Shown here: in pieces, positions 1 through 64,000 of the stretch
Position numbering within the stretch: the first letter of the stretch is position 1
Layout of the letters: every line of letters starts with the position of its first letter
NCBI GenBank assembly: GCA_038874135.1
Contig: JAVZCZ010000001.1
Location: 832,001-896,000 of the forward strand
Length of the DNA stretch: 64,000 nt
Direction of reading: 5' to 3'
From: Candidatus Woesearchaeota archaeon
GTDB lineage: Archaea > Nanobdellota > Nanobdellia > Woesearchaeales > 0-14-0-80-44-23
Notes under the pieces: generated by a model
Databases searched by the model: none
Told to the model about the DNA's origin: nothing
The model's input: the letters and a program-made list of their open reading frames with translations, nothing else
Translations under genes and position numbers: made by a program

Positions 1-77
1 CTACCTTGTAATACTGATGACAGCATATCTAGTTTATATGTCTGTTCGCACAATAATTTAATAGTTAGAATCATAAA

Positions 78-401
78 ATGTCTATTATGAACAGAAGAGT
101 TTCATTTTCAGAAAGGGTTTACGAGGCTACGCGCAGAATTCCAAGGGGCAGAGTTTCAACATATGCAGAAATCGCCCGATTCTTGAAGTGCAGAGCGTTC
201 CGCGCAGTGGGTAGTGCGCTTCATAAGAATCCTACACCTATGCTTGTGCCGTGTCACCGCGTTGTCAAATCAGACGGCTCAGTTGGAGGCTTTGCATTTG
301 GCAAGAAGAAAAAAATTCAGCTTCTTATGAAGGAGGGGATTCTAATAAGAGGGGATAAAATAATTGATTTTGAAAAGAAATTCATAAGATTAAAAAAATA
401 G
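78..401 (+). CDS. ogt: Methylated-DNA--protein-cysteine methyltransferase (MGMT/Ogt, C-terminal domain only)
   Basis: IPRGRVSTY, RAVGSAL..NP and active-site PCHRVV motifs. Confidence 0.9.
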   Translation: MSIMNRRVSFSERVYEATRRIPRGRVSTYAEIARFLKCRAFRAVGSALHKNPTPMLVPCHRVVKSDGSVGGFAFGKKKKIQLLMKEGILIRGDKIIDFEKKFIRLKK

Positions 402-403
402 TT

Positions 404-1348
404 TCATTCTTTTAGACGGCTTTTTATCTTCTTTATCTCCTTATCCAGCTTCAACCTGTCTAAAAGTTCCTTATACCTATTCCTGATTGTAACCTCAGTT
501 ACACCTGCAACATCAGCAACTTCCCTCTGAGTGCGCTTCTCTCCGTGGATCAGAGCGGAAACATACAAAGCTGCAGCAGCAATCCCCGTAGGACCCCTTC
601 CAGAGGTTAACTCTTCACTCTGAGCCTTATCCAGAATTTCAACTGCCTTGCTCTGAGTTTCAGGACTAAGCTTCAGTGCAGAAGCAAACCTGGCTATGTA
701 ATCGGCAGGGTTAGAAGGTATTATCTTTATTTCAAGCTCCCTAGTTATGAACCTGTATGTTCTTCCAATCTCCTTCTTTTCAATTCCAGAAGCTTCACTT
801 AGCTCATCTAAGGTTCTCGGTACCTCGTGTCGCCTGCAAGCAGCGTATAGGGCGCCGGCAACTACAGATTCCATAGAGCGGCCCCTCACAAGTCCCTTCC
901 TAACTGCTAGGGTGTATATTCTCGCTGCTTCCTCTTCAACTGACTTGGGAAGTTTCAGGTAGCTTACAACCCTCTTCAGCTCTGCCAGTGCCAGCTTAAG
1001 GTTTCTCTCTATTGCAGTGCTTATTCTGTACTGCCACTTTCTTAACCTGAAGAATTTGTTTCTAGCCTTTGAGGAAAATTGTGAAAAGTCAGCAGCCCTT
1101 CCGACCTCTGTGCCGAGGCCCTGATCGTACTGCGTGTATGTCATCGGGGCTCCTGAGCGCCTTCTGGATTCTGAATGATCCGAGTCAAACTCGCGCCACT
1201 CCTGGCCAAAATCCATCATCTTGTCGTCAATTACCAGCCCGCAATCCCGGCAGATGACTTCGCCCTTTTCCTTGTTTATGAAAAGGTTTGTGCTCCCGCA
1301 TTCCGGGCACTTTCTTACTGCTTTGCCTTTCAGCATCACATTAATCAC
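404..1348 (-). CDS. tfb: Transcription initiation factor IIB
   Basis: N-terminal CPECG...CRDCG Zn ribbon, EWREF B-reader, two cyclin repeats (GRSMES, GRGPTG, VTEVTIRNRYKEL); true start may be the ATG at 1336. Confidence 0.97.
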   Translation of the reverse strand: MINVMLKGKAVRKCPECGSTNLFINKEKGEVICRDCGLVIDDKMMDFGQEWREFDSDHSESRRRSGAPMTYTQYDQGLGTEVGRAADFSQFSSKARNKFFRLRKWQYRISTAIERNLKLALAELKRVVSYLKLPKSVEEEAARIYTLAVRKGLVRGRSMESVVAGALYAACRRHEVPRTLDELSEASGIEKKEIGRTYRFITRELEIKIIPSNPADYIARFASALKLSPETQSKAVEILDKAQSEELTSGRGPTGIAAAALYVSALIHGEKRTQREVADVAGVTEVTIRNRYKELLDRLKLDKEIKKIKSRLKE

Positions 1349-1365
1349 CTTCTCGCGCTAAAATT

Positions 1366-1453
1366 AAGGACTGAATGAAGCTACAATTAGAACTTCCTGC
1401 CGTGGAAATTCTCTGCAGCGACACCCCCTTACCCTTTTATCCACTCAGCCCCT
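1366..1453 (-). promoter_or_regulatory. Structured 5' leader (long bulged hairpin) upstream of tfb
   Basis: Three stacked helices (14, 7 and 9 bp) whose non-Watson-Crick pairs are all G-U on the minus strand; TATA-like TTTAAATA near 1488-1495. Confidence 0.55.
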
Positions 1454-1570
1454 ATGCGATAGTTTTAAATACTTAAAACAAAACTACTATTTAAATCTTT
1501 CTATCAATTCTATTTTAAACTTTGATGTTAAAACGCAAGATATTTATTTTTTTACCACTTTCTAATAGAT

Positions 1571-2674
1571 ATGTTATCTGAAATTTTTGAGAAAACCAAA
1601 AGCAGGATGCTCTCTAGCATAGACTCAATAATAGATAACATATTAAGAGAGCGAACTTTGCTTGGCATGACAATACCGAAAGGCAGTATCAACATAGAGC
1701 CAGAATTAGCAGGGGATGAACTGGCATATGTAAATATTGAAGATGCTAAAACTATTCACATAAACTTAGCGCGCATCGTCAGCAGCGAATATGAGCTTCA
1801 CGCTTCCTTAAATGTTGTTTATTCCTTCTTTAAGGTAGTTCAATTTGCAAAACAGAACTCTGAAAACCAACAAGCGAGCGAGCCTGTTAAAGAGAACCAG
1901 CTTTTCATTAAATTTTTAGAAAACCCGCAAGAAGTAATCAAGGGAATAGACCGAGAATATGTTGAAGCATTTAAACGCTCATACGACTTAAAAGCTTTAT
2001 TTGACTTAACAAGACGAGTTGAATTATGGCTGGCTAGCAGATTAGATACTTACAAAGAGGATGCTGAGCAGCTAAAGCTAATACTGACACACGAGATAGA
2101 CCACCTTGCTTTCATGCAAACTAGCTTCTACGAGAGGTTTTACGCGCTCATTCAAGAGTGGAAAAACCTAATGTGTGAAGAACAAAAAAAGGTGATTAGC
2201 CTGTTCTTCTTTAAACCAAGCGAAAAATTAGAACACCTCACACAAATGCTAATCCGCGATTATATCCCAATAGTGCTAAGTGAAGAGTGCAGGGCGTATG
2301 CAATCCAGTACAGCTCATATACCTACAAACAGATCACTAAACCAAATACAGCCCGGAACGACTTTGAAGAGCTCAGAGATAATATTATAAGTACATGCCT
2401 CAATAACTATCTTTACAGCTCCAGCCACGGAATTCTCAGCAGCATTGCGAGGATAATTAGAAGCGTTTACCCGCAAAGTGCGGAGATATCACTTACAACA
2501 ATTCCGAAACTAAGTTGGAACTATAGCAGCTGGGAGAGGCATACAAGAAATCTGCTGCCTAAAATAGCGGACATCCATTCCGAAACAATCCTCACACACC
2601 CTGCACTTTTCGGTTATGCTGACCTAAACGCAAAAACAATTACAGAATACCTTGCCATCCTGGATTGGGATTAA
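1571..2674 (+). CDS. Hypothetical protein with HExxH zinc-metallopeptidase-like motif
   Basis: 367-aa ORF; LTHEIDH plus downstream EECRAY. Confidence 0.6.
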   Translation: MLSEIFEKTKSRMLSSIDSIIDNILRERTLLGMTIPKGSINIEPELAGDELAYVNIEDAKTIHINLARIVSSEYELHASLNVVYSFFKVVQFAKQNSENQQASEPVKENQLFIKFLENPQEVIKGIDREYVEAFKRSYDLKALFDLTRRVELWLASRLDTYKEDAEQLKLILTHEIDHLAFMQTSFYERFYALIQEWKNLMCEEQKKVISLFFFKPSEKLEHLTQMLIRDYIPIVLSEECRAYAIQYSSYTYKQITKPNTARNDFEELRDNIISTCLNNYLYSSSHGILSSIARIIRSVYPQSAEISLTTIPKLSWNYSSWERHTRNLLPKIADIHSETILTHPALFGYADLNAKTITEYLAILDWD

Positions 2675-2718
2675 ATCACAATTTTTTTAAATTAAACAAA
2701 TTCCCCTAATCTTTGAAT

Positions 2719-2827
2719 GCCGGGGTCGCATAATCTGGTAGTGCGCCAGCCTGGAAAGCTGGTGCCCGAAAGGGCTTCTGGGTTCAAAACATCTCTGAGC
2801 AGAGATGTGAAATTCCCAGCTCCGGCG
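2719..2827 (+). tRNA. tRNA-Ser(GGA) with 25-nt intron in the T loop (2789-2813, position 59/60)
   Basis: Acceptor GCCGGGG/CTCCGGC, anticodon loop CTGGAAA, long variable arm GCCCGAAAGGGC, T stem CTGGG/CCCAG, perfect bulge-helix-bulge. Confidence 0.92.
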
Positions 2828-2876
2828 TTCATTTTTTTCTAAAAAAATTTATACTCTAAAACATGAATATCCAAAT

Positions 2877-3533
2877 ATGAGCAGCATAAGAGAAAATGTG
2901 CAGAAAATACTATCTGAAATACCTCAGCAAGTTTCCCTTCTTGCAGCCACAAAATCTCAGCCTCTTGAAAGCGTAATTGAAGCTATAAACTCGGGAGTCA
3001 GAATAATAGGCGAAAATTATGTTAAGGAAGCAGAGCTTAAGTTTGGAAAAAGTGGCGAAAAAATAAGAAGCATGACAGAGCTTCACATGATAGGAGCACT
3101 TCAAAAGAGAAATGTAGCTAAAGCTCTTAGAATATTTGATGTCATACAGGGAGTCCCCTCATTAGAGGTTGCGCGCGAGATATCCCGAAGGGCAAAAGCT
3201 CCTGTAAGAATCTTCCTTGAAGTCAATATTGCTTCAGAGCCTACAAAGTCCGGATTTAAGCCTGAAGAAGCTAAAAAAGCAGCTCTTGAAATCTCCAAGC
3301 TGCCAAACATAATTTTGGAAGGAATAATGAGCATGCCGCAGGCGAATTCAGAACAGGAGCTCAGAGCTTACTTCAGAAATGCGAAGTTGCTTTTTGAATC
3401 AATAAGAAAAGAGATTCCCTCACTTAAGCACCTCTCTATGGGAATGAGCCAAGACTACAAAATTGCAGTTGAAGAGGGCTCAACAATGATAAGAGTAGGA
3501 ACTGCAATATTCGGAGAGAGAAATAAAAAGTAA
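2877..3533 (+). CDS. yggS: YggS-family pyridoxal phosphate homeostasis protein
   Basis: LLAATK, GENYVKE, HMIGALQ, LSMGMSQDY, GSTMIRVGTAIFG motifs. Confidence 0.93.
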   Translation: MSSIRENVQKILSEIPQQVSLLAATKSQPLESVIEAINSGVRIIGENYVKEAELKFGKSGEKIRSMTELHMIGALQKRNVAKALRIFDVIQGVPSLEVAREISRRAKAPVRIFLEVNIASEPTKSGFKPEEAKKAALEISKLPNIILEGIMSMPQANSEQELRAYFRNAKLLFESIRKEIPSLKHLSMGMSQDYKIAVEEGSTMIRVGTAIFGERNKK

Positions 3534-3536
3534 AAC

Positions 3537-4805
3537 TCAACTCGTGCCCTCCCTCCACTCATCTAAGTATTTCTTCTGCTCAGGAGTCATTGAATCAATA
3601 ACTATGCCGTTAACCTTCAACTCCAGCGCAGCTATGCTATTATCAATCTCAGAAGGAAGCTCAATAACCTTTGCAGGAAGCTTTCCCCTATTCTTAACCA
3701 GGTATTCTACAGCAAGGGCCTGCCCACAAAATGAGAGGCTCATCACCTCTGAAGGATGCCCCTCTGCAGCAGCCAAGTTTACAAGCCGCCCATCTGCACA
3801 GAGATAAACCCTCCTGCCAAAGATTTGAAACTCTTCCAGGAAGGGCCTTATCCTCCTGCTTTTTGAGCTCTTCCTCTTTAAAGACTCAACATCAATCTCA
3901 ACATTGAAGTGTCCCGCATTTGCCAGAATTGCTCCGTCCTTCATAAGCTTCATGTGTTCTAAGCTTATGATTCTCTTGTTACCAGTCGCTGTAATAAAGA
4001 TGTCACCCCTCTTAGCAGCTTCCCTCATAGGCATCACCCTAAAGCCGTCTAGGTGTGCCTGAAGCGCTCTGAACGGATCAACCTCTGTAACTATAACATT
4101 TGCTCCCATTCCCTTAGCCCTTAGAGCAATTCCTTTTCCGCAGTCGCCATAGCCCGACACCACAACAACCTTTCCAGCGAATAATATATTAGTAGCTCTT
4201 ATCACGCCGTCAATTGCTGACTGGCCAGTGCCATAATAGTTATCCACTAGATGCTTTGTCTTGTTATCATTAACTGCAATTACAGGATACTTTAAGGCGT
4301 TGCCCTTTTCCATAGCTCTAAGCCTTATAACCCCTGTAGTTGTCTCCTCACACCCTCCAATCATATTAGGTATCATCTCAGGATGTTTAGAGTGTATCTC
4401 ATTTACCAGGTCGCATCCGTCGTCAATAGTAATCTGTGGGTTGAAGGATATTACTCTGTTGAGGTTTTCATAATACTCCTGAGTTGTTTCTCCCTTCCAG
4501 GCATAGACTCTTATTCCTTCTAATGCTAGTGCAGCGGCTACATCATCCTGAGTGGATAAGGGATTGCAGGAGCAGATTGCAACTTCAGCACCCCCCGCTC
4601 TAAGCGTCCTAACCAGGACAGCTGTCTCTTTTGTAATGTGCAGAGCCATCCCAACCTTTATTCCCTTTAACGGCTTTTCCTTTTGGAACCTCTTTCTTAA
4701 TTCCAAGAGGGCTTTCATGTGGGCTTCAGCCCATTCTATATTTCTTAGCCCCTGCTCTGCAAGGGACATGTCCTTAACCTTGTAATCAGAAAATACCTGC
4801 TGCAT
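3537..4805 (-). CDS. ahcY: Adenosylhomocysteinase
   Basis: [45 protein letters not shown] motifs. Confidence 0.97.
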
Positions 4806-4864
4806 TTCTTTTCACCTCAGGATTTCGGCTTCTGATCGTGCTTTATTTATTAATCTTTGTATTC

Positions 4865-6073
4865 TCAGCCGTTTCTTAGTTGTATACATTTTACTATCTT
4901 CTTGAAAACCTCTTCTGCGTAATCCTTTTTGTATTTGCTGCACAATCTTTTAAGCTCTTCAGCATTTACTGTTATTTTTTTATTATTTAATAGTTTCATC
5001 CGCGAGATTATGAACTGGCAGAATTGAGTTGTATTGGATGGTTTTTTTGTAAATCTTGCCCTTTCAAAGTCAATCATTTTAAAAGTTCCTTTATTTCCAA
5101 CTATTATATGTTTTGTAGGATGGTGCATCTCCCCCTTTTCAATTTTTAGAGAGTCCAGCCTTCTGCATTCTTTTAATATTCCAATAATTACTTTTAGTGC
5201 TTCTTCCCCACTACACTTTTGTAAGTACTCCTCTATTCTATCTCCTTCTAAAAATTCTTCAACGAGAAACTTCTCTTTCCAAAAAAATAATTTTGGCACT
5301 TTAAATTTTTCTTTTGCTAATATTCCAAGAAATCTCGCTTCATTCTCAATTCTACCCACTGCTTTTGACTCAGGATTCTCTAATTTTACAGCAACTTTCT
5401 TCCCTTTGAAAATTCCCAGGTGTACTACGCCCCTGTGCCCCTTAGCTATCTTTTTCAAAACTCTTATTCCAAGCGATTCCAGCTGCTTCAACTCTTCTGA
5501 TTTTCTTATGAGTAGTGCGTAGAGCTCTTCAAAAGCCACCTTTCTACTTCCCGCCAGCTCGCTTTTGAGAAGGTTATCTCTAATTATCTCTTCAACCCTT
5601 TTTCGTCCAGTTATTGAAGAGAATGCTACCAGTGCTAGCCCATCCCTATTGAGATGCTGCGGAAGTTCAGAGATAAACCTTTCAATTGTTTCATAACCCC
5701 TTTTTCCTCCGCAGAGAGCCATTTCCAGCATGTCTTTCTCAGCATTCTTCTCCTCAGGAAGGTAGGGTGGATTGAATATTATGAAATCAAACATTCCCGG
5801 AATCCTTTCAAAGAGGTCGGATAGCACTGTTCTTATTTGTACTCCGTTCTGCAAGGCATTTTTGCGTGCCAGCTTAAGCGCTTCGGGATTAATGTCTGAA
5901 GCAACGACCTCCCTTACCTTAGGATTTGCGGCAGCAGCTATTGCTAGAATTCCAGAACCCGTTCCCACGTCTAATACACGCCCAAAAGCATACCTGCCTA
6001 CCAGCTCCTGCATCAAGTAAGAATCTTCCTGTGGCTCATAGACATTCTCGCTGAATGAGAGCTTCATAACCAT
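4865..6073 (-). CDS. HemK/PrmC-like methyltransferase fused to C-terminal protein-kinase-like domain
   Basis: VYEPQEDS, LDVGTGSG, NPPY in the N half; AKGHRGVV..VAVK and IDFERA in the C half. Confidence 0.85.
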   Translation of the reverse strand: MVMKLSFSENVYEPQEDSYLMQELVGRYAFGRVLDVGTGSGILAIAAAANPKVREVVASDINPEALKLARKNALQNGVQIRTVLSDLFERIPGMFDFIIFNPPYLPEEKNAEKDMLEMALCGGKRGYETIERFISELPQHLNRDGLALVAFSSITGRKRVEEIIRDNLLKSELAGSRKVAFEELYALLIRKSEELKQLESLGIRVLKKIAKGHRGVVHLGIFKGKKVAVKLENPESKAVGRIENEARFLGILAKEKFKVPKLFFWKEKFLVEEFLEGDRIEEYLQKCSGEEALKVIIGILKECRRLDSLKIEKGEMHHPTKHIIVGNKGTFKMIDFERARFTKKPSNTTQFCQFIISRMKLLNNKKITVNAEELKRLCSKYKKDYAEEVFKKIVKCIQLRNG

Positions 6074-6102
6074 TAAAACTTAACATTTTATTAAAAATTT
6101 TC

Positions 6103-6642
6103 CTAAGCACGGCTCTTCTTCAAGAACCGAATTATCCTGTCAGCAACCTCTTCTGCAGGAATTTTATCTGTGTTTATCACCAAATCAAAATTCTTCTTAT
6201 CATAAACATTCACGCCATAGTACTTCTTATATCTAAGAGCGTCACTCTCATTTCTCCTTCTTATCCCTTTCAGGGCTTCTTTGAAACTCTTAAACTCTTC
6301 AGCAGTTCTCTTATCCTTCATTATCCTACGGGCAGCTTCCTCATCACTCACATCCAGGAAGACTTTCACCGAGTTTGGAATAAAAAAAAAGCTAAGCCTT
6401 CCATCTATCACAAAGTTGTCTTCCTTGCTTCCAAGCTCCTTCTGGTATTCATCAACGCTCTTATCTGTAAAATCGTTTTCTTCTCCAAGTCTGTTCAGCT
6501 CTTCTAGAGTAATTCCCATCTGTTCAGCCATCTTCCTCCTGAGATCGCCTACGCTGTAGTATCTCAACCCAAGCTTCTGAGCAAGTATTCTACCAACAGT
6601 GCTTTTTCCAGAGCCTGCAACTCCTGAGATTGTTATTATCAC
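6103..6642 (-). CDS. cmk: Cytidylate kinase (archaeal type)
   Basis: IITISGVAGSGKST P-loop, DGRLS, RYKKYYG; probable GTG start at 6642. Confidence 0.92.
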   Translation of the reverse strand: MIITISGVAGSGKSTVGRILAQKLGLRYYSVGDLRRKMAEQMGITLEELNRLGEENDFTDKSVDEYQKELGSKEDNFVIDGRLSFFFIPNSVKVFLDVSDEEAARRIMKDKRTAEEFKSFKEALKGIRRRNESDALRYKKYYGVNVYDKKNFDLVINTDKIPAEEVADRIIRFLKKSRA

Positions 6643-7385
6643 ATTACACCACCATACTCCACGCCGAACCATCTGTAAAGGAAGAGCTTAATAACTGCCG
6701 GGACATAAGTCTTAAACGCCTTCTTATAATTAAATTTTGAGCTTCCGCGCCTTCTCACACCCAGTACTAGCGGTATCTCCTTAAATTTGAGCCTCATCCG
6801 AATGATTTTAACGCTACTCTCCAGAGGAGCTTCAAACCCTCTGCTTTTAAGAGATATTCTTTCAGCTGCTTCCTTTCTATAAGCTCTAAAGCCGGAAGTC
6901 ATGTCCCTAATGCCGGACCAGAATATTAAGCGAAATATCCAGTTGCAAACAATAGTTATCGCCTGCCTCCAAGCAGGTATTCCACGCATTCCTCCCCCTG
7001 AGACATATCTTGAGCATATTACCACGTCATACCCCCTTTCTATGTTTCTAAGCATCTCATCCACTTTTGATAGGGGATGCGTCAGGTCAGCATCCATGTT
7101 TATCACAACAGCACCCCTTGCCCTTGAAAAGCCTGTAGAGATCGCTGCGCCCATGCCTAAATTCTTCGCATGCTGAACAAGCTTAAGATTGGAATACTTC
7201 TTCATTAAGCCCTTTACAATCAGGGCAGTTTTGTCAGAAGAGCCATCATCCACTATTAAAAGTTCAAAGTGTCTTCCCTTAAAATAGGCCTCCACCTTAG
7301 CTATAGCTTCTCCTATCGCTTCTTCTTCATTCCACGCAGGTATCACTATTGTAAATTCGGGAACTTTCGCTTTTTGCATGCTCAT
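6639..7385 (-). CDS. GT2 glycosyltransferase (polyprenol-phosphate mannosyltransferase-like)
   Basis: IVIPAWNEE, VDDGSSD, MDADLTH, DMTSGFRAY. Confidence 0.9.
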   Translation of the reverse strand: MSMQKAKVPEFTIVIPAWNEEEAIGEAIAKVEAYFKGRHFELLIVDDGSSDKTALIVKGLMKKYSNLKLVQHAKNLGMGAAISTGFSRARGAVVINMDADLTHPLSKVDEMLRNIERGYDVVICSRYVSGGGMRGIPAWRQAITIVCNWIFRLIFWSGIRDMTSGFRAYRKEAAERISLKSRGFEAPLESSVKIIRMRLKFKEIPLVLGVRRRGSSKFNYKKAFKTYVPAVIKLFLYRWFGVEYGGVM

Positions 7386-9187
7386 CACCACTCCAGCTTG
7401 TAAAAGGCGTAGTACGTAAAATTCGCATAGCTCCAATTTTTAAGGAGTTTTGTCGGAAGGTTAATAGGGCCTGGCTTTATTATTACAAGTTCAGTTCTGG
7501 GAGCATCCTGAAATGCGATGTCCAACCTGGCGTATACCTTTTTGGTTTCTATACCGTTCTCTTTTAGGTATTCTTCATACTGGGGTAGGACTCTCATACA
7601 AGAGTATGAGAGCTCCCAATACGCAGGGTTTGAAAAGTTTTCCCACATCTGAAGGCAGGATTTTGAGTTTGTTATGGTGAAATAATCATAATAAAAGTAT
7701 CTTACATTGTATTTCTTTATCAGCTCCATCTTAAGCGCAGAATTATTTCCATACATAATTACTGCAGCGTCAGCAGCTCTCTGATCAAAATTCACAAACG
7801 GGCTGGCGTGGGTCCTCCTCATAAATACCACTTTTTTTCCAGTTAGGGCGTTTATGGCGAAGGATGTTTCCTCGTGAGGTGTAAGTATTGTTTCATTGTT
7901 TAAAACTACACTTCTTACATAGTAAGCCATTTCCAGCTGTCCCTTCTGCAAGTCGCTGAGCTGAGCCATAGCCAGAGTGTTTGACTGGCTCTTTAAGGAT
8001 TGATTCAGATTCAGTATGAATAGAGTTAAGAAAAAAATTGCAAGTGCTCCTAAGAGGATCTTTGACTTTTCAGCATAGTTGTAAATTATGCTGAGAGCGT
8101 AGAACGCCATTAGCATTCTAAAAAGTGAGAGCACTGGAGCAAATCCGTAATATCCAAAAGATGTATGCAGCAATGGCATTGTTATGTAAGGATGCGTAAG
8201 TCCTATGAATCCTGTGAGAAATACTAAAAGTAGAGGCCAGTTTATCTTTCTCTTTATTATAAACCAGACAATGGTGAACATCACTAAGGCGCTTATAATG
8301 GTTTGAGGTATGCTGGACAGGTCTATGAAAGTATTTTTCAGCGTTTCAGAAATATATTTACCTTCCCCCTGAACGCCGTAAAAAGCGTATTCCTGCCAAG
8401 GGTTAAGCGTCTTTCCATGATAAAAAACAATCAGGGGAGCCCAGTATAGCAGTGCTATGGGAATGCCAACTGCAAATGCGAGCACATATTTCTTGAGTAT
8501 ATTGCCTCTGGTTCGTCCAGAGATTAGCTCTACAGCCAGCATAAGCACCATCAGCAGGTTTATTGAGAGAAATGCTGCCACATGTCCTATTCCCATTATC
8601 CCGTAAATTATTCCGGCAATTAGTGAGCTTTTAGCATTGAACTCCTTTTTGAATAGCAAGAAAAATGTTAATAACATTAGGGGAAGCAGAACAAAAGATG
8701 AGAGGGAAGTAGGCGTAGTTGTGGGCAGGGAAGCAGAGGCGATTGTAAAGAGGAGTGCAATATCCTTCTGCTTGAACACCTTCTCTCCCAGAATGTAATT
8801 CACTATGAGAGAAGCGGAGAATATAATTATTGGGAATAGTATATCAGCTCTGAAGGGGTCAATCGTAAACAGTTTAATAAAGAGCCAGACGAGCAGGTAG
8901 CAGAGCCAGGGGTAGTGCTGCCACTCGTTCAGGTAGTGAGAACTCTTAAATATGGAGCCCCCGTTGTATAGGTGCATTATGTTACCAAAATGAAAGAATA
9001 TGTCTCCCCCGTATAATGGTCCTGGAAGCCAGTTCATCCTGGCTACAATTGAAGTAACATAAATCTGAGATAAGAAGAGAAATGTAATAAATGCCCAGTC
9101 CTGCCAGGACAGCTGCCTGAAAAAGTTTGTTAATGAAACATTAAAACTTTCAGATTCTTCCCCCTTTTCATCTTCAGAAACTTCCAC
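7385..9187 (-). CDS. Polytopic membrane protein, probable GT-C glycosyltransferase
   Basis: Many TM helices, early loop GGDIFFH, HYPW, C-terminal KKYNVRYFY; adjacent to GT2. Confidence 0.65.
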   Translation of the reverse strand: MEVSEDEKGEESESFNVSLTNFFRQLSWQDWAFITFLFLSQIYVTSIVARMNWLPGPLYGGDIFFHFGNIMHLYNGGSIFKSSHYLNEWQHYPWLCYLLVWLFIKLFTIDPFRADILFPIIIFSASLIVNYILGEKVFKQKDIALLFTIASASLPTTTPTSLSSFVLLPLMLLTFFLLFKKEFNAKSSLIAGIIYGIMGIGHVAAFLSINLLMVLMLAVELISGRTRGNILKKYVLAFAVGIPIALLYWAPLIVFYHGKTLNPWQEYAFYGVQGEGKYISETLKNTFIDLSSIPQTIISALVMFTIVWFIIKRKINWPLLLVFLTGFIGLTHPYITMPLLHTSFGYYGFAPVLSLFRMLMAFYALSIIYNYAEKSKILLGALAIFFLTLFILNLNQSLKSQSNTLAMAQLSDLQKGQLEMAYYVRSVVLNNETILTPHEETSFAINALTGKKVVFMRRTHASPFVNFDQRAADAAVIMYGNNSALKMELIKKYNVRYFYYDYFTITNSKSCLQMWENFSNPAYWELSYSCMRVLPQYEEYLKENGIETKKVYARLDIAFQDAPRTELVIIKPGPINLPTKLLKNWSYANFTYYAFYKLEW

Positions 9188-9253
9188 TTTGATATTCCCC
9201 CTAGGGATGAATCAAATTAGAACCTATTTAAATCTTTCCTGAGAATTGCCGCT

Positions 9254-10858
9254 TTAATCCTTCCTCATAATTATTTCAATAACCTCGGCAAAGGCGGGCC
9301 TTGTTATAAGTATTCCTATGGTCAAGCCTACTATTGTAGTTATCGCGAAACCTTTCAGAATGCCCGCCCCGGCAAAGAGCATTGGAAATACTGAGGCAAC
9401 TGATGTGAGATAGTTCCCTGTTATTATGTAAAACGCGTTCTTTATCTTCTCCTTCCAGCTTAGCTTTTTCTTCTCCTCTTTCGCCTCGTAGAGCTCCTCA
9501 TCAGCCATTACTATCTGGTCATCCACATTTGAGCCGACTGCAGCCAGGAGCCCTGCTATAGCAGACAGATCTATGTTCCAGCCTAGCAGTGTCAAGAAGG
9601 CTATTGTGAGGAATATCTCTATAAGTCCTGTAATCATTATCAAGGCGGATATCTTTATCCTACGATAGAAGAGGAAGAGAACTCCTGCGACTCCCACTAT
9701 TGCAACAAAGAAAGTGAGCGCAGTATTCTTCAAGAATTGCTCTCCAAGCGTGGGAGATATTGAAGAAGTTTCCTGCACCTCAAGCTTTACGGGAAGGGAT
9801 CCAGTTACGAGTATCGTCTGAAGGCGCTTCATATTTGCTAAGGCATTATCCTTAGCTTCCTGCATCGTCCTTCCAGAACCGCTTCCAGATATTGCTATGT
9901 CAGTAAACGGCTGGCCCTTAAGCTCAGCTCCTATCCTTAAAGTGTCAACATTCTGGCCGTCAAGGTATAAGTCCAGGCTTTCGTTTAGATATTGTTCTTG
10001 TGATCCAGGCTCGTAAGCTACAGAAAGTTTGGATGTTGCTTCAGCTTGCCTCTTGGCAGCTGCCTGGCTGAGTGTTACTGCAAATCTGAACCTGCAATAC
10101 CAAACCCCTTTTGAATCCTGGCTACAACCTTTAGAAGTGTCTAGACCTGAGCATTCAGCTGTCCTGCACACTCTTACTATGTCGTTTCCTCCCGAGAATA
10201 TTGTTTCATTCCCTATCTTGGCTTCAAATTTTCCCTGCTTGGCTATGAGCTCTCTTATCTCGTCTTCATAGGCTCCTGCTATTTCCACTACGATGTACTG
10301 TTTTCCCTGAAGGTCTGAGACCTTGCTTATAGTTACATCGCTGAGCCCATAAACATTCAGCCTTTCATTCATGCTGTCTATGGTCATGTCTATTTGGTCT
10401 TGAGTTGCGTTCTCTTCAGGTTTTAATATTACTCTTGTTCCGCCCTGAAGGTCCAGCCCCTTTCTTATGTTTGATGTTGGAGCGTCATATACCCTTATTC
10501 CAAGGTCAGGAGCAGCTAAACTTTCATTGTTCTCTGGAACATAAATTAAATATGCGCGCTTGTTGGTAATTATCCTTACACTCGTTCCTGGAAGAACCAG
10601 CTTTTGCGCTTCATAATAGTCCTGAGCGTTTCTTATCTTCTGATTGTTAAACTGAAATATGACCTCTCTAGACATGGGCATAGAGTTTGCTTCAGGACTC
10701 CTCATGCCCGCATTATAGGCAGGACTATTTTCAACTATGCTCCTTATTGCAGCGCCGCTCCTGAAAGGGTTCGGCTGTATAATTATTAGTCCAATGATTA
10801 TAGATGTGATTACTAATAAAACTTTCCAATTGGTAAGTATCTGCCTGACTTTTGACAT
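9254..10858 (-). CDS. secD: Protein translocase subunit SecD (with N-terminal PDZ-like segment)
   Basis: GLDLQGGTRV, TGSLPVKL, SPTLG, VDDQIV, LKGFAITT. Confidence 0.93.
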   Translation of the reverse strand: MSKVRQILTNWKVLLVITSIIIGLIIIQPNPFRSGAAIRSIVENSPAYNAGMRSPEANSMPMSREVIFQFNNQKIRNAQDYYEAQKLVLPGTSVRIITNKRAYLIYVPENNESLAAPDLGIRVYDAPTSNIRKGLDLQGGTRVILKPEENATQDQIDMTIDSMNERLNVYGLSDVTISKVSDLQGKQYIVVEIAGAYEDEIRELIAKQGKFEAKIGNETIFSGGNDIVRVCRTAECSGLDTSKGCSQDSKGVWYCRFRFAVTLSQAAAKRQAEATSKLSVAYEPGSQEQYLNESLDLYLDGQNVDTLRIGAELKGQPFTDIAISGSGSGRTMQEAKDNALANMKRLQTILVTGSLPVKLEVQETSSISPTLGEQFLKNTALTFFVAIVGVAGVLFLFYRRIKISALIMITGLIEIFLTIAFLTLLGWNIDLSAIAGLLAAVGSNVDDQIVMADEELYEAKEEKKKLSWKEKIKNAFYIITGNYLTSVASVFPMLFAGAGILKGFAITTIVGLTIGILITRPAFAEVIEIIMRKD

Positions 10859-10865
10859 GTTTTAA

Positions 10866-11894
10866 TCACTCTGCCTTCTTGTTTGTCTTGCCCTTGCTCT
10901 CAAGATACATTCTGAGTATGCCCACATTCATGAACCAGGTAAATATCATGTCAAAGCATAAGCCTATGAGCATTATGAGCATTATCTGCTTTATCAGTTC
11001 TGATTCTGCTATGAAGTATGCTGCGAGGAGTGCTATTATAGTTGTAAGGGTCATATCCATTCCAGTTCTGAAAGCCAGCATTATGTTCTCATCAAGGGTT
11101 TCATACCTGCCCTTAAGAGCCCTTGCAGTTAGGAGTATGTCAGTTGTTACCGAGTAGCCTATGAGCACGAGCAGTGCGGATATTCCTGCAGTGGACATCC
11201 TCATGTCAAAAATGGATATAACAAATATTGTTCCAACAACATCAAGAAATGCGCACATAACTACAAAGAGAGATGGGATGGGAATTCTGAAATAGAGAAA
11301 TACAGTTAGAGCCATCAGTGCAAACGCTATAACTATTGATACTATGATCTGTCTGAACACTGAAGCTCCCAATGCCGGGCTGACTATCTGGACAGTGTAG
11401 TCTGAATTTTTCAGGTTTGGCATCTCCTGCTCAAGCACCTTTATAATCTGTTCTGCACTAAGTTCTGAACTCTCAATTACCAGTCCAGTAGTTATTCCAG
11501 CACTTTGAAGCTCCCTAACATTAACATCTGTATTTGGATAAACCTTTTGAAGCGCTTCTAATACTGAGCCTCTTCCAATCTCAGATTTGGAAAGCGTGAC
11601 AGCGACTCCACCCTTAAGAGAGATGTCCTTCCGGAAGAGCTCCCCTCTAGCAAGGTATATTCCTGCAATTCCTATAAGGAGCAAAACTGCAAATACAACA
11701 GTGACATAGAAGTTTCTCCTGTAATTTTTTAGATAGGCATTTTTTAGCTTTTCTGAAAGCCCTACCTTAACATGTTCTCTACTATGATGCTTATGCTCCT
11801 CCTCTTTTTTAGACTCAGTTACTATCTCTGCCTCTTTTATCTCTGCTCTTTCAGAGCCTTCTGCCTCGCTCATGGAAAATCTAGAAACCTGCAT
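10866..11894 (-). CDS. secF: Protein translocase subunit SecF
   Basis: DISLKGG, VSPALG, IGYSVTTDILLT; upstream of secD. Confidence 0.92.
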   Translation of the reverse strand: MQVSRFSMSEAEGSERAEIKEAEIVTESKKEEEHKHHSREHVKVGLSEKLKNAYLKNYRRNFYVTVVFAVLLLIGIAGIYLARGELFRKDISLKGGVAVTLSKSEIGRGSVLEALQKVYPNTDVNVRELQSAGITTGLVIESSELSAEQIIKVLEQEMPNLKNSDYTVQIVSPALGASVFRQIIVSIVIAFALMALTVFLYFRIPIPSLFVVMCAFLDVVGTIFVISIFDMRMSTAGISALLVLIGYSVTTDILLTARALKGRYETLDENIMLAFRTGMDMTLTTIIALLAAYFIAESELIKQIMLIMLIGLCFDMIFTWFMNVGILRMYLESKGKTNKKAE

Positions 11895-11920
11895 CCCTTT
11901 ATAAATTTTCTTATAGCTGC

Positions 11921-12292
11921 TTATGGCTCTATAACGCTTCCATCCTCTGAAAGAGCAACTATGCGCATAGAAAGTCCAAGCTTGAGCACTGCCGAGATTA
12001 GTGCAGTATGCTCCCTACCTTCCCCAGAGATTAGGCAGACCCCCACTTCTAAGTCGGGAATCTTTCCATCTAGGAAACTTACTATCTTTTCAGACATCTC
12101 TCTTATGCTTCCCTCAAAGTTTAGCACCAAGAATTCTGTTTCCTTATCGCTCTTTATCCTCTTTTCATAATTCTGCCTGCCAAACTCATTGGTAACTAGA
12201 AAAACCTTGTCCCAAGGCTCCTTCCTAATTATCTCTCCAAGGGCAGCCCAGCTTCCCCTTCCGCTGCCTAGCACAGCTACCAGAGAGGTCAT
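11921..12292 (-). CDS. Hypothetical protein, possible stand-alone CARF-like Rossmann domain
   Basis: LVAVLGSG, DKVFLV and VCLISGEGRE pattern resembles CARF strands 1, 2 and 4. Confidence 0.55.
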   Translation of the reverse strand: MTSLVAVLGSGRGSWAALGEIIRKEPWDKVFLVTNEFGRQNYEKRIKSDKETEFLVLNFEGSIREMSEKIVSFLDGKIPDLEVGVCLISGEGREHTALISAVLKLGLSMRIVALSEDGSVIEP

Positions 12293-12303
12293 ACAGATTC
12301 CCT

Positions 12304-12783
12304 TTAATCTTCACTTATTTTAAGAACCTTGACTTTAAAGTTTAGCGACTTTCCAGCCAGGGGATGGTTAAAATCCAGAAGTGCAGTTTCCTTCTTCACT
12401 TCCAAAACCTGAGCGTAAAGCCTTCTACCTTGCATGTTGAACATTATCCGCATCCCCCTTTCAGGTTTGAGCTTTCCCTCAAATAAGGCTAGCGGAATCT
12501 CCTGAATGAGGTTTTCATTTCTAAAACCATACGCCTGCTCGGGCTTTAAATGAATCTCCTTCTCAGAGTTCAGATGCATTCCTCTAATTGCCTTCTCAAA
12601 ATCTGGAAGGAGCTCTCCCTCTCCCATCTTGAATACAAGCGGGTTACCATCCTGGCTTCTATCAAAAACTTCCCCATCCTCTAAAGTTCCGATATAACTT
12701 ATTGCAACCCTGCTATGCTCTCCAACAACTTCTTCATTCACACTTGGACTTACGCCCTTTTCCTTACTGATTTTTTTTGCCAT
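12304..12783 (-). CDS. slyD: FKBP-type peptidyl-prolyl isomerase (SlyD-like)
   Basis: YIGTLEDGEVFD, PEQAYG, LDFNHPLAGKSLNF; probable start MAKK at 12783. Confidence 0.93.
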   Translation of the reverse strand: MAKKISKEKGVSPSVNEEVVGEHSRVAISYIGTLEDGEVFDRSQDGNPLVFKMGEGELLPDFEKAIRGMHLNSEKEIHLKPEQAYGFRNENLIQEIPLALFEGKLKPERGMRIMFNMQGRRLYAQVLEVKKETALLDFNHPLAGKSLNFKVKVLKISED

Positions 12784-12828
12784 TTTCAATAAACAATCCA
12801 ACTCCTAATTATAAATCTTGTGTATTTG

Positions 12829-12848
12829 AAAGTGAAGGTTCTGTTAAC
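12829..12848 (+). repeat. Left target-site duplication plus left terminal inverted repeat
   Basis: AAAGTGAA|GGTTCTGTTAAC. Confidence 0.85.
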
Positions 12849-12859
12849 AAATGGATTAC

Positions 12860-13786
12860 TCATTTATTTAGAACCTCTGTAAGCTTTACTTGCTTCCTCT
12901 TTTCTAACAACTCATTGATTCTTTTTTCAGCAAGTTTCACATATTCCTTATTAATATCATATCCGACAAATCGACGGTTACTCATTAATGCTGCAACAGC
13001 AGTACTTCCACTTCCGATAAATGGGTCTAAAACTACATCATTTTCAAAAGTATAAAGTTTAATGCATCTTAATGGTAGTTCAACAGGAAAAGGAGCAGGA
13101 TGCCCTACTCTTTTTGCCGATTCTGCTCCAAAAGTCCAGACACTTTTTGTCAATTCTAAAAATTCATCTTTAGTCATTGTTGCCGGTTGGTCATCGTGAT
13201 TGAATCTTGAAAATGTTTCTTTTGAAAAAACCAAAATGTATTCGTGAATATCCCTTAACACAGGATTTTTTGCAGATAACCAACTGCCCCATGCAGTAGA
13301 TGGGCTTGCTGTTGATGCTTTATTCCAAATTATTTCCCCTCGCATTAAAAAACCAAGTTTCTGCATATCTTCAATAATAAAAGAATGAAGTGGGATATAC
13401 GGCTTTCTACCCAAGTTAGCTATATTTATGCAGGCTCTCCCTCCGGGAACAAGAACACGATAAACTTCTTTCCATACTCTTATTAAAAATTCTCTATATT
13501 CACTCAAAGATAAATTTTCATCATACTCTTTGCCAACATTGTAAGGGGGAGAAGTAACCATTAAATGAACACTATTATCTGGCAATTCTTCCATTTTCTC
13601 GCTGGATTTACAAAATACATGATTTATATTTTTATCACTTATTTTATTTTCTACAAAAATGACCTTATCTTTCTCTGTCGATAATCCTTCATAAAGTCGG
13701 CTATTATAAAATTTAGATGAATCATGGTTCATTCTACCCGGAGAGCCGAATTTGCTGGTTTCTGTACCGTTTTTTCTATTTACCAT
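12860..13786 (-). CDS. Site-specific DNA methyltransferase (N4-C/N6-A, beta class)
   Basis: VTSPPY precedes HPAPFP and DPFIGSGST. Confidence 0.93.
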   Translation of the reverse strand: MVNRKNGTETSKFGSPGRMNHDSSKFYNSRLYEGLSTEKDKVIFVENKISDKNINHVFCKSSEKMEELPDNSVHLMVTSPPYNVGKEYDENLSLSEYREFLIRVWKEVYRVLVPGGRACINIANLGRKPYIPLHSFIIEDMQKLGFLMRGEIIWNKASTASPSTAWGSWLSAKNPVLRDIHEYILVFSKETFSRFNHDDQPATMTKDEFLELTKSVWTFGAESAKRVGHPAPFPVELPLRCIKLYTFENDVVLDPFIGSGSTAVAALMSNRRFVGYDINKEYVKLAEKRINELLEKRKQVKLTEVLNK

Positions 13787-13804
13787 TTATTTCCCTCATC
13801 AAAT

Positions 13805-14671
13805 TTAGGAATTTTTCTGCTTTTTTTCGTAAGTATTTTCTTTATTAGCAATCTCAATGAATTTACCCAATTCATTCTTTGATCTCATGCCCGCAAAGAA
13901 CATCATATCTTCTTTTAGCAAAGCTAAAAGTTGAGTTTTGAAATCTAAATAAGAATCAAATCTCAAAAATCCTTTTCCTTTTGTTGCTTTTACATTATCG
14001 CCGTTGTTGTCTAATGGCGCAGGATTTAATGACCAGAACCCTTGTATAATCCCATAATTCTTTAAATTATCAACTTTAGAATAATAACTTTTCATTACAG
14101 GAGTATTACCTAAAACAATTATTGGTATTTTTGCTGATTCCAAAGAGGAAATTCTAACAGTTATGCTTTTTCCAATTGCTTTTAGCATACTATCTGAACG
14201 CAATAATCCCGGATTTCCTTGATGTGTCTTAAAGTCACCTAAACATTTTAATGAATATTTGGAATCATTTTTTAGAAGCTCCCAATTCCAAACAATAGAC
14301 ATCTTCACCTCAAAAATAGCTATAATATCTTGTGGTCTCTGAACAACCGAATCTGTTTTGCAAATTGCGACATCAGCAGGAGAACCTTTTGTAAGCTCCA
14401 ATTCTTCACAAACTACATTCCTAACAGCATATGCATTCAAATCTTTAGCAACATCTTTTAGAAGTTCAACCGACCATTTTTCTGTATATGCTCCAATAAA
14501 AGCGTTTCTGCTCTGCAAAGTAGTTTTAGGTCCTTTGTAATTTTTCGGCCAATAGGCATAATATTTCTTGTTTTTTGTAGTGTAAAATAATTGCTCGGGA
14601 GAAGCAACTTCTAAAGATTTTGTGAAAAAATCGATTTCTTGTTCTTTTGTCCATAATTTTTTATCTAGCAT
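13805..14671 (-). CDS. Putative type II restriction endonuclease (PD-(D/E)xK), C-terminus possibly frameshifted
   Basis: PADVAI...IFEVK catalytic pattern; directly upstream of the MTase. Confidence 0.75.
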   Translation of the reverse strand: MLDKKLWTKEQEIDFFTKSLEVASPEQLFYTTKNKKYYAYWPKNYKGPKTTLQSRNAFIGAYTEKWSVELLKDVAKDLNAYAVRNVVCEELELTKGSPADVAICKTDSVVQRPQDIIAIFEVKMSIVWNWELLKNDSKYSLKCLGDFKTHQGNPGLLRSDSMLKAIGKSITVRISSLESAKIPIIVLGNTPVMKSYYSKVDNLKNYGIIQGFWSLNPAPLDNNGDNVKATKGKGFLRFDSYLDFKTQLLALLKEDMMFFAGMRSKNELGKFIEIANKENTYEKKQKNS

Positions 14672-14819
14672 TTTTCTTACCTTCCCTTTTTATCTCCTCG
14701 ACCATAAAGTTCTCAAATTGCTTTGATACAATCAAACCTTTTTGGTCACAAATATTTTTATAATCCTCATAAGTTTTAGCATCAACGCTTAATGTAATAG
14801 TTCTTTTTCCGTTACCCAT
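14661..14819 (-). CDS. Small ribbon-helix-helix-like regulator (52 aa), not in ORF track
   Basis: MGNGKRTITLSVDAKTYEDYKNICDQKGLIVSKQFENFMVEEIKREGKKNAR; overlaps REase start; TATA-like TTTATAAA upstream. Confidence 0.7.
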   Translation of the reverse strand: MGNGKRTITLSVDAKTYEDYKNICDQKGLIVSKQFENFMVEEIKREGKKNAR

Positions 14820-14944
14820 ATTAACCCCTCAATAAATAAACATATTTAAACATATTTATAAACTTTACCTCAAAACTGCGGCAACAACGAATTTTCGCCT
14901 TCGGTATCGTTGCACTAAAATTTTGTCTTCCCTTCTGTCAGAGA

Positions 14945-15103
14945 GCATAACAGCGATTTAATAGTTCTCAGGGTCGGCTTCGCCTAAAACGCCAAGCGTT
15001 TTCCCCTGCTCTCTCAAATTGAAATTTTGGAGGTCGCTCGGCTGGGTTGCCTGCCTCGCTCCAACTCTCAAAATTCAACTTCGTTAAATTCCGTAAGTTA
15101 AGT
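14945..15103 (+). repeat. attC-like imperfect palindrome (copy 1)
   Basis: GCATAAC...GTTAAGT ends, ATTTAA/TTAAAT and AGTT/AACT inner arms, internal hairpin; right arm shared with 24892-24923. Confidence 0.45.
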
Positions 15104-15286
15104 GAAATAAAAAATGGGTTGCGGGAGTGCCTTCGGCAAAGATTGTCTCGCCTTGCGCGGATATTATAAAACTGATTTTTTCGTTTCCTAACTTTATAGG
15201 ACAGGGCGGTATTTAAACGAAAAGATTAGTAAATTGAGGAAAAAACTTATAAATATGATGATAGGTATCGAAACACGGATGATAAA

Positions 15287-16810
15287 ATGAAGAACAACGG
15301 AGCAAATTTAGGTTTTGAACAAAAACTCTGGCAGGCGGCAGACAAGCTGAGAAGCGACATGGATGCTGCAGAATACAAGCACGTTGTTTTGGGATTAATT
15401 TTCTTAAAATACATTTCTGACTCATTTAAAGAAGTTTATGACGAATTGAAAAAAGATCCAGAAGCTGATCCAGAAGATGTTGATGAATATATTGCAAGAA
15501 GAGTTTTCTGGGTTCCAAAAGAAGCGAGATGGGATTATTTGCAAGCCAATGCAAAAAAACCAGAGATAGGTGAATTAATAGATCATGCAATGGATATTAT
15601 CGAAAGAGACAATCCATCGTTAAAAGGTGTTCTTCCAAAGATTTATGCACGGCCAGCACTAAGTAAACAGCGTCTTGGAGAACTCATAGACATAATCGGC
15701 ACTATTGGTTTAGGTGATAAAGAAAATAAGAGCAAAGATATTCTAGGCAGGGTTTACGAATATTTTCTTGGACAATTTGCGGATGCAGAAGGAAAGAAAG
15801 GTGGTCAGTTCTACACACCGAAATGTATTGTAAAATTACTTGTTGAAATGCTTGAGCCATACAATGGCAGGATATTTGATCCTTGTTGCGGCTCAGGAGG
15901 AATGTTTGTTCAATCAGAAAAATTTGTTGAAGCTCATGGCGGCAAAATAGGAGATATTTCAATTTATGGCCAAGAAAGTAATCAAACAACATGGCGTTTA
16001 TGCAAAATGAATCTTGCAATAAGAAGAATAGATGCAAACATAAAATGGGGCAATTCATTCCATGATGATCAGTTTAAAGATTTAAAAGCTGATTTTATTC
16101 TTGCTAATCCTCCTTTTAACGATTCAGACTGGCGCGGCGAGTTGTTGCAGGAAGATGTGAGATGGAAATATGGTATTCCTCCAAAAGGAAATGCTAATTT
16201 TGCATGGGTTCAGCATTTCATCCATCATTTATCGCCAACAGGGACAGCAGGGTTTGTTCTTGCTAATGGCTCTTTAAGTTCAATGACCTCTAATGAAGGT
16301 GAGATAAGAAAAAATATTGTTAAAGCGGATTTAGTAGATTGCATTGTTGCTCTGCCATCTCAACTTTTCTATAACACAATGATTCCTGCTTGTCTATGGT
16401 TTGTTTCTCGCGATAAAAAAGACAACAAGTTCAAAGATAGACGAGGAAAGATTCTGTTTATTGATGCAAGAAAAATGGGTGTAATGATCGATAGAAGACA
16501 TAGAGAATTAACAGATGAGGAAATAAAGAAAATTGCTGATACTTATCATGCATGGCGTGGAGAAAATAACCTTGAATATAAGGATATTCCCGGCTTTTGT
16601 AAATCTGCCTCATTAGAAGAAGTTGAAAAAAACAATTTTATCTTAACACCAGGCAGATATGTCGGCTTTGAAGAGCAAGAAGAGCCGGAAGAAGTTTTTG
16701 AAGAAAAAATGAAAAAACTAACAGCAGAGCTAAAACAACAAATGGAAGAAAGCAAAAAGCTCGACGAAGAAATAAAAAAGAATTTGGAGAGGTTGGGGTG
16801 GAGGGTTTAG
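15287..16810 (+). CDS. hsdM: Type I R-M modification subunit
   Basis: [39 protein letters not shown]. Confidence 0.97.
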
Positions 16811-16813
16811 AAG

Positions 16814-17947
16814 ATGATGTATAGAATAAGAAAATATCTAGCTTATAAACAATTCATCCCAACAAAAAAAGATTTAGATTGTGAAAAATTAAAGGAGTTG
16901 ACAAATCAGTTAAAAACAAAAACCTTTGACGAAACTTTAGTTAATATTGCTGAATGGCAAGACAGAAATATAAAATACTGGGATGAAAGAGGAGGCATAA
17001 TTAATTATATACTTATCGTTTCTATAACTATTTTGTCAATAATTATAGGCAATATAAATAATTTTGCTTATTTTTTGTTACTGCTAATACCTTTTTTGAT
17101 AATTGGAAAAGAAACTTTAAACATAATTTTCAATATAATAATTTTAGGCGTATCTCTTTTGTTGCCTTTTGTTTTTTTAATTTTAACTATTCCTTCAATA
17201 ACAATAAGTTCAAATTTTCTAATTTTATTTATTGCATTATCCTTTATTTTGGGTGCGTTTATATCTTCAATTTTGAGTATCTATTTTAAGTATCGTAATA
17301 TCAAAAGGTTTATTCCAGATTTTGACATGGGGGATACTTTTAAATTAAGCTTACCTGTAGAAAAAATATTAAAATATCGACTTTCAATATGTAGAGATTA
17401 TGCAAAATTAACAGCTGCTCTACTTTTAAGCATTTATCCAAAAAACGAAGTTTATTTTTTATTAATACCTTCTCATGTTGCGGTTGGTATTAAAAAAGAC
17501 AATAATATATTTGTTATAGATCAGAAACTACCTATTTTAACATTCAATAGCTGGAAAGAAAAATGGAAAAAAAGATTTAATAAAAAAAGATTAAATATAG
17601 AAATATTTAAGATTTATTTAAAAAATAAAGATATTGAAATTCAACCAATCAAAGAAAAAAATATTATTGAACAAAAAACTATTTTAGATATTAAAAAATT
17701 AAATAAAAATTTATCCAGTCTCTTAAACATAGATGAAGTCAAAGAAAAAAAGAAACCGAGTTTAGAAATACCTATTAAAAATATATTACCCCTAATTCAA
17801 AATGAAGAATTAATTGAAAAATCTTTATTTGAATTTATAAAAAACAAAATCGAAGATGAATTAGTAGGAAATATAAAAAATTTGAAGGGCATTCATTTAG
17901 AAAAAAGAAATGATGACTTGATAATAAAATTATGGTTAAAAATATGA
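16814..17947 (+). CDS. Membrane protein with transglutaminase-like (Cys-His-Asp) domain
   Basis: Hydrophobic helices then ICRDYAKL, HVAVGI, VIDQ. Confidence 0.7.
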   Translation: MMYRIRKYLAYKQFIPTKKDLDCEKLKELTNQLKTKTFDETLVNIAEWQDRNIKYWDERGGIINYILIVSITILSIIIGNINNFAYFLLLLIPFLIIGKETLNIIFNIIILGVSLLLPFVFLILTIPSITISSNFLILFIALSFILGAFISSILSIYFKYRNIKRFIPDFDMGDTFKLSLPVEKILKYRLSICRDYAKLTAALLLSIYPKNEVYFLLIPSHVAVGIKKDNNIFVIDQKLPILTFNSWKEKWKKRFNKKRLNIEIFKIYLKNKDIEIQPIKEKNIIEQKTILDIKKLNKNLSSLLNIDEVKEKKKPSLEIPIKNILPLIQNEELIEKSLFEFIKNKIEDELVGNIKNLKGIHLEKRNDDLIIKLWLKI

Positions 17948-19170
17948 AACCCCAAAAACCCAAATTCAAACAAACCGAAATCGGAATGATTCCTGAGGAT
18001 TGGGAAGAAACAACAATTGGGGTTATCTGCAATATTAAAAATGGTAAAACTAACACGCAGGATGCTGTAGAGGATGGAGAATACCCTTTATTTGATCGTT
18101 CAGCGCAAATTAAACGAAGTAACAAATTTATATTTGATTGTGAAGCAATAATTGTGCCTGGTGAAGGAAAAGAATTTCTACCACGATATTTTGAAGGGAA
18201 ATTTGATTTACACCAAAGATCTTATGCTATTTGGAAAAAAGAAAATGTTAATCTAAAGTTTGTTTATTATTGGATTCTTAAAAATAGAGATTATCTCTCT
18301 AGAGTTGCTGTTGGTTCTACTGTTAGATCTCTAAGAATTGGTCATTTACAAAGTTTTCCATTAGGTTTACCTCCCCTCCCCGAGCAACGAGCAATTGCAA
18401 AAATTCTTTCTGACCTTGACTCTAAAATAGAACTATTACAAAAAATGAACAAAACACTTGAAACAATCGGCCAGGCAATTTTCAAGCACTGGTTTGTTGA
18501 TTTTGAGTTTCCAAACGAGGAAGGCAAGCCTTACAAGTCATCAGGTGGCGAGATGGTTTATAATGAAGAATTAGGCAAAGAAATACCGAAGGGATGGAGG
18601 GTTGGAGAATTAGGAAAATTTATAGAGTTTGTAAAAGGAAAAAAACCGAAAGTTGTTTTTAATACTGATAAAGAAGGATTACCACAAATACTAATAGACG
18701 TCCTAGAAGGAGGAAAACCTGCTTTTGTAGATCCAAAAGACATGATTATCTGCAATGAAGAAGATATTATTATGGTTATGGATGGGGCAAGCTCTGGAAG
18801 AATAGAAAGAGGATTTAGTGGTGTTTTAGGTTCCACTCTTGCAAAAATAAAAATAAAAGAATTAAATCAAGATTATATTTATTATTTACTGAAGAATAAG
18901 GAACAAGAAATTAAAGAAAATACTACTGGGACTTCCATTCCACATGCAGATAAAAAGAAAATAGAAAAATTTCTTATTGTTATACCGCCAAAAAAAGTTC
19001 TGGATATTTTTAAAAATAAAATCCTTTTAAAACAAATCGCATTAAAAAAAGAGATTAAAACCCTCTCCCAACTCCGCGATTCTCTCCTTCCTAAACTTAT
19101 ATCTGGCAAAATAAGAGTGCCTGCTGAGATGATAAAAGAGATGGAAAAGGAGATTGAAAAATCTACTTAA
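17932..19170 (+). CDS. hsdS: Type I R-M specificity subunit
   Basis: FKQTEIGMIPEDW, PPLPEQRAIA, EIPKGW, LRDSLLPKLISG; two TRDs; start may be 17944. Confidence 0.95.
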   Translation: MVKNMKPQKPKFKQTEIGMIPEDWEETTIGVICNIKNGKTNTQDAVEDGEYPLFDRSAQIKRSNKFIFDCEAIIVPGEGKEFLPRYFEGKFDLHQRSYAIWKKENVNLKFVYYWILKNRDYLSRVAVGSTVRSLRIGHLQSFPLGLPPLPEQRAIAKILSDLDSKIELLQKMNKTLETIGQAIFKHWFVDFEFPNEEGKPYKSSGGEMVYNEELGKEIPKGWRVGELGKFIEFVKGKKPKVVFNTDKEGLPQILIDVLEGGKPAFVDPKDMIICNEEDIIMVMDGASSGRIERGFSGVLGSTLAKIKIKELNQDYIYYLLKNKEQEIKENTTGTSIPHADKKKIEKFLIVIPPKKVLDIFKNKILLKQIALKKEIKTLSQLRDSLLPKLISGKIRVPAEMIKEMEKEIEKST

Positions 19171-19185
19171 AAGGAAAGATTTAAA

Positions 19186-19223
19186 TATTAACTAAAGTTA
19201 ATATATATTAACTATGGTTAATA
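19186..19223 (+). promoter_or_regulatory. Tandem palindromic operators TATTAAC-N4-GTTAATA
   Basis: Copies at 19186-19203 and 19206-19223, overlapping the TATA box end and the ATG of the wHTH-NTase gene. Confidence 0.7.
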
Positions 19224-19762
19224 AATATAAACAAAAGTTAACATTATTACAACAAGAAATTTTGTCTTTGTTGTTTAGAAAAACAGGATTGTCTTTAAAT
19301 CAGAGACAAATAGCAAAAAATTTAGGAGTTAGCCAAGCAGGTATAACAAAAGCTATTCCATTGTTAGAAAAACTTGATTATGTCAAAATAAAGAAGGATA
19401 AGGAAACTGGCAGATGGTCAATAGAAATAAATCAAAGCAACAGAAGAGTTTTGCAGTTAAAAAGAGTGGAGAACTTAAAAAATATTTACGAAACAGGTTT
19501 TTTTGATTTTTTAGAAAAAGAATTTCCTGGAACAACAATAATTTTGTTTGGCAGTTATTCACGAGGAGATGACACAATAAATTCAGATGTTGATATTGCT
19601 ATTATTGGAACAAAGAGAAAAGAAATTGATTTATCAAACTATGAAAAATTGTTTGAAAGAAAAATAAATCTTAATTTCTACAGCTCTTTTTCAGAAATTC
19701 ATAAAAATCTAAAGGAAAATCTTGCAAATGGAATACTACTAGCAGGAGGATTTGAATTATGA
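19214..19762 (+). CDS. wHTH + minimal nucleotidyltransferase (MNT antitoxin-like)
   Basis: N-terminal HTH (QRQIAKNLGVSQ), LFGSYSRG..DVDIAI. Confidence 0.85.
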   Translation: MVNKYKQKLTLLQQEILSLLFRKTGLSLNQRQIAKNLGVSQAGITKAIPLLEKLDYVKIKKDKETGRWSIEINQSNRRVLQLKRVENLKNIYETGFFDFLEKEFPGTTIILFGSYSRGDDTINSDVDIAIIGTKRKEIDLSNYEKLFERKINLNFYSSFSEIHKNLKENLANGILLAGGFEL

Positions 19763-20190
19763 GAGACTTTAAAGAATTTGTTAAAGAAGGTGTAGTCAAA
19801 AAACAAAAACCTGACAAATCAAGAGCAGAGTATTTAATTAATGAAGCCAATAAATCTTACAATTTACTTTTAATAAAAATTGAAAAATTAGGTGTTAATA
19901 ATGAAACTGCAAATGATTTAATTAAAACATGTTATGATATTATAATGGAGCTGATCAGAGCAAAAATGCTTTTGGAAGGTTATAATGCATCGGGCCATAG
20001 TGCGCATGAAGCAGAAGTTTCTTATCTTTCATTGATTAATTTTAATGAAAGAGACATACAATTTCTTGATCAATTGAGATATTTCAGAAATGGAATAATT
20101 TATTATGGAACTAATTTAAACAAAGATTATGCCGAGAAGGTTATAGATTTCACAAAAAGGATCTACCAAAAATTGAAGAATCAAAAATAA
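19759..20190 (+). CDS. HEPN-like protein (partner of MNT)
   Basis: Helical, ATGA-coupled to MNT gene, LRYFRNGIIYYG. Confidence 0.7.
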   Translation: MRDFKEFVKEGVVKKQKPDKSRAEYLINEANKSYNLLLIKIEKLGVNNETANDLIKTCYDIIMELIRAKMLLEGYNASGHSAHEAEVSYLSLINFNERDIQFLDQLRYFRNGIIYYGTNLNKDYAEKVIDFTKRIYQKLKNQK

Positions 20191-20195
20191 AAATA

Positions 20196-20292
20196 TGTTA
20201 ATATTTTTTTAACATTTGTTAATTATTTTTAACATATATTTTGTGGTTTATTTTTCAAAAGATTTAAATATTAATGTTAATTATTTTTAACA
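20196..20292 (+). promoter_or_regulatory. Three palindromic operators TGTTAA-N6/7-TTAACA
   Basis: 20196-20214, 20217-20234, 20275-20292 around TATA TTTAAATA; the last abuts the ATG at 20294. Confidence 0.7.
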
Positions 20293-20293
20293 T

Positions 20294-20806
20294 ATGTTAG
20301 AAATATTTAACACTTTGAAGCCTTTCTTTGAAGATTGTTATAGACGTATTAATGTTCGCGAATATGCAAGAATTCAAAAAATAAGCCCGCCAACAGCTTC
20401 AAAGATTCTTGAAAAATTGCATAAAGAAGGTTTGCTCAAAAAAGAAGAAGAGAATCTTTATAATTATTATTTCGCAAATAAAGATTCTGAGTTTTTCATA
20501 GAATTATCAAGAATTTATTGGAAAAGAATATTAGAAGATTCAGGATTGTTAGAAGAACTAGAAAAAAATCTGCTAAATCCGATAATTTATCTTTTCGGTT
20601 CTTTATCAAAAGCAGAAGCGAAAGTTGATTCTGACGTCGATTTAGCAATTTTCACGCCAGCAAAAAAAGAAATTAATCTTGAAAAATTTGAAAAACTTCT
20701 AAAAAGGAAAATACAGATTTTTGTTTTTAAGGATATGAAAGATGTAAAAAACGAAGAACTGCTTAAAAATATACTAAATGGTTTCAAAATAAAAGGAAGC
20801 TGGTAA
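20294..20806 (+). CDS. wHTH + minimal nucleotidyltransferase (second MNT)
   Basis: VREYARIQKISPPTASKIL HTH, LFGSLSKAE..SDVDLAI. Confidence 0.85.
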   Translation: MLEIFNTLKPFFEDCYRRINVREYARIQKISPPTASKILEKLHKEGLLKKEEENLYNYYFANKDSEFFIELSRIYWKRILEDSGLLEELEKNLLNPIIYLFGSLSKAEAKVDSDVDLAIFTPAKKEINLEKFEKLLKRKIQIFVFKDMKDVKNEELLKNILNGFKIKGSW

Positions 20807-20807
20807 A

Positions 20808-21212
20808 ATGGACTGGAAAGAATGTTTAAAACAAAGAATTGCGAAAGAAACAAAAGAAGATAAAAATCTAGTAAAATCTTTATTAGAAACAGCAGAAATA
20901 AAATTAAAGTCTGCTGATTCTTTGACTGATGAATTTTTTATAAGCAAAATCTCTTTATTGTATGATTCTCTAAGAGAAATTCTAGAAGCACTAGCTATTA
21001 AAAAAGGGTTTAAGATTTATAACCATGAATGCTACACGGCTTTTCTAAAGGAGATAATAGGTTTGTCAAGGGAAGCAGATATTTTTAATGATTTGAGAAA
21101 AACTAGAAATGATATAAATTATTATGGAAAAAAACTTGAAAAAGAAGAAGCAAAAGTAATTATAGAAAAATTAAAAAATTTGATTTCAAAATTTAAAAAT
21201 ATAATAAAATGA
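20808..21212 (+). CDS. HEPN-like protein (second)
   Basis: [17 protein letters not shown]; follows MNT gene. Confidence 0.7.
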
Positions 21213-24200
21213 AAAAAGCACTCTCTGAATCGGATGTTGAGGAATTTGTCTTATCACTTTTGGAAAGCTTGGGCTATGAAATAATAAGAGGTAATAGTGA
21301 GGATTACTTACCAAATGGAAGATATGCTCTAAGACAAAGATATGAAGATGTTGTGCTTGTTAGCAGGCTGCGTGAGGCTTTAAGGAGGATTAATCAACAG
21401 GCTTCAGAAGAAGCGAGAGAGCAAGCAATAAAAGAAATTCAAAGGATAGGAAGTCAAAAACTGATTGTGGACAATGAGACCTTTCATAAGATGCTTACTG
21501 ATGGTATCAGTGTTCCAATTACAAAAGCTGGTGAAGAAAGGCATGTTTTGATTAATTTGTTTGACTTTAAAGATATAAAAAATAACGATTTTCTTGTTGT
21601 TAATCAATTTACAGTAATAGAAAACAATGTTGAAAGAAGACCTGATATTGTTTTGTTTGTTAATGGTTTGCCTTTGGTTGTTATAGAGTTAAAAAATCCT
21701 GCTGATGAAAATGCAACAATTTGGACAGCATACAATCAGTTTCAAACATATAAAGAACAGATACCATCTTTGTTCAAATATAATGAGATCTTGGTTATTA
21801 GTGATGGCATAGATGCAAGAGCAGGCACGATTACTTCTGAACCAGAAAGATTTATGCAATGGAAGACAATAGACGGAGAAAAACCAAAGCAAGGATTAAC
21901 AGAAATAGAGATTTTGATTAGAGGAATGCTCGACAAAGAAAGACTTCTAGATATTGTAAGAAACTTTATTGTTTTTGAAAAAGATAAAGAAACAAAAAAG
22001 AAATTGGCAGCGTATCATCAATATTGGGCAGCAAACAAAGCGTTAGAGTCAACAATACAAGCAAGAAAAACAAACAAGAAAGCAGGTATTGTATGGCACA
22101 CACAAGGTTCTGGGAAGAGCCTAACAATGATATTTTATGCAGGAAAGTTAATTAAAGAGCTCGATAATCCAACAATAGTTATTCTTACAGATAGAAACGA
22201 CCTTGACGATCAGTTATTTGGAACATTCGGCAAATGTCAAGATATTTTAAGACAAAAACCAGTTCAAGCAAACACAAGAAAAGAATTACAAGAATTACTC
22301 AAGGTCTCTTCAGGGGGGATAGTTTTTACAACAATACAAAAGTTTTTCCCAGAGGAAGACAGAGAAAAATATCCTGTGCTTTCCCAAAGAGACAATATTA
22401 TAGTTATAGCAGACGAAGCTCACAGAAGCCAGTATGGTTTTACAGCAAAAATACTAAAAAAAGAGGATAGAGCATTAATTACTTACGGTTATGCAAAGTA
22501 TTTGAGAGACGCTTTGCCTAATGCATCATTTATTGGCTTTACTGGAACCCCTATAGAAAAAGCAGATAGATCAACTCCTGCAGTTTTTGGAAAATATGTT
22601 GATGTTTATGATATAGAACAAGCAGTAAATGATGGTGCAACTGTAAGAATTTTTTATGAAAGCAGATTAGCAAAACTGGAGTTAAAACCAGAAGAAAGAC
22701 CAAAAATAGACCTTGAATTTGAAGAGGTAACAGAAGGAGAAGAGATAGCACATAAAGAAAGGCTAAAGAGCAAATGGGCAAGATTGGAAAAAATTGCTGG
22801 CGCTCCAAAAAGAATAAAAAGAATTGCACAAGATATTGTTAATCATTTTGAACAAAGGCTTTCTGTTCTTGATGGAAAAGGAATGATTGTTTGTATGTCA
22901 AGAAGAATATGCATCGACCTTTATAATGAAATAATAAAATTAAGACCAGCATGGCATAATGAAGATGATGACAAAGGGTTTATCAAAGTCGTAATAACAG
23001 GCTCTGCTTCGGATTCAAAAGAATGGCAAAAGCATATAAGAAACAAAGTCAGAAGAAAGAAAATAGGCGATAACTTCAAGGATCCAGAACATGAAATTAA
23101 ACTGCTTATTGTAAGAGACATGTTCTTAACTGGTTTCGATGCACCGAGTTTGCACACAATGTATCTTGACAAACCAATCAAAGGTCATACTTTAATGCAG
23201 GCAATAGCAAGAGTTAATAGAGTTTATCCCGGAAAGGAAGGCGGTTTAATTGTTGATTATATTGGTATTGGTGCTGAATTGAAAAAAGCCTTGATGGATT
23301 ATACAGAAAGCGGAGGTAAAGGAAAGCCAATATTAGACCAAGAAGAGGCAGTTAAATTAATGCTCGAGAAATATGAAACTGTAAAGGATATGTTTTATGG
23401 TTTTAATTATAAGAAATTTTTTGAGCTTCCACCAAAAGAAAAATTGGCTTTCATACCAAATGCAATAGAACACTTACTAAAAGAAGCAGGGAAAAAAGAA
23501 AGATTTGTAAAAGAAGCCACAGCTCTTATAAAAGCGTTCTCTTTGTCAGTTCCCCACGAAAAAGCTATGAAAATTAAGGAAGAAGTTGCTTTTTTCCAAG
23601 CAATAAAATCGATAATATCAAAAACAATTGAAACCAAAAAAGATGTAAAAGAAAAATATGAAACGGCGATCAAACAGATTATCTCAAAAGCAGTGATCTC
23701 TGATAGAATTATAGATATATTTGAGGCTGCCGGAATTCAAAAACCCGAGCTTTCAATTTTATCAGATGCTTTTTTAGCAGAAATAAAAGAGATGCCTCAG
23801 AAAAACTTGGCGTTTGAAGCTCTAAAAAAATTATTGAACGATGAGATCAAGATAATTTCAAAAAGAAATCTTGTTCAAGGCAAATCTTTCATGGAGATGC
23901 TAGACACAACAATAAAAAAATATACAAATAGAGCTGTAGAGGCTGCGCAAGTTATAGAAGAATTAATAGAGTTGGCAAGAAAAGTTAGAGAAGAAAAAAA
24001 CAGGGGAAAAGAGCTTGGAATGAGTGAAGATGAACTTGCATTTTATGATGCGCTTGAAGTTAATGATAGCGCAGTTAAAATACTTGGTAATGAAACCTTA
24101 AGAAAAATAGCGCTAGAACTAACGCAGATGATAAGAAAAAGTGTTACAATAGACTGGACACAGAGAGAAAGTGTTCAAGCAGAGTTGCGTCTTAAAGTAA

Positions 24201-24307
24201 AGAAAATACTGAGAAAATATGGTTATCCTCCTGACAAAGAGAAAAAGGCAACAGAAACCGTCTTAAAACAAGCAGAGTTGGTTGCTGGAAATTTAGTTGC
24301 TGTTTAA
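21209..24307 (+). CDS. hsdR: Type I R-M restriction subunit
   Basis: [19 protein letters not shown] nuclease, [26 protein letters not shown]. Confidence 0.97.
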
Positions 24308-24670
24308 ATACAAAAAATAGATGCTTGGATCAAGTCTGTTGACAGAGGGTTTTATGATGTTCCCTATACTTATCGCAAAGGAACACATCAAGTTTGGGTA
24401 AAATTTAACCCCGACTTCTTTATCAAGATAGGAAAAGACATTATGGTTGTAGAGATAAAATCTGACGAAGCTATCGCCGAAGGAAATAAAGCCAAATTGA
24501 AATATGCTAGAATACACTTCGAAGAATTGAATAAAAAGCAGAAGAAACTTAAATATTATTCCAAGTTCCTTTCCCCACAAGATTTTCTACAATTTTTTTA
24601 AGCCATAAAATCTGGAAATTATGCAGAATATACTAGTAATCTTGAAGCCGAAATTAAAAGGCTAATTTAA
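24308..24670 (+). pseudogene. C-terminal remnant of a type III restriction (Res)-like endonuclease
   Basis: No start codon; reads IDAWIKSVDRGFY..FNPDFFIK..VVEIKSD..NKAK, in-frame TAA at 24599-24601. Confidence 0.7.
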
Positions 24671-24674
24671 AAGA

Positions 24675-24762
24675 ATAGACCTAGAAATTGACGAGCTCGT
24701 CTATAAGATTTATGACATAAACTGAAGAGGAGAAGAAAATAATTGAAGAAAGTTTCAAATAA
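24675..24762 (+). pseudogene. C-terminal remnant of a type IIG/Eco57I-like R-M fusion
   Basis: IDLEIDELVYKIYDI/TEEEKKIIEESFK* with a one-base frameshift; typical C-terminal signature of these enzymes. Confidence 0.65.
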
Positions 24763-24923
24763 CGCCGCCCCGTCTTCTAATAAAAAACGAAAAATCTCCT
24801 AAAATTTCCGCCACGATCCATTTTTACTCTCCTCACAGCTTCACTGTTCGTCGGCACGTTGCACTCGTTCGCCCAAATTTCCCCAACAGGAAACTTCGTT
24901 AAATCGCATATGTTAGTTGCAAT
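24757..24923 (+). repeat. attC-like element (copy 2, right arm conserved)
   Basis: AACTTCGTTAAAT-N7-GTTAGTTGCAAT matches AACTTCGTTAAAT-N7-GTTAAGTGAAAT of copy 1. Confidence 0.4.
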
Positions 24924-24974
24924 TTGCCCCCTCGCTACGAAATGGAAAACGAACGGAAGCCCAACTGCAAACGC

Positions 24975-25322
24975 CTAATGCAACTTATCAATACGATTTT
25001 TTAGCTGATTCTTTAAGAATTTATTTAATGCTTCATCAACAGTTCTTTCTTCGGTTACAATTGGTGTGATGTTGCTGTTTACTAAATCTGAATAAATTCT
25101 TTGCCCCATTCCATAACTGATCACAATCTCACAATCTTTTACATTCTTAATCATGGCTGAATGGTCACAACTTCCACACTCGCTAGAGCTTTTACCAATA
25201 TTTTCCCTATAAGTTCTATTAATCACCTTTCCATTTTGAATATCAAACACTACAAAACCCATTGCTCTACCAAAATGGGGAGATATTGTTTTTTTGTCAT
25301 CACTTGCTATTGCTATCTTCAT
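24975..25322 (-). CDS. NifB/NifX-family (FeMo-cofactor-binding-like) protein
   Basis: MKIAIASDD..ISPHFGRA..F, VISYGMG. Confidence 0.88.
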   Translation of the reverse strand: MKIAIASDDKKTISPHFGRAMGFVVFDIQNGKVINRTYRENIGKSSSECGSCDHSAMIKNVKDCEIVISYGMGQRIYSDLVNSNITPIVTEERTVDEALNKFLKNQLKNRIDKLH

Positions 25323-25653
25323 CTTGTAACCCCCTCCTCTGACAAAAACCTCTGCCTTTTCTTATAAATTTAAAATTTCCGCCCTCAATTTTAAGGGCTT
25401 TTCCATTTACAATAGAATCAGCAATTTTTTTCCTGGCTGATAAAATTAACCTATGAAAAGTTGGCTGTGAAATATTCATTTTTTTGGCACATTCTTCTTG
25501 TTCCAAGCCTTCTAAATCTTTTAATCTTACAGCTTCAAATTCATCAAGAGTAAGAATTGATTCTTCTAAATCTGATACCGGAATTCCTCTCGGCTTAAAA
25601 TAAGTAACATTTGGTTTTGAAAAGATTCTCCTGCAAAGCCTCGGTCGTGCCAT
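25300..25653 (-). CDS. DUF134 DNA-binding protein
   Basis: MARPRLCR, YFKPRG, EAVRLKD, MNISQPTFHR. Confidence 0.92.
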   Translation of the reverse strand: MARPRLCRRIFSKPNVTYFKPRGIPVSDLEESILTLDEFEAVRLKDLEGLEQEECAKKMNISQPTFHRLILSARKKIADSIVNGKALKIEGGNFKFIRKGRGFCQRRGLQDEDSNSK

Positions 25654-25655
25654 AT

Positions 25656-25673
25656 TATGAATACTTATTCACA
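25656..25673. promoter_or_regulatory. Palindromic operator upstream of DUF134 gene
   Basis: TATGAATACTTATTCACA between minus-strand TATA (25678-25685) and the start codon. Confidence 0.6.
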
Positions 25674-25717
25674 TTTCTATTTAAACCTTACGAAAATAAA
25701 AAAGCAAAAGAATAAGC

Positions 25718-25954
25718 TTACTCCATTTCTTTCAATTTTTTCTCTATCTCTTGCTTTTCCAAATCTATTTCTTTGAGCTCTGCTTCGAGGATTTTCTTTT
25801 CTTCTTCTTTCGTTAAGGTTACTTGTCTTCTAAATCCAACTCCTCTTCTGTAACCTCTGCTAAATCCTCTTCGCATTCCATAACTACAAGGTCCAAGTCC
25901 TCTTCCTGTTAGAGGTCCTAAACCTAAAGGTCCTGTACCGTCTTGTCCTGGCAT
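25718..25954 (-). CDS. DUF5320-family protein
   Basis: MPGQDGTGPLGLGPLTGRGLGPC, Gly/Arg-rich, C-terminal coiled coil; GGAGGTG RBS. Confidence 0.88.
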   Translation of the reverse strand: MPGQDGTGPLGLGPLTGRGLGPCSYGMRRGFSRGYRRGVGFRRQVTLTKEEEKKILEAELKEIDLEKQEIEKKLKEME

Positions 25955-25974
25955 TTTGTTCACCTCCTTATGTT

Positions 25975-26000
25975 TAATTATGAATATATATTCATAATTA
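25975..26000. promoter_or_regulatory. Perfect 26-bp palindromic operator upstream of DUF5320 gene
   Basis: TAATTATGAATATATATTCATAATTA just downstream of minus-strand TATA. Confidence 0.7.
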
Positions 26001-26160
26001 CTATTTAAACCTTTCGGTTTTTCGTGGTGGGGCTTCTAAAATATGGTCTGTTACGCAGAAATAATAATAAATGTTCGATGGCAAAAATTCAGAGCTGTTG
26101 ATTCTGCATAAATTTGGTGATAAAAATGAAGATTTTTAATGTTTAAGGCATCAACATTAA

Positions 26161-26180
26161 GTTAACAGAACCAAAGTGAA
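26161..26180 (+). repeat. Right terminal inverted repeat plus right target-site duplication
   Basis: GTTAACAGAACC|AAAGTGAA. Confidence 0.85.
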
Positions 26181-26214
26181 AAAATTTTTAAATAGCTTCA
26201 AAATTCTTTATGTT

Positions 26215-26835
26215 ATGTTATTCCTCTCATTTTCTGAACTGATTGACCTGGTTGCGATGATAATATTCCTCGGTTTAATATTCTGGGACATATTCAGGAT
26301 TCCGCACACATCCTATTCAGCATATGAACCACTTGAAGAGGTCTACCTTAAAAAGAGAAGGAACAATAGAACCTTCTTAGGAATTCCTGCAAGGGACTTT
26401 TGGAACTCAGTAATGATAGTTGCCCCGGCAATAGCTCTTCACGAGATGGCGCACAAATTTTTAGCAAACTCATTTGGTATTCAAGCAGTTTTTCACGCCA
26501 GCTACTTCTGGCTCATATTAGGCTTGATCCTCAAGCTTGTGAGATTTCCATTTCTAATATTTGTGCCCGGATATGTAAGCATATACGGCTCTGGGACACC
26601 CCTGCAGAATGCAGCTGTCGCGTTTGCGGGGCCAGCAGCCAACCTGCTGCTCTGGCTTGGCTCCCTGATTTTATTGAAGAGTCGCATTAGGATTTCCTCA
26701 GATAAAAGGATGCTTCTGGCTTTAAGCGCCAGGGTGAATATGTTTCTTTTCCTCTTCAACATGCTACCCATACCGCCCTTTGACGGCTTTTCAGTCTTTT
26801 CAAACTTGTTTGTCTTGCTGAAAGCGTTTTTCTAA
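26215..26835 (+). CDS. Site-2 protease family (M50) membrane metallopeptidase
   Basis: HEMAH, AFAGPAAN, NMLPIPPFDG; probable ATG at 26215. Confidence 0.9.
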   Translation: MLFLSFSELIDLVAMIIFLGLIFWDIFRIPHTSYSAYEPLEEVYLKKRRNNRTFLGIPARDFWNSVMIVAPAIALHEMAHKFLANSFGIQAVFHASYFWLILGLILKLVRFPFLIFVPGYVSIYGSGTPLQNAAVAFAGPAANLLLWLGSLILLKSRIRISSDKRMLLALSARVNMFLFLFNMLPIPPFDGFSVFSNLFVLLKAFF

Positions 26836-26846
26836 ATAAAAGAATA

Positions 26847-29315
26847 TCACTTGAAGAAGCTGCTCAAATTTCTCTGCTGTTTTTCTCCTTGCGCGCCACC
26901 TACAAGCTCTTCTTCTTCATATCCGAGAACTTCAAATATGCGCCCTACTGATGGAATTATCTGGTTGCTTATGTAGTATTCAGAATCGTAGCTTCCCTCT
27001 TCAGCTTCTTCAGGAAGCTTAGCCCTGTCCCTTATCCTGCCCTTTCCCTCAACTACTATGTAGGGTATTATTGTGCCCGGGCCAACAACCTTTCTCAGCT
27101 CCTTCATCCTCTGAGCAACAGCCACGTGGGGCCCTACGGAGTTGTATTCGTCTACTCCCTTCTGAAGCTGAGTATATATTATGAGTTGTTCGTTGGGAAT
27201 CTTCTTTTCTTTGAGCTTCTCAATTATCTGTCTAACATATTTGAAAGCGGCTTCTCCTTCTCCTCTTTCAAGTATCATTCTCAGAACCTTGGCTTGAACC
27301 TCCTTTCCTATTATTGACCAGTTTCTCCTTACAGTTTCAAAGCCTCTAATCTTTAGCCTTCCAGAGGCTGAGATTAGGGCGTACTTCTTCTTAGCTCCAT
27401 AGCTTCCAGCCTTTGCTGAAACAAATATTCCCCTGGGGTAAAAGTCCTCAAGCTCCATCTCCATTGTTCCAGGAAGTTCCCTGTTTATCTGGTTTAGGAA
27501 GTGTTCAGCATCCTCTCTTCTCTTATCTCCCAGGGTGAAAAATATTGAGTCCGTATCAGAATATAGTACCTTAAATCCGTTCTCAGTGGCTTTATCAATA
27601 ACTTTCTTTATGTAATACCTTCCATAAGCAGTTATGCTCTTTGCACACTCTATGCAGTACCACCTGGCTGCGAAGAAGCCCATATAGCCATACATTGAAT
27701 TTGCTATTGTTTTTAGAGCGTTCTGCCTAGCGTTCAGCAGCTTTTTGTCGTGCTCATTTGCACCTTTGAGAATCTCTTTTATTCTCATCCTTCTTGTTAT
27801 GAGCTCGTTTATCACAGTAGATATGAAGCCCCGCTTCTTTTTACAGAACCAGTAGTCCAGCTCGGGCACATCCTCTTTTGAGCTACGGCAGCATTCACAG
27901 TTAAGCGTGTCGGGAGATATGTTATGAGTTGTTATTATGCTTGGGTAGAGGCTTCTGAAGTCAAAAACAACTATGTTGCTGTAAAGTCCCGGCTGCGGCT
28001 CAAAGACAAACGCTCCAGGGTAGGTCTGCGCCTTTCTAATCCTAACTTCCTGATGGTCTGGCTTGTTTGGGATGAGCTCGTTAAAGTTCTTCGCCTCTTT
28101 TATTAGAAACCACTCAACTATCTGGCTCGGTCCCATTCTGGAAACTTCAAATGCGGGCATTCCGACAATCTTTATCAGCTCCATAAGGTTTTCCAGCGTC
28201 TTTTCCAGAAGCTTATATGTCAGGGCAGAGTCTTGAAGGTTGTATCTGCAAAAAGCCTCCAGCTCTTCAGGATTGTTATCCCAGGCAGATGCCAGCTTTT
28301 CAATTTCAACTTCTTCCTTTCTCTCATCCAAAAGCTCGGAAGCTACAGAATTAAGGTCTAGGTATGTTGTTTCTAGCCCTCTCGCCACAGTATTTCTCAC
28401 AAACTTAAAGACATCAATGTGAGCTATGCCTACAACTCTGCAAGTGCTAATCTGGCCGTGCGAAACTGCGATTGTGCTGTAGTCCATCCCTATGTCCAGT
28501 TCAACCCTATTCTCTTCTGCCCTCTTTTTAAGGTATGGCAGATCGAAGCCGTCTGAGAAATAGCCTGTTATTATGTCCGGCTTGTGCTCTATAATTACCT
28601 GCTTGAACCTTTCTATGAGCTCCCTTTCATCCTTTACAAATTCTATGTAGTCCTCTTTAGTTTTAAACCTCTTCCAGGTTATTACTTTCTTAAAGTTGTG
28701 CGAGTAGAAAGAGCACATAAGGATTGGATCTTTTTCGGGAATCGCCATCTTGCCCTGCGGGTTGTATGTTTCTATGTCAAAAGCCAGTACTTTCAGTTTG
28801 GGTATTGTCTCTTCTGAGAAACATTTGAGTGCAGATGCTTCAAATACCGGCACTCTTGACTTTCTGTTGACAAATTCGCCTTCTGCTTCGCACAGACAGC
28901 ACGGTACTATCTCATTATCTATCAAAAACTTCTTTGAAAACGGGATGTCTTCCTCAAGCACTGAGAAACCCATCTTTTTGATCTCTTCTGCAAAAGCCTC
29001 TGAATCGGAAGGATTCCTGAATTCAACCCTTACCGCTTCAACTTCTCTGCCTACCAGATTCTTTCTGAAAACTTCAGCTGCACTTATCGTTGCAGTAGTG
29101 CCGTTCTTCCTTGTTATTCTCAGTTCTCTTATACTGCTTATTTTATGTCCGCTCAGTGTCTTTTTATCCTCCGGCACTGCCCAAAAGTAGGGATTAAATT
29201 TTGAATACTCCACAGCAATAGGGTCGCCATTCTTATCCCTTCCATACATTATCACACTTGCCCCTTCCTCCCTTACTTTGCCAGCTATTTCCAGAGGATA
29301 AAACTCAATCTTCAT
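26847..29315 (-). CDS. polB: Family B DNA polymerase
   Basis: Exo FDIET; polymerase DFRSLYPS, KTIANSMYGY, YSDTDS, KKKYA, RGFETVRR. Confidence 0.97.
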   Translation of the reverse strand: MKIEFYPLEIAGKVREEGASVIMYGRDKNGDPIAVEYSKFNPYFWAVPEDKKTLSGHKISSIRELRITRKNGTTATISAAEVFRKNLVGREVEAVRVEFRNPSDSEAFAEEIKKMGFSVLEEDIPFSKKFLIDNEIVPCCLCEAEGEFVNRKSRVPVFEASALKCFSEETIPKLKVLAFDIETYNPQGKMAIPEKDPILMCSFYSHNFKKVITWKRFKTKEDYIEFVKDERELIERFKQVIIEHKPDIITGYFSDGFDLPYLKKRAEENRVELDIGMDYSTIAVSHGQISTCRVVGIAHIDVFKFVRNTVARGLETTYLDLNSVASELLDERKEEVEIEKLASAWDNNPEELEAFCRYNLQDSALTYKLLEKTLENLMELIKIVGMPAFEVSRMGPSQIVEWFLIKEAKNFNELIPNKPDHQEVRIRKAQTYPGAFVFEPQPGLYSNIVVFDFRSLYPSIITTHNISPDTLNCECCRSSKEDVPELDYWFCKKKRGFISTVINELITRRMRIKEILKGANEHDKKLLNARQNALKTIANSMYGYMGFFAARWYCIECAKSITAYGRYYIKKVIDKATENGFKVLYSDTDSIFFTLGDKRREDAEHFLNQINRELPGTMEMELEDFYPRGIFVSAKAGSYGAKKKYALISASGRLKIRGFETVRRNWSIIGKEVQAKVLRMILERGEGEAAFKYVRQIIEKLKEKKIPNEQLIIYTQLQKGVDEYNSVGPHVAVAQRMKELRKVVGPGTIIPYIVVEGKGRIRDRAKLPEEAEEGSYDSEYYISNQIIPSVGRIFEVLGYEEEELVGGAQGEKQQRNLSSFFK

Positions 29316-29366
29316 AAATCAAATATTTACTTGTGAATATATAAATTTTCTCAATATAAACACGAA

Positions 29367-30176
29367 TTACGGCTTTTGAGCTTCGCTTAGAAATGCGTCT
29401 TTAACTCCCTTATAAACATAAGAAGAGGTTGCCTTTTCAGGCTCATTTGAGAGTGCCTGCTTGTGAGCTTTTTCAGCTGCAAGGTATGCTTCCCTAACTG
29501 AGACCATTCCGTCAGAATTCAAGTCAAGTGATTTGTCTTGAAATGCTTCCCAGAATGTTTTGGAAAAGGTTTTAGATATCGTCTGGTGCTCCTCATCTAC
29601 TGAGGAAATTGCAATTGCATCATACGGAAACTCTTTAAATTCCTCGCTAAATCCTCCGGAGTAACACTGATCTGATACTATGATGGAGAGCCCAGCTCCT
29701 ATCCTCTCAAGATATTCCCTGAGGCATCTTGAGGAGAGCTCGTATTGTGAGAGTTGGAAGGTGCTCTCCCCTTCTCTTCTTCCACCGTGCCCGGTAAGAT
29801 AAACAACAAGTTCGTCATTGTTATCCACAGCATTGTAAAGAGCATTTATCGCGTCTTCCAGGTTTAAAATGCTTGGCTCTGCACAAAAGCTTCTGCCGCT
29901 CGCATCGGGATTTTTGTGAGATATTACTATTATATTTTCGGGTTTAAAACCTTCATTTATTAGACATCTATACGCATTTTTTAAATTTGTCAGGTGTCTA
30001 GCTTCTTTACTGCCGCTCAACAACAAGGCATAATTCTCCCTCAAAGAATGGTTTATCCTGCTCGGATTAAGTGCCTCTTCTAAGCTCATTCCAACAGCTT
30101 CTGGCCTTCCAAAGGTGCAGGTAGCACCCACTGCAAAAACAGCTGCAATCTTTAAGGCTTTCTTCCAGAGGCGCAT
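29367..30176 (-). CDS. Secreted caspase/legumain (C13/C14-clan) cysteine peptidase
   Basis: Signal peptide; YLTGHG and DQCYSGGF His-Cys dyad. Confidence 0.8.
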   Translation of the reverse strand: MRLWKKALKIAAVFAVGATCTFGRPEAVGMSLEEALNPSRINHSLRENYALLLSGSKEARHLTNLKNAYRCLINEGFKPENIIVISHKNPDASGRSFCAEPSILNLEDAINALYNAVDNNDELVVYLTGHGGRREGESTFQLSQYELSSRCLREYLERIGAGLSIIVSDQCYSGGFSEEFKEFPYDAIAISSVDEEHQTISKTFSKTFWEAFQDKSLDLNSDGMVSVREAYLAAEKAHKQALSNEPEKATSSYVYKGVKDAFLSEAQKP

Positions 30177-30328
30177 ATGCTCATGATAAGCCGTCTTTTT
30201 TATAAATGTTTCGTTTTGTTGTCATTATAAAATAGTAAAATGATTTGTTTTTTGGGTGTGTTTTTTTGTCCAGTATAAATTCACACAAAAATCTTTAAAT
30301 ACATATATCCTATACGATTTTTAGAAAA

Positions 30329-31414
30329 ATGCTAAACATTTTCAACTTGAACAAACTAAAATATTCAAACAGAACCTCGGAAAAAACTCAATTAGAGGGA
30401 ACTGCAGAAAGCTCTCCTGGCGAAACGGAACCAGGAACTAAAAATGCTGAGAATGTAATTTTGGAGGAATCAAAAATGGAAGAACCAACTGAAAAAAATG
30501 ATGAATCAAATCAAGTGTATGATTTGATAATAATCGGAGGAGGCCCAGCAGGATATTCAGCAGCCATTTATGCGGGAAGGTACAACCTGAAAGCAGTAGT
30601 GCTGACCAAAGAATTAGGTGTCATCTCAGAAGCGCCCGAAGTTGAAAACTATCCCGGAATAGAAAGCATTTCAGGATTTGAGCTTATGCAGAGATTCCAA
30701 AAGCACGCTCAAAAGGTCGGAGTAGAAACCAAGTTTGTAGAAGTTGCAGATGTTAGAAGGGGAATAACACTCTTTTCAGTGACAGATTCCGACGGCAACA
30801 TCTATAAAGGGCACACAATTCTTATAGCAACAGGAACTGAAAAGAGAAAACTTGAAGCTGAAAATGCTGAAAAATATGAGGGAAGAGGAATAAGCTACTG
30901 TGCAACTTGTGACGCAGCATTCTATAAGGACAAAAGAGTAGCAGTGGTCGGCGGGAGTGACAGCGCTGCAAAGTATGCACTGCTGCTCGCAAGCTTTGCT
31001 TCCAAAGTTTATATAATATACCGTGGAGAGAACTTGCGTGCAGAGCAGATGCTCGTGGACAAGGTAAAATCCAATCCCAAAATAGAAATATTGACAAAGG
31101 AGCTCATCTCAAAAATTGAGGGAGAAAAAAGGGTTGAGCGCATAACACTATCCAGCGGAAGGCAGATTGAAATTGATGGCATATTTGTTGCAATGGGCGG
31201 AATCCCAAGCTCTGCACTGGCAAAAAAACTCGGAGTAGAAGTTGACCCCAGCGGTTATATCATAGTTAATAATGAGACCCAAGCAACAAACATTCCTGGA
31301 GTTTATGCAGCAGGCGATGTAACTAAGTTCCCACTAAAACAGATAATAACAGCAGCTGCACAGGGAGCAGTGGCTGCTCATAGCGTAAACGACTTCATAA
31401 AGGAGAGAAGATGA
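30329..31414 (+). CDS. trxB: Thioredoxin reductase
   Basis: IIGGGPAG, SYCATCD, VVGGSDSA, YAAGD; alternative start at 30476. Confidence 0.93.
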   Translation: MLNIFNLNKLKYSNRTSEKTQLEGTAESSPGETEPGTKNAENVILEESKMEEPTEKNDESNQVYDLIIIGGGPAGYSAAIYAGRYNLKAVVLTKELGVISEAPEVENYPGIESISGFELMQRFQKHAQKVGVETKFVEVADVRRGITLFSVTDSDGNIYKGHTILIATGTEKRKLEAENAEKYEGRGISYCATCDAAFYKDKRVAVVGGSDSAAKYALLLASFASKVYIIYRGENLRAEQMLVDKVKSNPKIEILTKELISKIEGEKRVERITLSSGRQIEIDGIFVAMGGIPSSALAKKLGVEVDPSGYIIVNNETQATNIPGVYAAGDVTKFPLKQIITAAAQGAVAAHSVNDFIKERR

Positions 31415-31761
31415 GAGCCTGCCCCCTTTGCGGAAGTGAGGTCAGCGGCGACTCAAAAACAGGATACTACTGCAAGAGGTGTAACCTCATATTTGACGAG
31501 AGAGAAACAATTTGTGCTCCCGATTCTAAGGTTGAAGAAGCTGAAACCAAAAATTTAGATATAAAAAGCGAAGAAGTTAAAGACAATACGCAAGATGTTC
31601 AGAAATTCATAACCTCCGCCAAAGCAAAGCGCTACCACTTGCCAAACTGCCCATTTGCACAGAAAATACGCCCGGAAAAGAGAATATTTTTCAATTCAGC
31701 CGAAGAAGCAGAAATGCATGGTTACAAGCCTTGCGAGTGCACTCAGAAAATCTCACCTTAA
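31411..31761 (+). CDS. Zn-ribbon + Ada-like metal-binding domain protein
   Basis: CPLC..CKRC and YHLPNC..GYKPCEC. Confidence 0.75.
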   Translation: MRACPLCGSEVSGDSKTGYYCKRCNLIFDERETICAPDSKVEEAETKNLDIKSEEVKDNTQDVQKFITSAKAKRYHLPNCPFAQKIRPEKRIFFNSAEEAEMHGYKPCECTQKISP

Positions 31762-31970
31762 TAATCTTCAAGCCTGTAAAGCACATAAACCGCTCTTGCA
31801 ATTGCCATAACGCAAAGAAACATCACTACAATGTTCTCTCCCGGAATTCCAAGCCCGAAGAAGGAGTTCTCGCCACGCATATAGGAGCGAAGGCTGGAGA
31901 AAAATATTACCCCAAAAGTGAGTATCAGCACTACAAGCACTTTCACGAATGTCTTTCTGTAGCTTCTCAT
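31758..31970 (-). CDS. Small membrane protein
   Basis: Two hydrophobic helices; ATGA overlap with upstream gene. Confidence 0.55.
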   Translation of the reverse strand: MRSYRKTFVKVLVVLILTFGVIFFSSLRSYMRGENSFFGLGIPGENIVVMFLCVMAIARAVYVLYRLEDY

Positions 31971-32362
31971 TTTTTATCATCCAAAACAATAGAGAGCATA
32001 TTTATGTTGGCAAGAGCATTCAGGTAGGATTTTGCATCCTTCCTGTCCATAGTTTGAATCATTCTTAAAGCCCGACTTATAAGTTCTCTCATCCCTCTAA
32101 TAAAATCCTCTCCATTCTCAACAACCACATTTACATTGCCATAAGAATCTGCAGAGTAGTGCCTCTTAGCAGCAGCCATCCTAAGCATTTCTTCCAGAAT
32201 GTTATACGCCTCATATTCAACATGCATCCTCTTTGAAATCTCAGAAGTGCCTTTCAAGTCCTCAAACTCAACAGAGAACCTGGCTGTTTTCTCCGCAGGA
32301 AGATAATCTGCAAGAGAAATTCTTAAAACCTTCACAAAAACCAGCTCATCTCTCATAACCAT
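31967..32362 (-). CDS. Hypothetical protein
   Basis: 131-aa ORF with TATA-like element upstream. Confidence 0.6.
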   Translation of the reverse strand: MVMRDELVFVKVLRISLADYLPAEKTARFSVEFEDLKGTSEISKRMHVEYEAYNILEEMLRMAAAKRHYSADSYGNVNVVVENGEDFIRGMRELISRALRMIQTMDRKDAKSYLNALANINMLSIVLDDKK

Positions 32363-32420
32363 AATTAAGTAGAATAATTACTCAAATATTTAAGGTTTTA
32401 GAAAAAATTTGAAAAAAGGA

Positions 32421-32621
32421 TTATACTGCGCGTCTGGGAATTCTAGGCGTCCAGTTGCGCGAAATGTTATTAAACGCTTCTCCAGCCCTCTCAATGTTAT
32501 TCCCACTTATTATTAGAACAATAGCCAATACCACTATTAACGCTGCTATGGCTATTATCCACCACTTCCCACTAAGCTTGCACCTTGGCTTCTTGAACTC
32601 TTTTGAATTCTTTTCCTTCAT
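32421..32621 (-). CDS. Small single-pass membrane protein
   Basis: Basic N-terminus, one TM helix, GGAGG RBS. Confidence 0.55.
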   Translation of the reverse strand: MKEKNSKEFKKPRCKLSGKWWIIAIAALIVVLAIVLIISGNNIERAGEAFNNISRNWTPRIPRRAV

Positions 32622-32681
32622 AAGATTGGCCTCCTTTTAGCTTATAAGCTTAAAATTTCAGAATTACTATATAAATTTTTT

Positions 32682-33488
32682 TTAGAACAGAGAGCTTTCA
32701 AGATATGCTCCGAGCACTACTAAAATTATTGAAATCCCAATTAGAGTTACACAGTCGCGCACCCTCGCATAAAAAATCTCAGAAAATCTCTTCTCTGAAA
32801 CAACCGTCCTGCTTAGTATTATTCCAGCAATAACAGCTAGGAAGTAGCTTCCAGACTCAAGAAGGGTGTGGGGGAGCATCTTTAAGAGCGTTAAAAGCAT
32901 CTGAAAAGTGCTCCCGCTAACTACCGCATCCCTTATAAAAATTCCAAGGACGCTGCCCCAAACTGAAGCGTTCCAAACCATCATCAACACTCCGCCAACT
33001 CCATATATCAAAGATATCACAAAACAGAAGAGCAAAACATAAGAATTGTTTGAAAGCAGAACTAAAAATGTGGATGGAGAAAAGGCATTTCCGGAACTTC
33101 CTAACATCCTCAACTGAGGGCTAAACACTAAAAAGGTGGCTTTAGGAGGCCAGAGTGCTGAAAACATCAAGAATGCGAACATTATTCCAAAAAACAGGGA
33201 GGCATATGTTGTGAGCAGCTTAGAATACGCAGAAAAAACTCCCAACTTTGAATTACTTGCTCTGCCGTAAAAATCCTTCTCCCTTGAAAACATTACCTCC
33301 AATACGGGAACGCACAATAGGGATGTAAATGCTATTGCGGCAAATCCAGGACTGTTAGGGAAGAGGAATATTGCAGAGGCGATGCCAGTTATTGCATAGG
33401 TTAAGCCCATAAGGAACAGAAAAACCGGCTTTTCCCTTATCAGCTTCAATGAGTAAATCTTCTCTAAGATTATTACCACCTGAAACAT
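32682..33488 (-). CDS. SpoIIM/DUF95-family membrane protein
   Basis: NN..V, WNASVWG, PHTLLE motifs. Confidence 0.8.
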   Translation of the reverse strand: MFQVVIILEKIYSLKLIREKPVFLFLMGLTYAITGIASAIFLFPNSPGFAAIAFTSLLCVPVLEVMFSREKDFYGRASNSKLGVFSAYSKLLTTYASLFFGIMFAFLMFSALWPPKATFLVFSPQLRMLGSSGNAFSPSTFLVLLSNNSYVLLFCFVISLIYGVGGVLMMVWNASVWGSVLGIFIRDAVVSGSTFQMLLTLLKMLPHTLLESGSYFLAVIAGIILSRTVVSEKRFSEIFYARVRDCVTLIGISIILVVLGAYLESSLF

Positions 33489-33628
33489 AAAAGGTGAGAA
33501 GTGGTATATTAATTTTTTTTATAATTTTTCTCCTTAAAAGCGCAACATTTAAATATAGATAAATAAAATAAAAGTAGATAAAAATAAAATAAAAAGAGAT
33601 TTTAAATAAAACAAAAGGAGATTAATAG

Positions 33629-34114
33629 ATGCCTGCTGCAAAAGAGCCTAAAATTGAAAAAATAGTTGAGGCAATATCATTACTAATATCCTACGCTGAA
33701 CAGAATGGCATATCCACTCAGGAAATACTGAACAGCAATAAAAAATCTGAAATGCTAATTCCCGCTTCAATATTCTCAAAACTGCCCGCGCTTGAAGCAA
33801 TTTCCAAATTCTTGATAGAAGAAAAAAATATGAGCCTGAAGGAGTGTGCCGAAAAGCTTGGACGCTCTCAAAAAACAATATGGGGAGCATACCGCAGGGC
33901 TAAGAAAGTAAAAGGGGACATAGATCTCTCTTCAAAAGTTCTGATTCCACTTTCAGTATTTTCACAAAGAAAAAGAAGCCTGATGGAAAACGCAGTTTCA
34001 TATCTAAAAAAGGAAGGAATGTCAATAATAGAGATAGCAAAAGAGATGAGAAAGAGCTATCAGGACATCTGGACGATTGCAAAAAGAGCAGAGAAGAAGG
34101 GAAAACTAATATGA
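33629..34114 (+). CDS. Tandem HTH putative transcription regulator
   Basis: Two repeats IP.S.FS...E.....L...MS..E.A....RS...IW. Confidence 0.75.
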   Translation: MPAAKEPKIEKIVEAISLLISYAEQNGISTQEILNSNKKSEMLIPASIFSKLPALEAISKFLIEEKNMSLKECAEKLGRSQKTIWGAYRRAKKVKGDIDLSSKVLIPLSVFSQRKRSLMENAVSYLKKEGMSIIEIAKEMRKSYQDIWTIAKRAEKKGKLI

Positions 34115-34830
34115 AACAAAACTTAACTCAAAGAGAAATACTGCTGCTGTTTTTCATAATCCTATTAACACATAAAATACTTGCAGCACCCTCAGGTCCT
34201 CAAATCCTATTCAACTCAACAGATTATGGCCCGAGCGGCTCATCAACTATAATAAACACTTCAGGAGGAACAATTTCAACCATAAACCTGTACGGGCTAA
34301 CGCAGAATATAAGGTGGAAAGCATTTATAGGAAATGTTTCAGGAAAATTGATGCTCTCAGACTCATCAGGATATTCAATATACGATTGGAGTATCACCTC
34401 AGTTTCAGGAGAAGTATATGCTTCAAGATTCAACACTATTGACTGGGCTTCAATAGACTGCGCTCAGGACATAAACATAACCTCTGAAGAAGCTGCTCTA
34501 AACATAAGCTCATCTTCAGATGACAGCATCTCTCGCACTTTCTCTAAGAAGGTGCACCGCACATTCTATGTTGGCGTTAAACCAATTCATAACAGCACCT
34601 GCTACTCCACTGCGACATTTGTAGGCAATCAGAGTCAGGCAATTAGTGAGGAAATGAAGTTTCAGGAAGTTCTTTTGGCACAAGCCAACAAGCTCGTGTA
34701 TGTAGCCCTTCTTGAAAACAGGAGCATCGGCTACAATAACCAAAACTTTGACTTCCAGATGATAGTTCCTGATTATGGAGTGCCAACCGGCTCAAACGTG
34801 CCTTACTACCTCTATGTTGAATTAATCTGA
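34111..34830 (+). CDS. Secreted beta-rich protein, paralog of 35624-36337
   Basis: Signal peptide; shared W..(F/Y).GN.(S/T)G, GE.YA.R, WASI.CA, EEAALNI, DFQ..VP, YY.YVEL. Confidence 0.75.
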   Translation: MKQNLTQREILLLFFIILLTHKILAAPSGPQILFNSTDYGPSGSSTIINTSGGTISTINLYGLTQNIRWKAFIGNVSGKLMLSDSSGYSIYDWSITSVSGEVYASRFNTIDWASIDCAQDINITSEEAALNISSSSDDSISRTFSKKVHRTFYVGVKPIHNSTCYSTATFVGNQSQAISEEMKFQEVLLAQANKLVYVALLENRSIGYNNQNFDFQMIVPDYGVPTGSNVPYYLYVELI

Positions 34831-34932
34831 ATAATTAATTTTCTAAATTTTCTATTTAAGTTAATTAACAAAATTATGTGAATTAACTAGATTCTTTAAT
34901 AAAATAAAAGAAAAATTTAAATATAAGTAGGT

Positions 34933-34963
34933 ATTAGTATACAAAAAAGTAACATTAGTATAC
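34933..34963 (+). promoter_or_regulatory. Direct repeat ATTAGTATAC x2 (21-bp spacing) downstream of TATA
   Basis: 34933-34942 and 34954-34963, upstream of the ArsR-like gene. Confidence 0.45.
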
Positions 34964-35029
34964 CTTGATTTAGTTTAATGTAGAATGTATATTGAGAGAG
35001 TAATGTCATAAAAAACCAACAGTGAGAGC

Positions 35030-35569
35030 ATGGAGATTGAACCGCTAATCTCAGGTTCCAGGTGGACAATGCTTAAACACCTTGCAGAAAAGCCGTGCTC
35101 CCCTACCGAACTTGCTGAAAAGCTGGGAACTACACTAGCAAATGTGAGCCAGCAGCTCAGAATGCTTGAGCTGGCAGGAATTGTTGAGAAAAAAAGCCAG
35201 CACTCACGAGAAAAAGGCAAACCACGAATGCTATTTTACCTCTCAGGAAGGCTAGCATATCTCTCAATACTCACATCTGAATGCTCTGAGAAAAAACTAA
35301 TTCACATAGACAAACACAAGGAGGCACTAATAAAGATATGGCTTCTAACAAAAGAAGCCGCACACAGAAAGTTGGAAGCATTCTGCTCCTCAGCCGAATC
35401 AGTTCAGGGAATCTCTTTGTATGCAGAGCCAAACTCGGGAAAGCTATTTGCAGTATGCAGGGACAAGCAGGCTGAGAAAAAGTTACTTGAAATAAAAACA
35501 GAGTTGGAGGTGGTTATTGGGGAAGAAAAGAAAGTGCCGTCTAACTATATCAAGCTCATACAAAACTGA
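35030..35569 (+). CDS. ArsR-like wHTH transcription regulator
   Basis: SPTELAEKLGTTLANVSQQLRMLELAGIV, GKPR..Y. Confidence 0.85.
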   Translation: MEIEPLISGSRWTMLKHLAEKPCSPTELAEKLGTTLANVSQQLRMLELAGIVEKKSQHSREKGKPRMLFYLSGRLAYLSILTSECSEKKLIHIDKHKEALIKIWLLTKEAAHRKLEAFCSSAESVQGISLYAEPNSGKLFAVCRDKQAEKKLLEIKTELEVVIGEEKKVPSNYIKLIQN

Positions 35570-35623
35570 GCAAACAAGCAAGATAAAACAAGCCAAAACA
35601 AGCAAGCAAGGAGGTGTTAAAAG

Positions 35624-36337
35624 TTGAGAAGAATACTAAATCTTTTGATGCTCCTAACAGCAACCATAATATTGGGAGCATCGCTGGCTGCTGCCGCGCC
35701 AATAGGACCAGATGAGATAAATGTAACTGGCAGTAGCAGAAGGGCAAGCACTGGTCCAAAGGAGCTTCCTGCACTTGCAGGTAATGTAACTGAGCTTTCC
35801 ATAAGTGCAGTAGCAGTAACTAACATCTGGCAGGGCTACTATGGAAATATAACTGGCACAATTGTGCTGGACAATGCGAACAACAAAACAATGTATTCTT
35901 GGAATGACATGTCCCCCTCAGGAGAGATATACGCAGTGAGGACTTCTAACTCTGTGAATTGGGCTTCCATATCATGCGCCAATACAACCCATATCGCAGA
36001 AGAAGAGGCCGCCCTGAACATTCAGCCAAATGAAAAAGACGGAATTGACGAAACCTTCAATCAGACGGTAGCAACTGACTTCTATGTGGGAACCACGCAC
36101 ATAACCAGCTGTGACCATGCTCAGTATCTCTATGAGAACGATGCACCGGCTACAAGCAACAACTTCTTAGAGCTACTGCTCCACGATGGCAATTATGTGA
36201 TATACACTGCGCTCATAAACCAGGACAAACTCGGATTTGACGGTGCAACCCACGACTTCCAGCTGATGGTTCCGGAAGATGGTCATAACGGGGACACTTC
36301 AGCAACAATGTACTATTTCTATGTGGAGTTGAACTAA
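35624..36337 (+). CDS. Secreted beta-rich protein, paralog of 34111-34830
   Basis: TTG start after GGAGGTG RBS, signal peptide, same conserved blocks, T-tract after stop. Confidence 0.8.
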   Translation: MRRILNLLMLLTATIILGASLAAAAPIGPDEINVTGSSRRASTGPKELPALAGNVTELSISAVAVTNIWQGYYGNITGTIVLDNANNKTMYSWNDMSPSGEIYAVRTSNSVNWASISCANTTHIAEEEAALNIQPNEKDGIDETFNQTVATDFYVGTTHITSCDHAQYLYENDAPATSNNFLELLLHDGNYVIYTALINQDKLGFDGATHDFQLMVPEDGHNGDTSATMYYFYVELN

Positions 36338-36363
36338 GGGCTCTTTTATTTTTTTAGATTTTC

Positions 36364-36756
36364 TTATATTTGTTTTGAGAGAATTACTACCTCTTTATCG
36401 TTCACCTTTGAAATCTGCACTAAGCCGCTTGACTTGAGCTCGTTCAGGTACCTGTAAAAGCTTGCTTTTGAGCAATACCTCAGCTGGTCTACTATTGCTT
36501 CCTTGACCTCTGGTATTGAGATAACTCTTGAGCTGCCTATGAAATCAAGGATTTTTCCTTTAATTATGTTTTTCCTATTTCTGTTCAGCTTTCTTAGAAT
36601 TTCATCCTTTAAGGGCTCCTTCTTTTCTGAAAGCATCTCCCTAAGCTTTTTTATTTCTGATAGTAGAATCTTGTTCTGTTCTTCCAGGAGCTGTATCTTC
36701 CTACTGTTCTCTTCTAACTGAGCCTTTATGCTGTAATCCTCTGTTGACATCCCCAT
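36364..36756 (-). CDS. Coiled-coil + winged-helix DNA-binding protein
   Basis: N-terminal heptads, C-terminal CSKASFYRYLNELKSSGLV wHTH. Confidence 0.75.
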   Translation of the reverse strand: MGMSTEDYSIKAQLEENSRKIQLLEEQNKILLSEIKKLREMLSEKKEPLKDEILRKLNRNRKNIIKGKILDFIGSSRVISIPEVKEAIVDQLRYCSKASFYRYLNELKSSGLVQISKVNDKEVVILSKQI

Positions 36757-36800
36757 CTTAACAGGCTAGCTTATCGCAGTATAAAAATCTTTCGCTCAAC

Positions 36801-36927
36801 TGAGACAAATCTGAGGCTGTCTCAATACTCAGCTGAGACACCCCCTTGTTTCCTGTGGACGACACCCCTTTATTTCCTGTGGAACATTTGAGACAAATTT
36901 GAGACATAATTGAGTCCACACTGAGAC
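36801..36927. repeat. 11-bp-phased TGAGAC array
   Basis: TGAGAC or one-mismatch variant starting at 36801, 36812, 36834, 36889, 36900, 36911, 36922; inverted copy at 36819. Confidence 0.8.
36837..36884 (-). other. Two tandem ORB-like (Orc1/Cdc6 origin recognition box) elements; candidate replication origin
   Basis: Minus strand TTCCACAGGAAATAAAGGGGTGTC and GTCCACAGGAAACAAGGGGGTGTC (TCCA..GAAA core plus G-string). Confidence 0.7.
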
Positions 36928-36972
36928 AGTATTTAAAAAGTGAAAACTTTAAAATGGGCTTACCAATTGGGT

Positions 36973-37272
36973 TTAAGAAATCTTTACCTGCTGGAAGTAG
37001 TTCTCCCACGCATTTGAGATTGCCTTCATCTTTTCAATACGGCTCCTGCTCGGATCAATAGGCTTGTGTTGCCCTTCTGCCAGAACATTTTCAGCAAGTG
37101 CTTCCATGTCTAAGAAGCTCTGGTCCAGCGCAGCATACACTGGGTTAGACAGGTTCTGGTGTATGTACATCCTGGCGTCCCTGCAGATTAATATTATATT
37201 CTGCAGGTTGGAAGTTGACATCTGTTGTAAGTTCTGCTTTATTTCATACACATACTTTATAAGTTTGTCCAT
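36973..37272 (-). CDS. Hypothetical protein
   Basis: 99-aa helical ORF with GAGGGG RBS. Confidence 0.55.
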   Translation of the reverse strand: MDKLIKYVYEIKQNLQQMSTSNLQNIILICRDARMYIHQNLSNPVYAALDQSFLDMEALAENVLAEGQHKPIDPSRSRIEKMKAISNAWENYFQQVKIS

Positions 37273-37313
37273 TTTTCTCCCCTCATCTCGACACTAAAAC
37301 TGAAGAGTGGAAT

Positions 37314-37721
37314 GTGTTAAATATGAGCAGATTTAAATATTTTACTATTTTGGATACCAATATGGTAAAAAGTATAAAAATATCTGTTAAAGGTAAGAAG
37401 GTATTTATAAATGCTCTTGCTTATAGAAACATGTTCCAACAAGCCAGAGGCTTAATGTTTTCCGTAAAGAAAAATATTTTATTCATATTCAAAAAGGAAA
37501 GATACATTCAGCTTCACATGTGGTTTGTGTTCTTTCCAATCTGGGCATTCTTCATAGACAGCAAGGGAAAAATTGTAGAAAGAAAATTTCTGCACCCATT
37601 TCAGATCTACTTTGCCAGGTGTAAAGCCCGCTATGTATTAGAAGTGCCCAATGAAGATCTAGGAAATAAGATAAGTGTTGGAGACACACTGCTCTGGAAG
37701 CCAGCTTCCAACAAGCTGTAA
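37314..37721 (+). CDS. DUF192-family protein
   Basis: QARGLMF, LHMWFVFFPI, ARYVLE; true start probably MVKS at 37361-37364 region. Confidence 0.85.
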   Translation: MLNMSRFKYFTILDTNMVKSIKISVKGKKVFINALAYRNMFQQARGLMFSVKKNILFIFKKERYIQLHMWFVFFPIWAFFIDSKGKIVERKFLHPFQIYFARCKARYVLEVPNEDLGNKISVGDTLLWKPASNKL

Positions 37722-37766
37722 ACCATAAAGCTTTATAAATCAGTCAGATTAACCAGCAATGCTGAG

Positions 37767-37882
37767 GGGGACATAGTATAACCTGGCAGAACGTGAGGCT
37801 CCAGACACTGGAGCGCTGAGCGAAAGCGATGAAGAAGCGCGGAGGAAACCTTAAGGTCGGGGTTCAAATCCCCGTGTCCCCA
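37767..37882 (+). tRNA. tRNA-Trp(CCA) with ~43-nt intron at 37/38 (about 37805-37847)
   Basis: Acceptor GGGGACA/TGTCCCC, anticodon stem TGAGG/CCTTA, CCA at 37801-37803, T arm CGGGGTTCAAATCCCCG. Confidence 0.92.
37805..37847 (+). ncRNA. Intron-encoded minimal C/D-box guide for Cm34 of tRNA-Trp
   Basis: Guide CTGGAGC complementary to GCTCCAG, D-type box CTGA 37816-37819, C-type box ATGAAGA; fifth nucleotide upstream of the box pairs with C34. Confidence 0.7.
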
Positions 37883-37899
37883 CCTCTTTTAAAACATTC

Positions 37900-38496
37900 C
37901 TATTTAATCTCAACCTTCATAAGCTTGCCCGGATTTATTACTGTGGTCCTTCCAACCTGTTCAATAATCCCGGAGTTCTCGTGAAGGTGCCCGCAAAAAA
38001 GTAAATCCACCCTGTTGTGGCGTATAAAATCTGAAATGTCCCTACTGCCAACATGCATGCCGTTCAAAACATCTAACCTGGTGCCATATGGCGGAGCGTG
38101 CGTTACAAATATTGACCTTCTTTCTTTATTAATCTTTATTGCTCTCGCAAACTCTTCAGCTACTCTTTTAAACTCAGCATCTCTAAGAGTAAACCCTCCA
38201 GAACCGTAACCCATTATCAAAAACTTGTCATACACTAAAAACTTCTTATGAATATTCTTAACATTTTCAAATTTTTGACATAACAGTTCCAGATGCTCAG
38301 GCGACTCGTGATTACCCGGAACTATAAAAATTGGAATGCCAGCAGAGTCAAGCTTTTTAAGAATCCCTTCAAGGCCCTTCTGAAAGTTTGTGATATCCCC
38401 ACAGCAGAACATTGCCTCAGCCCCTCTCGCCTCTTTTAGTATCCTGCTCAGCAAAGACCTACTCCCGTGAATGTCTGAAAACAGCAGCGCTTTCAT
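37900..38496 (-). CDS. Metallophosphoesterase (calcineurin-like)
   Basis: SDIHG, GDIT, PGNHE, THAPP, GHLHE, INPG. Confidence 0.92.
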   Translation of the reverse strand: MKALLFSDIHGSRSLLSRILKEARGAEAMFCCGDITNFQKGLEGILKKLDSAGIPIFIVPGNHESPEHLELLCQKFENVKNIHKKFLVYDKFLIMGYGSGGFTLRDAEFKRVAEEFARAIKINKERRSIFVTHAPPYGTRLDVLNGMHVGSRDISDFIRHNRVDLLFCGHLHENSGIIEQVGRTTVINPGKLMKVEIK

Positions 38497-38574
38497 AACT
38501 TAACTCAGAATATTTTCATTTTTAAAACTTTACCAATAATTTTTTATAAAACTCAAGAAACACTCAACACGAAT

Positions 38575-39990
38575 ATGAATCCTGAACACTTAGGAATAGA
38601 AAAAAATCTGGAAGTCATGAACGAGGCGGGAAAGGAAGTGCTTACATTCTTCACAAGCAGCTACACTGCCAAGGAAGCAGAAGAGCTACTGCTTCAGAAC
38701 CCCGGTAAGAGCGTCTACCTATTTTCTGAAAGAGAGGTAGGCACGCACCACAAGCCCGGATTCTTCTCAAGATATGCTCCGTCAATAATATACGCAATAA
38801 ACACGGAACTTCAACCAGAGCAGAGAAGGATATTCTACTCAAAAAACAGGTTTAACTACGGGCTTAACAAGCTGGCATACCTGCTCTCCACAATTGACAA
38901 GTCGATAATGCACGGCTTATATTCTGTCAGCCAGATGAGGAGCAAGATACACACCTTAAACTCCGTTTCGGGAATACTGAACAAGCATTCATTCAAGATG
39001 GATGAGCCTCCTGAAAATGCGCAGTTCTCTCTGGATGAGATAGTGGATTATTTAATATCTGTTAAGCTTAGGGCTTCAGAGCTGCTAGCACAGCTGGACC
39101 TTCCCGAAGGCGCTCGCATAAAAGAGCGAAAATATTCAGAAAATAAGCTGCACTATCCATTCCTTTTCAGAAATCTCCTGGGAGAAAATCTTGAAAAGAT
39201 AATCCTCTACGGCTCAAGCGCCACCTCTGAAGGAAACGACTATGACAATCTACTAATAGTGCGGGAGCTTAACAGAGATGTATATTCTAAAATAAGAGAC
39301 TCCAAGCCGTATGAGGGTGAAAAGCCTGTTGGCGGAGTTTTGATTCCCGAAAGCCTCTTTTACAAGTATATGCTCTCCAATGCTAACAACAGGATAATTG
39401 CCTCCACAGGAAAGCTAGTTCTCGGAGATTCAGTGCTCATACCTGTTGATTCCGACTATGTCATAGTTCAGAAGGAGTTATACCACGCTGCTATGGGCAC
39501 GATGCAGCTCCGCTCTGCACTAAACCTGGCATTCTCAAAAGCTGAAGAGATATTCGGCAAGGAAGGACTCTTTGAATTTTTCATGAAAATTCCAAGATTT
39601 ACGCTTTCAGCATTCCTAGCAACCGAGCACTATCTCAAGCACGGGACTTACTGGTTCTTTGAAAAGCAGGACATAATGCCAATCCTCAAGCAGAGGTTCA
39701 ACTATGAAATCCAAGAAATGAGAAACGATAAAGAGTTTATTAGGCGCTCATTCCTTACAGCCAACGAAGTGAACTCCAAAATAATTGACGAGTACTACAA
39801 TGATGACGCATTAAAAGCAGAAGACGAGCTGATAGTTCCAGTTCTCTCAACCCAGGACGGAACAATCATCTCAGAGTTTTCGGGTAAAAAACTTGTAATC
39901 ATAGACGCGGAAGAGAATCCAATCCCCGGAGAGAAAGTTCCCGTAAAAATTATAAAAGACGGCAGGATAATTCTTGCCAGGCGAATATGA
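38575..39990 (+). CDS. Hypothetical protein with Pol-beta-type nucleotidyltransferase motif
   Basis: IILYGSSATSEGNDYDNLLIV; possible C-terminal TRAM-like beta domain. Confidence 0.6.
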   Translation: MNPEHLGIEKNLEVMNEAGKEVLTFFTSSYTAKEAEELLLQNPGKSVYLFSEREVGTHHKPGFFSRYAPSIIYAINTELQPEQRRIFYSKNRFNYGLNKLAYLLSTIDKSIMHGLYSVSQMRSKIHTLNSVSGILNKHSFKMDEPPENAQFSLDEIVDYLISVKLRASELLAQLDLPEGARIKERKYSENKLHYPFLFRNLLGENLEKIILYGSSATSEGNDYDNLLIVRELNRDVYSKIRDSKPYEGEKPVGGVLIPESLFYKYMLSNANNRIIASTGKLVLGDSVLIPVDSDYVIVQKELYHAAMGTMQLRSALNLAFSKAEEIFGKEGLFEFFMKIPRFTLSAFLATEHYLKHGTYWFFEKQDIMPILKQRFNYEIQEMRNDKEFIRRSFLTANEVNSKIIDEYYNDDALKAEDELIVPVLSTQDGTIISEFSGKKLVIIDAEENPIPGEKVPVKIIKDGRIILARRI

Positions 39991-40002
39991 AATTTTGAAA
40001 TT

Positions 40003-41226
40003 TTAGGACGCCCTGTAATAATCTTCCAGAACAATCCTGTCAATACCTGCAAGCTCCCTCACCCTGAAGAACCTTCCGCGGCCAATACCTGCAAGCTCCC
40101 TGGCAAGCTTTTCAGCAGTCGCGTCAAGGCGTATTCCAACTATAGATATTGTAATTCCCGAACTGGCAGCTGAAGAAGCAGCCCTCTTAGCATCCTCTTC
40201 AGGACTAATCCCCCGGGTAGGAACTGCATCACTTATGAGTATTATGTGCCTTGCAGAGCCGTCATCCTTTGAAAGGAGCTCAGCAGCCTCGCTGATTCCA
40301 AGAGCGATGTCAGTCTCCCCGTATGGGCGAATAGCACTTATCCTTATAAGTATCTCGCGAAAGTCGCGTAGTGGGCTTAAGCTTAATCTGACATCCTTTC
40401 CGAAAACTACAACTCCTACTGAATCTCCCTCCAAGATTGCCTTGTAGGCAAGGGCTATCCCAGCCTTCTTGCACTGTTCAATCTTCTCACCAGACATGCT
40501 TCCAGATGCGTCTAAAGCATAGACAACTTGTAAAGAAGACTTTTTCTCCCTTTCAGATATGGCGAGATCCTCAGGCATTATGCTGGTGTGCCCCCGCCTT
40601 ATGGCCCTCACAGCGCTTCCCGCAATGTCTAAGTCCTTATACCTATTCTTCCTATAAGCTGCCCGCTCAGCTCTGAAGCCCTCTGAGGACTTCCTGACTT
40701 GGGCCTTCCTTCCTAAAATTCCTCTCTTAGAAGCAGAGTCAATCTCTTCAAAGTAGCTTATGTATGCAGCCAGCTCAATCCCCCTCTCAGTAGGCTCTCC
40801 ATTTTCAATGAGCCCTTCTGATTCCAAAAGCTTTAAGCGGTCTTCAATCCTCTTTTTCAGGACGCTTCTAAACTCTGGAATCCTAATGTTCTTTTCTACA
40901 TACTCTTCTGAAAATCCTGAAACCTCCCTTATAAATGTCTTTCCGTAAATGTTTTTAGCCATCTTGTAATCCTTCACTATTTCCTCAAATATTGATTCTG
41001 CATTCAGAGGAATCCTGTAGTTTATTGAGGTTGAGAGAACCTTCGCGGATTTTACAATCTCAACATCATTTTCTAAAACAGAGTGCATAAGCCCTTTAGA
41101 ACCATTCCTGCCAACACTTCCCGAGAGCTCTTCTATCCTCTTCCCATCTGAGAAATTAAAACTTGAATCCGAACTGCTGCTAAAGGTAACCGCCCTTTTG
41201 CTGGAAGTCCTGCTTAGCCCTTTCAA
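40003..41226 (-). CDS. VWA domain protein (chelatase/MoxR partner)
   Basis: LDASGSM MIDAS, TDIALG, ILISD. Confidence 0.88.
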   Translation of the reverse strand: MKGLSRTSSKRAVTFSSSSDSSFNFSDGKRIEELSGSVGRNGSKGLMHSVLENDVEIVKSAKVLSTSINYRIPLNAESIFEEIVKDYKMAKNIYGKTFIREVSGFSEEYVEKNIRIPEFRSVLKKRIEDRLKLLESEGLIENGEPTERGIELAAYISYFEEIDSASKRGILGRKAQVRKSSEGFRAERAAYRKNRYKDLDIAGSAVRAIRRGHTSIMPEDLAISEREKKSSLQVVYALDASGSMSGEKIEQCKKAGIALAYKAILEGDSVGVVVFGKDVRLSLSPLRDFREILIRISAIRPYGETDIALGISEAAELLSKDDGSARHIILISDAVPTRGISPEEDAKRAASSAASSGITISIVGIRLDATAEKLARELAGIGRGRFFRVRELAGIDRIVLEDYYRAS

Positions 41227-42223
41227 ATTCCTTCTTTATTAGCTCTTCAGTAGTTGTAAGGAATTTTGAAGCCGGCTTGAGCCCTATCCTGTGCGAGAGC
41301 ACTGAAACAACTGCTTCCTCCAAATCTTCCAGAAGGACAACTTTCCTTCCCGCGAGGATGGCATTCGCCTGCGCCCTCTCATACAGCCCTATTGAAGCTC
41401 TCACGCTGGGAAGCTTCTCCAGCTCCTTATTAGTCCGGAGCTCCCTAACAAATGATATTGCGAACCTGAGCAGCTCATCTGGAAAATCAGCCAGCCTGAG
41501 TCCCTTCCTTCTAACTATCTCGGTTTCAACCTCAATAGTTTCAGGATATCCCATGTAGGTTATATCAAACCTGTCCAGAAATACATCTGAGAGCGGCTCA
41601 GTGCTCTTATCTTCAGGATTCATAGTCCCTATAAAGATGAAGCTTGCAGGAAAATCCACTTCATAACTGCCAATAGTTATCTTCCCTTCTTCCAGCACCT
41701 GCAGCAATGCATTCTGAAGCTTCTCCGGACACCTGTTCAGCTCGTCAAAAAACAGGATGCCGTTGTTAGCCCTAAAGATCTTTCCGGGAGTGAACGCTTC
41801 TACAGATAGGGGTCCGAACTTCATAGCCTTTATCGGATCTATATCCCCAAAAAGGTCCTCTGCAGTCAGGTCCGGGCTTCCCTGCACCCTTATGAAACGT
41901 TCCTCTCCAGAAATCTCCTTCGTCTTAACCTTTGCTCCAGCCTTGCAGGAAGGGCATAACGGATTTTCCGGAAGGCAGTTGTAGCCGCAGTCATTAACCC
42001 TTACCCTTGGAAGAAGCTTAGCTATATTCTTTGCCAGAGTAGTCTTTCCAACTCCAGGAGGACCCACTATTATTATGTGTCTCCCGGTTATCAAGGCGGA
42101 CTTTATATCTTGCTTAGCGGAGTCCTGCCCCAATATGTCCTTCAGCGGGTCTTTTTCCTCCCGAAAGATTTTCTGAAATTCCTGAGCGAGCGCGTTTGCC
42201 AATTCTATCCTGCAAGCTGTCAA
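41180..42223 (-). CDS. AAA+ ATPase, MoxR/Mg-chelatase-I-like
   Basis: GPPGVGKT, FFDELNR, QNALLQVLEEG, TMNP, FLDRF. Confidence 0.9.
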   Translation of the reverse strand: MTACRIELANALAQEFQKIFREEKDPLKDILGQDSAKQDIKSALITGRHIIIVGPPGVGKTTLAKNIAKLLPRVRVNDCGYNCLPENPLCPSCKAGAKVKTKEISGEERFIRVQGSPDLTAEDLFGDIDPIKAMKFGPLSVEAFTPGKIFRANNGILFFDELNRCPEKLQNALLQVLEEGKITIGSYEVDFPASFIFIGTMNPEDKSTEPLSDVFLDRFDITYMGYPETIEVETEIVRRKGLRLADFPDELLRFAISFVRELRTNKELEKLPSVRASIGLYERAQANAILAGRKVVLLEDLEEAVVSVLSHRIGLKPASKFLTTTEELIKKEFERAKQDFQQKGGYL

Positions 42224-42283
42224 TCTGCAAAATTTATAAATGTTTCCACAAAATTTTAATATGCTGGCTGAATAGCAGGGCTC

Positions 42284-42763
42284 ATGAGGAGCAATAATGA
42301 GCTTACAAACTTCTTAATAGCAATCGCCCTGCTCATGGCTTTCATATTTGGAGTTTCCTTCTTCATATACTATGCTAAGGAGCACTACAGCCCAGCATGC
42401 GGCTGCAACGTTCCCCTACCCCTGATGATTTTAATACTCTCTTCTTTGGGAGTATTTATAGGAGCAGTCTGCTACTACTTATTCCTTAAATCCTTCCTTG
42501 TTAAAGAAGAAGTCATACACTCAAATGTTGAGAAAACCCTTGACTTTTTGGAGCCTGAAGAGAGAAAAATAATTAAGGCGCTCATAGATGGGAGCGGAAG
42601 GTGCGCGCAGAACACTTTAAAAAAGATAACTGGAATTGACGCTGTCAGATTGCACAGGCGCATAGTTTCCTTGGAATCAAGGGGAATAATCAAAAGAGAG
42701 AGGAATGGAATGACTAAGATTGTAATTCTTGAAGAGCCTTTCTCAAAAATTTTCATTAAATGA
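42284..42763 (+). CDS. Membrane-anchored wHTH regulator
   Basis: Two TM helices with CGC loop, then LEPEERKII..Q..L..LESRGII wHTH. Confidence 0.75.
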   Translation: MRSNNELTNFLIAIALLMAFIFGVSFFIYYAKEHYSPACGCNVPLPLMILILSSLGVFIGAVCYYLFLKSFLVKEEVIHSNVEKTLDFLEPEERKIIKALIDGSGRCAQNTLKKITGIDAVRLHRRIVSLESRGIIKRERNGMTKIVILEEPFSKIFIK

Positions 42764-42858
42764 AACAATTACAGATAGTTATTTCAAATTTTGAAACAAA
42801 CCTTTATAAGGCATTTCAAACATCTTTCCTAATTAAACAAATTAAATTTGGTGATTTC

Positions 42859-44529
42859 ATGGAAAGAAAAGCGCGAATTTTAATGCTAGCACTTACACTA
42901 ATGCTCCTTACAACCATAGGAGCATTTCCTACAAGGGCTCAGAATCTCTCCAACCAGGAAGGCAAAATCGTGCTATACCTATTCTGGGGAGATGGATGTC
43001 CACACTGTGCAGAAGAAAAGCCATTCCTAATGCAGCTTCAACAAAAGTACCCTCAGCTTGAAATAAGAATGTTTGAAGTATGGCACAACGAGTCAAACAG
43101 AGAACTCTTCTATGAGATGGCATCCCAGCACGGCATAAGGGCTGAAGGTGTTCCAACAACATTCTTAGGAAACAAGTCCTGGGTTGGATACTCTCAGCAG
43201 ATAGGCAGCGAGATAGAGCGTCAGCTTCAGCTAATGATTTACCAGCAGGCTCCAAGGCAGCTCTGCATACACCTCTTCATAAACAATGACTGCAGTCAGT
43301 GTTCAAGCGTACTTCCCTTCTTAGAATCTGTCAGAAAGAAATATGGAATAGACCTTAAGATTCATGATGTCTCAAACTCTTCAGAAGCGCAACTCTACGA
43401 GCAGCTCAAAGATATGTACTCCCTTCCAGAAGCAGGCTTCCCAATAGTATTTATGGGAAACTCATACTATGTGGGCACGAACTCAATAACAAAGAACCTG
43501 GAAGGAGCAGTTCAATACTGCTTGAGCCACGAGTGTACCTGCCCAATAGATAAGATTTCCGGAATAACACCATACCTTCCAAGGCCTGGAGAGATGAGCC
43601 CTGAAACTAAGACGCTGATAAGCCTTCCGGGAATAGGAGAACTTGACGCGTCTAAGATGTCCCTGCCGTTCTTCACAATAATAATAGCCGGCTTAGACAG
43701 CTTTAACCCATGCGCATTCTTCGTACTTTTCTTCCTTCTCAGCATGCTAATCTATGCAAAGAATAGGAAGAGAATGCTGCTGATAGGGCTTACCTTCGTG
43801 TTCTTCTCAGGCTTGATCTACTTCCTCTTCATGGCTGCCTGGCTTAACATCTTCCTGCTGATAGGAAACCTTAATTTAATAACAACAACCGCAGGTATAA
43901 TTGCAGTGATAGTTGCATTAATCAACATCAAGGATTTCTTCCTCTTCAAAAAGGGAATTTCTCTATCAATTCCAGAGAAGGCGAAGCCGAAGCTATTTGA
44001 AAGGATGAGGTCTCTCCTTAAAGCGTCTTCCCTGAGTTCAATGTTGATAAGCACGATAGTTCTCGCATTGGCGGCGAATAGTTATGAGCTTCTCTGCACA
44101 GCTGGATTTCCGATGGTCTTTACAAGAATACTCACCCTGCACAACATTTCACGAAGCGGGTATTACGCATATCTGCTCCTCTACAATCTCATCTATGTGC
44201 TTCCACTCTTAGTGATAGTGTTATTCTTCACACTAACCTTAGGAGCAAGAAAGCTTACTGAGTGGGAGGGGAGAGTGCTGAAGCTAACCTCAGGACTTAT
44301 GATGCTGCTGCTAGGCATAGTGCTGCTTGTAAAGCCAGCCCTGCTTAACAATGCACTAGTGGCATTTTTACTCCTGGGCGTAGCACTCTTAATTGACCTG
44401 ATAATAATTCTAGCAACAAAGCTGCTTGATAGGAAGGAAGTTGAGATGGAATCTAAAATAGAAGAGCACGAAGAGATCCCAGCTGAAAACAAGGAGAATA
44501 AGATTACATCAGAGAAGAGAAAGAGGTGA
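42859..44529 (+). CDS. Secreted double thioredoxin/glutaredoxin domain + DsbD/CcdA-like membrane domain
   Basis: Signal peptide (MERKAR start), CPHC and CSQC, DSFNPCA and ELLCTAG TM cysteines. Confidence 0.85.
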   Translation: MERKARILMLALTLMLLTTIGAFPTRAQNLSNQEGKIVLYLFWGDGCPHCAEEKPFLMQLQQKYPQLEIRMFEVWHNESNRELFYEMASQHGIRAEGVPTTFLGNKSWVGYSQQIGSEIERQLQLMIYQQAPRQLCIHLFINNDCSQCSSVLPFLESVRKKYGIDLKIHDVSNSSEAQLYEQLKDMYSLPEAGFPIVFMGNSYYVGTNSITKNLEGAVQYCLSHECTCPIDKISGITPYLPRPGEMSPETKTLISLPGIGELDASKMSLPFFTIIIAGLDSFNPCAFFVLFFLLSMLIYAKNRKRMLLIGLTFVFFSGLIYFLFMAAWLNIFLLIGNLNLITTTAGIIAVIVALINIKDFFLFKKGISLSIPEKAKPKLFERMRSLLKASSLSSMLISTIVLALAANSYELLCTAGFPMVFTRILTLHNISRSGYYAYLLLYNLIYVLPLLVIVLFFTLTLGARKLTEWEGRVLKLTSGLMMLLLGIVLLVKPALLNNALVAFLLLGVALLIDLIIILATKLLDRKEVEMESKIEEHEEIPAENKENKITSEKRKR

Positions 44530-44533
44530 TCTG

Positions 44534-44929
44534 ATGCTTCCAAAGAATCTCAAATATGACAAGAACTATTCCTGGATTAAAGTTGATGGCGACATTGCAG
44601 AAGTAGGCATAATAGAGCCGGCAGCTAAAAAGGTTAAAGAGTTCGTGTTCATCGCACTTCCGGATAAGGGCTCAATGATAAAAAGGGGGGAAACATATGC
44701 TTCATTAGAAGCAGTGAAGTGGTCGGGGCACCTGCCAAGTCCAGTCTCTGGAAAGATAATTGAAGTAAATGAGCAGCTTTTTGACACTCCCTCTAACATA
44801 AACTCTTCTCCCTATTCCAGCTGGATTATGAGAGTGAAACTTTCCAACCGCAAGGAGTTGGAAGAGCTTATGAGCTCTGAAGAAGCGGAAAAATTTTATG
44901 AAATAAAAAATGAAAAGGTGAGAGCATGA
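44534..44929 (+). CDS. gcvH: Glycine cleavage H-like lipoyl carrier protein
   Basis: LKY..W, LEAVK lipoyl-lysine, SPVSGKIIEVN, SPY..WI. Confidence 0.88.
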   Translation: MLPKNLKYDKNYSWIKVDGDIAEVGIIEPAAKKVKEFVFIALPDKGSMIKRGETYASLEAVKWSGHLPSPVSGKIIEVNEQLFDTPSNINSSPYSSWIMRVKLSNRKELEELMSSEEAEKFYEIKNEKVRA

Positions 44930-45690
44930 ACTATAAACAGCTCAGCGAAAAATTTACCACAACAATAAAGGGCAAGGCATCCCCAATAGGAATAAAGCTT
45001 TTCACTTCAAGAAAAGATGCAGAAAAGCTAAAGATAGTCCCTTTGGAAGAGCAACTAGCCCTATGCCAGGCAATGAAGCTGGCTGCAGTTTATGAAAAGA
45101 GCAGACTCGTCTTTTTTGAAAATGTAGATGCCTGCGTTGTTGGCTCATACATTTTAGGCTTCGGCCTCCCCCCTGAAGACATAAAGGATAGATGGGTAGC
45201 TGGCTTCAACTACAAGCCCGAGATATTTGAAAAGCTCACATCAGCAATAGAAGCCATACCGCAGAAGAAATACGAAGCTGCAATCATAGCTCCCCTGTAC
45301 GAATTTGAAAGAATAAAACAGAAGCCTGAGGCAGTAGTCATATTCATAAACTCTGCACAGGCATACCTGCTGTTGGTGGGCTACTTTGACGCAATTGGAA
45401 AGAAACCCTACTCAACATTCAACGGGCACGCAGCCTGCGAGGTCATAGCTGCAGTTGCAAATGGAAAGTCACCCTGGCTTACCATACCCTGCGGAGGCGC
45501 TAGAAGCATAGCTGACGCACAGGATGACGAGCTCTGGCTGGGCATGAAGCCGGAGGAGCTGGAAGCTGCAATCAAGCGCCTGGAGAGCGTGGGCTCAAAG
45601 TATCCCGCACCACTAAACCAAATGTTAATAACTCCTATGAATCCGAAGCACCCTCTAACATCTCTTATAAGCAGGAAGCTGCAGCAATAG
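44926..45690 (+). CDS. DUF169-family protein
   Basis: PIGIK, LCQA, AC.VG..LG, AAC, PCGGAR...DDEL. Confidence 0.8.
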   Translation: MNYKQLSEKFTTTIKGKASPIGIKLFTSRKDAEKLKIVPLEEQLALCQAMKLAAVYEKSRLVFFENVDACVVGSYILGFGLPPEDIKDRWVAGFNYKPEIFEKLTSAIEAIPQKKYEAAIIAPLYEFERIKQKPEAVVIFINSAQAYLLLVGYFDAIGKKPYSTFNGHAACEVIAAVANGKSPWLTIPCGGARSIADAQDDELWLGMKPEELEAAIKRLESVGSKYPAPLNQMLITPMNPKHPLTSLISRKLQQ

Positions 45691-45704
45691 TCATTTTTCA
45701 CCTC

Positions 45705-46577
45705 ATGAACAGGCAGCTACCATACTGGATAGGCGTAGGCGCTTATGATAGGCAAGAGTATGTTAAAATATTGAATCTGATAAGAGAGCATCAGCTCAAC
45801 ACAATCTGCCTTGAAGCCAACTGCCCCAACAGGTACAGATGCTTTTCATCCGGGACAGCTACCTTTCTGATACTTGGAAAGGTTTGCACGAGAAATTGTG
45901 CATACTGCAATGTAAGCCATGGAACTCCGAAGGGAGTTGACCGCTCAGAACCAGAAAGAATAGCACAGGCAGTTAAAAAGCTTGGATTAAGACACGCAGT
46001 AATAACCTCAGTAAGCCGGGACGACTTGAAAGACGGGGGCGCTTCCCAATTTTTTGAAACAGCAAGCGCTATAAGAAAAAAGAGCCCCAAATGCAGGATT
46101 GAACTGCTAATTCCAGACTTCCAAGGAAGCACTTCAGCTCTGAAGAGGGTGCTGAGCTCCAACCCTGAAGTGCTCAACCACAACATTGAAGCAGTAAAAG
46201 AGCTGTTCCCAAAACTCAGGCCGCAGGGCAGCTACAACAGGTCCATAAAGCTCCTAAAGAAAGCTAAAACGCTAAACTCTAAGCTCATAACAAAGTCCGG
46301 ACTGATGCTGGGCTTTGGCGAGAGCCTCCCTCAAGTTTTTGAAACGCTTCACGACTTAAAAGACGCAGGCTGCGACATCCTCACAATTGGCCAGTATCTC
46401 CAGCCATCTCCTAATAAAATTCCAGTTCAGAAGTTTTACAAGCCGAGCGAATTTGAACTTATAAAGCGAGAAGCTCTTAAGCTTGGCTTTAAGTCGGTTG
46501 TGTCAGGCCCGCTGGTAAGGAGTTCTTACCTTGCAGAGCAATCATTCTTAGAAGTTGCAAGTGGGAGTGCAGAATGA
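45705..46577 (+). CDS. lipA: Lipoyl synthase
   Basis: CLEANCPNRYRC, CTRNCAYC, TSVSRDDL, GQYLQPS, VRSSY. Confidence 0.96.
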   Translation: MNRQLPYWIGVGAYDRQEYVKILNLIREHQLNTICLEANCPNRYRCFSSGTATFLILGKVCTRNCAYCNVSHGTPKGVDRSEPERIAQAVKKLGLRHAVITSVSRDDLKDGGASQFFETASAIRKKSPKCRIELLIPDFQGSTSALKRVLSSNPEVLNHNIEAVKELFPKLRPQGSYNRSIKLLKKAKTLNSKLITKSGLMLGFGESLPQVFETLHDLKDAGCDILTIGQYLQPSPNKIPVQKFYKPSEFELIKREALKLGFKSVVSGPLVRSSYLAEQSFLEVASGSAE

Positions 46578-47329
46578 GAGAGGTGCGACTTGTAACAACT
46601 TACAAGAGAAGTGCGTTCTATAATATGGCGCTGGATGAGGCAGTGCTTTCAGAATGCTATTCAGGGCGTTCTCCACCGACATTGAGGTTTTACACTTGGA
46701 AGCCGGCAGCAGTTTCAATAGGATTCTTCCAATCTATCAGGGAAGAAATAGATTTAAAGAGGGCTGAAGAGTTTGGTGTACATGTTGTGAGAAGATTAAC
46801 TGGGGGAGGTGCAGTTTTTCACGACAGGGAAATAACATACTCAATAGTAATTCCCGAAAGGTGGGCTCCTGGCACTATTATTGAATCTTATGAGAAAATA
46901 TGCAGGGCGCTGGTGCTCGGATTAAAATTTTTAGGAGTAAATGCGCAATTTTCACCAATAAATGACATAGTTGTAAGTGGAAGAAAGATTTCCGGAAACG
47001 CTCAGACCAGAAGGGGGAGATTCATACTACAGCATGGAACTCTGCTTTTAGATTTAGATGCTGAAAGAATGTTTTCACTACTCAAAGTGCCTTCTGAAAA
47101 AATAAGAGAGAAGATGATAAGAAGTGCAAACCAGCGAGTAACCTGCCTCAGAAGGGAAGCAAATAAAAATTTCACAATAAGCCAGGTTCAAAATGCGCTT
47201 GAAAGGGGATTTGCACAGGCTCTCAACATTAAACTGAATCCGGGCAAAATTACAATGAGAGAACTCAAACTTAAACGCGCACTTGAGCTAAAAAAATACA
47301 GAACGCACGCCTGGAACTTCCTAAGGTGA
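46574..47329 (+). CDS. lplA: Lipoate-protein ligase / octanoyltransferase catalytic domain
   Basis: NMALDE, RRLTGGGAVFHD, KISGNAQ, QHGT. Confidence 0.92.
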   Translation: MREVRLVTTYKRSAFYNMALDEAVLSECYSGRSPPTLRFYTWKPAAVSIGFFQSIREEIDLKRAEEFGVHVVRRLTGGGAVFHDREITYSIVIPERWAPGTIIESYEKICRALVLGLKFLGVNAQFSPINDIVVSGRKISGNAQTRRGRFILQHGTLLLDLDAERMFSLLKVPSEKIREKMIRSANQRVTCLRREANKNFTISQVQNALERGFAQALNIKLNPGKITMRELKLKRALELKKYRTHAWNFLR

Positions 47330-47332
47330 AAA

Positions 47333-47623
47333 ATGAAAATCCGAACTAGAAGGATAAGATTTGATTTTAAGGAGCGCGGCGGTAAGCTGCTCAGAGCCTC
47401 AGCACTAATCCTGAAAGAAAAAATCATAAGCATAAGACTCAGCGGGGACTTCTTTATATATCCCGAAGAAGCAATCTTCAGAATAGAGCAGGCACTTCAA
47501 GGTTCCAGTATTAAAGATGTTTCAAAAATTCTAACAAGACATTTGAAAAGAAACAGGATAAAGATAATTGGATTCACTCCCGAAGGGCTTCAAACGGCTC
47601 TGGAAAGCGCTGTCCGCAAATAG
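47333..47623 (+). CDS. Lipoate-protein ligase C-terminal (LplB-like) subunit
   Basis: GGKLL, LSGDFFIYPEE. Confidence 0.85.
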   Translation: MKIRTRRIRFDFKERGGKLLRASALILKEKIISIRLSGDFFIYPEEAIFRIEQALQGSSIKDVSKILTRHLKRNRIKIIGFTPEGLQTALESAVRK

Positions 47624-47708
47624 CATAACTTTATATAGTGCGCTTCAGCCCCCCATTCGTTTCTTCAGGAATTTCTTGGAGAATATAAAATCGGAAAGGT
47701 GAAAACAA

Positions 47709-47855
47709 ATGGGATATGGAAATGGCTTCGGCCAAAGGACAATGTATAAGGCAGTTTGCGCTGACTGCGGCAAGGAGTGCGAGGTTCCCTTCAAGCCAAC
47801 AGAAGGCAGGCCTGTGTATTGTAGGGACTGCTACCAGAAGCATAAGAAATTTTAA
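47709..47855 (+). CDS. CxxC-x17-CxxC zinc-ribbon protein (48 aa), not in ORF track
   Basis: MGYGNGFGQRTMYKAVCADCGKECEVPFKPTEGRPVYCRDCYQKHKKF; AGGTGA RBS. Confidence 0.9.
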   Translation: MGYGNGFGQRTMYKAVCADCGKECEVPFKPTEGRPVYCRDCYQKHKKF

Positions 47856-47919
47856 AAAATATTCCTAATAAGACACGATTTATTGGAGACTTCACTTTTT
47901 TATTTTCTTTCTTATAATT

Positions 47920-49332
47920 TTATAATTTCTTTCTTATCATGTATATAATCAGTAGCACTAAGAGCACTATTGAAAGTGAGAGCACTGCAGTTACTAGCAG
48001 GTCTGAAATCTCACTCTTGGATAGGGAAGTGCTAGAAGCATATGCCCTGTCAGCGCGCACCTCCTGATTGATAAATGAACTCTTTTCAGAAGATTCCTGA
48101 TTATTTTGCAATTCCATCTGAGTTGTTATGTTTGTGAAATTCCCGTTACAATCTTTAACTCTTATCTGAGTGAGCTGCGTCTCCTGCATTCCGGAGTAGT
48201 TTAGGATTAGGCTGATGCTGTGAATTCCAGGCTCTGCACCTTTCAGCAGTATTGGAATGCTGGCTGAATACACTGAACCTGAGCCGGAGTTAGCGGGAAT
48301 TCTCACCTTTGAAGAATCAAGAGGCCCAAGCTGGCTGTCCAAAATAGTTAGTTCAGCATTCTCATCATTGGAGCCCACATTCACAACTTTTAAATTGAGC
48401 ACAAGCTCCTCGTCAGGGCAGGATTCATTCCTCTCAGCCTGAAACAGGCTTACGCTCAGCTTGTGAGAGCTCTTCTTAACTTTCAGTAAGAACTGCTTTT
48501 CATCCTTATAATCAAAACCATTGCTTCCCTCCCCTTCTATATAAACTTTCAAATTGTAAGTGTCTTCTAAAGCAGTTAGCGGAAGGGAAAAGTTAATCCT
48601 TGCGGAAGATTCAGAAGATGGCTTTATAGAGAACTCTTCTGATTCAAACTCAAGATCGCTGCCGTCGTCTATTCCTTCTAAAAAGACATATGCTCTGGCA
48701 TTTCTTATAGTGATCTTATCCTCAGTGGCGAACTGGTTTCTTGCCTTTACTATAATCTGCATGTAACTTCCAGGATATGCGCTTATTCTTGAACCCTCTT
48801 CAATATTACTTATCTTGCTCCCATCTACTACAAAGTCAGTTTTGCTGATGGAGAGCCCGCATACGCTTGAAAAATCTGCTTCTGCAGGATACTCTAAAGG
48901 AGTCCAAGTATTAGGATCCCAACCAGTTCTAACCCAGGCGATCATGTCGCCATTCCTCGCGCAGTAGTGTCCAGAGTAGCTGTTAAAATCGCCATTCCAG
49001 CACGATCCCCCGTCAGAGCCGACTGGAGAAACCTTCCAAGCTCCTGAACTTTTGTCATATATAAAGAATGTCCAATAGCCATCGGCATCGCTTCCCTTAT
49101 ACTGCTCCACTTCTGAAAGGAAGTGGCCAAGCCCAACGGTGTATGTCCACTTGCTTCTTATACCTGACTTTTGAAATATTGAATAGCCGCTTGTCCCCTC
49201 TTCAATATTCACGCACCTCTCTAAGGTTGTGCCGTTTGGAAGCTGAACTATAAGTGCAACATTTGAAGCAGACGCGAATGCAGCTAAGAATAGTGCCATT
49301 ATTAGAACAATTGACCAACTCCTGCCATACAT
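47920..49332 (-). CDS. Surface protein: DUF4430-like N-domain, Ig-like domains, C-terminal TM anchor
   Basis: Signal peptide, YWTFFI..SPVG, VVNVGSNDE, terminal TM plus RKK. Confidence 0.7.
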   Translation of the reverse strand: MYGRSWSIVLIMALFLAAFASASNVALIVQLPNGTTLERCVNIEEGTSGYSIFQKSGIRSKWTYTVGLGHFLSEVEQYKGSDADGYWTFFIYDKSSGAWKVSPVGSDGGSCWNGDFNSYSGHYCARNGDMIAWVRTGWDPNTWTPLEYPAEADFSSVCGLSISKTDFVVDGSKISNIEEGSRISAYPGSYMQIIVKARNQFATEDKITIRNARAYVFLEGIDDGSDLEFESEEFSIKPSSESSARINFSLPLTALEDTYNLKVYIEGEGSNGFDYKDEKQFLLKVKKSSHKLSVSLFQAERNESCPDEELVLNLKVVNVGSNDENAELTILDSQLGPLDSSKVRIPANSGSGSVYSASIPILLKGAEPGIHSISLILNYSGMQETQLTQIRVKDCNGNFTNITTQMELQNNQESSEKSSFINQEVRADRAYASSTSLSKSEISDLLVTAVLSLSIVLLVLLIIYMIRKKL

Positions 49333-49393
49333 TTACAAACACCTCTGTTGGATATTACATCCAACAGTAAATTATTAATACTATTTATACCTT

Positions 49394-49990
49394 TTGTTTT
49401 TTGTGGTAGGAAACACAACTAACTACACTGAAGAGGACATCCTAAGATGCTTTTTTGTGCTTCCCAAAAACCAAGCAAGGCAAAAGATTGCAAAGATGCT
49501 CGGCCTTGGTGAAGGAAGTGTTAAGGCAATTCTTGAAATACTGAAAGATAAAAACATTATTAGTTCTACGAGAAAAGGGCACTTCCTGACATCTGAAGGA
49601 TTAAAAATTTTGGATAGAGCTCTTTCAATTGTGAGCTTACCAGTGCGTCTTAAGCTTGGGAAAAAACTTCCAGGAGAGGTTCAGGTTGCCTCAGTTCTTA
49701 AGAGGCCAGCTGGAAAACTTAATGTTCTCCTTCTCAGAGATGAAGCAGTTAGGAGAGGTGCAGAAGGAGCGATCATCCTCACTTTCAGGAAGGGCTCTTT
49801 AGAATTGGGCTTCAAAGCTAAGCAGCAATTCAACTTTTTAATACCTTATTTTGAATTGGAAGATGGAAATTTGCTTTTATTATCTTTCGGGAGAAGTTAT
49901 GCTGAATGTGAAAGAGCCCTAATCTCAATGCTTATAATGGCATCTCCAACTTTTAGAAGGATCGCTTCAGAGATAGTATCAAAGGAATAA
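49394..49990 (+). CDS. HTH protein (DUF2111/DUF4443-like)
   Basis: R..IA..LGLGEGSV, RDEAVRRGAEGA. Confidence 0.75.
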   Translation: MFFVVGNTTNYTEEDILRCFFVLPKNQARQKIAKMLGLGEGSVKAILEILKDKNIISSTRKGHFLTSEGLKILDRALSIVSLPVRLKLGKKLPGEVQVASVLKRPAGKLNVLLLRDEAVRRGAEGAIILTFRKGSLELGFKAKQQFNFLIPYFELEDGNLLLLSFGRSYAECERALISMLIMASPTFRRIASEIVSKE

Positions 49991-50053
49991 ATTACGGGTT
50001 TTTCCGAAAAGTTTTTAATGATAAACCACTTTTAAGTAATAAGGGGTGGTTCT

Positions 50054-51067
50054 ATGAAGGAGAGCAGCTATCTGGAAGAGTTATGCAAGCAGGAATTCTC
50101 AGGAGCGCTTGCGAACAGAATGTACGAAGCGTTAAGCCATCTGGTTCCGGCAAATATACCTCATAGTAAGAAGAACATTGACGAGATTGCCAACTACGAT
50201 GAGATACTTGAGGCATATCCTAACCAACCAGGTGCTTATCAGCTTGCTGGAATGATTGCATTATTGAAGGGCGAATATGAGCTCGCTTCAGCCCATCTTG
50301 AAACTGCTGCAAAGATGTCTCCAAACATGAAGCCGTATTATGAGCTTGTGCTTCAAAACACAGAAAGGGTCAGCAGAATTATGAAGCAGTATTACGAAGG
50401 AAGAGCATCCTATGAGAGAACATATGCTAAGATTGATGAACCCTCTGAAGAAATCTTGAAGGAAAAGGATAATGAAACAAATAAGAGCGGAATTTCAAAA
50501 AGGATTAAGGGCGTGATAGGAGTGCTAACTGCCCTGGCAATTCTGGGCGGTGGAGCCACTCTCTACTATTCTGGAGAAGCATCCATTGCAAAAAGGCAGG
50601 CGGCATCCCTGCAGGAGCAGGTTTCATCCTACCAGGTTGAGATTGACAATTATAAGCAGACAATCTCAGAGCTTGAGAGCAGACTTTCAGAATTGCAGCA
50701 GGAAGAAAGAGTGAATGAAATAATATTATACGTGCAAGCGGAACTGGAAAGGGGAGAAACAATCACTCATGAAGTAGCGGCATATCTGAGAAACCTCTTA
50801 GGCAACGAATATCTGAGCTTGTCCTCTCCAGCCAGGATAAGCTTGATAGCGGATTATTGCAAGCTAGTATACCAGGCAAACGGGATTCCCCTGCAGAAGG
50901 CACCTCAGATAGCCAGAAATCTTCAGATTGGCTACACATTCTATATACCTTCTGCACAACTAGAAAAATCCAATGGCGGCTGGGTGCTTAAAGGCAAGTT
51001 CTTTGACGCTAGCGGCAAACTTGTTCCATTTGAGATTAATGGAATGAAATACATCCTTGACCCATAA
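50054..51067 (+). CDS. Membrane protein: TPR-like, TM helix, coiled coil, LysM-like C-domain
   Basis: YPNQPGAYQLAG..GEYELA, central TM, RGETI...NGI...LQIG. Confidence 0.6.
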   Translation: MKESSYLEELCKQEFSGALANRMYEALSHLVPANIPHSKKNIDEIANYDEILEAYPNQPGAYQLAGMIALLKGEYELASAHLETAAKMSPNMKPYYELVLQNTERVSRIMKQYYEGRASYERTYAKIDEPSEEILKEKDNETNKSGISKRIKGVIGVLTALAILGGGATLYYSGEASIAKRQAASLQEQVSSYQVEIDNYKQTISELESRLSELQQEERVNEIILYVQAELERGETITHEVAAYLRNLLGNEYLSLSSPARISLIADYCKLVYQANGIPLQKAPQIARNLQIGYTFYIPSAQLEKSNGGWVLKGKFFDASGKLVPFEINGMKYILDP

Positions 51068-51086
51068 ACCTTTTCTCTTTAATTTC

Positions 51087-52262
51087 TTATTTTTCCATTC
51101 TTTCCCTGCGGTACTCTTCAATTATCCTCTCAAAAATCTTGTCCGACTCTAAAACCTTTTTCAGCTGATCTTTGTCACAGGTCAAAAAGCGTCCTATATC
51201 TTTAAGCTCAAGTTTTGAAGCGTCAATAACTGTGAATTGGGAAGAGATGCATTTGGGAAACTTTTTATTACTTATTAAAACTTTTTCAGCTCCCAGCTCT
51301 CTCAAGGTATGCTCGCTAAACTTTTCAGGATTTTCAACATATACAAAACTAGCATGTATTAATATTTTCAACTGATCATGGCTCAAGCTGAGTGACTCAA
51401 CCTTGGGAATTATTTCAAAGCGCGTTGTTGAGAGGGCAGCTTCTACAATCCTCTCAATCTCGCCTCTTAGCAGATTTACCTCTTCTTCTAGCTGAGAAAC
51501 CCTCTTAGCTAACACTTTTATTCTATCCTCTTTAAAGACAAGCCTCTCTTCAATCTTCTTCTGAAAATCTGATTCGCTTTTTAAACGCGCCTTTTTAATT
51601 TTGCCAATTTTCCTCTTCAGCTTTGAAATATAAAGGCGCAGCCGAATGTTCTGATTACGAAGGAGCTCGCTTTCTTTTAATACACTTTCATAGCTTCTAA
51701 GCTTAAACTCGCTGGTTTGCCCTGAACCCTCTGAAGTGACTCTACCGGTTTTGAAATCCTCTGTTGCTCCTTTAGGCGTTTTCTCGTTTTTGGAATTGCT
51801 TATGGCTGAAGAGATGTTCTCTCCAAATAGGATAATTCTCCTTTCAGCCATTTCTCTTTCCAGCTCATCCAGCTCTGCCTTCGCGCCAGCCCTCTCAAAT
51901 CTTGAGAGCAGCCCACCCATTGATTTAAGAGCCCAGAGTGCTGCTGCAGCAGCATCCCTCTCATGCGCATTCTTAAGAGCTTGCAATTCTCCCCTTTTAA
52001 GAAGTTCCTTCTTATCTTCTAAGCTGAGGTCCTGCGGAGGAGCAAATATGCGCGCTCCCCTAGCAGCAGCGAACTTTCTAACCAGCTCAGGCACTTCCCT
52101 CCTGTCAGTGGCAACTCCTACTATTCTCAGCCCTATAGTTTTATTTAGAATCTCTGAAAGAGAAAGCCCTCTTCCCGAATTTGCCGCTATGAATCTTCCA
52201 GAAAGTTCAAAAGCAGCGTACGCAGTAGTAGTCCCCGGGTCTATTCCTATTACCACATTCAT
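51087..52262 (-). CDS. DUF460 RNase H-fold protein with coiled coil
   Basis: IGIDPGTTTAYA, VATD, NAHERDA. Confidence 0.88.
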   Translation of the reverse strand: MNVVIGIDPGTTTAYAAFELSGRFIAANSGRGLSLSEILNKTIGLRIVGVATDRREVPELVRKFAAARGARIFAPPQDLSLEDKKELLKRGELQALKNAHERDAAAAALWALKSMGGLLSRFERAGAKAELDELEREMAERRIILFGENISSAISNSKNEKTPKGATEDFKTGRVTSEGSGQTSEFKLRSYESVLKESELLRNQNIRLRLYISKLKRKIGKIKKARLKSESDFQKKIEERLVFKEDRIKVLAKRVSQLEEEVNLLRGEIERIVEAALSTTRFEIIPKVESLSLSHDQLKILIHASFVYVENPEKFSEHTLRELGAEKVLISNKKFPKCISSQFTVIDASKLELKDIGRFLTCDKDQLKKVLESDKIFERIIEEYRRERMEK

Positions 52263-52296
52263 ACTCTTGTTAGGATAGCATTTCTGTTAAATATTT

Positions 52297-52977
52297 TTAC
52301 CTCTTGGACCAGAGGTAAAACCCCGTGCCTTCAGGTATTATTATTACTTGCTGGCTGGGCGGATGCTGTACGCTTCCATCCCTTGAGTCATACCAGCCCC
52401 AGATTTCATAACCATCCGCCTGGCCTATCATTGCAATTGAGTTTTTCTCATAGTCCGATATTTCAGGAAACTTGATATAGACCACAGGATAGTATCTTGT
52501 GCCATTCCAGAGTATGTCCCTTTCAGGAGTTGAAGGATCAAAGTCGTGGTTTGGCTCAAGGTGTGCTCCCGTTATGTAGTTCCAGTCATATTCTGGAGCA
52601 AGTTCCTTTCCGTCTTTGCTCTTAATCCAGGAGTGAGAATCTCGTGCGTATACAACCTTGTAAGGAGAGCCGTCAGTGGGCTTTTCGTCAATTATCATTT
52701 CAAGATTGTGCAACTCTCTCGCTTCTCCAGCTCGCTTTTCAGAAGAATTTAGTGGATGTCCAGCAGCGTCTGTTTCAAACTGGGCGTACACCTTTACATA
52801 GTCTCTGCTCAGGTTTTTGACCTCGTTTATTTTTAGGGAATAATATTTTTCTGATACATCTGTGCTTTTTAGAAACTCTCTAACTTTGTAGTCAATCGAG
52901 CCCTGTTTTGCACACCCAGCTGACAATATTGAAATTGCAGTTAATATTCCAAGAATAGCTTTTTTTGCAGGTTTCAT
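52297..52977 (-). CDS. Putative lipoprotein
   Basis: Signal peptide with LSAGC lipobox. Confidence 0.65.
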   Translation of the reverse strand: MKPAKKAILGILTAISILSAGCAKQGSIDYKVREFLKSTDVSEKYYSLKINEVKNLSRDYVKVYAQFETDAAGHPLNSSEKRAGEARELHNLEMIIDEKPTDGSPYKVVYARDSHSWIKSKDGKELAPEYDWNYITGAHLEPNHDFDPSTPERDILWNGTRYYPVVYIKFPEISDYEKNSIAMIGQADGYEIWGWYDSRDGSVQHPPSQQVIIIPEGTGFYLWSKR

Positions 52978-53238
52978 ACTCTTTCCACCCCGATTATTAT
53001 AAAATGGATAAAATGGGGTTTGATATATAAAACCTTCCTCTAGCGGAGAAGGCGTGGTAGAATAAAAAGTAAAATTAAAATTATAAAAAAATAAAACTCC
53101 CTTTTGAATTCTAACTAATTACGATAGCCCAATATACTATAAGGGGTACTATAATATATTATTTTTCTCAAATTCAATAGTTCAGAAATTAAAAATAACT
53201 AATTATAAACCTTTTAATAGTTCAATAAAGTTCAAAAT

Positions 53239-54150
53239 TTATTTTCTAAGCGAAATAATGTTTTTTTTGCCTTTTTTTTGTTTTATAACAATTTTTCTTT
53301 CTTCTAATTCCGAAATAAGCGTGCTAAGGGTAGATTTGGGAATGTTCATTATGACTCTGAGAGTACCCTGCTCGCAGCTTCCACCCCTCTGTTTAAGTAT
53401 GTTTATTATCTGGGCTTCTTCCTCTTTCAGATGCTCTTCTATGTTCTCAACCTTCTCCACAACCACCTTAGGCCGTTTCTGCCTCTCCCTAAGATAAACC
53501 ACAATTGAAAATGCTACAAGCACAATAAAACCTGCTGAGAGTGCAATTATCCAAGGGAACTTTTTCTTTAACAGAATTAGTATTGAAAAGGTGTCATTTG
53601 CTTCCATATTCTTCAGATGCCAAATGAAAACCAGGGACTGGCCGTCGCTCTTAACCTCGGATGGCACAGGATATACTGAACCCGTTTCAAAGGTTTCTCC
53701 GCGTACCGGGCTTTGAATGGTATACCCTTCCGGAAGGGAAACTCTAACATCCATGGCGTCAGTGCTGTAAATTGTCTTGATAGTTACGAAGAATGCCGAG
53801 CTCTTTAAAAGCTCTCTGGTAGAATATTTTAGAAGGATTTCCTGTCCAATATTTCTTATTCTGAGCTTCTTCTCTTTCTCATCAGAGTATATCGGCGTCC
53901 TCTGTACGCCGTCAATGCTTACATAAACATCAAAGGCGTCATTAGGAAGGTCTACAATTGTATCTAACATTGTACTTTCTGAAAGGTAAAGCTCTGAACT
54001 GACAAGCACCTTTCCCTTTTCTATCGTGAAGGAATAATTGGCTGTGGAAACCTCTTGGGCATGCGCATCTGAAGGAAAAGTAAGAAGTATTAAAACAAGT
54101 GCTAAGGGTAGCCATTCAAAAATCATTCGTCTTTTCATTCTCCACCCCAA
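53239..54150 (-). CDS. Extracellular domain + TM + C-terminal wHTH (membrane-anchored regulator)
   Basis: Signal peptide, SLPEG, SDGQ, TM, LKEEEAQII..Q..L..KSTLS..LEERKIV. Confidence 0.75.
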   Translation of the reverse strand: MGWRMKRRMIFEWLPLALVLILLTFPSDAHAQEVSTANYSFTIEKGKVLVSSELYLSESTMLDTIVDLPNDAFDVYVSIDGVQRTPIYSDEKEKKLRIRNIGQEILLKYSTRELLKSSAFFVTIKTIYSTDAMDVRVSLPEGYTIQSPVRGETFETGSVYPVPSEVKSDGQSLVFIWHLKNMEANDTFSILILLKKKFPWIIALSAGFIVLVAFSIVVYLRERQKRPKVVVEKVENIEEHLKEEEAQIINILKQRGGSCEQGTLRVIMNIPKSTLSTLISELEERKIVIKQKKGKKNIISLRK

Positions 54151-54197
54151 CCTTCTGAAAAATGCGGGATGGATTAATAAACTTTTCCGAAAAATCC

Positions 54198-56018
54198 TTA
54201 CTTTCCGCTTACTGAAGCCAGCCTTATGTCCGTTTTGAGTTCCATAATCCTGTAGAGGCGCTTCTTCCTTTCAGTGTCTGAGAGTGGCAGGCTCTGGGTT
54301 TCCATTTCCAGTCGTTCAGCTATGAAGTTTGCTTCCTGTATGCTTCCAGACCTTGCCAGGGTGAGTGCTTGGGCAACTGCTGCTTCAAAATCCTCGTTCC
54401 GCTGTACTGCCAAAGATGTTTTCCTCTCTGCAAAGCTTATGGGCTGGCCTTCTAGGGAGATGTCTTCACTGCCAGCTCCCTTTACCAGCTCCTGCTTTAC
54501 ATAGAGCTGGAACCTTTCCTCTTCCAGGCGGTTTTTCTCTTCAACTAGGCGGTATTGTATGTCCATGAGCTGTGCCTTTTTCTGCTCCAGCTCTGCCTCC
54601 TTTGCAGCAAGATTGGCTTCCCTCTCCCTAATCTCGCGCTTCTGCTCTTCCAGGCTTGGAGCTATTTTTCTGTAACGCTCTTCAGCCCGTCTCAGTTTTT
54701 CGTCACTTTCCTTTAATTTTTTTATTAGAAAAGCATATTCCCTTCTTACTGTTGGAAGCTCTTTTTGTAGTACTTTCAGCTCTTTAGAGTCAAGTTTGAA
54801 CCTTTCGTAGTCTTTCTTCTTCTTTTCCAGAAGGGCGTCCTGCTCTTTAAGGATTTCCTCTCTCTTTTTTATGCTTTTTTCCTTCTCGTTCAGCTCAGCT
54901 GCCTTTTGTTCCAGCTGTTTCATCTTCTTTTCCAGCATTTCTCGGCTTTTATCTATCCTCTTCTGAGCAGATGCCAGCTCCTTAAGCTTTTCTGAAAGCT
55001 CCCTACTTTTTGCCCTTACATACTCCTTGTTCTTTAAGAGCTCCTGCACGCTCTCTCTTATCTCTTCATTCTTGTTGTCTAGCTCTGCACTTAGCCTTTC
55101 AATTTCTTCCTTTTCCTTGGCAAATTCTGAGCTCTGAGCAGATGCGCTCATCTGAGTTGAACTCTGCACGTCAGCTCCCGCTTTTTCTGTTTCAATCTCT
55201 TTATTAAATTCTAAAACGGTTGGCTCCTCTTCAGGCGGCGTCTCCTCCAACTTCAGTTTCTTTTCTTCTTCACTGCTCTTCTTCTTTCTAAAAAGAAATC
55301 CTAACCAGCCATCTCCTTCTCGCTTAACTTCCTTCTTAAGCTCAGTAGACGGACTGATTTGGTCAGGAGCTTTAATCTCGCTCAAGTTAGTTTCTGTAGA
55401 AGAAGATTTAATATCCTCATTTTTGTTCTCCCATTCAGAGTTTTTCCCGGCGGCAGAGGCAACCTGAGCACTTTTATTCTCCTCTTCGCTCCTTATGTTC
55501 TTCCCATAGAGCACTCTTATTGCATCAATCCTGTTCTGAGCCCTTCTGAGCTTTTCAGCTAGCTCCTTCTTTCCTAAGGCTTGTTCTACCCAGTCCGCAA
55601 ATTGGTGCCTCTCTGCTATGTGCCTAGCATACATCTCATCGCTCATATACTTTATCGCATTTATGAGCTCGTCAAGATCAGTAATCCTGTCCCCTGTTTC
55701 TATTACCAGAACATATTTTATGCCGTTGGGATGTTCTTTTTTCATATGCCTTTTCAGTTCAATCTGTTTGTCAAATGATGCATCGCAAAGCTTACACTTA
55801 AACTTCTTCTCATCAGACTTCGTATTTGGAGCAGGTTCTGGAGGCGGGGCAAAGATGCTCTCATCTTCTTCTGGCTTGGGCGGCTCCTGCTTAGGCTTCT
55901 CTTCTTCCTTCTTTCGTATCAGGAAATTAAAGAATAAGCCGTGCTTCTTTGGCTCTTCCACCTTCTCTTCAGGCAGGGGAGGCAGTTCCAAGTTAGAATC
56001 ATCCGTGCTATCTGCCAC
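54198..56018 (-). CDS. Multidomain protein: C2H2 zinc finger, DUF5752-like domain, long coiled coil
   Basis: CKLC..LKRHMKKEH; LDEL..H..FADWV..LG; E/K-rich heptads. Confidence 0.7.
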   Translation of the reverse strand: MADSTDDSNLELPPLPEEKVEEPKKHGLFFNFLIRKKEEEKPKQEPPKPEEDESIFAPPPEPAPNTKSDEKKFKCKLCDASFDKQIELKRHMKKEHPNGIKYVLVIETGDRITDLDELINAIKYMSDEMYARHIAERHQFADWVEQALGKKELAEKLRRAQNRIDAIRVLYGKNIRSEEENKSAQVASAAGKNSEWENKNEDIKSSSTETNLSEIKAPDQISPSTELKKEVKREGDGWLGFLFRKKKSSEEEKKLKLEETPPEEEPTVLEFNKEIETEKAGADVQSSTQMSASAQSSEFAKEKEEIERLSAELDNKNEEIRESVQELLKNKEYVRAKSRELSEKLKELASAQKRIDKSREMLEKKMKQLEQKAAELNEKEKSIKKREEILKEQDALLEKKKKDYERFKLDSKELKVLQKELPTVRREYAFLIKKLKESDEKLRRAEERYRKIAPSLEEQKREIREREANLAAKEAELEQKKAQLMDIQYRLVEEKNRLEEERFQLYVKQELVKGAGSEDISLEGQPISFAERKTSLAVQRNEDFEAAVAQALTLARSGSIQEANFIAERLEMETQSLPLSDTERKKRLYRIMELKTDIRLASVSGK

Positions 56019-56191
56019 AATTTCACCTCTTTTAAACTCTTTTGGCAGAGTTCCCCTCTTTTTATATAATTTTGTTATTATTTAAAAATGAATACATAAC
56101 ATCTGATGGTGCGAGTGTTTCATCCCTACAAAACCAAAACCTTTTTTAATAGCAGGTCAAATCCCAATGCCAAAATACAAGGAGGAGTAAA

Positions 56192-56365
56192 ATGGCTGAA
56201 CAACTCGTTTGCATATCCTGTAAGAAGAGGATAACCAACAAAGCAGGATCTACAAGGTTCAAATGCCCATCCTGCGGAAAGTACGAAATAATAAGATGTC
56301 CAGAGTGTAGAGAGCGCGGCATAAAATACACCTGCCCGGAGTGCGGATTCACAGGTCCAAACTGA
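56192..56365 (+). CDS. Small zinc-finger protein (DUF1610/HVO_2753-like), not in ORF track
   Basis: MAEQLVCISC..FKCPSCG..RCPECR..YTCPECGFTGPN; conserved position before EF-1beta; GGAGG RBS. Confidence 0.92.
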   Translation: MAEQLVCISCKKRITNKAGSTRFKCPSCGKYEIIRCPECRERGIKYTCPECGFTGPN

Positions 56366-56375
56366 GTGAGGCAAG

Positions 56376-56651
56376 ATGGCAGTAGTATATGTTACAATAA
56401 AGATAATGCCGAACTCTCCCGAAGCAGATCTCTCACTAATAGAAAAGGAGTGCCGTGACAAGATAGAAAAATATGGAGCGAAAGTGCATTCCATCAACAA
56501 GGTGCCCATAGCATTTGGATTAGTTTCTTTAGAGATTGTTCTAATGGTTGATGAAAAAAGAGGAAGCACTGAAGAGTTGGAAGCAGAACTTTCAAGGATT
56601 TCAGGAGTAGAGTCAGTGCAAGTAGTAGATGTTAGACGCGGCATAGGCTAA
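56376..56651 (+). CDS. ef1b: Translation elongation factor 1-beta
   Basis: KIMPNSPEADL, PIAFGL, GVESVQV. Confidence 0.95.
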   Translation: MAVVYVTIKIMPNSPEADLSLIEKECRDKIEKYGAKVHSINKVPIAFGLVSLEIVLMVDEKRGSTEELEAELSRISGVESVQVVDVRRGIG

Positions 56652-56675
56652 TTTTAACCTATTCCCAATTTTTAA

Positions 56676-56936
56676 CTTCTTATAGATGGATTTTATCGAT
56701 GGATTTATGAAGTAGGATGCTACCTTAGCAACAACTGAAAGTGTATCCGCTCTGCAGAAGCACAACTCTCATGTGTTCCTGACTGCAGATGCTCTTTAAA
56801 AACTTGCGTTGGAACGACTTGCAGTGACGGGTGCTGGGGTAAATGCCAGGGCACTAAGTCCTGCACAGAACAACCTTACTGCAAGTATGTGCCTCCAGGA
56901 TGTGAGTGCGTGGGTGACAATCTGGTTGCCTGCTGA
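56676..56936 (+). pseudogene. Startless Cys-rich extracellular-type gene remnant
   Basis: In-frame TGA at 56736 then 65 codons with 13 Cys (CVPDCRC..TCVGTTCSDGCWGKCQGTKSC). Confidence 0.5.
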
Positions 56937-56956
56937 GAAGATCTTTTTGTCCTTCT

Positions 56957-58102
56957 TTATTTTTCCAAATTCTTTATTGCTTCTTTAATCATTTCTGGAG
57001 AGGCGTCAGTTCTCATGCCTTCGGGGTCAAAGTGCGTTTCCGATGCCTTAAAGCCAATCCTTCTAAGTTCTTCTATAATGGCAGATTTCTTAGGCGCTGC
57101 TGTCTTAAGCCTGCTGCACAGCTCGGGAATGCTGTAAAAGAATGGAACATTTATCTCAGCTTCCTTCTTAATTGTTTCAACAATTTCTAAACTCTTCAAA
57201 TTTTTCAACAATTCCCCATCCCAGATGGCTCCAACATAGAGGGGTCCTATAATTTTTAGTTCTGAGCCGCACTCGCACCTTTCCTTTGCAGAGTGCTGTT
57301 CTGAAACTTCTGTCTTTAAGCATTTTGGGCAGTGGAGCAGTATCTTATGCTCTCTTATGATGCTGTCCGCCTTCTTCTTTCCCTTCTCGCATCTTAGGAA
57401 TGCTCTGAAGTAGTGCAGGTTGTAGTATGAGAATATTGGAACCAGCGCCCTTCCATACTGGGCTGCTACTAGCTGCGCCTTTCTTATTAGGATTCTGAGC
57501 CCTGTCTCGTGCATGAATGCATTTCTCAGCGGAGTCGCCCAGTACTTTCTAAGGCAAGTCTTCTCGTATGTTCCAGAGAGGGGTGCTGTGTCTGTGGCAG
57601 TTATTGCAAGGATTCCCCCTCTTGAGATTCTCCTGACTGCAGAGTCTAAGAATGGGTTTGGGCTTCCAAATGGGTCTATGTCTATGTAGTCAAAGCCTGA
57701 GCTCTGGTTGAGCAGCATGTTCGCTTCAGAGTTTATAACAGCTACGCTTCCTTTCACCTCTTCGCTCCTCTTCCACTCTTTTAACTCATCATATTGTATG
57801 AGGTTGAGTTGCAGGTTCCTCTTTATGAGTTCAAAGGCATCTTCATCAGCATCGTTAGCATAGATTATCTTAAAAGTTTCAGCTGGAAGCTCCTTCACCA
57901 TTCTGATAGTTCTCACGCCAGAGGCTGCGAGCAGGTCGCAGGCAGTTATACTTCTAAGCTTTAGAGCTTTAAGAACTTCTATTGTGACATCCCGGTTAAG
58001 CTTCATCGCAGGGTTATAAAACACGCCCATCTGCTTTGAAACTATTTCTGCTCTGGGCGCATAGAATCTTGCGAGTCCCTCTTCTAAGAGCAATTGGTTC
58101 AT
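56957..58102 (-). CDS. trm1: tRNA (guanine(26)-N2)-dimethyltransferase
   Basis: VFYNPAMKLNRD, SGVR.IR, IDIDPFGSP, TATD, E.GLRIL, THF. Confidence 0.96.
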   Translation of the reverse strand: MNQLLLEEGLARFYAPRAEIVSKQMGVFYNPAMKLNRDVTIEVLKALKLRSITACDLLAASGVRTIRMVKELPAETFKIIYANDADEDAFELIKRNLQLNLIQYDELKEWKRSEEVKGSVAVINSEANMLLNQSSGFDYIDIDPFGSPNPFLDSAVRRISRGGILAITATDTAPLSGTYEKTCLRKYWATPLRNAFMHETGLRILIRKAQLVAAQYGRALVPIFSYYNLHYFRAFLRCEKGKKKADSIIREHKILLHCPKCLKTEVSEQHSAKERCECGSELKIIGPLYVGAIWDGELLKNLKSLEIVETIKKEAEINVPFFYSIPELCSRLKTAAPKKSAIIEELRRIGFKASETHFDPEGMRTDASPEMIKEAIKNLEK

Positions 58103-58145
58103 ATAGCGTTATATGCCCCGCCATTTAATAAAGGTTTGCAAGCAA

Positions 58146-59252
58146 TTATGGAAGCCAGCTCTTCTGGTTGGAGAGCTTCTCAGGAAGGTAGTCCGTAATT
58201 ACAAAGTTCAGACCGTGCTGTGCCAAGGCCTGCTGCTCTGCCCTCTTTTTCATATCTACCAGCTGTTTTAATGCCTTCTGCCACTCGGGATACGCCTTTA
58301 CAAATGGGTCGTTCTTGAATCCGTCTTTAACCCTTTTTATGTCTACTTCTTTCAACGGGTGTGTGGGCAGCTTGTATGTTATTATGTCCTGCGGGGTTAT
58401 TCCCCAAAACTTTGCCTGCGGAACGCAGAAGAACTTGTTTATGTGCGCAGCGTTTCCACTCCCAACCTTCAGGGTTCTGTATATGTTGAGGTATCCGTAC
58501 GGATCTCCATCAGTAAATACATAAACTGGGAGCTTCATCTCGTCTGAGAGCCTTCTTATGAACCTCCTGCACGCCCTAGTTGGCACTCCGCCCATTGAGA
58601 TCAGTATTGAGTTGGACTTTTTCCAGTAAGCGTGCTTTACAAGTCTCTGGTACATTCCAGCTGTTTCAATTGCAAGTATGAAGTCCGCCTTAGTTTCAAA
58701 TTTTAAATGTTCAACGCTGCTCGGTATTGAATACGCTCCTGTTCCCATCTTAGTGCAGTCAATCTTTATCTCCTTTCCAGTTTCTGGATCCACATCTATG
58801 ACTGTAAGCTTTCCGGCAACATCTCCTCCTTTCTCCTCCGGAATAAAGCCAAGCTGCTCCCTGTTAACCATAAACATTGCTTCAATGTCATCCATTATCA
58901 TGTCTGATTCCGGCTGCTCTGTAAATCTGGCTTCTCCCCAGTTCTTTGAAACATAGTACGCTTCCCTCTTAGTTGCTATGTCGTCCGTCTCAACAAGGTT
59001 TTTGGACAGGGCCAGCATTCTTAATGTTTGAGCAAATGTTTTTGAAGTGTTCACAGTAAGTGTTCTGGTCTTCTTCTGCTCTCCAATCTCGAAGTAACCA
59101 TCCTTAGGATTATAAGTTACATTTGAAAGTGCCCTCACAGGCATTGAAAGCTGGGGCTTATCCCTGCTTATTATCTTCCTATAAAGCTCTTCTGAAAGTG
59201 ACTTAATGCGTCTGAGCATCTCCTCATTCTTCATCGCTCTCACCCTCTTCAC
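58146..59252 (-). CDS. top6A: DNA topoisomerase VI subunit A
   Basis: TKREAYY catalytic Tyr, IET, GGVPTR, DGDPYG, AEQQAL. Confidence 0.96.
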   Translation of the reverse strand: MKRVRAMKNEEMLRRIKSLSEELYRKIISRDKPQLSMPVRALSNVTYNPKDGYFEIGEQKKTRTLTVNTSKTFAQTLRMLALSKNLVETDDIATKREAYYVSKNWGEARFTEQPESDMIMDDIEAMFMVNREQLGFIPEEKGGDVAGKLTVIDVDPETGKEIKIDCTKMGTGAYSIPSSVEHLKFETKADFILAIETAGMYQRLVKHAYWKKSNSILISMGGVPTRACRRFIRRLSDEMKLPVYVFTDGDPYGYLNIYRTLKVGSGNAAHINKFFCVPQAKFWGITPQDIITYKLPTHPLKEVDIKRVKDGFKNDPFVKAYPEWQKALKQLVDMKKRAEQQALAQHGLNFVITDYLPEKLSNQKSWLP

Positions 59253-61011
59253 GATCTTGAGATTCTTCTTCTACTCTGCTCTTCCTCTTACGGCTGGAAG
59301 GCATCTCCTCCTCATAATCCTCTGTTTCAAGTTCCTCCTCAACATTTCCAGCAATGCCGAGGCGTTCGCCTTCAATCTCCTCTTCTGATTCCTCATTTAA
59401 AGATTCTATGTGCCTGCTCTTTTCAAGTATCTCCTTAATTGCTTCCTCAAGTTCTTTTTCCTGCTGCTCTGTGAGTTCCAGTATCTCTTTTAGAGCAACT
59501 GCTATGTGCGGAAGATACTTCTCTATGTAGGATTTCTTTTTTAGCTCATCATGCACTCTATGCTTCTTTCCGATATACCTTGCTAGTTCCCTCCCGCACT
59601 CTTGAAGCGCAAGCTTCATCTCCCTTATGATTTCAGGATAGTGGGCTATTGCTTCTTTTGCTTCACTCGTGAAGGGAGCCCACACTGAAGCCAGGTGTAT
59701 TGCAATGACTAGCGGACCTATCGGCATAGCCCCCTGACTCTGGGAGAGGCCGTAAGAACGCCAGTTTGTACTAATAACAGCCTTTGTGGTTGCGCAGGCA
59801 CCCTGCTGGTACAGAAGTGGAACCCTGTTAGCAAACCTCAAAAGTGTAACTGGCTTTTCAGCTGGGAGCTGGCCTCCATAGGCGAAGGCGCATTCTATGA
59901 TGAAGGGGTTTCCCCTGTAAACTGAGGGCGGCCTAGCTGTTGAGGTGTAAAACTCTGCATTTATCTCCTTTCTGAGGCCATTTTCAAGGTTCTTTGCTCC
60001 TATTGGTGAGAGGCAGTCAGTTGGCGGGCTCATTATCTTAGTGTTTCTTATTGCATTGAGCAGCTTTTCTGCAGCATTTCTGTCAAGAGAGGATGGCTTC
60101 ATGCTCGGAAGCAGTGCCGCCCTTTCGCATATCTCTTTTGCAGTGGACGCTCCAACCCTGGAAAATTCGTTTGTTAAGAAGCTCTGAAGGGTTCTCTCTT
60201 CAGCATTTTTGAGCATCTTCATAAGGTAGCCGAGCTCAACTCCATATGGGTGAGGCTTTATCTCCTTAGCCGGTGTTGGAAGCTCGTTTACCACGCGTGC
60301 GAAAACAAACTGTTCTGCCTTGGGATTTGTATATATTATCGTGGCGTGAGGGTTTATTATTGCCGTCTGTTTCAGGTATTCATCCACGGACTGGTCTCCC
60401 TTTTGGTAGGATGCCTCAAGGTCAATCTCAACCCTGGTGCCGTGTTCAAACTCGCAATCTTCACGCTCTTCCTCTTTTAAAATTTCAGGCGAGTTAGTGC
60501 TGGTGTTTATGTGCAGTTCGTAATAATATGCTGGCTTTGAAGCTGATATTCTTGAAAGTATCCTGGCAGGCTTTCCAGTTGTGAGTTGACCGTAAAGCAC
60601 CGCTGCTGATATTCCTATTCCCTGCTGGCCCCTTGCTTGTTTTAGAGTGTGAAACTTGCTTCCGTAGAGCAGTTTAGCGAATATGTTTGGAATCTGTTGC
60701 TTTACTATGCCGGGACCATTGTCAGTTACGCTGATTCTAAAGCGCTCTTCTCCCATCTCTATTACTTCAACTTTCACTTCAGGTAGTATTCCTGCTTCCT
60801 CGCACGCATCCAGGGAGTTATCTACAGCCTCTTTTATGGCTGTAAGGAGTGCCTTCTTCTTGTTATCAAACCCGAGAAGGTGCCTGTTCTTTTCAAAGAA
60901 TTCCGCTATTGAGATTTCACGCTGCTTCTTAGCAAGCTCGTATGCAATAATGTCCTCTTCAGCGTTTTCGCTCGCATTTTTTAATTCCTGTTTTGGCATA
61001 TTTATCACCAA
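59224..61011 (-). CDS. top6B: DNA topoisomerase VI subunit B
   Basis: EAVDNSLDA, DNGPG, RGQQGIGISA, RFANRVPL. Confidence 0.97.
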   Translation of the reverse strand: MVINMPKQELKNASENAEEDIIAYELAKKQREISIAEFFEKNRHLLGFDNKKKALLTAIKEAVDNSLDACEEAGILPEVKVEVIEMGEERFRISVTDNGPGIVKQQIPNIFAKLLYGSKFHTLKQARGQQGIGISAAVLYGQLTTGKPARILSRISASKPAYYYELHINTSTNSPEILKEEEREDCEFEHGTRVEIDLEASYQKGDQSVDEYLKQTAIINPHATIIYTNPKAEQFVFARVVNELPTPAKEIKPHPYGVELGYLMKMLKNAEERTLQSFLTNEFSRVGASTAKEICERAALLPSMKPSSLDRNAAEKLLNAIRNTKIMSPPTDCLSPIGAKNLENGLRKEINAEFYTSTARPPSVYRGNPFIIECAFAYGGQLPAEKPVTLLRFANRVPLLYQQGACATTKAVISTNWRSYGLSQSQGAMPIGPLVIAIHLASVWAPFTSEAKEAIAHYPEIIREMKLALQECGRELARYIGKKHRVHDELKKKSYIEKYLPHIAVALKEILELTEQQEKELEEAIKEILEKSRHIESLNEESEEEIEGERLGIAGNVEEELETEDYEEEMPSSRKRKSRVEEESQDREEGESDEE

Positions 61012-61026
61012 GATTATGAACTGGTT

Positions 61027-61686
61027 CTAAAAGTCATCACTCAAATCTTCCTGAAAATCGTTTTCTCCCACGCCGAACTGCTTTCTTATCTCCTCAGCAC
61101 GGGAGATCTTCCTCTGTTTTTCCAGCCAACTGTAAACCGTGCTGTGGTTGCTTCCCAGCAGCAGGGATTCTATGGCTCTCTTAGCCGTTGCTACATCGGA
61201 TGATTCTCCTATTATTGATATGGTCTTTCCATAAACGCTTATTGAAGTGTCTGTGAGCTGCTCAATGGTCTTTCGCGCCTTTCCTCCCGCTCCGATGACA
61301 CGCCCCTTCATCCTGTTTATCTGGCTGGCTGAGGAAGCTGCTCTTCTCAACTCAATCACTTCCAGCACATAATCTGGCTTCAGAAGTTCTAAGGCTATTT
61401 TTGGATTGAATCCCCTGCCCACTGCCTTTACAATCTCTTTTGCAGTGTAGAGCTTAACTGAGTCCTCACTTGAAATTTCAACCTCGCCGTCCCTTGAGTT
61501 TATGTTAAAGGAGCAGCCCGTCTCTTCTTCCAGCTGCTTCTTGGTAGAGCCTTCTTTTCCTATCAAAATTGGAATCCTCTCTAAAGGTATCTTCATTGAG
61601 TAGAAGAATTTCTCTTCATCTCGCTCCTTCTCTTTCTCAGTTCCGGCTTCTTCTGTATGGCTCATAACACTTGTTCGGATTTGCAA
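61027..61686 (-). CDS. KH-domain rRNA-processing protein (Dim2/Pno1-like)
   Basis: LIGKEG, AVGRGF, GRVIGAGGK, SVYGKT. Confidence 0.92.
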   Translation of the reverse strand: MQIRTSVMSHTEEAGTEKEKERDEEKFFYSMKIPLERIPILIGKEGSTKKQLEEETGCSFNINSRDGEVEISSEDSVKLYTAKEIVKAVGRGFNPKIALELLKPDYVLEVIELRRAASSASQINRMKGRVIGAGGKARKTIEQLTDTSISVYGKTISIIGESSDVATAKRAIESLLLGSNHSTVYSWLEKQRKISRAEEIRKQFGVGENDFQEDLSDDF

Positions 61687-61715
61687 CTTGCTTTTAAAGT
61701 TTCCTATTTGATTTT

Positions 61716-62069
61716 TTATTCAGATCCTCTTTTAGGCGTGCCCTGCTGAAATGCTTGAACTTTTTTTATTCTTTCCTTCTCAGCCTGTTTTAGATTCTGC
61801 ACGAAGTACTCTAAACAGTCAATACCGCAGAAGTGCGCTCTCTTTTTAAGATCGGGCGGCCCGAATATCAGGGTGTAGCTTCTGGAAGTGAGCAGGTTTA
61901 TCGCATTCCCGCAGGTTGCGCACACTTTTATGTTTTCGCTTTCAATATCTTTTATCTTTTTCTCCACAAGCTTTTTTAAGTGTATTCCTCCCTGCTCTAA
62001 ATCTGCCTTCATCTTGTACAGGTCTTCATAATTTACTTCTTCTATGAGCTCTCTTAGTTTCTTCTGCAT
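61716..62069 (-). CDS. Hypothetical protein with TRASH-like zinc finger
   Basis: CATC...FCGIDCL. Confidence 0.7.
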   Translation of the reverse strand: MQKKLRELIEEVNYEDLYKMKADLEQGGIHLKKLVEKKIKDIESENIKVCATCGNAINLLTSRSYTLIFGPPDLKKRAHFCGIDCLEYFVQNLKQAEKERIKKVQAFQQGTPKRGSE

Positions 62070-62289
62070 TTTTGTTCAGCTCCCCATCTGCCTCTTTTTT
62101 TATAGAAGCCCTTGCAGCTTCTTTTCTCTCTTCAAAGCGTATGAACCACCTGCCGCTCTCCTTCTCCATCTCAAAAACTACATTGTACTTCTTATCGGGA
62201 TCAAGTCCGAAGAGGAGTGGCATCGGTATTGTCGTTTCAAAACTGCTTCCCCTCCTGTAAAGTTTGCGTTTCAGCGGCAGCATATCCAT
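62026..62289 (-). CDS. AbrB/SpoVT-like small DNA-binding protein
   Basis: RKLYRRGSSFETTIP swapped-hairpin signature. Confidence 0.65.
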   Translation of the reverse strand: MDMLPLKRKLYRRGSSFETTIPMPLLFGLDPDKKYNVVFEMEKESGRWFIRFEERKEAARASIKKEADGELNKNAEETKRAHRRSKL

Positions 62290-62414
62290 CCCGAAAAATA
62301 AAAATACTTATTTTTTTATTATTTTTTTTATTATAATAAAAATTATTTTTATTACTTAAAAATATACTTATATAAAAATTTTGTGGTGTTTCAGCTTTTC
62401 TTGCCAATTCTCAT

Positions 62415-63239
62415 TTAGAAATTAGATGTTCTCAGAAGTTTTAGTCCGTGCTTGTAACAGAAATCTTCAGCCAACCTTGAAACTCTTTCCTTCTCGCTTC
62501 CCAAGCCCTTCCAGTCCAATATTATTGCTTCCGGCTTGGGAACTGATTTCTTAAAAGCCTCTTCTAACATCTCATAGTCTAAATGATTTAGCATATACTT
62601 TGGGCAGGCGTGAGATATGCCGTAGTCTGAGTTAAGAATTATCTTCTTAAAATTGGTGAGCGTGTGCAGTCCACCTATTCCTATGGCTGCTCTGCAGCTC
62701 GGAACATTCTCCCTTATTATGTGAGAGACTGTTTTAGCAATCACGCCGCCAGCTTCTTCATCCTGCCACCTTTTTTCATCAGAGCCGATTTCAATAAAGA
62801 AGTGCGGCTTTTCAACAAGTGGTCCATGGTGAGTACACTCCTGAACTATGTCATATTCGGGATTTTGGTTTAAGCTGTTTATCAATTGCAGGGCTCTTTT
62901 TAGGTAGGCAGCATTTGCTACTGACAACCTTCTGGAAGCGCCTCCAAGCTCGGCAACTCCCCAGTTTCCTGTTGCATGCACGCTCAGGCTTGGAATTCCT
63001 GAGCTACTCTTATGTTTGCTCATAAATATGAAGAAATCAGCTTTGATTTCCTCGCAGATTTGCTCCCTTCTCACCATCTCTGAGTTTAGAGTGTATACCT
63101 CAGCTTCTGCTCCTTTAAGCTTAAAATATGGGTTTCCATCAAAAGTGCCGCGCTCCTCAAATTTTTCTAACTCCAGAAGCCTGTTTCTTATGTTAATTCC
63201 GGCAGCATCCAATTCTGAGCAAACCAGTGCAAAGCGCAT
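62415..63239 (-). CDS. dtdA: Archaeal D-aminoacyl-tRNA deacylase
   Basis: SKH.S, SVHATGN, ECTHHGP, FIEIGS, GIGGLH, DWK. Confidence 0.93.
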   Translation of the reverse strand: MRFALVCSELDAAGINIRNRLLELEKFEERGTFDGNPYFKLKGAEAEVYTLNSEMVRREQICEEIKADFFIFMSKHKSSSGIPSLSVHATGNWGVAELGGASRRLSVANAAYLKRALQLINSLNQNPEYDIVQECTHHGPLVEKPHFFIEIGSDEKRWQDEEAGGVIAKTVSHIIRENVPSCRAAIGIGGLHTLTNFKKIILNSDYGISHACPKYMLNHLDYEMLEEAFKKSVPKPEAIILDWKGLGSEKERVSRLAEDFCYKHGLKLLRTSNF

Positions 63240-63301
63240 TATCAGAGAAGTTAAATAAGTGTAGTTAAAAACTTTTTCTAACTATTAGAAAACTATGTGA
63301 A

Positions 63302-63433
63302 TTATTCTATAACAGCCCCGCACTTCTTACAGTATATCTCCTTATCTTTTCTTACCAGCTCAGTACTTCCACATTCCGGACACTTCAAAACAGCTTCTCC
63401 GCTTACCCTCTGAAAAGACTGCTCATTAGACAT
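63302..63433 (-). CDS. Stand-alone TFIIB-type zinc ribbon (43 aa), not in ORF track
   Basis: MSNEQSFQRVSGEAVLKCPECGSTELVRKDKEIYCKKCGAVIE; TTTATAAA TATA upstream. Confidence 0.75.
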   Translation of the reverse strand: MSNEQSFQRVSGEAVLKCPECGSTELVRKDKEIYCKKCGAVIE

Positions 63434-63480
63434 GCTAACTTCAAAAACAAAGGGATTTATAAAACTTTGGAAAATCCTAA

Positions 63481-63840
63481 TTAGAGAGGTCTGCCATTTC
63501 TGAGCTGATTCTCTTCTTTCTCAATAATACTCATATTTGCTTCAGCCAGCTGAATGAGATTTTGATAGACAAATGGAACTGGCCAGTATGCGGCATAGAG
63601 CACTGCTTTTGTTCCTAGAAGAAGTGCTCCCCATCCAGTTGCGCTTGCCAAATGGCTGAATCCCTTTACAAATGAGCTCTGATTAAGGTCGGGGTTTTGG
63701 TAGTAGGCGCTTATCTCATTCATAGCAGCTTCCAGGTTACTCTTAAAGTTTTTATCTATTCTCAGAATTCCAAGTGTCAAAATCTCAGCAGTTTCCATTA
63801 CCGAATGTTCTAAATCCTTATGCTCGTTTCCCCACTTCAT
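63481..63840 (-). CDS. Hypothetical protein with one hydrophobic segment
   Basis: 119-aa ORF, GGTGAGG RBS, TATA upstream. Confidence 0.55.
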   Translation of the reverse strand: MKWGNEHKDLEHSVMETAEILTLGILRIDKNFKSNLEAAMNEISAYYQNPDLNQSSFVKGFSHLASATGWGALLLGTKAVLYAAYWPVPFVYQNLIQLAEANMSIIEKEENQLRNGRPL

Positions 63841-64000
63841 AAAACCTCACCAGATATAATTACTTAAAAGTAATAACTACTATTTAAATGTTTGCTATCT
63901 ATCAAAAATAATGTTTAAATATAACCGTTTAAGCACATTTAAGCGAATAGAAGGTAGATCGCAAAGTGCAGCAGGAACAAGAAGACAAAAACTTGTCTGA

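Follow-up and report, generated by a model that had tools for sequence, protein, structure and literature searches.

The window analysed here, a stretch of 64,000 nucleotides from a Candidatus Woesearchaeota archaeon, contains an AT-rich block of defence genes between slyD and an M50 protease gene. How did a block of 13,336 bp come to lie there in the 910-kb genome of a tiny hot-spring archaeon, and what kind of mobile element does it represent?

Ends, target duplication and insertion site

The left tip of the island reads GGTTCTGTTAAC (12837-12848), and the reverse complement of these 12 bp, without a mismatch, forms the right tip (26161-26172). Directly outside lies an 8-bp target duplication, AAAGTGAA, present at 12829-12836 and again at 26173-26180 (both copies on the plus strand). 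This architecture, described in an earlier note on the same DNA, holds at the scale of the genome: the exact 12-mer of the tips occurs only twice, at the two island ends, and when the whole genome was scanned for perfect 12-bp inverted repeats no more than 30 kb apart and abutted on the outside by 8-bp direct repeats, this pair alone came up. The GC content is 32.0% within the island and 41.8% and 42.1% in the flanks, and the maximum-likelihood change points lie at about 12770 and 26240, so that the expected composition shift coincides with the ends to within about 70 bp. Likewise GC3 is 0.16–0.28 in the cargo genes vs 0.42–0.51 in the flanking genes. The repeat had been reported as 12 bp long. 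The perfect 12 bp stand, but the repeat of the family measures 21–23 bp. The right terminal inverted repeat (26150..26172, minus strand) is identical to the 23-bp repeat of an autonomous relative, and the shorter left one (12837..12854, plus strand) matches it at 14 of 18 positions, departing from it beyond the first 12 bp. The final 90 bp or so of the island are 95–98% identical to ends found in Micrarchaeota, Pacearchaeota and Nanoarchaeia MAGs.

Outside the assembly the left junction has support from two other MAGs and from a Logan contig at 99.85%; for the right end, two runs gave contigs that bridge it marginally. Runs with small shares did not enter the evidence. The island is single-copy and occupies one site in three assemblies, and the search turned up neither another copy of the 13-kb unit nor another target site for it. 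As had been proposed, it is inserted between slyD and the M50 gene, which are adjacent and divergent in relatives (one genome of the same family and three other families). In a same-genus genome the contig stops inside slyD. Among the joints listed, from contigs of four runs, there was no empty site at the nucleotide level, which is uninformative either way.

A BRE/TATA-like predicted promoter of the M50 gene, following the archaeal consensus, lies at 26181..26194 (plus strand) and starts 12 nt outside the tip. This is the preferred target position of the family: a TATA box 12–14 nt outside the ends was found at 14 independent sites among about 40 ends, as against 1.5% of intergenic positions. 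We infer that the insertion followed a promoter-targeting rule and left the host genes intact. Literature searches returned no prokaryotic precedent for an insertion site set at a constant distance upstream of BRE-TATA.

Relation to IS6-family elements

The ends of the island carry the GG tip and the cTGTt motif of IS6/IS26 ends, and the earlier suggestion that they are IS6-like is borne out by a relative. Another Ca. Woesearchaeota genome of the same order (G325) contains a 3,223-bp autonomous element. Its terminal repeat is that of the island, here perfect over 23 bp, its target duplication is 8 bp long, and its intact transposase scores 154.4 with the NCBIfam IS6 model NF033587, above the cut-off of 125. 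This was the cognate enzyme with matching repeats that the earlier note had proposed to look for. The other elements with the same ends and different cargo that it had also asked after exist as well: the ends occur in DPANN, Asgard and Culexarchaeia, and further bounded members measure 138 bp, 914 bp, 3.8 kb and at least 9.3 kb (the last split over two contigs). The duplication is 8/8 in the island, G325, L073, L072 and G402 and 7/8 in L075. Transposase-less members with intact duplications are among them, one (L072) with only 12 bp of perfect repeat. The repeats in a further genome (G356) are, by direct reading, MITEs with mostly 9-bp duplications. Viral carriage was rejected, as an end-sequence search of viral contigs gave no matches, and a relaxed 18-mer search across 400 genomes gave mostly noise.

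Profile searches of the island ORFs matched no transposase or integrase, in agreement with the first description. That description had also called both ends bare, which is not the case for the right one: the last 8 codons and stop of an IS6-family transposase gene can be aligned at 26085..26111 (plus strand). Because of this 3′ remnant the island is, on the evidence of its sequence, an element that lost its transposase, one of the two options considered before. Since only 8 codons are left here and the cognate enzyme is found in the autonomous relative, we regard the island as a derivative and not as an IS. Nor is it a composite of two flanking IS copies, as had been recognized: its interior is free of exact repeats and encodes no transposase, although a faint, degenerate end-like 10-mer lies at 26045. 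It contains passenger genes between IS-derived ends without a transposase, as mobile insertion cassettes (MICs) do. The sole IS6 transposase of the genome is a pseudogene, with no intact copy elsewhere in its 910 kb. With this pseudogene and a single copy of the island, the other option considered before, mobilisation in trans, is hypothetical. An IS1595 transposase was also considered and has no match in the genome. The IS6-family origin of the island is thus supported, at the level of sequence comparison, by the relative and its intact cognate transposase.

Cargo genes and a probable integron-like cassette system

The cargo had been listed as type II and type I R-M systems, two MNT/HEPN pairs and a DUF5320/DUF134/NifX unit. 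All of these are present; an RHH-like gene, a DUF553 protein and the remnants behind hsdR had been omitted. The leftmost block, on the minus strand, begins with an N4/N6 DNA methyltransferase of a type II pair (12860..13786; PF01555, E 1.9e-51; PADLOC MTase_II, E 4.9e-148), whose stop codon lies 23 bp from the left tip, so that the cassette start, attI and recombinase of the relatives are missing here. It is followed by a probable type II restriction endonuclease (13805..14671), whose Atlas neighbours at 0.97–0.98 are named restriction endonuclease and which gave no Pfam, NCBIfam or PADLOC match. Due to the loss of 1 nt in an A-run near 13820 it has 288 aa, vs 298 aa in sister strains. A 52-aa RHH-like gene (14661..14819), a putative controller, has homologues in a second element of this genome and in relatives.

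On the plus strand, profile matches identify hsdM (15287..16810), hsdS (17932..19170) and hsdR (21209..24307). A DUF553 transglutaminase-like membrane protein (16814..17947; PF04473, E 5e-23) is encoded inside the type I operon between hsdM and hsdS, and both target-recognition domains of hsdS differ in sister strains. Between hsdS and hsdR lie two pairs of a wHTH-nucleotidyltransferase with a HEPN or HEPN-like protein, the first (19214..20190) similar to PADLOC PDC-M05A/B and the second (20294..21212) found by profile and PADLOC searches. Behind hsdR, at 24308..24760, there are gene remnants, a nuclease-like fragment followed by what is left of the 3′ end of a type IIG R-M gene resembling that of cassette L115; no PADLOC model matched the 96-aa fragment downstream of hsdR. 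The third block (24975..25963, minus strand) consists of NifX-like, DUF134 and DUF5320 genes identified by profile matches. An Rfam search gave no match.

Two attC-like sites on the plus strand divide this cargo into three cassette-like blocks. Site A (14945..15103) is a decayed hybrid with arms of different subtypes, in which the family stem is not formed; it is preceded by a cassette 3′ module (14890..14944) that, taken together with the left arm of the site, shares 91% identity across 69 bp with two cassette ends in array L112. Of site B (24889..24918) the right arm corresponds to the family consensus and the left arm is missing, and the third block has no attC-like site of its own. The island is tied to the cassette system through a hybrid site, a half site and flanking modules in common. 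Orientation and order of the sites are as in recombinase-bearing relatives, and the block boundaries coincide with the sites. The cargo looks like the decayed remains of an integron-like cassette array; the first reading of the sequence had missed this, and the promoter-targeting rule as well.

The fuller layout of the family, as read from its members, runs from the left end through a XerA-like recombinase gene and an attI-like site to cassettes that each finish in an attC-like hairpin, with the transposase last before the right end. The recombinase lacks the IntI domain (16 residues where VchIntIA has 61) and scores 179 with TIGR02249, vs a cut-off of 265. Among 40 GTDB loci chosen by recombinase homology, the attI-like site lies beside and divergent from the recombinase in 33, and the same arrangement is seen in the second element of this genome. 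At 80% recombinase identity or more, 6 of 7 loci touch an IS6-type end or transposase; below 80% none of 33 does. In the recombinase tree, whose bootstrap is incompletely settled, the clade at transposon ends is short-branched and the other clades look sedentary.

The start of a cassette is complementary to its own R″ box at 14 of 19 junctions, with a mean of 2.7 and a maximum of 11 in 100,000 shufflings; within the island this junction rule is inapplicable, since recombinase, attI and an intact attC-like site are all lacking. Arm-pairing rates were not used because they would be circular, the sites having been selected for pairing; we relied on the junction test and on strand and background counts. 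Two strains diverge exactly at the G/TT crossover of one site, and 8 of 10 folded attC-like sites have z-scores of −3.8 to −6.0. The hairpins have a 3-nt bulge, a paired spacer and no L-box extrahelical base, and so depart from true attC sites. In this genome attC-like motifs in a proper context occur in two elements only, the island and the second element. The latter has attI, an R-M cassette, an attC-like site and the right end; its transposase is dead and its recombinase broken. None of the elements found with these ends combines a transposase and a recombinase that are both intact.

On this anatomy the recombinase part of the platform appears to take up cassettes in the manner of an integron. 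A resolvase role was considered because IS6 elements have no known resolvase; the attI and cassette anatomy fits gene capture better, and the recombinase may combine both roles. The intact XerA of the host was rejected as the cassette enzyme, being just 41% identical and on a long branch far from the family.

Origin of the island and comparison with known systems

We give a probability of roughly 0.7 to the reading that the island derives from an archaeal IS6-family unit transposon with a single pair of ends, is itself non-autonomous and carries a decayed cassette cargo. The transposase would move the whole platform and place the duplicated 8 bp just upstream of a BRE-TATA promoter. The island would have collected three cassettes, namely the type II R-M, a 9.8-kb type I R-M block and the DUF134 unit; deletions would then have removed recombinase, attI and transposase, and decay of the attC-like sites would have frozen the cargo. 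These losses are about as likely to have preceded as to have followed the insertion between slyD and M50. The cargo is probably retained through R-M and toxin-antitoxin addiction together with its defence value, and renewed movement would depend on a transposase from outside.

The island could also be a plain MIC, that is, bare IS6 ends which gained defence genes by ordinary rearrangement and were moved in trans as they are, with the attC-like remnants as passive passengers. The perfect duplication and the near identity of the right end to elements of other phyla suggest a recent arrival, transposase-less members with intact duplications exist (L072 with a comparably short perfect repeat), and MICs of 3–19 kb are known among Tn3-family elements (PMC4337579). 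We nevertheless consider it unlikely, as the sites share orientation and order with recombinase-bearing relatives and coincide with the block boundaries, the recombinase subclade is tightly linked to these ends and the genome is now without a transposase source.

Less probable still is a mosaic composite, in which a short MITE (about 26045-26172) served as right end and an unrelated family end as left end, with host-island DNA moved between them. The end-like 10-mer at 26045, the divergence of the two repeats past 12 bp and a weak resemblance to the 138-bp MITE (L075), whose global alignment score is reached by 0.8% of random segments, speak for it; however, the local alignment is non-significant (12%), the comparison was chosen post hoc and 25940-26084 has no database match. 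Chance repeats flanking an island placed by a tyrosine recombinase or by homologous recombination would be favoured by the AT-rich sequence, which raises chance matches. This explanation we hold to be practically negligible: the pair is the only one of its kind in the genome scan, the same end is linked to transposase and duplications in several unrelated genomes, and the autonomous relative refutes it.

Beyond the derivative reading of the island, we lean slightly towards a wider view of the family as an archaeal analogue of mobile integrons: a promoter-targeting IS6 transposon would have captured a non-IntI XerA-like recombinase with its own hairpins and would spread defence cassettes across DPANN, host TBP/TFB may guide it, and the island would be an end product. 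In literature searches that covered few subscription papers, IS6-borne or IntI-less integrons and promoter targeting were undescribed, and within the same scope there was no published description of promoter-proximal IS6 insertion paired with integron-like gene capture. For DPANN archaea, whose genomes are small, few vehicles of gene transfer are known; this family appears to carry multi-gene defence cargo between distant lineages with host genes unbroken, its IS6-type element apparently favouring a fixed position upstream of BRE-TATA. A recombinase without the supposedly essential IntI domain stands beside rule-abiding arrays and may account for many "integrase-less" archaeal arrays, and the uptake of one recombinase clade by transposon ends would parallel the origin of class 1 integrons. 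The island itself is invisible to IS finders (no transposase) and to integron finders (no IntI, atypical sites).

IS6/IS26 elements typically have terminal inverted repeats of 15–20 bp and transpose through cointegrates. With them the family shares the GG tip, cTGTt, the 8-bp duplication and a DDE transposase that exceeds the NF033587 cut-off and has a zinc-binding domain at its N terminus; the nearest named member, ISCpe7 of the zinc-finger clade h, is about 33% identical to the family transposase. Members of the IS6/IS26 family have about 0.8–1.8 kb, with one passenger-carrying element (ISDsp3), two MITEs and no dedicated recombinase (Varani et al. 2021; PMC7986276). Unlike known IS6 elements, the family fits as much as 13 kb between one pair of ends, has its transposase at the right end and inserts at a fixed distance from promoters. 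Yeast Ty3, which inserts at a fixed position by the core promoter under guidance of TFIIIB/TBP, is a possible parallel for the latter, whereas the family is an archaeal DNA transposon inserting upstream of BRE-TATA, and a protein tether is for it a proposal. MICs (MIC231 of Bacillus; Tn3-derived ones in Xanthomonas, PMC4337579) likewise have passengers, no transposase and a duplication, and the island lies within their 3–19 kb. Unlike them it has IS6-type ends, an archaeal host and integron-like cassette cargo, and for it movement in trans is hypothetical.

Among mobile integrons we compared class 1, carried in Tn402, and class 2, carried in Tn7. As in mobile and archaeal integrons, the family has a recombinase divergent from the array, an attI-like site, hairpins, a G/TT crossover and junction complementarity; as a counterpart to mobile integrons a single clade of recombinases, with short branches, is linked to transposon ends, the remaining clades looking sedentary. 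Archaeal integrons and CALINs were described by Ghaly et al. 2022 (PMC9668308), who require the IntI-specific domain that the family recombinase lacks and in whose main text IS6 and transposons are absent. Integron integrases recombine folded single-stranded attC sites with extrahelical bases in the L box. Unlike integrons, the family has sites with a paired spacer and 3-nt bulge, an attI with a 6-bp dif-like spacer, and cassettes that are often multi-gene and reach 4–10 kb at most. The island, for its part, resembles a CALIN.

Boundaries and IS6-type ends of the island

The earlier note had described the 13,336-bp AT-rich island between slyD and the M50 protease gene (window 12837-26172) as a single transposon, and the 12-bp inverted repeat at 12837-12848 and 26161-26172 with an 8-bp direct repeat immediately outside was found as claimed. 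When the genome (one contig, 909,956 bp, 99.4% complete) was scanned for perfect 12-bp inverted repeats adjoined by an 8-bp direct repeat, with ends within 30 kb, the island provided the sole pair, and its exact 12-mer occurs genome-wide only at its two ends. The proposed plot of GC content over both junctions agrees with these boundaries: GC amounts to 32.0% within the island but to about 42% in the surrounding DNA, change points being placed near 12770 and 26240, and GC3 is 0.16-0.28 for the cargo versus 0.42-0.51 for the flanking genes. Because slyD and the M50 gene also lie next to each other and divergent in a genome from the same family and in three further families, we regard their joined state as ancestral. 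The left junction was also found in two other MAGs and one Logan contig.

A genome-wide search of the source genome gave no intact IS6 transposase. The last 95 bp of the island have a counterpart of 81% identity in a second island of this genome (217189-221269), where this stretch lies directly behind an IS6 transposase pseudogene. This second element (L001:10190-14270) is a more decayed family member containing a broken recombinase, an attI-like site, an R-M cassette, a hybrid attC-like site and the transposase pseudogene; its tips are mutated and are without a duplication. The pseudogene led to the IS6-family transposase with matching terminal repeats that the earlier note had asked for, in an intact 3,223-bp element of another Woesearchaeote. 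The perfect 23-bp repeat of this element matches the right end of the island in every base. The element also has an 8-bp duplication and passenger genes, and its 285-aa transposase, which has an N-terminal zinc domain, scores above the NCBIfam IS6 cut-off. The right end of the island retains the last 8 codons of the transposase, and over some 90 bp it matches ends from three other lineages at 95-98% identity. A 22-nt end pattern is present at 18 metagenome loci and 15 GTDB loci, the latter from Woese-, Pace-, Aenigm-, Micr- and Iainarchaeota, two Asgard lineages and Culexarchaeia; none was found in the viral contigs searched. Elements with the same ends and other cargo do exist, the bounded members extending from a 138-bp MITE up to at least 9.3 kb. 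Taken together, the first reading of a transposase-less IS6-type cargo transposon is supported.

Insertion next to predicted promoters

A strict TATA motif lies at most 45 nt outside 18 of the 47 distinct family ends, and in 15 of these 18 (14 independent sites) it starts 12-14 nt outside the tip, compared with a background rate of 1.5% of intergenic positions. The right end of the island, which faces the predicted M50 promoter, belongs to these sites. In a second set of ends, most of which belong to a related MITE family of one genome whose duplications are mostly of 9 bp, 16 of 31 are positioned in this way. Since selection against harmful insertions alone should spread the positions more widely, we infer that promoters are targeted, through TBP/TFB or DNA shape, which would explain the clean insertion of the island between two divergent promoters.

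In the 0.9-Mb Woesearchaeote genome G356 (L173-L202), about 59 ends belong to a family of MITEs 120-145 bp in length; the ends of a MITE are unequal, many lie between promoters, and most duplications measure 9 bp. Elements with 9-bp duplications are stacked at one target site in L067:6050-10752 (genome G321), and three to four tandem copies of the 25-bp terminal repeat at one element end (L081, L085 and L097) suggest that the same target was hit repeatedly or that slippage occurred there. Further AT-rich regions (G000, 267-305 kb and 720-732 kb; 27-34% GC) are without family ends or attC-like sites.

Recombinase and cassettes of the relatives

Many family members carry at their left end a 269-aa tyrosine recombinase gene directed outward. 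The protein is XerA-like, stays under both the XerA and the IntI cut-offs, differs from the host XerA (41% identity) and has 16 residues at the region where VchIntIA has 61. Upstream of the gene, 33 of 40 GTDB loci show a conserved site ending in G/TT and followed by variable DNA. The sites closing the cassettes are mostly 83-138 nt long and form hairpins that have a 3-nt bulge but lack an extrahelical base in the L box (z -3.8 to -6.0 in 8 of 10 sites). They are strand-specific, 20 being located on the array strand (115 kb) and 3 on the opposite strand, with 2 in 364 kb on the host side. At 14 of 19 junctions a cassette begins with bases complementary to the R'' box of the site that closes this same cassette (shuffled mean 2.7, maximum 11, n = 100,000 shuffles), and in two strains sharing one platform divergence begins exactly at a crossover; integron cassettes behave likewise (PMC9668308). 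A folded attC-like site would restore a 6-bp spacer as in the attI-like site, a dif-type geometry that would suit an Xer-like enzyme.

Within the GTDB sample, four of the seven recombinases with at least 80% identity adjoin the family repeat and two more adjoin a second IS6-type element, and none of the 33 recombinases below 80% adjoins either. The IS6-linked recombinases, from several phyla, form one short-branched clade (16 rows) with a support of 99/92, the bootstrap being not fully settled. At L115 the recombinase, attI and one cassette are bounded by the second end type with an 8-bp duplication. Among the loci examined no element combined family ends with an intact transposase and an intact recombinase. 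The second IS6-type element, which differs in its ends, is linked to that recombinase clade at L112, L115, L132, L133 and L172, its transposase gene pointing towards the convergent recombinase gene.

The island as a probable decayed cassette array

Two decayed attC-like sites are present in the island. The left arm and upstream module of site A (14945-15103) are 91% identical to the cassette ends of the array L112; its right arm is of another subtype and the family stem is not folded. Site B (24889-24918) consists of a right arm only, which matches the consensus. Both sites are oriented as in the relatives and divide the cargo into a type II block, a 9.8-kb type I block and a DUF134 block, and throughout the source genome attC-like motifs in context occur only within the island and the second element. 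The type I block moreover has upstream sequence and a gene stub in common with the type IIG cassette of L115. The simplest reading is that the island would be an array whose left side has lost the recombinase and attI and whose right side has lost the transposase.

As the earlier note had stated, neither a transposase nor an integrase is encoded. The cargo comprises a type II methyltransferase, which is accompanied by a probable endonuclease and a small putative controller gene, and a type I operon that contains two wHTH-MNT/HEPN pairs and an embedded gene for a DUF553 protein. The remaining cargo consists of gene stubs together with NifX-like, DUF134 and DUF5320 genes. Compared with two MAGs of this organism, the source genome has both HsdS recognition domains (18005-19060) swapped, and one run contains several variant contigs of this region. 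A 1-base length difference in an A-run at about 13820 makes the putative endonuclease end differently (288 versus 298 aa); each allele is present, in different runs, and this is possibly phase variation. In sister strains the HsdS domains differ and the endonuclease gene is unshifted, and therefore the cargo is still varying. Related palindromes ahead of both wHTH-MNT genes (19184-19245 and 20196-20312) are probably operators for self-repression. At L126-L129, an array with another, shorter junction type contains the controller-endonuclease-methylase module in a copy of 80% identity.

By its structure and IS6 origin the island fits a MIC. The nearest named relative of the 285-aa transposase is ISCpe7 (about 33%), and a review of the IS6 family lists a single passenger-carrying member and, for the whole family, no recombinase (PMC7986276). 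The family departs from integrons in the integrase, the recombinase being without the defining IntI domain, and in site structure; by analogy, however, the island works like a decayed mobile integron.
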